Positions 1 to 64,000 of a stretch of DNA of 64,000 bases are shown in pieces (the stretch's first letter is position 1; every line of letters starts with the position of its first letter). The notes beneath the pieces are model-generated. The model saw nothing but the letters and a program-made list of their open reading frames with translations, had not been told where the DNA came from and ran no database searches. Where the stretch lies: NCBI GenBank assembly GCA_964016885.1, contig OZ024748.1, forward strand, positions 59,582,001-59,646,000, in the 5' to 3' direction. A program made the translations under genes and the position numbers. Origin of the DNA: Eledone cirrhosa. Lineage: Eukaryota.

Positions 1-70
1 AATACCCTCTCCTATATATAGACATAGCCATACATACCCCTCTCATATATAACAACCCCTCCAATATATA

Positions 71-356
71 GTCTAAGTCTAAAGTCTGTCTTAAGCCAGA
101 AAGCTCATTTGGCCGGTGATTATCCCGGTTTCATGGCGTGAAGCGACTGAGAGTACAAGACTACCCCATGGACAGGATGCCAGTCCATCGCAGGGTTAAA
201 CCTCCAGCAATTACTGGTACTCATTTTCAGCTGAGTATACTGGAGCAACGTGAAATGAAGTGTTTTGCTCAAGAACACAACACACAACACAGGGATTGAA
301 CCCACGACATTATGAACGTAAGTCCAACACCCTTACCACTTGGCCATTTGCCTCCA
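71..356 (-). mobile_element. tRNA-derived SINE (CORE-like segment plus CCCTGCGATGGACTGG body)
   Basis: A box TGGCCAAGTGG, B box GGTTCAATCCC, GTGTTCTTGAGCAAAACACTT. Inserted into the 55-bp minisatellite. Related copies at ~29457-29870, 37380-37690 and 37700-38165. Confidence 0.8.
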
Positions 357-1265
357 ATATATAGACATAGATATATACATGCACCCCACCTCATATATAA
401 TACCCCTTCCAATATATAGACCTAGATATATACATGCACCCACCTCATATATAACACCCTCTCCAATATATAGACAGATATATATATATGTATACTTGCA
501 CCCAACCTCATATATAATACCCACTCCAATATATAAACAGATATATATACATGCACCCCACCTCATATATAACAGCCCCTCCAATATATAAACAGATATA
601 TATACATGCACCCAACCTCATATATAACAACCCCTCCAATATATAGACATAGATATATACAGTTACCCCTCCTCATATATAACAACCCCTCCAATATATA
701 GACATAGATATATACAGGCACCCCTTCTCATATATAACAACCCCTCCAATATATAGACATAGATATATACAGGCACCCAACCTCATATATAACAACCCCT
801 CCAATATATAGACATAGATATATACAGGCACCCAACCTCATATATAACAAACCCTCCGATATATAGACATAGATATATACAGGCACCCAACCTCATATAT
901 AATAGCCCCTCCGATATATAGACATAGATATATACAGGCACCCAACCTCATATATAACAGCCCCTCCGATATATAGACATAGATATATACAGGCACCCAA
1001 CCTCATATATAACAGCCCCTCCGATATATAGACATAGATATATACAGGCACCCAACCTCATATATAACAGCCCCTCCGATATATAGACATAGATATATAC
1101 AGGCACCCAACCTCATATATAACAACCCCTCCAATATATAGACATAGATATATACAGGCACCCAACCTCATATATAACAACCCCTCCAATATATAGACAT
1201 AGATATATACAGGCACCCAACCTCATATATAACAACCCCTCCAATATATAGACATAGATATATAC
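355..1265. repeat. 55-bp minisatellite (~16 units; continues at 1-70)
   Basis: Unit CCAATATATAGACATAGATATATACAGGCACCCAACCTCATATATAACAACCCCT. Confidence 0.95.
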
Positions 1266-1414
1266 ACAAGCCACTCCTAATATATATATTAATCAATTTA
1301 CAATAATATTAATATATGTAGAATATATAATAATACTTTATACCAACACACACACACACAGACATATATATATATATATATATACATATACGTATATACA
1401 TAAACATATATATA

Positions 1415-1445
<31 letters not shown>

Positions 1446-1462
1446 GTGTGTGTGTGTGTGTG

Positions 1463-1507
<45 letters not shown>

Positions 1508-1677
1508 ATATATATATATAGATATAGATATATACATACATATATATAGATATAGTTTTTTGAATATTAATAATAACATTCGATTCGTTTGCAATTTTGC
1601 AAACAAGCCTTAATTTTATAGCCATCTCAGTAGAATGAACACTTCATTCTTGCTCTTGTGTTGGCATGCGAACAGAA

Positions 1678-1721
1678 CTGCAGACACTAATGTTTCTGGG
1701 TATCACCCTTCATCAGTACAG
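1678..1721 (-). ncRNA. Type-I hammerhead ribozyme motif
   Basis: CTGTA-CTGATGA-AGGGTGATACCCA-GAAAC-ATTAGT-GTC/TGCAG; stem I extends through TTGGCA..GAACAG / CTGTTC..TGCCAA (1661-1740). Confidence 0.75.
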
Positions 1722-2632
1722 CTAACTGTTCACCTGCCAAGTGATAAATGGCCGGTTTTGCCAAATTCAAATAAAAAATTATTAATATTCGAAAAACTCA
1801 GATTACAAACTCAGACACACACATATTCTTTCTATACATAAAAGAGTGCTACACAGGCACTGACTACGTAACTCCATCAATTTGTGTATTGTACACAAAG
1901 CTGCGTTTCAACCAAGTCGAACATTTTATTTTTTGTTTGTTTTTAAAACAAGCATAGAGAATCCAACACTCTTTCTATATGATTAACGATTGCCCCCAGG
2001 GAATTCTTTGTAAAGTCGAAATCTAACTAGGACCAGATAAGATAATGTCTTTTTTTGTATATCATAAATAAAATGTTTAGTCTCTTCTTAGTTATATTGA
2101 GACCTATAAAACTTTGTAACGTGATTCGTATGTATGCTCAAAGTAATCGTATATTCGTTGTTTATATTTTAATGTATTATGTCATATAAACATGACAGCT
2201 AATTGCCAGTGTCAGATAGAATCAACTAGAGTCAACTAGAACATAATAGAATAGAATGTTTAGCGGCATCCGTTTTGACTAAATCAGCAAATTCAAATCA
2301 AACAAGTCCAAGCTACGCCGAGGAGGTCATTAACCTTCCCTTACGTCATTTTGACGTCGTTAATTAAAGTGTGATAGATAGATATGTTTCTTTTATTTGC
2401 CACAAGAGATAGATAGATAGATAGATAGATAGAGATTTGTTCCTTTATATGCCACAAGGGTGAACAAAAAAATGGGACATTACAAGACGTGACGGCGGGG
2501 GTTTTACATAGAATTGTGACATATATATGTATATATATATATTTAAGTGTTAAACAAGATTCAATGAATACATCAAAGAATGAGTTTTACAATAGATTGG
2601 AAGCACTCTACAGATAAATTTTTTTCTCCATG

Positions 2633-2703
<71 letters not shown>

Positions 2704-3530
2704 AGAGTTAGAGTTCCGACCGTTTCGACAGCTTGATCCAGTTCGGATCTAACTGTCTAAACGGCCGAAGCTCAGCCGTCGGAGTGCTGACTCTTATCCT
2801 ATTACCCACTCTACTACCCTAAGTATTGAGTACTCTGGTGTGTTATGGACCACCTGGTATCCTACCATACCATCTTTTATATATATATATATTATTGAGT
2901 TATTATAATTAATTCTGATCTCGCACCACCAACAAGATTCAACATGAACGAAGATGGATGAGTTGCATAACGTCGAGTGCTTTCGAAGATTACATCACAT
3001 TCTGGTCCAGAAATAGCCGTCAAAAAGGCTTGAGCTCTGCCCTCGGGGTAAACTTTTCGTATTTGTTCTATCACCTTACTGCTATCCTCTTTCTCTCTCC
3101 CCCTTCTCTCTCCTTGTACCTCTTGCTTTCTTTCACCCCCTCTGTTGGTCACACCCTCTCGGTAGCCTCTTCCTCACACTTTCACTCACTCACTCTCTGC
3201 TACTCCCCCTCTCTCACTTCCTCCGTTCTGACTGTGTGAAATCCTTTTCTCTCTCACTTTTCGCGTATCTCGGACGTGATTGCCTCTTCTCGTCATTTGA
3301 TATGTTCGGACTTAAGTCCACAAGATTCATTGACTTGTCTCTCTTTTCCTCTCTTTACCTTGCATTACTACCATGTTGTTGTTTACTTTCCTCTGTTTTC
3401 CTCTGTCCCGATAACTTAATTAGTTATCGCTCGCACTGATTTTATGTATCTAGTTTTTAATGCGAAGAAATACCAATGATAATCAGCAGACTACTGATGA
3501 TGGACAGTCCCGTTTTCGGTCTATTTTTCA

Positions 3531-3702
<172 letters not shown>

Positions 3703-4066
3703 ATGAATAATAGACCCCCAACGCTCAACTTGTAGTCTGGGGTACTTTATTTAAGATCTGGAAAGACGAAAGTCAGGGTTGATGACCTCGACGTGATTTG
3801 AACTCGTCGAACAGATAAACAGACTGACTGCTGAAGTCATTCATTCTATCCGACATTCTAATGACCTCTACTAATTAGCTATTTGTGTTGTATGTGTTGT
3901 GTGTATGTGTGTATGTACGTATATATATGTATGTGTGCGTGCATGTGTCTATATATATATATATATTATATATAGACACACGCACGCACACATCCATATA
4001 TATACGTACATACACACACGCACGCATTTATATATATGCATGTATGTGTGCGTGCGTGTGTGTATG

Positions 4067-4105
<39 letters not shown>

Positions 4106-4109
4106 CGTG

Positions 4110-4141
<32 letters not shown>

Positions 4142-4238
4142 CATATATAGACACACGCACGCACACATCCATATATATACGTACATACACACACGCACGC
4201 ATTTATATATATGCATGTTATGTGTGCGTGCGTGTGTG

Positions 4239-4280
<42 letters not shown>

Positions 4281-4296
4281 CATCACGCACATACAC

Positions 4297-4340
<44 letters not shown>

Positions 4341-4469
4341 GCGGTGTGTATGTATATATATATGTGTGTGCGTGCGTGTGTGTGTATGTATATATATATG
4401 TGTGTGTGTGCGTGCGTGTATATATATATGTGTTGTGTGTATGTCCGTCCGTGCGTGTGTATATATATG

Positions 4470-4509
<40 letters not shown>

Positions 4510-4795
4510 CGTGTGTGTGTGTGTGATGGTACGTATATATATATATATATATATGCGTGTGTGTATATATATGTGTGTGTATGTGTGTGTCCGTACGTGT
4601 GTTGTATATATGTATATATATTTATATGTGTGTGTCTGTGTGTGTATGTGAGAGAGAGAGAGAGAGAGAGAGAGTATCACCCCTCAGGAAAGAACCCCGT
4701 GAGATAAGATGGCTGATGTTCTTCGCGACAATGCTTTCACCATTTTGTCTTCGGGGCGTAGTTGAGATATACCATCCAAGGGTGTAGAGTCAGAG

Positions 4796-4831
<36 letters not shown>

Positions 4832-5005
4832 ACACACACACATACACTTTTTTCTCTTCTTTTTTTTCTTTTCATTAAAAGTCTTATTATTTTATGAGTT
4901 TAATGAATTCTGAATAAAAAGTAATGGTTGACATCTGATGTCGTGGTCTTCGGATCGCCAGAGAATCAGGTTTCTTGGAAAAAAATAATGATTCCTGATT
5001 TAGGC

Positions 5006-5006
<1 letters not shown>

Positions 5007-5036
<30 letters not shown>

Positions 5037-5180
5037 CTTCTTCTTCTTCTTCTCCTTCTTCTCCTTCTCCTCCTCCTTCTTCTTCTTCTTCTTCATCACC
5101 CACTTATTTCTGAGAGGGTCGTGGGGGCAGAGTCCTCAAACATAGCCTCCAGCGGGTCCCGTCAGAGGCAACAAATTGTG
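5007..5180 (-). mobile_element. RTE 3' end with expanded (GAA)n tail
   Basis: Reverse complement resembles 36125-36195 (ctgac.ggac.cgct.ga.g...ctgcccccac.accctc), then a GAA/GGA microsatellite. Confidence 0.55.
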
Positions 5181-5189
5181 AGGATGGGA

Positions 5190-5960
5190 AAATCAATTAA
5201 ATAGACTACAGTGCATTACTGGTACTTTATTTTATAAACACCCGTAAGAATGCAAAGCAAAGCTAACCTCGGCGGGATTTGAACTCAGAACGCAAAGAGG
5301 ACGTAATTACATGCCGCGAAGCATGGTGCCGGAAGATCTACCGATACTGCCAATCCACCGTTTCTTGGAAAAAAATAATTGTTTCTACTTTTGGCACAAG
5401 GCCAGCAATTACCCAGTGCATTACTGGTACTTTATTTTATCGACCCCGTAAGGATGAAAGGCAAAGTTAACCTCGGCGGGATTTGAATTCTTTGAAAAAA
5501 ATAATGATTTCTAATTTAGGCACAAGGCCAGCAATTTTGAGGAGAGATGTGGGAGGGGGGCGGTGATTAAATAAAACCTACTACTTAACTGGCACTTCAT
5601 TTATCGACCCGGGATGATAAATTCAAAGTTGACAGCGGCTTTATTTGAACTCCGAATGTTAAAAGCCAGAATATATATCGCTAAGTATTTTATCCAAGAC
5701 CCCTAACGATTCCACCAATTAACCACCCTCCCTGGTTTCTTGGAATAATAATGGTTTCTTATTTAAGCACAAGGTCAGCAATTTTAGGGTTGGGGAGAGG
5801 AACGTCGATTGAATTGACACCAGTATTTGACTGGTACTTTATTTTATCGAGGTTGAAAGGAAAGCTAACCTCGGCGGGAATAGAACTCAGAACGCAAAGG
5901 GCCGTACTCTATGATGTTAAGCATGTCTGACGCTCTACCGATACTGCCTATTCACCGCCC
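5190..5960 (-). mobile_element. Cluster of ~4 Meta-domain-like SINE copies
   Basis: Repeated ACTGGTACTTTATTTTATCGACCCC...AAAGTTAACCTCGGCGGGATTTGAACTC. Other copies at ~31146-31280(+), 34535-34720(+), 39627-39805(-) and 43943-44125(-). Confidence 0.8.
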
Positions 5961-6091
5961 TTTATCAAACGTTCTAATAAAACGTGTGTCGGTTCATAGG
6001 CTGACTATGAAGGATTGATGCTAGAGCTGGGAAATCTTGCATGTATCAAAATATATACACACACACAAACATATTTATAGACATATATGTA

Positions 6092-6142
<51 letters not shown>

Positions 6143-6194
6143 GCACACACACACTCACACATATATATATACACACATATATATATATATGCAC

Positions 6195-6236
<42 letters not shown>

Positions 6237-6308
6237 GCACACATATATATATATATATATATACGCTTATATATAGACAGATATATACACATACATATGT
6301 AAACACTC

Positions 6309-6358
<50 letters not shown>

Positions 6359-6654
6359 CGTGTGTGAATATTAGATGTGTCTCTATGTGTATGTGTGTGT
6401 ATATAAACTAGAGAACCATATAGAAACATAATACACAACGATCGTGTTTCCACCCATTAAAAGAGAAGATCAAACAAGTTTAAGAATCAAGTAAATTGCG
6501 GCGTAAAGAAACAATACCATGGGAACATTCCTTGTTTTAGACAGACTGACAAACATATCCCTTCCTTTCATCTACTGAGAGGAAGAGCGGCAGGCTAGAA
6601 TACTACTTCAAACTAACTGCATAGGATTTATTGTATATATGGGAATATACTCAT

Positions 6655-6725
<71 letters not shown>

Positions 6726-6729
<4 letters not shown>

Positions 6730-6915
6730 AACGAGTAGGACCCCGACGGCTGAGCTCAGGCCGTTTCGACGGCTAATTCTGGAATTAGCCGTCGAAACGG
6801 CTTGAGCTCAGCCGTCGGGTTCCTACTCGTTCCTATTACCCACTCTACTACCCTAAGTATTGAGTACTTTGGTGCGTTATGGTCCACCTAGGTTCCTTAC
6901 CACATTTCCTTCGTT
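6726..6915 (+). mobile_element. Fold-back short retro-insert family (probable Penelope-like 3' end); ~8 copies
   Basis: Shared GAAACGGCTTGAGCTC.GCCGTCGGG...CCTATTACCCACTCTACTACCCTAAGTATTGAGTAC...CCTTACCAC, ending in or next to (TA)n. Copies at ~2700, 6726, 9611, 16171(-), 41389, 52486(-), 59255(-) and 60878. Confidence 0.75.
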
Positions 6916-6952
6916 ATAAATAAATAAATAAAAAAATATATATATATATTTT

Positions 6953-7058
<106 letters not shown>

Positions 7059-7233
7059 CACACATGTATATGTATATATATATATATAGAGAGAGAGAGA
7101 GACACGCATGCATATGTATTTATGTATACATAATATATATATGGAGCATACGAGACTAAATATACATTGATATAGAGATGCATGTTTCCTCGATATAAAA
7201 AAAAATCATCTATTTATGCATATATACATACAT

Positions 7234-7330
<97 letters not shown>

Positions 7331-7570
7331 GCATATATATATGCATATATATATGTATATATATATATATGTGTGTGTGTATGTATATATATATATATAT
7401 TTATATATATGTGTGTCTGTGTGTGTGTGTGTGTATATACACACACACACACACAAATAGAGACAGAGGGAGAGATGAAAAGTTTTAATAACCATAACAA
7501 TATTTAGTATTGTATTTATCATCATTATAATGATCATAACAACAACAACAACAACATCAATAATATCAAT

Positions 7571-7611
<41 letters not shown>

Positions 7612-7636
7612 ATGATGATCATCATCATCATCATCA

Positions 7637-7667
<31 letters not shown>

Positions 7668-8158
7668 ATAAGAACATCAACTATATCGTTATCATTTATA
7701 TTATAATCACCATCATAACAACAACAACAATAGCTTCAACAACATCAACACAACAATATCAACATCAACAGCATCAATAACAAGACGAATAACAACAACA
7801 ACAACAACAACACAATCAACAACAACATCATCGACAACAATAACAACAACAACAGCAACACATCAACAACAACTACACCAACAATAACAACAACAACAAT
7901 ACCAACACCACAATCAACAACAACAACTACACCAACAATAACAACAAACAACAATACCAACACCACAATCAACAACAACAACTACACCAACAATAACAAC
8001 AACAACAATACAACACAATCAACAACAACAACATAAACAACAATAATGACAACATCAACAACAATAACAACACCGCAATCAATAACAATAACAACTACAT
8101 CAACAACAACAATAACAACAACAACAACAACACCGTTATCACAATTATCCCAATATTT

Positions 8159-8242
<84 letters not shown>

Positions 8243-8277
8243 GTATATATATATATATATATGTATATATATGTATA

Positions 8278-8429
<152 letters not shown>

Positions 8430-8654
8430 ATTTATATTTATAATATATATTGAAAGGATAACAAGGACGATTGATTTACTCCTTCATTGCATTTATTGAT
8501 AGGTGACGCGCGTTTCGCCACTGATCAGCTCGATCTGTATCGATCCTACCCGACTCAATAATCTGCGGCTCGACGGACCTTTTTATCACAGAAGTGAACC
8601 TAAACATCGAGTGCTCTCCCGGGTAAACCTGCAGTAACTCCAAGTTACACCTCT

Positions 8655-8719
<65 letters not shown>

Positions 8720-9483
8720 TTAGTCTATATTTATCCAATATCTATAGTTATACCATATCTATAATCCTGTCTACAGAGATCGGCAGATTTTGGTAGATTC
8801 CTTACTTCCTTCGTCTGTTTGAATCAAATCATCATCATCATCATCATCATCAACTTCATCCATATCATCAGTGGTGAGTTTTCTCATTTTTATATATATT
8901 CTATATATATTTTATATATATTCAAAATACACTCTTGCTTCGTCTCGATTAGAGATAACGTTGTTTTAACTTTATCATAGCTAGGATTAGCTTTCTGTTT
9001 AGGACAGACATTGATGATCACTATCCTATTGTTTCCCTTTCTTTGCTTTCTTTCGTCCTTCTCTTTGTGCTCTTTGTTTTATCACACATATGCCATACCA
9101 GCAGAAAGTTATTTTTCTGTTGCACGATACAATATTTTAAAATGGTACTCTCAATTAAATCGTGCGAAACCACTTTGTTGGTTTGAGAGCTGATGATGGT
9201 AAAGATGTGTGTGTGTGTAAACCTGTCTTGTACATCGCCTTTCTTTATTTCCTTCTTCCAGTCACTTCTGTGTACCAACACCATTCTCTTTGTCCTCCTT
9301 CTCCTCCTTTAATCTTTTCTATATTTCATCTGCCTGTCACCCACATTATGGTTTGTCTTTCTGTTTCCCACTGGCCGCTGGTCTCTGACCTGGGGCAATT
9401 TGCCCCTCTTTATCTTAGACAGCATTTAACGGCAGTTCTAGCGATGAGTTTTCTCATTTTTATATACATGTTTATACATACAT

Positions 9484-9581
<98 letters not shown>

Positions 9582-9766
9582 TAGATATATATAGATATAT
9601 ATCGATATATATTCTGGACTGAAATAGCCGTCCAGAAATAGCCCTCGAAACGGCTTGAGCTCTGCCGTCGGGGTCATACTCTCTCCTATTACCCAGTCTA
9701 CTACCCTAAGTATTGAGTACTCTGGTGCGTTATGGTCCATCTGGTTCCTTACCACAACTCCTCCAT

Positions 9767-9851
<85 letters not shown>

Positions 9852-9857
<6 letters not shown>

Positions 9858-10691
9858 GAATAATCGAGAATCAGAAAAACAGCTCACGAATTAACGATAA
9901 ACAATATCCGATATGTGTGGCAGAGGGCTCAATAATTTGGATAAATCAGAGCTATAACCATCGTTAAATTACCAACACATAGAGATCATGCCTAAAATCA
10001 CCCGTACAGCCGAAAAAGAACGACCAGGAAGATTCGGGTCACTCAAATAAAATATCAATAAATCAATAAATTAAATGAATGTAAAAAACTCACCCGGACC
10101 CGCTAGAAGGGTGTTAAATCTAGCTTCTTGGGTTTCTGCAATTCCTTAATCCATTCACTATCAGCCCACATAAAAAATATATAAGACTTCTAGAGAAGGA
10201 CTGGATGCGGAAGAGCTTTCTCAACGGGATTCCGTCCGATAATAAAGAGGGGACCCTTACCCAGCAAGGGAGATAACCTCTACATTAGCGAAAGATTTCG
10301 GTGATGTGCAAATTATGTAAGAATACAAAATATCACATATCGAATCAGAGTGCTCAACAGACGTGTTAAAATAAACAGGAGCTATTCATCAGTCAATAAG
10401 ATCGACAAAAAAAAATAATCAATAAAATTAACTGGTCAATAGCTAAGGTCTAGAGCTAAATATAGTAGAATAATCGAGAATCGGAAAAACAGCTCACGAA
10501 TTAACGATAAACAATATCCGATATGTGTGGCAGAGGGCTCAATAATTTGGATAAATCAGAGCTATAACCATCGTTAAATTACCAACACATAGAGATTATG
10601 CCTAAAATCACCCGTACAGCCGAAAAAGAACGACCAGGAAGATTCGGGTCACTCAAATAAAATATCAATAAATCAATAAATTAAATGAATG

Positions 10692-10694
<3 letters not shown>
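9852..10694. repeat. Partial tandem (1.4-mer) insert: ~233-bp direct repeats 609 bp apart, within (TA)n
   Basis: 9852-10084 is nearly identical to 10461-10694. Confidence 0.85.
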
Positions 10695-10763
<69 letters not shown>

Positions 10764-11060
10764 GTGTTAAACAATATTCAATGATTATGTCAAAGAATAA
10801 GTTTTACAGTAGATTGGAAGCACTCAACGGTAAAATAATTTTCTGCAGTTATTAATATTAAAATATAAGTATTAATAAAATAGATGGTCTTTTGATCAAT
10901 TACATTTTATTATACATATTTCGGATGTACAACAGTACGTCCTCATCAGACAAAATATAATGATACATGTCATACCCTGAGATGTTAAATGGTTAAGATT
11001 TAACTACCTTGATTAAATCTTAACCATTTAACATCTCAGGGTATGTCATGTATCATTATA

Positions 11061-11111
11061 CTTTGTCTGATGAGGACGTACTGTTGTACATCCGAAATAT
11101 GTATAATAAAA
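11061..11111 (+). ncRNA. Minimal hammerhead (mirror copy 10905-10955 on -; further copy 41279-41329 on +)
   Basis: YTTTGT-CTGATGA-GGACGTAC(TGTT)GTACATCC-GAAA-TATGTA-TA/ATAAAA. Confidence 0.78.
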
Positions 11112-11140
11112 TCTAATTGATCAAAAGAACATCTATTTTA

Positions 11141-11194
<54 letters not shown>

Positions 11195-11309
11195 AGATTA
11201 GAATACTTGAGTGCATTGGAGTTGAACACACTCGTCGTATTAGAGAAAAGACAGTATAGTTCTTCTGAGTTTTGGCCTGTTCTGGCCGTAATACCTCTTG
11301 TCTTTTTCC

Positions 11310-11354
11310 TTGCTCTGATGAGTCCTGGTTAATGGGACGAAACACTGTCAGCAA
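11310..11354 (+). ncRNA. Canonical minimal type-I hammerhead ribozyme
   Basis: TTGCT-CTGATGA-GTCC(TGGTTAATG)GGAC-GAAAC-ACT-GTC/AGCAA, immediately followed by AATAAA. Confidence 0.85.
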
Positions 11355-11396
11355 ATAAAGATTGTTGATGTATTGAAGGCTTCTTTGTTTATTTTA

Positions 11397-11474
<78 letters not shown>

Positions 11475-11499
11475 ATTATATACGTATATATATATATAC

Positions 11500-11609
<110 letters not shown>

Positions 11610-11670
11610 ATATATTGAAAGGATAACAAGGACGATTGGTTACTCCTTCATTACATTTAAATACCCACTT

Positions 11671-11705
11671 TTCTCCTGATGAAGGGCTTATGCCCGAAAC
11701 GTCCC
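11671..11705 (+). ncRNA. Hammerhead core (second copy 51753-51786)
   Basis: TCTC-CTGATGA-AGGGC(TTAT)GCCC-GAAACGTC; downstream stem I partner unclear. Confidence 0.5.
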
Positions 11706-11931
11706 CCCCACCCACTCTCAAGAGCGTGAACCTAATACACTTTTATTTGTATTGCCTCTCTGTTTTTGTTCCCGTCAAAGTTTTCACTATATATATATAT
11801 ATATTATATATATATTATATATATATATATATAATATATATATATTATTATATATATATATTATATATATATATTATATATATATATTATATATATATAT
11901 TATATATATATATATATATTATATATATATA

Positions 11932-12030
<99 letters not shown>

Positions 12031-12244
12031 ACCTTGTTAAACTTTTGGTTATATATATACACAGAGATATCCACGGTAAGTTGTGGGGTCTATTCTGCAT
12101 GAAGAACTCAATGTAATCCATATGTTGAAAATGTTGTAGGTTAAAATAAATCCCGGAAAACAATAAAACATTAAAAGGAAAACTGAGTCATGATATAAGT
12201 TAAAACAATGAAAGCTTCATGAGGGAGTCACTGCGCAAAATATT

Positions 12245-12429
12245 GTATTACTGTGGAGTGTGGGCAGACAACACAAGTGCTGACCTGGTGACACACACTC
12301 TACAAGCTGTATTACTGTGGAGTGTGGGCAGGCAACACAAGTGCTGACCTGGTGACACACACTCTACAAGCTGTATTACTGTGGAGTGTGGGCAGGCAAC
12401 ACAAGTGCTGACCTAGTGACACACACTCT
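12245..12429. repeat. 64-bp tandem repeat running into the assembly gap
   Basis: Units start at 12245, 12309 and 12373. Confidence 0.9.
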
Positions 12430-12629
12430 NNNNNNNNNNNNNNNNNNNNNNNNNNNNNNNNNNNNNNNNNNNNNNNNNNNNNNNNNNNNNNNNNNNNNNN
12501 NNNNNNNNNNNNNNNNNNNNNNNNNNNNNNNNNNNNNNNNNNNNNNNNNNNNNNNNNNNNNNNNNNNNNNNNNNNNNNNNNNNNNNNNNNNNNNNNNNNN
12601 NNNNNNNNNNNNNNNNNNNNNNNNNNNNN
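12430..12629. other. Assembly gap (200 N)
   Basis: Run of n. Confidence 1.
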
Positions 12630-12685
12630 CTTTGAGCACATTATTGACAGGGAATAGCGAGAGCCTATGGCTCCGTTAATTTATG

Positions 12686-12756
<71 letters not shown>

Positions 12757-13029
12757 CTTGGAAGATCACTGATGAAGGACTAATTTTATTCATATGTAAC
12801 TCATGTGCAACCACGCAGCACTCCATTTTTCTTATATATATATATATATATATAAACGTTTGAATTTGTAAAGCCAAATCAATGCAGGTATGGACATAGA
12901 ATAAAAAATGCAAATGCAAAAGATATGTTGACAATTAGTCTTTTACCTTAGATTTATTTAAATGTCCTTAATTTTCGAGATAATATCTCTTCTTCGGAGA
13001 GAAGAACACTGGTTTAACCGCTTTACTTC

Positions 13030-13064
13030 CCTCCGAAGAAGAGATATTATCTCGAAAATTAAGG
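13030..13064 (+). ncRNA. Hammerhead-like variant (U4C core), with mirror copy in the left arm
   Basis: CCT-CCGAAGA-AGAGATA(T)TATCTC-GAAA-AT-TA/AGG. Confidence 0.55.
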
Positions 13065-13332
13065 ACATTTAAATAAATCTAAGGTAAAAGACTAATTGTC
13101 AACAATATCTTTTGCATTTGCATTTTTTATTCTATGTCCATACCTGCATTGATTTGGCTTTACAAATTCAAACGTTTATACCTCATTACACAGTGCTTCA
13201 AGTGAACTATAACCTCCTCCTTTATATATATATATATATATATATTAGAAATCATCGTATTTTTTACTAAAGAAATTTTTTAGCCTGATAGTGGGGTTTA
13301 GAACCCTCAGATAAATGGAAAAAGATGAGTAT

Positions 13333-13403
13333 TGACGTACATGGGAGTCGAACCCACATCTTTGGTTATCCAGACCACTGTGCTACCATTACACCAACAC
13401 ATC
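13333..13403 (-). pseudogene. tRNA-like cloverleaf (pseudo-tRNA, GGA anticodon) inside a TA-inserted element
   Basis: GATGTGT TG GTGT AATGGTA GCAC A GTGGT CTGGATA ACCAA AGAT GTGGG TTCGACT CCCAT GTACGTC A; all four stems pair, with several G-U pairs. Confidence 0.6.
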
Positions 13404-13546
13404 ACCCATCTCCTTCCATTCAAATTAGAAGCTACAATCTTAGCAAGTTAAATGACAAGTAAGTATGTTTTGAAACAGTGAGCGAGTTCAAACTCGCTCA
13501 CTGTTTCAAAACATACTTATATATATATATATTTATACATGTATAT

Positions 13547-15771
<2,225 letters not shown>

Positions 15772-15782
15772 CATATATATAC

Positions 15783-16153
<371 letters not shown>

Positions 16154-16361
16154 CATATATATATATATACATAACGAAGGAAATGTGGTAAGGAACCAGG
16201 CGGACCATAACGCACCAAAGTACTCAATACTTGAGGTAGTAGAGTGGTTAATAGGAACCAGTAAGACCCCGACAGCTCAGCTCAAGCCGTTTCGACGGCT
16301 AATTAGCCGTCGAAACGCTTGAGCTCAGCTGTCGGGGTCTTACTGGTTCATATATATATAC

Positions 16362-16410
<49 letters not shown>

Positions 16411-16448
16411 CACACATATATATATATATATATACATACACACATATA

Positions 16449-16504
<56 letters not shown>

Positions 16505-30580: not shown

Positions 30581-33500
30581 GATGTTCGATCTGTTTGTCA
30601 TAAAAAGGTAAATAAATAACAATTTCACTTTTTGCCTGGAAAATCCTTCATTAGTTTTTGTTCAAAGGAAACACTTTCACTTTTAACAAGCAAACACTTT
30701 ATTTTCATTAGACCCCGGATACGAGGAAACACCAATATATATATATTGGAGAGTGAAACTGTTTATAAAAGTGCCGGGGCGGGGTTCCTTTGAGTTCTGG
30801 CATCACTGCGCCCGTCACTGGTTACTCAAATACATGAGTAGTTTGAAATGGGGGGGGGGCTACATTGAATATCTGACCAGCTTGGGGTGGACGGGGGGGG
30901 GGATACATTGAATATCTGACCAGCTTGGGGTGGACGGGGATACATTGAATATCTGACCAGCTTGGGTGGACCGGGGGGGGGGGGGGCTACATTGAATATC
31001 TGACCAGCCTGGGGTGGAGGGTTTACATTTGATATCTGGCCAGGGCCTGTAACCAACCTGGTGGAGGGTATCTACACTTGATATCTGAGCAGAGCCTGAG
31101 ACCAGCTTGGGTGGTGAGATGTCTACATTTGATATCTGGCCTGGAGTTACGGCCCTTTATAGTCTGAGTTCAAATCTCGCCGAGGTTAACTTTGCCTTTC
31201 ATCCTTACGGGGTCGATAAAATAAAGTACCAGTAATGCACTGGGTAATTGCTGGTCTTGTGCCTAACGTAGAAACCATTATATATCTAACTTGGCTCTAT
31301 TTTACATCTGACCGAGGCCTATCATAAATGTTGCACGAGCCTGCACACATAAAGTGAGGATGTTTCGCTTTAGGTATATATATATATATATATATACATG
31401 CATACATAAACATGTATACATATATCTACTCTTTTACCTGTTCCAGCCATCCGGCCGAGGCCCTGCTGGGGCACCGCCCTTACATATCTATCTATCCATA
31501 TATATATATATATATATACACACATACATGTTTTCATCTATGTATAAAAATGTGTATTATGGTTGTTCTAAATATATTTATGTGAGAGAGAGAGCGAGAG
31601 ACAGAGAGGGGGGGGGTCTGGTGGTTCTTTTCCTTCTAAATATATGTATTTAAGAAATTCTGACTTGCTCCTCTTAACCATAAATATCAGTGTTAGGGGT
31701 TTCCTTTCCGTCGAGGGCGGCGGTGGTGGTGGTGGTGGTGAATGTGGTGGTGGTGAATGTGGTGGTGGTGGTGAATGTGGTGGTGGTGGTGGTGGTGGTG
31801 GTGAATGTGGTGATGGTGGTGGTGGTGGTGGTGGTGAATGTGGTGGTGGTGGTGGTGGTGAACTAGAAAGGGGAAGAGACGTTTATAAAATATTAGAAAA
31901 ATGGGGAGAAAAAGAAATAGAATAAAAAGAAAAGAAGGACAGAAAGGAAGACATTTCATTAATGAAAAAGAAAGAAAAGAAAACAAAGAGAATAATAAAA
32001 AAGGGTAGAAAACGAAAAAGATAATTTGAAGGAAAGAATAAAGAAAAATATAGAAGTATAACAATTAGGTGAAAGTCTGAATGAAATTATATGGATATAT
32101 GAGAGAGAGAGGGGGGGGGGGTCAGAGAGACTGAGAGGGAGAGAGGTAAGAGTGAGAGGGAAAGGTTATAAGTTAGGAAAAGAGATGACATTACGAGATA
32201 TTGTTTGAAATACCAACACCACCACCACCACCACTACCGCCGTGACCACCACCACCATCATCATCACCACTACCATCATCACCACCACCATCACCACCAC
32301 TCCTACTACCACCAACACCACCAACATCAGCACTACCTACCACCATCACCACCACTCCTACTACCACCAACACCACTACCGCCATTATCACCACCACTGC
32401 CCATCAACTCCCCTACTACCACCACAACTACCGCCGTTATCACCACCACCACTACCTACCACCTCCCCTACTACCACCATCGACACCACTACCTACCCCC
32501 TCCGCTACTACCAACATCACCACTACCTACCACCACCACCACTCCCAACACTACCACCACCATTGAAAAGGTATCTTACCTGACTCCTTAATTTCCGAAG
32601 GGAAATTTCCAGGAAATCAAATGTGTTTTTGTGGGTTGGTGTGGCAGCTGTTAGCACTGGTGGTTGTTTAGTGCTGGGGTAGATCTGACATCCTACATCT
32701 ACTGTCAGAATCATTCTCTACATCAACAAATCCTTTTTCATTCAGAAAGACCTTCCTCGCCTCCTCCACCACCGCTGTCGCCAGTCATGTAACTACATTT
32801 CCACCACCACCGCTGTCGCCATCGTCATGTAACTACATTCCCACCACCATCACCATTTAGCTTCACCGAGTCATGTAAGAACATTTCCACCACCGACACC
32901 ACCACCTCAACGATTTAGCTACACCGCCACCACCTCAATCATTTAACTACACTGCCACCATCACAACCATTTAACTAAAACACCACCGCTGCCATCACCA
33001 GTCATGTAACTACAATTCCCACCACCACCTCGACCATTTAGTTCCACCGCCATCCCCACCTCTACTATTAGCTCCAACACTCCTCCCTACCCAACTTCGC
33101 TGCCGTCAGTTTTGTAACAACAGCAATCTCACCACCACTAACAGCTCCGCCGGATGTCCTTTCCCCAAACGTCACCACCACCACCACCACATCCTAACAA
33201 CAGCAATCTCACCACCACCACCGCCGCCCAACCTGACTGTCTCCAATTCTAAACAGATCTTTACAACCCATTGCCTTGCGCAGATGGTAAAAACGATAAA
33301 AATTCCAATATTAAATATTGCGAAATTTGCTTGACACTTTCCCTATTACAACAGAAGACTACAGGGTTGTTTAGAATAGGGTAAAATTACAGCGGAAAGC
33401 AGCCCCCTACCTCATCATCTCTACCACCGCCCTCACGGATAATGGCGTAGGGTGAGGGAGAAGAGTTTTGTATTGGCAAGACAATTGGTTTGGTTTGGAG

Positions 33501-34156
33501 GAAATATATTTTACGTTAAGTGCGAGAACAAGGTGAGAAGTTTGGATTGGCAAACCAGTTGGTTTGGGGGAGATATATTTTCTGATAAGTACGAGATGAA
33601 CAAAGAGAAAAGAGGTTTGTATTGGCAAACCATTTGGTGTGGTTTGGTTTGGTTTGAGGGAGATATATTTTACGTTAAGTACGAGAAAGACAAGGCGAAA
33701 AAGAGTTTGTATTGGCAAACCATTTGGTTTGATTTAGTGGAAATACATTTTACGTTAAGTATGAGAGGGGACAAAGTGAGAAGAGGTTTGTATTGGCAAA
33801 CCAATTAGTTTGGTTTGGTTTCGGGGAGATATATTTTACGTTAAGTACGAGAGGGGGAAAAAGTGAAAAGAAGTTTGGTTTGGTTTGGGGGAGATATATT
33901 TCACATTAAATAGGAAAGGAACAAGGTGAAAATTGGTTTGGTGAGATATATTTTACGTGAAGTATGAGAGGAAGAAGACGAAAAGGTTTGTATTGGCACG
34001 CCATATAATTCACGTTAAGTAGGATATATTTATCTTCCGACCATAAATGGTGATACCACACCACACTATCTACAAACTGTCATTTTTGACAACCTCTGTT
34101 GAGTAACCTACGCTCCCGCCTCTTGTTATTATTGTTGTTGTCTATGATGATGATAG

Positions 34157-35029
34157 TAGTATATACTCGTGTATAAGCCGCATGAAAATAAGCGAAAAAT
34201 AAAAACAAAGCCGCATGCAATTCATCTAATAGATTTTAAAAAAAACTCAATTCAAAATATATGATACATTATAAATAGCGGTGCTCCAGCATGGCCTGTT
34301 TGTCAGCTGGAATACGAAATAGAGTAATAAATATTGGTTTCTGATTGAGGCACAAGGCCAACAATTTTGGGGTAGGGGAAAGTCAATTAAATCGACCCCA
34401 GTACATTACTGGTAATAAATATTGTATGTAAATGGAGATGTGATTTAGACGTGTGTTAAAGAAAAGTGAACATAAAAAAGAAAAAGAAGTAACAGTACAG
34501 TACTAGAGAACCCTATAATAGTGGCGTATTATGGTAGATTGGCAGTATCGGTAGAGGGTTGGACGCCATGCTTTCCAGCACGGTTACGTCCCTTTACAGT
34601 CTGAGTTCAAATCCTGCCGAGGTTAACTTTTCCGTTCATCCTTACGGGGGTCGATAAAATAAAGTACCAGTAATACACTGGGATAATTGCTGGCCTGGTG
34701 CCAAAAGTAGAAACAATTATTATAACGCTTGATATAGTTGGAAAAAAAGTCTCAAAGTTTCGGGCGCTAGACCTTCTTCGGAAGATGGAAACAGTGAGCA
34801 GTAAAGGGGAGACTGATAAAAGGAAAAAAAAAAAAAAAAAAAAAAAAAGAACGTGTATAAGTCGCACCATTTCCCCCCCACAAAAGTACGTGAAAATTCA
34901 GCACGCAACTCATCTACTAGACCTACAAAACATTTACTATAACTGAGTCATGTATATAACCAAGATTGTTATGTAAAATGGGGGGGGAGCATATATCTAC
35001 CAATGCGACTTATACACGAATATATACGA
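34157..35029. mobile_element. Tc1/pogo-like MITE interrupted by SINEs
   Basis: TIR pair GTATATACTCGTGTATAAGCCGCA / TGCGACTTATACACGAATATATAC. A similar, more degenerate pair lies at ~63305-63525. Confidence 0.5.
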
Positions 35030-35226
35030 TATAATATCATGCATAGAATAAACAAGTTTTACTCAGATTAACTGTTTAATTTGTTTATCATGAAAAAATA
35101 CAAAAAAAAATACAAAAAAAAAAAAATTTTGTGTCAATTTTTTTTTAGATAAGTTTTTTTTTATGTAAAAATATTTTCAATTTTTTTTTTTTTTCAAAAG
35201 TAAAAAAAAAAAAAAAAAAAAATACA

Positions 35227-35565
35227 TACGAGGGTAGGCTGAAAAGTTAATAGGCTGAGTATGAAGGAGTGATGCTAGCGCTGTGAAATCTAGCATGTGT
35301 TAATTTCAACTTTTCTTATTAACTATTGCATTGTTTCTTTCCAAGGACAATGTTGAAAAATAAACCACATTTGGTCATTCGATGAGAATATCTTGGTCAG
35401 CCTATGAAGGAGTGATGCGAGAGCTGTGAAATCTTGTATTAATTTCAACTCCTCTTATTAATAACTGTATTGTTCCTTTCCAGGGGCTATGTTGAAAAAT
35501 AAATCTCATTTGGTTATTCCATGAGAGTATCTTGGTCAGCCTATGAACTCTGCAGCCAACCCCCG
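35227..35565. mobile_element. Mariner-type MITE
   Basis: TA-CGAGGGTAGGCTGAAAAGTTAATAGGCTGA with imperfect inverted partner TCAGCCTATGAACTCTGCAGCCAACCC; internal ~140-bp duplication. Confidence 0.6.
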
Positions 35566-35699
35566 GGGGGATATATATACATACATACATTTTCTGTCCT
35601 AGTTTAAAACAATCACAAAAAAAAAAAAAAAAAGAAAATCAAGCTGCGATGTTATCGCAATTTCAGTTTAGTAACTGAGTCCATCGCACAGATGAAGGC

Positions 35700-36205
35700 A
35701 GTCAGGTTTGAATGCACCTCTGCCCTGCCCCACCCACCAAGACATGACAGCACTCTACGACCCCTTAAGGCATTATCAGGCCACATAGTTGAATTTCCCT
35801 CAGGCGAGTTGAGGACCACGTCTCGCTCATACAATTCATTGGAGAGGAGGGCGGGCGATATTAGTGACAGTTTCTTTCTAAAGGCCAAATGCCTAGTGAA
35901 ACCCAAGAATAGAGTACGGAATGCAGAGGTCAGTGTTGCTCCAGGTAGAACATCTAATTCTGCTATACTATGGACATGTGGTTAAAATATCTCAGGAAAG
36001 AATCCCTGGACAGATTTTACAGGAAAAAAAAAACCCCCACCAGCAGGAGACCCTAAGGTAGCATCCGAGTCAGATGGTTGGAGATAACATCCATGAGCTT
36101 GGAGATACAGCCAAATCAATTTGAGACAGTTCCTTCTGACAGGACTCGCTAGAAGGCATGCTTGAGTATTCTGCCCCCACAACCCTCCCAAGAAATGCAG
36201 AACCA
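35700..36205 (+). mobile_element. Degenerate RTE 3' region
   Basis: YGHVVKISQERIPGQIL...RW remnant; its 3' end matches the minus-strand fragment at 5086-5180. Confidence 0.6.
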
Positions 36206-36615
36206 CATTACATTAGTTTGTAAACTACCAAAGCTTTGTGTGGAGCAGCAGACGCTTTTTTGATTTCCTTCAGTAAAAATGTTTTTGTTTGTTAGTTTGT
36301 TTATTGTTTCAACAAAGGACAGAGTGGGGTAAGGGGGTTGGCAAAGATTTTTCCCCTCTCCCCTTTAAAAAACATGAACTGGGAGTCACCTTATTATCCA
36401 CAAGAACTACACTCAATTTGACAATAACAGAAAATATACGAAAGTTGCAGTAAAAAATGTTTGTATCAAATAAACACCTCTCATGTAAAATATTGAGGTA
36501 AAAATAATAAAAATAACAGCAACAAACATAAATTAAGACAAAAACATTTTTTTTGTTTTTAAAAAAATAATTTTTTTGTAAGTCTTTTTTGTTCTGTAAT
36601 ACAGCTACAGCTCAC

Positions 36616-36990
36616 TTAAACTTTTAGCATTTACATTACTCTATATATACTATTATATTTTTGTGTTAAAGGCTTTATCTCACATAATTATCCCACATAA
36701 TATGGAATCTATGGGATTTTGATATTATTTATTTTGAGAACAATACCGTTATATCAGTATGAGTCACTGGTTATGACTGGTTTGAACAGAAAAAGGTGAG
36801 AAAATTCTGGCCGGATATAGCCGGTTTAAATGCTAAATGGTTAAATCTTTAGCATTTAAACCGGCCGTATCTTTCTGTTCAAACTGACTGCAACTGGCCA
36901 CTCATACTGACATTAAGGTATTGTTCTCAAAATAAAAAGAGGTGAGAAAATTCTGGCCGGATACGGCCGGTTTAAATGCTAAAGGGCTAA
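36616..36990. mobile_element. Two adjacent piggyBac-type MITEs sharing a TTAA
   Basis: TTAA-nnnTTTAGCATTTA ... TAAATGCTAAA-nnn-(T/C)TAA termini at ~36616-36844 and 36841-36990. Confidence 0.65.
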
Positions 36991-39900
36991 TGATGTTTGA
37001 AGTGAGAAGTAGCTGTATATCAGAAGTTTAAAGTCTGTCCCAAGCCTAGGGTTTGCTCTCATCAAATGGGAGCACAGGACAGTCTAATTTCATATGGTGT
37101 TAAGTGACTGAGAATATAAGACACCTATTACTCCTGGATAGTCCCTTATAAGGTTAACCTTATTATATGGGAATCAGATAAACTTTTTTTATTTTTTCAT
37201 TTTATTCTATTTTATCATGAAAAAATACAAAATTATTTTTATGTTAATTTTTTTTCTTTTAATCCAAATATAATTTTTTTTTTCTCGAAAATATTTCAAA
37301 ATATTTACATATATTAAAAAAATAAAAAACATACAAAACACATTTGTTCCCTGTCCTGGTCAAAAAAAAAAATTGAGGTCTGTCTCAAGACCAGAACCTC
37401 ATCTGACTGGAACTTATTCCAGTTTCATGTGTCATTAAATGACTTAGAGTACAAAATGCCCCATCCACCCGGGACAGGATGTCAGTCCATTACATAATTA
37501 ACTCACCAGTTGCTGTTGTTGGTGTTGGTGGTGGTTCACATTTTTAAAATATGTTTTCCAACAGAATGGACTACCCCAACATAAAATGAAGTGTGTCGCT
37601 TAAGTACATACTGCCCAGCCTGGGAATCAAGCCCCAAACCTTATATTCGTGAGCCTAACTTGCTAACCACAAAGCCACACACTTTCGCAGAGTTAAAATC
37701 AGTCTCAGGCTATGAGGCTCAGCAGATCGGAACTCATCTAGATTTCATTAGCATTAAATGACTGAGAATACAAGAGACTTCCCCACCTCCTGTATGGGAC
37801 ACCAGTCACCCACAGGGTTAATCCCCCAGCTAACTACTGGTACTTTCTTTTTCAGCCGAGTGGACAGAAGCTACATACCACCTAGTCCAGGAATTGAACC
37901 TACAACCTTACAATCGTGAGCCCAACCACCTTAACCACTAGGTCATGAATGGAGCAACATGAAATGAAGTGCCTAAACACAACCACAGTCTAGGAATTGA
38001 ACTCACAATCATGATTGTGAGCCCAACACCTTAACCACTAGGCCATGATTGGAGCAACATGAAATGAAGTGCTTTACTTAAGAACACAATAACACATTGC
38101 TATATCTGGGAATTGAACTCACCATCATAAGATTGCAGGCTGAGCACCCTAACCACTAGATTGCGATGAAAACTTTAATGGGAAAAGGAGGGAAAAAAAT
38201 AAGATAAATTTAGGGAATGGTGAAGTGTGTGTGTGTGGGGGGGGGGTAGAAGCAACACACAACTAAATTTGTACATTGAATTGGTTCCCTTCAACCATCA
38301 TCATCACCACCAACATTATTATAGACACTTTCATCATCATCATCCTAACATTTAATAAATGCATGTTTTATTCTAGCACCATCATCACCACCACCACCAC
38401 ACATTATCAGCACCACTCATCATCATCATCATCATCATCATCACTAATATTGGTATCTTACATGTTAAAAAGTTTTCTTTTCTTTTGAAAATCTATTCCT
38501 ACAAGAGATTTATATTTCTCTTAACATGTAAGTGGCTGAGCATTCCACAGACATATGTACCTTTAACGTAATTCTCGGAGATTCAGCATGTCAGTTTGTA
38601 ACAAAGCTCATCCTTTGAACTACAGGTACAGTCTATTTGATAATCTATTTGATGGGCTTCCACACAGTTTCCATCAGCCCACTCACAAGGCATGGGGATC
38701 AAATGACACTTGTCCAAGATGTCACACAGTGGGACGGAACTGAGGACCTTGTGATTGTGAAGTTAACTTATCCAGCCAGATTGTGTCAACTAAATATACT
38801 TATTTTTGTCTAGTAAAAAAAAAAAGAAATGGTTAAATTGAGTTGCTTTAACTCTCAACATCCTGTAATGATTTGACAAAAAATACCTAAAAACAAGTTT
38901 GTTAATTCAAATGCTTATAGTATTTTTACTACTAAACAATTTGTTAAAATTAGACTAAAATCTTTAATGTTTAACCTGTTGACTGCCATCTATATTTTAC
39001 ACAACTACAGTTGCTGTGTGGGTTTTTTTTTTCAGTAAAATGACTATTTTTTAAACAATCATTTATTAACAACACATATCTGAATGATTGATAAACGTCA
39101 CATATATAATCTAGTAACCCCCTCTAGCTTTGAAGTTATGAACTGTTGGAGTTCAAACATGTTAAGACAAGTTATCTCATCTGTGGGACTGGAATGTTAG
39201 GACGAGTTATCTCGTCTACGGCCTGAAGAGGTTAATGTGATACAGTCATATGGCTGTTTTGTACTTTTCAGGATCGTCTAACCAATGTGGTTTCATGTGG
39301 AACAGGACGTTAAGAGTTAAATAAACAGACCAACAGTTACCATATTCTTCGGCTTATATTCAAGTATAAAAGATATATTTCCTATTACGAAATCTCTACA
39401 AATTCTTCATTAGTTTCAAAATGATTTGAAAATCAGAGGCAGAATCTATCATTAGAAATATATCAATGAAATGGTTGTAAATATATTAATATTTACCTAA
39501 AGACCTTCCTTCAGAATATGAAGTTATGTTTTAAATTTAAAAAAAAAACAGCTTAATAGTCAGAAAGTTTTTTATATTAGTAAATACCTGGAAATTCTTC
39601 ATTATTTTCAAAATGATTTGAGAATAATGGTTTCTACTTTTGGCACAAGGCCAGCAATTATCCCAGTGCATTACTGGTACTTTATTTTATCGACCCCGTA
39701 AGGATGAAAGGCAAAGTTAACCTCGGCAGGATTTGAACTCAGAATGGCAAGGGCCGTAACTCTATGCATCAAAGCATGGCGCCTGACCCTCTACCGATAC
39801 TGCCAGCAGTGCCTATCATTAGAAATATGGTAACAAAAAAAAGAAAAAAAAAAGAGTTAAAATATAATATATAAAAAATAAATTTAAAAATTCCAAATTT

Positions 39901-40029
39901 TGGAAAATAAAAACAGACCGTAAGATATTTTTCAATCTACGAATGAAACAAGGAATGGATATGATGGAAATGAAATTTCTTCCGCAAAACTTAAGTATTT
40001 CAAAATATTAGCTTTTCATTATATGACAG

Positions 40030-40700
40030 CAAGCTACATGTTTTAAAGTGTTTATATATTTCTCTAAAAAAAAATCTTCCTTCCATGTAAGAACCTTTGT
40101 TAAGTTATGTTCCAAACACTAACTTAATGATGAAAAAGTTAGTTATATTCTTCTCATTAGAAACATGGTAATGAAAGGTTTAAAATGTTTATATATTTCT
40201 TAAAAAACCCTTCCTTCCATGTAAGAACCTTTGTTAAGTTATGTTCCAAACACCAACTTAACGATGAAAAAGTTAGTTATATTCTTCTCATTAGAAACAT
40301 GGTAATGAAAGGTTTAAAATGTTTATATATTTCTTAAAAAACCCTTCCTTCCATGTAAGAACCTTTGTTAAGTTATGTTCACTTAATGATGAGAAAGTTA
40401 GTTATATTCTATATTTACTAAATCCCTGCAAATTTTTCATTTTCAAAATTATTTGAAAAGCATAGGCAGTGTCTTTCATTAGAAACATGGTAATGAAAGG
40501 TTTAATGTGTTTATATATTCCTCTAAAAAAATACCTTCTTTCCATGTAAGCACCTTTGTTAAGTTACATTCCAAACACCAACTAAATGATGAGGAAGTTA
40601 GTTATTTTCTTTATTACTAAATCCCTGCAGATTCTTTCATTAGTTTCAAAATTAATTGAAAACCACAAGCAGTGTCTTTCAATAGAAATATGGTAACGAA
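40030..40700. repeat. ~130-bp AT-rich tandem repeats just downstream of the CDK2 stop
   Basis: Repeated CTTCCTTCCATGTAAGAACCTTTGTTAAGTTATGTTC...CATTAGAAACATGGTAATGAAAGG. Confidence 0.85.
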
Positions 40701-40879
40701 AGAGTTAGATGGGGTGGGGAGGCGCAAAAAAAAAGCCCCAAAAAAAAAAACTGGAAATAAATAAATAAATAAATAAGCCAAAAAAGAAAAAAAATAATTA
40801 TAATAATAATTTTGAAGAATGAAAATTCAACAAAAAAATATATGAAATATATTCCTTTTTGAAAATGTTCTTTCTTTCC

Positions 40880-40981
40880 TCAGACAATAACAGGTTTGTG
40901 TTTCCGTACATCATTGAAATAAGGATGGAGAAGAGCTAGTCGAGCCGTGATACGGTTCTTTGGTTCATAACGTAACATATT
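40880..40981 (-). CDS. CDK2: CDK2 last coding exon (NMLRYEPKNRITARLALLHPYFNDVRKHKPVIV*)
   Basis: tttcag acceptor; R-I-T-A...HPYF kinase C-terminal motif; TGA at 40880-40882. Confidence 0.94.
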   Translation of the reverse strand, partial: NMLRYEPKNRITARLALLHPYFNDVRKHKPVIV

Positions 40982-42644
40982 CTGAAAGACAGAAGACAGA
41001 AGATTTAGAAGGGTTCATTCAAATATGGCGGCGGCTGCAGGGGTCTAACTCTTAAACAATCAACCGACACACACACATATATATATATAAAATTGTTAAA
41101 CAATATTCAATGATTATGTCAAAGAATGAGTTTTACAGTAGATTGGAAGCACTCAACGGAAAAAAATTATTTTCTGGAGTTATTAATATTAAAATATAAG
41201 TATTAATAAAATAGATAATCACTACCTTGATTAAATCTTAACCATTTAACATCTCAGGGTATGTCATGTATCATTATCTTTTGTCTGATGAGGACGTACT
41301 GTTGTACATCCGAAATATGTATAATAAAATGTAATTGATAAAAAGAACATCTATTTTATTAATACTTATATTTTAATATATATATATACACTCAATACTT
41401 AGGGAAGTAGAGTGGGTAATAGACTTTAGTCCAGAAATAGCCGTCGAAACGGCTTGAGCTCTGCCGTCGGGGTCATACTTTCTCCCATTATATTACCCAC
41501 TCTACTAGCCTAAGTATTGAGTACTCTGGTTCCTTACCACAACTCCTTCGTTATATATATCATCATCATCACCGTTTTACATCCGTTCTTCCATGCTAGC
41601 ATGGGTTAGACGGGTTGTCCTGTTGTGTGCAGTGTCTGGTCGGCTGACCATGCCTTGCTCATACAGGAACTGATCTGGCTTGATTTCTACAGCTGGATGC
41701 CCTTCCTAACACCAACCTCATTTACAGTGAGTGCTGGGTGCTTTTTCGTGGCGCCTACACGTCCACTTTACAGTGTGGGCTGGGTGCTTTTTTGCCGTGG
41801 CACCTCCACGACCACCTTGCGGTGGGGGGTGTGGGGGCATATTGTTTATATGCTTCAGCATGTACCCATGGGAGGTCGGGTACTTTGTATTATTGCGCGA
41901 CGCCAGAAATATATATATATATATATATACTACAGGAACACATTTATAAAAACATACATATATACACTACTCAAGTACAGCAACCAACACATCATTACAC
42001 ATATACAAAAAACTACACACACAGAGTACAACAACCAACAGACATACACACACGAGTACAGCAACCAACAGACATACACACACGAGTACAGCAACCAACA
42101 GACATACTCACACGAGTACAGCAACCAACACACACAAGTACAACAATAAACATACACACAAGTACAACAACCAACACACATACATACATACATACATACA
42201 TTTACACAAGTACAACAACCAAGCAACACACATACACACAAGTAAAGCAAGCAACACACATACACACAAGTACAGCAACCAACACACATACATACACACA
42301 AGTACAGCAACCAACACACACACAAGTACAACAACCAAGCAACACACATACACACAAGTAAAGCAACCAACACACACACTCTACAACCTCATAAATACAC
42401 CAATTAACATACACTAAAAAAGTATGCCAATACACACACACATACTTCAAGTATACCACCAACACACACAAACTTACTACAAACCTATGTGATGATGATG
42501 ATGATATGATATATGACAATACAATGATGATGATGATGATGACAGTACGATGATGATAACATGATGGTGATGATGGAGGCCAAATTGTCACAGTGTAAGG
42601 AGACTAGATGTGAGGGGGGGGGGGGGATACATTAAAGTTCTTAC

Positions 42645-42778
42645 ATTGAGCAAGTCGATTCCATCATTCTCCAGCTTTGGTATCAAGTGATCCATGTTCT
42701 GGATTGGCCAACGTGGGAAAGATGACTTGTAATCAGGTAAACTAGATACCCCACGCCAGGTATTCTCATCTGGTGTAC
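42645..42778 (-). CDS. CDK2: CDK2 coding exon 7 (GTPDENTWRGVSSLPDYKSSFPRWPIQNMDHLIPKLENDGIDLLN)
   Basis: 134 nt; cccag/gtaag; 70+134=204 nt equals the single vertebrate exon 6. Confidence 0.95.
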
Positions 42779-42841
42779 CTGGGAAAAAGAGAAAGAAGAA
42801 AAAAAAAAAGAACCAAGACCAGGTGAGAATGAGAAGTAAAG

Positions 42842-42968
<127 letters not shown>

Positions 42969-42969
42969 C

Positions 42970-44184
42970 TTAACCCTTTAGTGTTCAAACCGCCCGAAAT
43001 CGCCCGATAACACCCACACTAAAAAATTGTTTTAAAAAACCATCATCAAAATCTCGTCAATTCGAGATTACTGCGAGATTAGGCTCTTACCGCGAAAACT
43101 AAAACTTAATACAGTGAAGCAACTTAAAACAAGTGATTTTTTTTAATTTTGGAAGGATAATAAATTCTTTTTTTTATTCAACATGGCTTATGAAAGTAGC
43201 GATACCGACTTTGAAGGTTTTACACATGACGACATTCAGAATAAACAAGAAACAAACGATAATATTAGTGATTTATCTTCAAATGAATCTGATGTTTATA
43301 TTTCTGAAATTTCGTCCAACGGTGATTGTTTTGAAAGTGAAAACGAAAGATCTCCAGGGCACCACTGAAAATATTACAGCAACGTGGTTGAAAAATATCA
43401 CACTAATATATGTTCCCGATTTTATTTAAAATACTGGTCCACAACACACATTAGCTCCCGATGCTAAAGCACTAGATTATTTCTTTTTGTTTTTACCACA
43501 AACTTTCTTCGAAGTTGTGGCAGAAGAGATTAATCGATATGCCCAACAACAGATTTCAAATCGAGGAAAACACGATCTGTTTGGCGACCAAAAGATGCTG
43601 TGGAAAGGCAAGCATTTTTTACCGTAAATATTATGTTGGGTATAAAACAATTTCCAAGACTGTGGAATTACAGGAACACTGATATAAGGTTTAGTGATTC
43701 TTATATATCAAGTATTATGCCGAAAACAACGTATTTAAAATTAAACCAGTATTTGCACCTGGTTGATACTTCAAATGCCCCTATTAATTAATTTCACCTG
43801 CCCATAAAAGTCAAATTTGACCAAATAAATCAGGTAAAATTATATAATTGTAAATTATTGATATTTAAACATCTAACAAAATGTCAAGCCTGCACATAGA
43901 AAATTAAGAAAATTACAAACAAATAAAATTGATAACTGAAAATAATTGTTTCTACTTTTGGCACAAGGCCAGCAATTAACCAGTACATTACTGGTACTTT
44001 ATTTTATGGACCCCGTAAAGATCAAAGGCAAAGTTAACCTCGGCGGGATTTGAACTCAGACCATAAAGGGCCGTAACTCTTTGCTGCAAAGGATGGTGTC
44101 CGACCCTCTATCGATACTGCCAATCCAATAATGCGAACAGATAAGCATGACGTTTGAAAATTAATGCAAATGCTAAAAGGTTAA
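42970..44184 (+). mobile_element. Internally deleted piggyBac transposon
   Basis: TTAA|CCCTTTAG...CTAAAAGG|TTAA ends. Degraded transposase N-terminus: MAYESSDTDFEGF, LDYFFLF...EEINRYAQQ, IMLGI...YLHLVD. Contains a SINE insertion. Confidence 0.82.
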
Positions 44185-44959
44185 TTGCTATAAGTTACTG
44201 TTTTGTCTCCTCTCTTACTCCACTGGACAACGCTTTGGCTTGTGTCAAACGTTCTGAACTCAGGTGAACCAGCAGGTAGGGGTCGAAACTGCCAATAGCA
44301 CTGGAGTTCTGTGTCTTTCGTTTGTATTTTTATTTTCAAAAAATAATTTTTTAAGGTTTCCTCTTAAAAAAATTGTTTTCGTTTTGCTTTCGTTTTGTTC
44401 ATTGTCTTGTCCGCTCTTTGTAGATAAACAAAGATAGATAGAGACAAAAAATAGATAGAGAGAAAGATAGAGACGAAAAAGAGAGACAAATGATAGAGAG
44501 AGAGAAAGATAGATAGAGAGAAAGAGAGAGACAAAAGATAGAGAGAGAGAAAGATAGAGACAAAAGATAGATAGAAAGAGCAACAAATGATAGAGAGAAA
44601 GATAGAGAGAGAGAGAGACAAATGATAGAGAGAGAGATAGACAAAAGATAGATAGAGGGAAAGATAGAAAAAGAGACAAATGATAGAGAGAGTGATAGAC
44701 AAAAGATAGAGAGAGGGAAAGATACATAGAGAGAAAGACAAAAGATAGAGAGACAAATGATAGAGAGAAAGATAGACAAAAGATAGAGAGAGAGATAGAC
44801 AAAAGATAGATAAAGAGAAATATAGAGAGACAAATGATAGAGAGAGAGATAGACAAAAGATAGAGAGAGAAATAGACAAATGATAGAGAGAGAGAAAGAT
44901 AGAGAAAGAAAGATGCTATTCCTAGCACTTACAAGGAAAACAACAATAGCAGTAACAAC

Positions 44960-45313
44960 AAATGTAAATGTGCGTGAACGACCCAGCATAAATGTGTTGA
45001 GAGAGAAACTGTGTCTGAGAGGGATAGAATGTAGTGTACGGGGGAGGAGACTGAGGTGGTACGGACATGTGATGTGCATGGAGGATGACCGATGGGTGAA
45101 GAAGTGCCAGGAAATGCCAGTTGAAGGAAGACATGGTAGAGGTAGACCACTAAAAACATGGGCGGAGGTGGTGAGAACAGACCTCAGATCATTGAAGCTC
45201 ACGGTGGAGATGACGAAGGACCGTGATGAGTGGAGAGATGCTGTGCTGAATAAGACCCGTCCCACCCTTGCAAGCAGGGAAGAGCGGACGTAAAATGATG
45301 ATGATGATGATGA
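44960..45313 (+). mobile_element. RTE LINE 3' end with (GAT)n tail
   Basis: [12 protein letters not shown]...GRGRPLKTW...DRDEWR followed by GGACGTAAAATGATGATG. Confidence 0.85.
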
Positions 45314-46515
45314 TATATACATACATATATACATACATACATACATACATACATATACACATATATATATATATACAAACATATACATACATACATACAT
45401 ATACATATATACATACATATACACATACATACATACATATATATACACATACATATATATATACACATATATATCCACACACACATATATGTACATATAT
45501 ATATATACACATATATATACATATATATATATACACATATATATACATATATATATATACACATATATATACATATATATATATACACATATATATACAT
45601 ATATATATATACACATATATATACATATATATATATACACATATATATACATATATATATATACACATATATATACATATATATATATACACATATATAT
45701 ACATATATATATATACACATATATATACATACACATATATATACATATATATACATACACATATATATACATATATATATATACACATATATATACATAT
45801 ATATATATACACATATATATACATATATATATATATACACATATATATACATATATACATATACACATATATATACATATACACATATATATACATATAT
45901 ATATATACACATATATATACATATACACATATATATACATATACACATATATATATATATATATACATATACACATATATATATATACATATACACATAT
46001 ATATATATATATACACATATACACATATATATATATATATACATATACACATATATATATATATATACATATACACATATATATACATATACACATATAT
46101 ATACATATACACATATATATACATATACACATATATACATATACATACACATATATATATATATATACACATATATACACACAGATATATATATATATAT
46201 CTGTGTGTATATATGTGTTTATCTGCTGATGGGAGTCTGAACTATAGCCAAGAAAGATATTCCTATATCTCTTATTAGTGCAATTACTTTGAAATAAAGA
46301 AGAAATAAAACATTAAAACACAACAACAACAACAACAGTAGTAGTAGCAATGACAGCAGCAGCAGTAGTAGTAGCAATGACAGCAGCAGCAGTAGTAGTA
46401 GTAGCAATGACAGCAGCAGCAGTAATACTAATAATAATAATATGAGTATCTAATTTAGGCACGACATCAAGGGAAAAGTAAAACTAATACATATATATAT
46501 ATATATACATATGTG

Positions 46516-46547
<32 letters not shown>

Positions 46548-46554
46548 TATATAC

Positions 46555-46636
<82 letters not shown>

Positions 46637-46641
46637 GTGTG

Positions 46642-46686
<45 letters not shown>

Positions 46687-46769
46687 GTGTGTATATATAC
46701 ATGTGTATATATATATATATGTGTATACATATATATATATATGTGTATATATATATATACATGTGTGTG

Positions 46770-46805
<36 letters not shown>

Positions 46806-46806
46806 C

Positions 46807-46901
<95 letters not shown>

Positions 46902-47171
46902 TATATATGTATATATACATATATATATATGTATATATACATATATATATGTATATCTGTATATATGTATGTGTACATATATATATGTATGTATATATAT
47001 ATATGTATGTATATAAGTATGTATATATATATGCATATATATTTACCTTAACTTTTACAGACACACACACGTACATACATATATAAATAAAAGTTCAGAT
47101 GAATATATATGAATTTATGTCTGTGTGTGTGTATATATATATATACACACACATATCATCATCATGATATA

Positions 47172-47208
<37 letters not shown>

Positions 47209-47336
47209 GTTAATATTAATAGCTTCTAGTTATTGACCAAAAATAAACCTAAAATTTCCAATTTTCTAACGAACTAGACAATATAATGATATAGAAATAC
47301 AATATATATATTCTAATATCCTTGAGCAGATGTATA

Positions 47337-47393
<57 letters not shown>

Positions 47394-47991
47394 TGTCCAA
47401 TGTACATGTATATTCTTGTATGTGTATGTGTGTTTATACATATATCCACGCTCATCACTAATTATACATTCATAAATATATTTTATATTAGCTTGTGTGT
47501 GTATGTGTGCACATGCCTCTATATGTACGTGTGTGTATATGCACATGTGTGTATATGTACATCTGTGTATATATATATACGTATGAGTATATACACAAGG
47601 GTATATATATGTGTGTTTATGAACGTGTGTATTTGTAGATGTGTGTATATGTACAGTTCTATACATACACATGTATATGTACATTCATGTGTGTATATGT
47701 AGATGTATATATATATACATGTTTTTACTAAAGTAATTTTTTTTACTCTCCAGAACAAACAAACAAAAAGAAACACCCAACAAAAAGAAACAAAAAAATC
47801 CAAAACTAAAAACTACAACAAAATATTTATAATTTCATATTTGTTACTTCCCTATATTAGAAAATTTAGTTCCAATACCAAGAATAACGATAAAATAATT
47901 GCCACAATATATTTGTATCGTTATATAACGAGATATAACATTAATAAAGACATGCAAAACACAGATTCTTTTATTTTTAAATTTATTTTCC

Positions 47992-48033
<42 letters not shown>

Positions 48034-48039
48034 GGGAAA

Positions 48040-50530
48040 TTTAAAATAACAGATTAAAGTTTAAGCAAAGAATCGCTGCTTTCACCCTTAACGGGATCTT
48101 CTAACTAAAACTAAAAAAAATCAATCTGTGAACGCAGAAGTAAATATTTCGAAAAACGTTGCAACCGAATTAAGACAGGAAGACGATATTTTGGTTCGTG
48201 GAAACGTTCCCTGGCAAAGATGGGAAAAAAACGAAGATAATACGTCATTATTTGGTGCGGTGAAAACAATTACACGCAAAGACAAAACCACATAAATGGT
48301 ATAAATGAAGTCATAGACTAATATTCTATTAGGTGGTTCGTGGAGACGTTCCCTGGCAGTGAACGGAAAAAATGAAGATAATACATCATTATGTGGAGCG
48401 ATGAGAACAATTACACGCAAAGACAAAACCACGTTTATGGTATAACTGAAGTCGTAGACTAAAATTCTATTTAGGAAACCGAATGATTCTCGGCTTCAGA
48501 GTTAAGAATAATGTAATGTAAATAAATTACAGAAGCCAACCTCTCAGTCATTAATTACCTCAACGTTACCCTCAATTTGTCGAATGGCTTGCACTACCCG
48601 TATAGAAAGCCGAATGATACGCTTAATTACATAAGCAAGCATTCTAACCATCCTGCCAGCATAACCATGAACCTGGTAAGAAACGTTTCTTTGAGGCTTT
48701 CCCGTCTATCTACAAACGAGCATATTTTCACCGACCATTCCACATATTACAATGAAGTTCTTGCTTGGAGTGGATTTGTCGATAAGGTAGCATATACCGA
48801 GTATGAGCATAGACCTAGGAAAAATAGATCCCGACGCATTACATTGTATAACCCACCATATAATATGGAGGTGGCCACACCATTAGCTAAGATCTTTCTC
48901 TCCCTTATTATGAAGCATTCACCCCCCCTCTACACATAAATATAATAACATTTTTAATAGAAATACCATTCAAATTTCTTACTCTACGACTCCTAACCTT
49001 GCACATAACATCACTGCTTCAAATTTAGCTAAATTACCTAGTTGTAGGAACACGTGCAACCCTGTAGCTAGCACTAACTGTAATTGTAGGAATCGGGTTG
49101 ACTGCCTCTCTAGTAACATTGTCTACAAATGTAAAGTTGAGACACCCACGTCCCGTAGGGCCTACATAGGGTTAACCGCCAATAGATTCAAGCAGCGCCT
49201 TTACATGCATACCCATTCTTTTCTTAACCCTTTAAGAAGGAATATGACGTCACTTTCAGCTTATATCTGGAGTCTAAAAGACAACCACACCCAATATAGG
49301 TTACAATGGGAGATCCTAGCTAAGGCTAGATCGTATAACGGAAATAAAAGACCATGTGACCTCTGCGCCGCTGAAGCCCTGGAAATACTCTACGCCAAAG
49401 TCCACATCTTAAACAAAAATCTGAGGCAATTTCGGCTTGTAAACATAAATTGTACAAACCTTTCCTGTATTACAGCCCCACTTTATACCCTAACGGATAG
49501 TACGAACTATACGCGGATAATTTACATCTTGATGTTTTATCTTTATACCATTACTTATTTGTATAGGTAAGTATATATTACCTTATGTTTTGTGAAGGTA
49601 TGTATACTTTCTCATACGTATATTTGCTTGTATTTGTTATAGGCGTATATATTATTTTATATATACTGGTACATGTGTATACGACTTTTGAGTTTGTGTG
49701 TGTATGCGGGTTTGCACGTATGTAGGGTGTGTGTATATGTGTACTTTGTGGGTTTGGTTGACGTACGTTTAGCGAACATGTGTATTTACATGTAGGTGTG
49801 CATGCGCGCGTTATATACGTATTTATGTGTATATTTATATACGTTTATATAATTATATGTATACACGCACACATGTATATATATTTTTTTATATATGTTT
49901 TATGTGTATTTGGTGTATACGTTCGTATGTGTGCGGGTACAGGCATTGCGTGGGTTTTTGTATGTGGGGCGTGTTTTTGTGTACGTGCCTGTATTTGCAT
50001 ACCCATGGCGGGTGTTTTCACGTATGCATGTGTATGTACGTATATGGATGCGTGCATGTATATATTTAATTATTGTTGATTTCAATAACCTCTAATTTAT
50101 TTACATTATTCTTAACTCTGAAGCCGAGAATCATTCGGTTTCCTAAATAGAATATTAGTCTACGACTTCAGTTATACCATAAACGTGGTTTTGTCTTTGC
50201 GTGTAATTGTTCTCATCGCCCCACATAATGACGTATTATCTTCGTTTTTTTTCCTTTCTTTGCCAGGGAACGTTTCCACGAACCAAAGTATCGTCTTCCT
50301 GTCTTCCTTCGGTTGCAACATTTTTTGAAATATTTACTTCTGCGTTCAGAGATTGATTTTTTTAGTTTTAGAAGATCCTGTTAAGGGTGAAAGCAGCGAT
50401 TTTTTGCTTAAACTTTAATCAGTTATTTTAATAAATATTTGCTCTACGGTTCTTATATATTTGATATATATTTATTCTTATTGAGCCCTCTTTGGATTTT
50501 AGTCTTCACATTTATTATTATTACTATTAC

Positions 50531-50534
<4 letters not shown>
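48040..50534 (+). mobile_element. 5'-truncated Penelope-like element (Naiad-like) with inverted copy of its 3'UTR
   Basis: Frameshifted coding remnant ~48532-49460: EANLSVINYLNVTLNL (RT7), YRKPN, SNHP, YNPPY, CNCR, IVYK...YIGLT...FKQR (GIY-YIG), LSAYIW, CDLC. 48040-48530 is an inverted copy of 50092-50430. Inserted in (TA)n. Confidence 0.88.
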
Positions 50535-50571
<37 letters not shown>

Positions 50572-50574
<3 letters not shown>

Positions 50575-50807
50575 GAGGGTAATCTCAAAAGTAAGGTCTC
50601 CAAAGCAATGGGGGGACGCAGAGAAACTGTTCGTACGGCTGTTGGCAACACTGTTGTGATTGGTGCTTCCTTCACTCCCAAACAACCATGCGCGCGCTTC
50701 GCTGGGATGCTCAATCTTGGCTTGGCAGCCATTGAGAATGGAGCTCCCGTTGAACACTACCGCCAAGTGCGAATTTCGCGCAGTTATTATTTACGAGGGC
50801 AATCTCA
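50572..50807 (+). mobile_element. Mariner 5' fragment (TIR plus transposase start)
   Basis: TA-CGAGGGTAATCTCAAAAGTAAGG TIR; ATG at 50738 reads MELPLNTTAKCEFRAVI, resembling the mariner N-terminal HTH start. Confidence 0.6.
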
Positions 50808-51505
50808 CAACCATGTAACATTGATGTTCGTATGCACGCATCATACAATCTGCCTTTCATTTTTAGAGAGAAACCTTTAGTGGCCAATAGTGGTATAAGC
50901 TCTCTGAACTTTTTCCATCCCGTTCTGACTCTGGCTACTGTACTTTCAGAGCACCCTCCACCACTGCTGATCTTGTCACCCAGGTAACGGAAGGTGTCCA
51001 CTATTTCTATAGAACCATCTGGGCAATAGAAGGAGCTAGTATCCTGCGGGCACTTGCTTCTTATTGCACCTGAGCATCGGCCACATATAAAATCTATGTT
51101 CTTAGATAGCTTACCTGTGATCCCACTACATCTTTTATGTACCCATAGTTTGCATTTGGGACATAAAATGGAGTTTCTGCCTACTCCTTTCCTACACACT
51201 GAGCCTGGCCCTTTACCAGAGGGGACCTGTGCCCTATTTTCCTTTCTACATACTAGTACTTTAGTCTTAGACAAGTTAACTTTAAGGCCTTTTGATTCTA
51301 GGACATGCTTCCATGTTTGGAATTTCTTCTCTAGTTCAGCCATAGATTCAGCTATAAGCGTTAGATCATCTGCGTATAGAAGTTACCATGGGCAGCCGGT
51401 CTTGAACTCCTCTGTTATAGCCTGAAGGGCAATAATACATAGGAGGGGCTAACTAAGGACAGAACCTTGATGAACAACTTTTACGCTAAATTCTTCACTA
51501 AATTT
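50802..51505 (-). mobile_element. RTE RT fragment with internal Cys/His (PHD-like) finger
   Basis: LLYADD, GLKVNLSKTK, then SVCRKGVGRNSILCPKCKLWVHKRC...FICGRC, then FRYLGD and ARVRTGWKKFREL; stops present. Confidence 0.85.
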
Positions 51506-52333
51506 GTTGTTAATTCTAACCCTACACACCACCTTCCGCCCTCCCTGCTCGGACCCGATGTCTCCTTCTCCACCCCTCCATCCATCCATCACCACCCCTA
51601 CATGCTTCACACCATTTCACCACTTGTTTCATTTTAATTTATTTATCCTCTTTTTAATTTGTTTCCTTCCTCTTAACCCCCCCCCCCCCCCCTTTTTTAA
51701 TGTCTTTCCACCACTCCCCCTCACATCCTCGGAACTCTTTTCCTTCCCACTTTTCTCCTGATGACGGGCTTATGCCTGAAACGTCGTTCCCCACCCTCCA
51801 CTCTCAAGCGTGAACCTAATACAAACACTTTGTACAGCACCCTTCGTTATTGTTTTTGTTTTAACATATATATATATATCTATATCCGATTATATATATA
51901 TATATCAAATTATGTGAGGAAATAATAGACAAAAATATACCAATTTTTTTCTTCAAACTTCCGACTGCAGTTTCACTGACTGGTCTGCAGCAATCTTGCA
52001 CTAGAAAAGTGCACCATCACTGTGAGCTTATAAGGCTTATCATGAAGCTCCTCAACTGAACGAGAGATGTCCATTCAGTTGAGGGGGGAGGGGGCTCTTG
52101 AAGAGCCGACAACCTCACGGGACCGGTGCATGATTGCTGCAGTCCAGTTGGTGAAACAGTAGTCAGGACTTTGAAGAAAAAAATTGGTACATTTTTGTCT
52201 ATTATTTCCTCACATTTATAATTTGATAGATAGCTCTGATTAAATGATTATTTTAATTCTTTCGGTCATTGAGAAAAACTGGTCACGGCAGAACACCACA
52301 CATACATATACTTATGTGTATCTTATTACTATT

Positions 52334-52365
<32 letters not shown>

Positions 52366-52438
52366 ACTACCTGTGCATATACATCTAGATATAAACTAAA
52401 CACACTCATCTAAAAGTTTCTATATACCTTAAAGTCTC

Positions 52439-52486
<48 letters not shown>

Positions 52487-53120
52487 CGAAGGAGGTGTGG
52501 TAAGGAACCAGATGGACCATAACACACCATAGTACTCAATACTTAGGGTAGTAGAGTGGGTAATAGGAAAATGTTTAACCCCGACGGCAGAGCTCAAGCC
52601 GTTACGACGGCTATTTCTGGACTCTGACTAGAGTCCAGAAACAGCCGTCGAAACAGCTTGAGCTCTGCCATCGGGGTTAAACATTTTCCTCTATAGAGAG
52701 AGAGAGAGATATATAGATATATAGAGAAAGAGTGAGAGAGGTGTGTGCATACGTGTGTATATATATATATATATCTCATCATCATTTTACGTCCGCTTTT
52801 CCCCGCTTGCAAGGGTGTGTGTATATATATATATATATATACTCACACACACACACACACACACCATTAACTCCATACCAGTTTCCTGATGCCATGTGGA
52901 TTTTGGCAACATTCAGTGACCAGAATGCATGTGTGAGTATGTATGTGTATGAATGTGCGTGTGTACGTTTATGTCTGAGTATCTGCATGTATATATATGC
53001 CTGTGTGAGTGTGTGTGCATGCGTGTGAGTGTGTGTAGGATATAAGAAGGTAGACATTCATTAAGAAAACACAGATGAAGAAGAGATCAGCCCCGGGGTT
53101 GGTGGGAGCCTCATTATTTA

Positions 53121-53303
<183 letters not shown>

Positions 53304-53565
53304 CTAAAATAATAACAAAACAGTTCATTATATATATATATAGACACAGAGAGAGAGAGAGAGAGAAAGAGAGACAGAGAGAGAGAAAGAGGGGGTGTAT
53401 ATATCATGTATATCAGCATCGTTTTTCACGTCCACTTTTTGATGCTTGAAAGAAGTGTATATACCATGTGTGTGTGTGTATGTATGTATGTATATTTACA
53501 GTGAGACATATGATCATCAACATCCAACAGTTACTTTCCCTACTAGCCACATGCATATATTCATT

Positions 53566-53897
53566 TCATTTCATTTTACGTCCACTTTTCCCTGCTTGCA
53601 AGGGTGGGACAGGAACCGATTCTGGCTTGATTTCTACAGCTGGATGCCCTTCCTAACACCAACCTCATTTACAGTGAGTGCTGGATGCTTTTTTTGCCGT
53701 GGCACCTCCACGACCACTTTGCAGTGGAATGATAGGGACCCCAGTCCCTATCATCTCATTTCTACAGCTGAGTAAACTGGAGCAATGTGAAATAAAGTGT
53801 CTTGCTCAAGGAAACAACACATCACCCGGTCTGAGAATTGAACTCACAACCTTTCGATTGCAAGCCCAATGCTCTAACCACTAAGCCATGTGCCTCA
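53566..53897 (-). mobile_element. Full-length tRNA-derived SINE with RTE-derived 3' tail
   Basis: A/B boxes (TGGCTTAGTGG, AGTTCAATTCT), CORE-like segment, GGAAGGGCATCCAGCTGTAGAAA body, tail CCCACCCTTGCAAGCAGGGAAAAGTGGACGTAAAATG. Confidence 0.85.
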
Positions 53898-54379
53898 TAT
53901 ATATATATGAAGACTAAAATCCAAAGAGGGTTCAATAAGGATAAATATATATCAAATATATAAAAACCATAGAGCAAATATTTATTAAAATAACAGATTG
54001 AAGTTTGAGCAGGGGATCGCAGCTTTCACCTTTAACGGAATCTTCTGAGTTTCAGAAGATCCCGATTCTTTGCTTGAGCTTTAATCTGTTATTTTAATAA
54101 ATATATATATATATAACTCCTAGAATTAACGATTAACTGATTAATTTAATTAGACAATTCTATTGATTGATTAATTGTTTATGTTTGTTTGATAACTTCT
54201 GGTTGAGTGTTTAATTCGGTTTGTCTAAGGGCCCAAATTTCGAATTGACCACCAAAACGGGGGTTACCTCCCTTTGAGAAAACCACGTGTCTATAGCGAA
54301 AATTACTGCTAGAAAACACACCTGGAGAGGAACGAAGCATGCAGGCTCCGTTGGATGTGTAATAGTAATTAATATACAC

Positions 54380-54700
54380 GAACGGCAAAACATAAATGAA
54401 CTAAGTGAGAAATTAGGAATAAGAGGGATCAGATGCTATTTACTTGAGAGAAGACTACGTTGGTATGGTCACGTGATGCGCATGAAAGACGACAGCTGTA
54501 TAAAAATGTGCAGGGCGATCAAAATTGATGGAAGTTACGGAGTAGGGAGACCCAGAAAAACCTGGGATGATTTGATAAATTCCAGCCTTACACACTTGCA
54601 CCTCTCTAAGACAATGTCACTGGACCGAGATCTTTGGCACTACGCAGTAATACAGAAGACCCACCTTGCCTATGTACAAAGCGAAACCTATAGTCAGTAG
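54380..54700 (+). mobile_element. RTE LINE 3' fragment
   Basis: [12 protein letters not shown]...GRPRKTW...DRDLW C-terminal motif. Confidence 0.8.
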
Positions 54701-55045
54701 GCACCTCTTAACCAAATATACACCTCCATCCCACTACCCCTACTCCATCCTCCCACACCCACCTACACGACCCTTTCTCTGTAAAGTTATGTTGGTACCA
54801 CAACATCCAGTCCAAACTAATGAGGTCGTGTAGGTGTCACAACAAAAAAACACGTACTCCACGCTGTAATGTGGTTGGTGTTAGGAAGGGTGTTAAAAAA
54901 CCTGCCAGATAGACCTATACGAGCGAGACACGGTCACCCGACCAATCTTGCCTCAAGTGGGACAATTCCCGTCTAACCCATGCTTGCTTGGAAGATGGAC
55001 GTTAAACAATGATGATGACAATATATATATGACACACACGCAATG

Positions 55046-55990
55046 CTGTAAAGTGGTCGTGTAGATGTCACGATAAAAAGCACCCAGCCCACATTGCAAA
55101 GTGGTCGTGTCATGACAAAAAGCACCCAACCCACACTGCAAAGTGGTCGTGTCATGACAAAAAGCACCCAGCCCATACTGCAAAGTGGTCGTGTCATGAC
55201 AAAAAGCACCCAGCCCATACTGCAAAGTGGTCGTGTCATGACAAAAAGCACCCAGCCCACACTGAAAAGTGGTCGTGTCATGACAAAAAGCACCCAGCCC
55301 ACACTGTAAAGTGGCCGTGTCATGACAAAAAGCACCCAGTCCACACTGAAAAGTGGTTGTGTCATGACAAAAAGCACCCAACCCACACTGCAAAGTGGTC
55401 GTGTCATGACAAAAAGCACCCAGCCCATACTGCAAAGTGGTCGTGTCATGACAAAAAGCACCCAGCCCACACTGCAAAGTGGTCGTGTCATGACAAAAAG
55501 CACCCAACCCACACTGCAAAGTGGTCGTGTCATGACAAAAAGCACCCAGCCTACACTGCAAAGTGGTCGTGTCATGACAAAAAGCACCCAGCCCACACTG
55601 TAAAGTGGTTGTGTCATGACAAAAAGCACCCAGCCTACACTGCAAAGTGGTCGTGTCATGACAAAAAGCACCCAGCCCACACTGAAAAGTGGTCGTGTCA
55701 TGACAAAAAGCACCCAGCCCACACTGAAAAGTGGTCGTGTCATGACAAAAAGCACCCAGCCCACACTGAAAAGTGGTCGTGTCATGACAAAAAGCACCCA
55801 GCCTACACTGAAAAGTGGTCGTATGTCACGACAAAAAGCACCCAGCCTACACTGTAAAGTGGTCGTATGTCACGACAAAAAGCACCCAGCCCACACTGTA
55901 AGGTGGTCGTATGTCACAACAAAAAGCATCCAGCCCACACTGTAAGGTGCTCGTATGTCACGACAAAAAGCACCAAGTAGACACTGTAGG
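55046..55990. repeat. 42-bp minisatellite (~22 units) derived from a SINE internal segment
   Basis: Unit CTGCAAAGTGGTCGTGTCATGACAAAAAGCACCCAGCCCACA; runs directly into the SINE body GGAAGGGCATCCAGCTGTAG at ~55989. Confidence 0.92.
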
Positions 55991-56148
55991 AAGGGCATCC
56001 AGCTGTAGAAATTTAGCCAGAAACAGTTCTATATGAGCAAGACACGGTCACCTGACGCAACTTGCCTCAAAAGGGACAACCCGTCTAACCCATGCTAGTG
56101 TAAAAAGTGGACGTTAAACAATGATGACGATTAAAGTAGCTAGGTTCA

Positions 56149-56301
<153 letters not shown>

Positions 56302-57624
56302 TTAAAAAAGGAATGGAAGAAACTGTTTAAAGGTGAGAGGGGGGGAGTTGGGGCTGGTGTGATAGGAGATTCTAAATTACATTTCAATAGAGGAGTTTGT
56401 TTCATACAGTTATCTATATACACACAGCTACACACACACATACTCAGTGACAGAGGTACACACATACATATATACACACACACCAACAATTACACACATA
56501 CATATACACAACAGAGCTACACATATACATACAAACACACACACAACAACAGTTACACACTCAGTGATGGAGATAGACACACACACACACACATCAAGAG
56601 ACAGATATACACACACACACAACAGAGCTACACACATACATACAAACACACAAGCACACAGCAACAGAGTTACACACATACAAACAAACACACACACACA
56701 CAACAGAGCTACACACATACATACAAACACACACAGCAATGGAGCTACACACATACATACACACACACACATCTAGAGTACATACACACCCACACACAGC
56801 TAGAGTACACATACAAACACCTAGAGTACATACACACACAGCTAGATACATACACACAACAGCAATACAGACATACACACGCACTCAGCAACACAGATAC
56901 ATACACACGCACAGACAGCTACAGAATACACAACTACAGTCCACATGCACACACACACACACCTCTAGAGCACATACACACACAGCTAGATACATACACA
57001 CAACAGCAATACAGACATACACACGCACTCAGCAATACAGATACATACACACGCAGACAGCTACAGAATACACAACTACAGTCCACACGCACACACCTCT
57101 AGAGTACATACACAAACACACAACTAGACTACATACACACACAAAGAGTCCTATCGAAAAAACACCTTTACCCATTCGAATTTAATAAAATAATCACAAC
57201 ATTAAACCAATCATTACAATCAGACAATATCGATGACTAAAAATATTGAACATCTTCAAACAAGGCAAGAACTTATATATTACATTATATATTATATATT
57301 TCACAACACACACATCAGATATGAGCCGAAAACATTAACTGATCCAACGGCAGATAACTCCTACAAAATACACGATGTTATTTCCCCTTAGCAAATTTTT
57401 TTTTTTCTTCTTTATTAATATTTTTCTTGAAGCTGCGAAGTATCAGAGACTTTGGAACATAAGACAGAACATTCTACAGAGTTCGTTCCAGCTCTCTGCG
57501 TTCAGAGTTAAAGTTTACCTCTGATTCTTTTGTTGCCGATAAAATACCAGCACAATACTGGAACGGTTTTCCCTTCCTTTCTTTCTGCTTGTGCACACAC
57601 ACAAACATATATATATATGTGTGT

Positions 57625-57679
<55 letters not shown>

Positions 57680-57777
57680 CACACACACACATATATTTAT
57701 ACATGTGTGTTTATATATATAAATATATATATGTATGTATGTACATACATATATAAATATATATATGTGTTTATATA

Positions 57778-58137
57778 TCATCATCAGTTTACGTCCGCTT
57801 TTCCTTGCTTGCAAGGGTGGGACAGGGACGGATTCTGGCTTGATTTCTACAGCTGGATGCCCTTCCTAACACCAACCTCATTTTTTTCCGTGGCACCTAC
57901 ACGTTCACTTTACAGTGTGGGCTGGGTGCTTTTTTGCCATGGCACCCCCACAACCACTTTGCAGTAGAATGATAGGGACCCCAGTCCTATCATCTCATTT
58001 CTACAGCTGAGTAAACTGGAGCAATGTGAAATAAAGTGTCTTGCTCAAGGAAACAACACATCACCCGGTCTGAGAATTGAATTCACAACCTTTCGATTGC
58101 AAGCCCAATGTTCTAACCACTAAGCCATGTGCCTCCA
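57778..58137 (-). mobile_element. Second copy of the RTE-tailed SINE
   Basis: Near-identical to 53566-53897. Partial relatives at 41561-41820, 54830-55020, 55980-56130 and 59928-60140. Confidence 0.85.
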
Positions 58138-58344
58138 TCCAGAGTTTTATTATAATAATAAACAAATAAGACAGTTACTTTAGTCCATCCCTATTTATTT
58201 TATTATACATATTTCAAAAATGTATGGCTTATGTATAACATCAGTTAAACATGTTCTCATCAGCTAAAATCCACAGATGTAAATATCCTTTGATATGCAA
58301 CTGGCCAGTCGCTGAAGTGAATAACTCGTGTGACCACCAACATA

Positions 58345-58416
58345 TTTTATCTGAAGAGAACATGTTTAACTGATGTTATACATAAGCCATACATCTTCGA
58401 AATACGTATAATAAAA
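58345..58416 (+). ncRNA. Minimal hammerhead (diverged mirror copy ~58198-58270 on -)
   Basis: TTTTAT-CTGAAGA-GAACATGT...ACATCTTC-GAAA-TACGTA-TA/ATAAAA. Confidence 0.75.
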
Positions 58417-58842
58417 TAAATCGGGATGGACAAAAGTAACCATCTTATTAATTTATTATTATTATATATACTAGCATGCGTGGTGTGTATATTGATATTA
58501 TACGCAAGTATATATGCATGTAGATATGATACATCAAATAAAATCGTAATTGACAATATATAATACACAGAAATTGAACAAAAACTGCATTAGACTGTCT
58601 TATGTAATCAGTAACGTAGTCCATGATACATTAAAAAAAGATGATAATTATATATAAACTGCATTACGAGAAAATTAGTGACGCAAATATATGAATGTTT
58701 ATTTAAGCGATCGCTAACTGGAAGTGTTGACATTTGAAAATTTTAAAGAAGTGAATCTTAAAATAAGCAACAAAATTATTTATATTTAATCAATATTTAG
58801 TAGATAAATTATGTAATATTCATTCATTATTTATTCAAAGTA

Positions 58843-59030
58843 GGGCGGTGGATTGGCAGTATCGGTAGAGGGTCGGATACCATGCTATGTAGCATAGAGT
58901 TACGGCCCTTGCCATTCTGAGTTCAAATGCTGCCGAGGTTCACTTTGCCTTTCATCTTTATGGAGTCGATAAAATAAAGTACCAGTAATGCACTGGGTAT
59001 TTGCTGGCCTTGTGCCAAAAAGTAGAAACA
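58843..59030 (+). mobile_element. Meta-domain-like SINE with 17-bp TSD
   Basis: GGCGGTGGATTGGCAG...GAGTTCAAAT...GCCTTTCATC...GTCGATAAAATAAAGTACCAG; ATTATTTATTCAAAGTA at 58826-58842 and 59031-59047. Confidence 0.85.
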
Positions 59031-60149
59031 ATTATTTATTCAAAGTAATCCAACTTATTTTACAAACGGGGTAAAAAAATATATTCTGGACTCAGTCCCG
59101 CACTCCTTTCTTTATTATAGTCAAGATATATACCTCGATACCGACGTGAACCTAAACATGGAGAGCTCACCCGGGTAAACCTACAGTAACTCCGCGTTAT
59201 ACTCCCTGGATATATATATCAGGATTATACCAGTTTAAACTAGTAAGACAAAAATTCAGCAGGGTACTTGATACTTAGGATAGTAGAGGGTCATGGCCAG
59301 ACAGCAGAGCTCTTGCCATTTTGACAACAAATTCCAGACATTTGCCATCGAAACAGCTAGAGCTCAACTGCCAGGCTCTGACTCTACTGTGTGTGTGTGT
59401 GTGTGTACACACACACATATATATACACACACACACACACACATATTAATTTCAAAAATTTCGAAGATTCAAGGAATTGTCAAACTGACATATGTTTCTG
59501 CCAGCCTAAAATTTCCACCCTTTGGCCATAATATTACAATTTTATAACTTAACCTTCAGGTGTTGATCAGAGTCAGCATCATCAGAGTTTATTTATGCAT
59601 CATCAATATTTCACATAGATTTAAAGATTGTTACTTTAAAGTACTCAATCATCATTCATTATGGTAACAAATTACAAGAATATTCAAAAATACCAAAGAA
59701 TTTTTTTAAAAATCAGTTTCAAAATTAATTTCAAAACAATAACTTCAAAAGTTTAGCAATGCTGGATGGATGAATACGTTTGTGAGAGTTAGAGAGAATT
59801 TTCTACTGTGCTATTACAGGGGACTTTACTTTGAAAGATTTATATGCTTAGAGTCATTATTAAAAGAAGTTTATTAGTAATGATAATGAAATCATGAGAA
59901 TATATCTTGAGGAGAGCTATATTCATACTGCAAAGTGGTCGTGGAGCTGTCACGACAAAAAAGCACCCAGTCCACACTGTAAAGTGGTCATGTAGGCGCC
60001 ACAGTAAAAAAGCACCCAGTGCTCACTGTAAATGAGGTTGGTGTTAGGAAGGGCATCCAGCTGTAGAAATCAAGCCACAGGACAATCTGTCTAACCCATC
60101 CTAGCGTGGAAGAATGGACGTAAAACAGTGACGATGGTGATGATAATTA

Positions 60150-60458
<309 letters not shown>

Positions 60459-60585
60459 CTAATGAAAGACATTGTCTAGAGAGAGAGAGAGAGAGAGAGA
60501 GAAGAATATATATATATAGAGAGAGAGAGACAGACAGAAAGACAGAGCAGAAGAGTGAGTGAGAATTAAAGGCAAGAATATGTAC

Positions 60586-60706
60586 CTTTATTAGTTCTGG
60601 TGAGAGACCTGAAGCTGGCGCTGTATCCATATATTTCTTCAGATCTTGGTCAAGATATTCAAAGACAAGGTAGAGTTTTTTATCACTCTGTACAACATCA
60701 AGTAAT
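60586..60706 (-). CDS. CDK2: CDK2 coding exon 3 (LLDVVQSDKKLYLVFEYLDQDLKKYMDTAPASGLSPELIK)
   Basis: 121 nt, ccag/gtac boundaries, phase matches exon 2; hinge motif LVFEYLDQDLKKYMD. Confidence 0.95.
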
Positions 60707-61112
60707 CTGGAGTGAAGACAGAAATTAATGACTGAAGGCAACATGGCATCATACATACCAGCAAAACAATGTGTTGATGAGCTGCCTCAGTTTATAAATG
60801 GGCTTTGGATGGATGTGTGTATTTAGCAGAACCATGCAACGAGAGAGAGAGAGGGAGTGTGTGTGTGTGTGCGCACGAAAAGATTCAGAACCCCGACGAC
60901 TGAACTCCGGCGTTTGGATCTAGCTGTGGAAATAGCCGGAGCACAGCCATTGGGGTCCTGAATCTTTTCATACTACCCACTTTACTACTCCAAGTATCGA
61001 GTACTCTGGTGGGTTATGGTCTACCTGGTTTTTACCACACCTTATCTGATATATATATATATATATAGTGACGAAACATAAGACAATTGCATGAACTCAT
61101 AATCCTTTATTT

Positions 61113-61168
61113 ACTGCTATATATATTTCGATGATAGCCATTGAATGGCTATGACCTCATCAGGCAGT
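61113..61168 (-). ncRNA. Minimal hammerhead in CDK2 intron 2, sense orientation
   Basis: ACTGC-CTGATGA-GGTCATAGCCAT(TCA)ATGGCTATCATC-GAAA-TATATA-TA/GCAGT, then AATAAA. Confidence 0.8.
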
Positions 61169-62040
61169 TAGTCAGTTCTTAGATATGCCAGCTCTGTGTT
61201 TATAGTGTTGATGGTATCAGAGCCTTGGGACATATATATATATAGTGGTAGAACACTGGAAGGTAATATCCGTAGTGGTAGAGCACTCAGTCCATGGGAC
61301 GAGTTAGGTAGAAGTGGTTGCACAACAATATATATAAAGTAGATTATTAGTACAGATTAAAAGTTTAAGCAAAATCTTCTTTAAACTGCTAATCTGTACT
61401 AATAATAAATAGTTGCTCTACACAAACTATCCTTATCGGATTTTGGTCTTCATATTTACTACATATCTATAAATTTAAACTGGTAGTAACAGGGTATATA
61501 TCAATACAATGATAGAGTATATAACAGGCTAATTACAAGGGTAATGAGGATATTTTAGGCTTGTTGTAGGCATGGCAACTTCTTAGTGCTGGTGTCATAA
61601 TGAAATGCATCCAGTGCACTGAAATAATAGTGCTGATATCACAAAAAATGTACCAAACATACTCTATAAAGTAGTAATGCTGACACCATGATTATATGCA
61701 CCTGGGTGATACAGTGTGACCTAATGTGTTACCCAGGGATGCATAGTACCTCAGTGTGGCCGTGTGTAGAAAGGGGTGTTTACTACAGGGTGGCTTAATG
61801 TGCTACCCAGGGGTGCGTACCTCAGTGTGGCCTAATGTGTTCCACAAAGGGGTGTAATACCTCAGTGTGGCTTTCTGTCAGCCAGGGGTGTGCACCACAG
61901 CGTGGCCTAATGTGTTACTCAGAGGTCTGTGGTACCTCAGTGTCACTATGTGTTACCCAGGGAAGTGCACTGTAACTATACAAGGTCTGTTCCATCAGCA
62001 TCATCATGATCTTCATTGTAAGTGTTAAATAATAACTTAC

Positions 62041-62118
62041 TGTACAACATTGTGGTGAGTCAACTCTCGAAGTAATGAAATCTCCCTAATGGCCGTGCTG
62101 GGGACGCCTTCAGTTTCT
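62041..62118 (-). CDS. CDK2: Cyclin-dependent kinase 2, coding exon 2 ([25 protein letters not shown])
   Basis: PSTAIRE helix; ttttccag acceptor and gtaagt donor; 78 nt, same as vertebrate CDK2 exon 2. Exon 1 (GEGTYG) is not in the window. Confidence 0.95.
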
Positions 62119-62667
62119 CTGGAAAAAAATAAAATAAATATATATATATATATCATCACCATCATCGTTATCGTTTAACGTTCATTTTTCAACACTAACA
62201 TGGGCTAGACGAGTTGTCCTGTTGTGAGACAAGTCAGATCCAATGACCATGTCTTGCTCATACAGAACGGCCTAGTTCCCACAACTGGATACTCTTTCAA
62301 TATCTCCAAACACGAAAAATTCAGAAAACATAAACAAGCTTCACATATAATAGGGAAAGCGTTAAGAATTATGGAAGACTTTCAACATGTGATTGATAAA
62401 AAAATTTCTTTTATATATTATCTAATGATTCTGATGACTTCTATACAGAGGAATAGAATGTTACTTCTGTATTGGAATGAAACATGTAAATCAATTAAAT
62501 AATGTATCAAACCTTAGTTATTTATTTATTTATTCACTAGTTGGCCCCATGCCATCAAAGATGACGGCTAATTGTATACATAATATAAAAAAAAAAGTGT
62601 TTGTTGGTTGGTTGGTTGGTTCCTTCGTGCTCACTCACACAAATGATACAAGCATAGAAACATTTCT

Positions 62668-63070
62668 CAGTCGACGTAATCACCCTTTCCCCCCTCAGTC
62701 GACGTAATCACCCTTTCCCCCCTCAGTCGACGTAATCACCCATTCCTTCCTCAGTCGATGTAATCACCCTTTCCCCCTTCAGTCGATGTAATCACCCTTT
62801 CCCCCTTCAGTCGACGTAATCACCCTTTCCCCCCCTCAGTCGACGTAATCACCCCTTCCTTCCTCAGTCGACGTAATCACCCCTTCCTTCCTCAGTCGAC
62901 GTAATCACCCTTTCCTTCCTCAGTCGACGTAATCACCCCTTCCTTCCTCAATAGACGTTATCACCCTTTCTTTCCTAAGTCATCATTATCACTTCTTCCT
63001 AAGCAACGTTATCACCCTTTCTCAGTTTGTTATCACCCTTTCTCAGTTTGTCATCACCCCTTCCTTCGTC
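62668..63070. repeat. 28-29-bp minisatellite
   Basis: TCAGTCGACGTAATCACCCTTTCCCCCC units. Confidence 0.9.
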
Positions 63071-63761
63071 AGTCATCTCTGGTGACGGACAAAACGACAG
63101 GGGCATTATATATTAGTAGATTTTTTTTTATATAATCTGTGATTGTTGTATAACAGAGATTCTCAAAAGTGGGTACTGACTTGGTCTGTGACAACACCTC
63201 CATCTCTTGTTAGAAGGGTAAATGATGAGAGTAGGGTGGTGGTGATATACTGAATGTATAGATATGGAAAAGAAACCATGTATTTTTTTTAAGCCCCTGT
63301 TTCAGTATATACTTAAATATAAGCAGAGGCATATGTTACCCCACCCCACAAAAAAAAAAAAAAACTTGATGGTAAAACGAGGTTGGGGTTGGCTTATTAT
63401 ATACACCACATAAACAACGTTTTGATTAGCTTCCCCAGCGTATAATTGGGGTTTGGATTTTTGCCCATTTCTCAGACATGAAACAAGGGAGGGAGGAGTC
63501 AGCTTATATTTGAGAATATACAGTAATTTAACTTATCTCTCCTACTTGACAGACATTAAAGACAGCATGAAGCAATATCCGGCTGATAGAAAACTGCATA
63601 TATATATATATTTGGCACATGTCGAAAGAAAATATACATATATTCATGTGGGTTGCTTATCGTTACACATGTTTTGTGTTTCATTAGCAGAATCAAATCC
63701 TGTTTTATGCGAAATATCATCATCATCAGTTTCATGTTTATTTTCTCACATTAACATGGGT

Positions 63762-64000
63762 TAGACAAGTCGTCTATCTTATGATACAAGTCTGACCAGT
63801 TGGCCCACACCATACCTTGCTCAAACAGAACAGTATTTTGGCTGGGTGGTCCTGTTATAAGACAAGTCTGGCCAGATGGCCCGCTATGTACCTTGCTCAA
63901 ACAGAACAGTATTTTGGCTGGGTGGTCCTGTTGTAAGACAAGTGTGGCCAGATGATCCACTACATACCTTGTTCAAACAGAACAGTATTTTGGCTGGGTG
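63762..64000. repeat. ~76-bp tandem repeat
   Basis: Repeated CCTTGCTCAAACAGAACAGTATTTTGGCTGGGTGGTCCTGTT. Confidence 0.85.

Follow-up and report, generated by a model that had tools for sequence, protein, structure and literature searches.

Short palindromic insertions that carry only the 3' half of a hammerhead ribozyme recur throughout a sampled region of the Eledone cirrhosa genome, and a Hydra-clade Penelope-like element (PLE) gives rise to these stubs, its shortest insertions. We consider it probable that the stubs arose from a cut in (TA)n whose two ends each primed reverse transcription (RT), at positions +61 and +141 of the element, after which the two cDNAs ran off the 5' end of the RNA and were joined head to head. 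Beyond this, we lean, if only slightly, towards reading the tens of thousands of stub palindromes as a fossil 5' RACE, in which a capped start in the ribozyme loop, cutting of the RNA in vivo by a U3-A8 hammerhead and a general mechanism of two-ended priming on one RNA would all be recorded.

Results

An index palindrome with half a hammerhead

The window, that is, the whole stretch of DNA analysed here, is 64 kb long, and element positions are numbered from +1, the first A of the AGTCCAG motif of the parent. The index insertion is a near-perfect palindrome (6725-6783/6782-6917) made of two arms and an unpaired tail, and it lies between (TA)n runs, with a TA-rich flank also 3' of 6917 (Table 1). 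The initial annotation had described copies that keep the 3' half of a hammerhead, lack CTGAnGA and carry an inverted copy of the downstream sequence upstream, and all three observations hold for the index copy: GAAA (6794-6797), a stem III with a palindromic loop and the GUC triplet (6814-6816) are present, and CTGAnGA does not occur within 6725-6917. The partner strand of stem II and the core, found at about -55 to -38 in the parent, are missing. The predicted ribozyme cut in this copy falls at 6816/6817, which corresponds to +41/+42. The tail arm begins 4 nt downstream of the inner end of the short arm, with a 2-nt overlap, and the pair is non-nested; the junction type of the short arm matches that of loci L206 and L196. 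In full-length copies the tail continues into the 5' UTR, and the ORF starts at +232.

A search of the window for repeats was swamped by (TA)n. About eight copies had been counted initially; we find nine related places, only three of which are clean two-armed palindromes (6726, 16168-16353 and 52485-52692), the others being older degenerate relatives (2711, 59264 and 60887) or copies whose inverted piece is atypical or no more than a stub (3005, 9630 and 41390).

Table 1 Features of the index palindrome and of related copies in the window
Feature	Position	Strand	Detail or basis
Short arm	6725..6783	-	Element +3 to +61; stops at fixed outer site 1
Tail arm	6782..6917	+	Element +7 to +141; stops at fixed outer site 2
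Hammerhead stem II, 3' strand	6782..6793	+	
Hammerhead 3' half	6794..6821	+	Sequence, and fold of parent copy: GAAA, stem III, GUC, stem I 3' strand
Outer site 1 (TAT), candidate RT start with 3-nt (TA)n match	6834..6836	+	+59 to +61; end point of 72/76 inverted arms
80-nt tail ending in TAT (outer site 2, candidate second RT start)	6837..6917	+	
(TA)n target flank	6672..6726	.	Sequence
Second palindromic stub	16168..16353	-	Both arms from +8; central AATT common to both
Third palindromic stub	52485..52692	-	Both arms to +1; extra G at -1 on each; 6-nt insert between
Copy with 9-nt inverted stub	9612..9769	+	Stub +1 to +9; short templated insert; tail arm from +2
Copy with atypical inverted piece	41390..41557	+	Piece +58 to +90; tail arm from about -2
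Fragment with 6-nt inverted stub	2999..3049	+	Element +2 to +46
Older related subfamily, degenerate palindrome	2711..2867	+	
Older related copy, degenerate palindrome	59264..59384	-	
Older related copy, internally deleted	60887..61039	+	

The window also holds hammerhead motifs of other families. The canonical CTGATGA motif of one of them forms an inverted pair at 10949 (-) and 11067 (+), about 120 nt apart, and appears again at 41285 (+), while hammerhead-like motifs (CTGAnGA, short stem II, GAAA) at 11315, 11676, 29834 and 51758 (+) come from at least three unrelated families. Opposite-strand CTGAnGA repeats at 25470/25678, 58263/58351 and about 17860-17910, together with a short palindrome centred at ~17881, probably represent other PLE families with the same head-to-head layout. 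Elsewhere, the segment at ~60606-60672 (-) resembles, by its motif, an exon of a cyclin-dependent kinase, and copies near it may sit in introns of that kinase-like gene. An Rfam tRNA match of 49.7 bits at 13333-13403 (-) is possibly the head of a tRNA-derived SINE, and a tandem array with a 28-nt unit occupies about 62750-63070.

Abundance and sampling of the family

The 33-nt tail motif has 33,063 exact matches in the genome (~3.0 Gb), compared with none for the reversed control, so the family is not a chance resemblance. Forty evenly spaced 10-kb stretches contained about six family loci, a number that does not allow statistics, and we therefore sampled consecutive motif matches instead, taking 98 of the first 100 listed, from the first 19 Mb of one chromosome. 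This sample is blind to the junction, every copy in it bears the tail motif, and we curated its inner ends manually, using two alignment runs. It contains 76 short two-armed insertions and 8 copies reading far upstream, the remainder being one-armed or unclear, and the ratio of stubs to long copies is about 9 to 1.

The parent is a Hydra-clade PLE by its motifs

Traced through the longer copies, the parent unit measures about 3.4 kb and has a single ORF, in which RT is followed by a C-terminal GIY-YIG domain, with a hammerhead in sense orientation at the 3' end. Locus L104 has an open frame of 610 aa from an ATG. The Pfam match to GIY-YIG is weak (E 0.021, below the cut-off). Of the translations listed, 24 contain RWR and 21 contain DKT, giving an RWK-like motif and DKT in place of DKG; the CxCx5C linker, CxxC and CxH are present in the parent protein, and inspection of the L061 protein by eye found no CCHH. 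These features fit the definition of the Hydra clade by motifs and (TA)n targets, as given in the accessible text of Craig et al. 2021 (PMC8557442), and on the strength of its motifs and a by-eye protein comparison we assign the parent to this clade. A single ORF, a C-terminal GIY-YIG, an RWK-like motif, DKT, CxCx5C, CxxC and CxH, (TA)n targets and a 3'-end hammerhead are shared with the clade, of which Hydra-1_Obim is an example, and the protein of Hydra-1_Obim resembles ours by eye. Differences also emerge: Hydra-clade units are given as under 3 kb, and Hydra-1_Obim is listed with a CTGAAGA core, whereas our parent is longer, has a U3-A8 core with a long loop 2 and is far outnumbered by its stubs in the sample. 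As a separate observation, at L020:1-1000 (the same place as L064) a 630-nt arm of the family stands head to head with a segment of another PLE type that covers the RT thumb and the endonuclease, which suggests either that two different RNAs contributed to the insertion or that one insertion is nested in another.

Genome-wide we obtained 3,433 matches to the hammerhead core. All of the first 100 listed read YTGAnAA; 64 of them have U3-A8, with each of the four bases represented at N7, and the other 36 a C3/A8 mismatch. The parent carries a full type-I hammerhead with a predicted U3-A8 core (YUGAnAA); the intact master anticipated by the initial annotation does exist, but not with the CTGAnGA core expected of it. 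Folding of L183, a U3-A8 copy, gave the three-way junction, at -27.4 kcal/mol free and -26.6 kcal/mol constrained, and this fold was not obtained for another parent copy, L109 (z -0.59). Rfam reported no hammerhead at gathering score in four parent loci, and none among the 150 window matches listed, most of which were TA-repeat noise.

A U3-A8 core is a described variant of PLE hammerheads, as seen in the available portion of Cervera and de la Pena 2014 (PMC4209133), where U3-A8 covariation is documented and motif pairs lie on opposite strands 100-700 bp apart, as they do here. Unlike the hammerheads in that portion, ours has a full 5-bp stem III, a long loop 2 and one large C3/A8 subfamily. 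The C3/A8 subfamily includes young copies with long open frames, and ribozyme cleavage may thus be dispensable for spread. A non-LTR retrozyme was considered and rejected, as the stubs are head to head and devoid of the first half of the core; the accessible part of bioRxiv 10.64898/2026.07.22.740005 describes such retrozymes as head-to-tail tandem units with a full hammerhead in each.

A first inner limit at +1

The initial annotation had placed the palindrome apices in the stem II hairpin and called for a test of their clustering. The apices do cluster within the span of that hairpin, with the 5'-most inner end between -5 and +7 in 66 of the 76 stubs and further upstream in one. They are not spread over the hairpin, but sit at the 3' edge of its loop, ~37 nt from the 5' strand of the stem, and intermediate inner ends between -5 and -70 are nearly absent. 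In the whole genome, 27,951 arms reach +1; among the first 100 of these arms listed, 66 stop there and 34 read on, as scored by eye. All three subfamilies have T[CT]AGT at +1, which we take to resemble an animal initiator with the A as start. Of the 27,951 arms, 5,420 have G and 890 have A at -1, a position occupied by T or C in the parents, so that G is about six times as frequent as A. Among 44 arms stopping near +1, the -1 base is T in 19, C in 14, G in 8 and A in 3, so that G is not the commonest, and some of the G's at -1 derive from the partner arm. An extra G is reported, in the consulted section of PMC4038843, as a mark of RT copying a cap, and the available text of PMC2377424 describes an internal promoter with an initiator in D. 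virilis Penelope. From the sequence pattern we infer that +1 is the capped transcription start of an internal promoter in the stem II loop. An RNA starting there would omit the first half of the core, which would explain the half hammerhead of the stubs.

That account of the missing half is better than the one first proposed, in which the nascent cDNA snaps back on the copied stem II and primes second-strand synthesis on itself. Such priming requires both strands of stem II to have been copied, and the parent loop and 5' strand (a loop of ~35 nt) should therefore be found at the apex; this was the case in 0 of 98 copies. The left arm exactly complements the right arm and not the 5' strand of the parent, and neither the extra G at -1 nor the pile-up at +42 (see below) is predicted. 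Although the apices fall within the stem II hairpin span and a few junctions use helix-derived overlaps, such as 6 nt of stem III in L178, we regard stem II priming as highly improbable.

The limit at +1 could alternatively reflect processing at a 3' splice site in place of a transcription start. The sequence around +1 is indeed like a 3' splice site, with a pyrimidine run followed by YAG kept in all subfamilies, and an intron end of D. virilis Penelope maps at the hammerhead in the available portion of PMC4209133. A splice acceptor should, however, leave a constant upstream exon, and none precedes +1 among the 100 arms listed, which makes it the weaker rival; the AG itself is moreover included in the arms. 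Its probability appears to us very slight.

A second inner limit at the predicted ribozyme cut

A further limit coincides with the predicted cut. When two non-parental upstream bases are required, 732 arms begin at +42, compared with 80 at +39 and 252 at +45. Removing read-through by eye (14 of 100 at +42, about 15 of 80 at +39 and about half of 100 at +45) leaves ~630, ~65 and ~125, respectively, so the pile-up at +42 is 5-10 times its neighbours; relative to +45, the control with more comparable base sets, the excess is about five-fold. Ten loci among the 100 rows listed are perfect palindromes with both arms from +42 and a single base between them, a structure not easily produced by fold-back because a 1-nt loop would be needed. 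The partner arm extends upstream of +42 in only ~7 of 86 rows, versus ~28 of 65 at +39, which indicates that the two arms of a palindrome tend to stop at the same RNA 5' end. In addition, 3 of 29 ORF-bearing copies start at +44, and there is one inverted arm with its end at +42. Going by these positions, +42 would be the 5' end left in vivo by hammerhead cleavage in a minority of templates. An apparent subfamily enrichment at +42 was dropped, as that subfamily already makes up about half of the background sample.

Fixed outer ends and variable junctions

In 72 of the 76 stubs the outer end of the inverted arm is at +61; the other outer end lies at +141, 80 nt beyond, and both sites end in TAT and lie in (TA)n. 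Long ORF-bearing copies are closed by these two ends as well. A TA-rich flank follows the tail in 97 of 98 copies, and in the remaining one the tail continues into the ORF. Of the variability in arms and loops noted initially, the part concerning junction sequences stands, while the outer ends are fixed. The junctions consist of 0-6 nt overlaps or short inserts, some of them locally templated, and their sequences differ between copies. Long A or T runs occur at the junctions of L014, L028 and L232, which suggests untemplated A-tailing of cDNA ends before joining. Target duplications are not resolvable within (TA)n.

The stubs are short, flanked by TA, present in high copy number and share a few recurring junction types, all of which would suit a MITE-like palindrome moving as one unit. 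Against this, the junctions are heterogeneous, the ends are asymmetric and identical to those closing long ORF-bearing copies, and the finding of the parent element refutes the idea, to which we give almost no credence. The attribution of these structures to PLE ends and not to a MITE, already made in the initial annotation, is thus upheld.

With a margin of 3 nt, 24 of the 76 stubs are non-nested (14 by at least 10 nt), 21 are nested (3 by at least 10 nt) and 31 are symmetric. The arms overlap by at most 2 nt or not at all in L176, L185, L204 and L235. Among ten long two-armed insertions, drawn from 20 fetched loci, six are non-nested by 0.8-2.8 kb, three are possibly nested and one is two-tailed. 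Contigs of three public runs (from one study, possibly the source of the assembly) also hold many non-nested joints, which excludes an assembly artefact. Stem II snap-back would have nested the second arm, contrary to these 24 stubs and six long copies.

Fold-back could also operate through chance microhomology instead of stem II: the cDNA started at +141 would run off, prime on itself and copy to +61, and non-nested arms would result from later deletions. The nested (21/76) and symmetric (31/76) stubs, 52 of the 76, fit such fold-back equally well, locally templated junction inserts point to short-range self-priming, and some non-nested cases could indeed come from later deletions inside palindromes. 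The subfamily alleles common to both arms suit it too: in the arm comparison, 157 non-majority cells are shared and 129 of 3,146 are discordant, evenly between the arms, so the arms share subfamily alleles and their sequences do not discriminate between mechanisms. What weighs against fold-back is that the arms are non-nested in 24 of the 76 stubs and in six of the ten long copies, that the +42/+42 palindromes with one base between would demand a 1-nt loop, and that the stop of the second arm at +61 is left unexplained, given other TAT motifs in the tail. As a general account it seems to us unlikely; for the nested subset, local fold-back of a run-off cDNA is possible. An arm difference at +45, seen in matches to the window copy, was a query bias and disappeared in an unbiased set.

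Finally, stubs might be long inverted insertions later shortened by central deletion. Long inverted insertions of the same family do exist, and many junctions have overlaps of 1-6 nt. Yet deletion explains neither the sharp limits at +1 and +42, the extra G nor the untemplated runs, and lengths between -5 and -70 are nearly absent; we judge it very unlikely.

Discussion

Two-ended priming with run-off at the RNA 5' end is the reading that we prefer for the stubs. An endonuclease would cut (TA)n on both strands, and each 3' end would prime RT, one at +141 and the other at +61. With the RNA beginning at +1 or +42, run-off of either cDNA would follow within 20-141 nt. After the loss of a few terminal bases, microhomology or end-joining would unite the two cDNAs, and short inserts, either untemplated or copied from nearby sequence, could be left at the joint. 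A single RNA molecule, or a single RNA species, would probably be the template for both arms. The stubs would then be the PLE counterpart of a strong-stop product, and in long copies RT would start at the 3' copy of the same two sites.

Two well-known systems work in a similar way. In L1 twin priming, a second primer from the other target end produces an inversion without duplication, and LTR strong-stop DNA results from run-off at the RNA 5' end. The family belongs to neither, and, unlike in L1 twin priming, most arms here overlap, which generates a palindrome.

Insertions in which a PLE is accompanied by an inverted, 5'-truncated copy and has a tail on one side only are already known from PMC8557442, and ours share their head-to-head arms and one-sided tail, with a tail of 80 nt instead of 30-40. 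In the accessible text of that paper, the tail is ascribed to endonuclease resolution, the origin of the inverted copy is left open and the build of tandem and inverted PLE ends is named as an open task; here the truncation is fixed at predicted RNA 5' ends. The closest parallel is Poseidon, a PLE from Anolis, whose protein cuts and extends both strands and whose tail is flanked by two internal RT starts (Frangieh et al. 2024, PMC11167929, as far as its available text goes). The two flanking RT starts, the AT-rich target and the cutting and extension of both strands seen with Poseidon in vitro have their counterparts here, read from genomic DNA. According to that text, however, RNA reads did not end at the ribozyme cut and cleavage was dispensable in vitro, whereas in our case genomic arms pile up at the predicted cut; the inverted arms are left unexplained in the part of the paper available. 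Within our literature search, which had most subscription papers outside its reach, no study came up that links the centres of PLE palindromes with two-ended priming or with the 5' ends of the RNA.

Stubs of this kind are liable to be misfiled as MITEs. The pattern described here bears on the origin of the inverted pLTRs, as the initial annotation had surmised, and the fossil-RACE reading, if true, would account for both the tail and the inverted pLTR of PLEs. The family yields predictions at the nucleotide level: the RNA should have a capped 5' end at +1 and a further 5' end at +42, RT should start at +61 and at +141, and priming should be two-ended.
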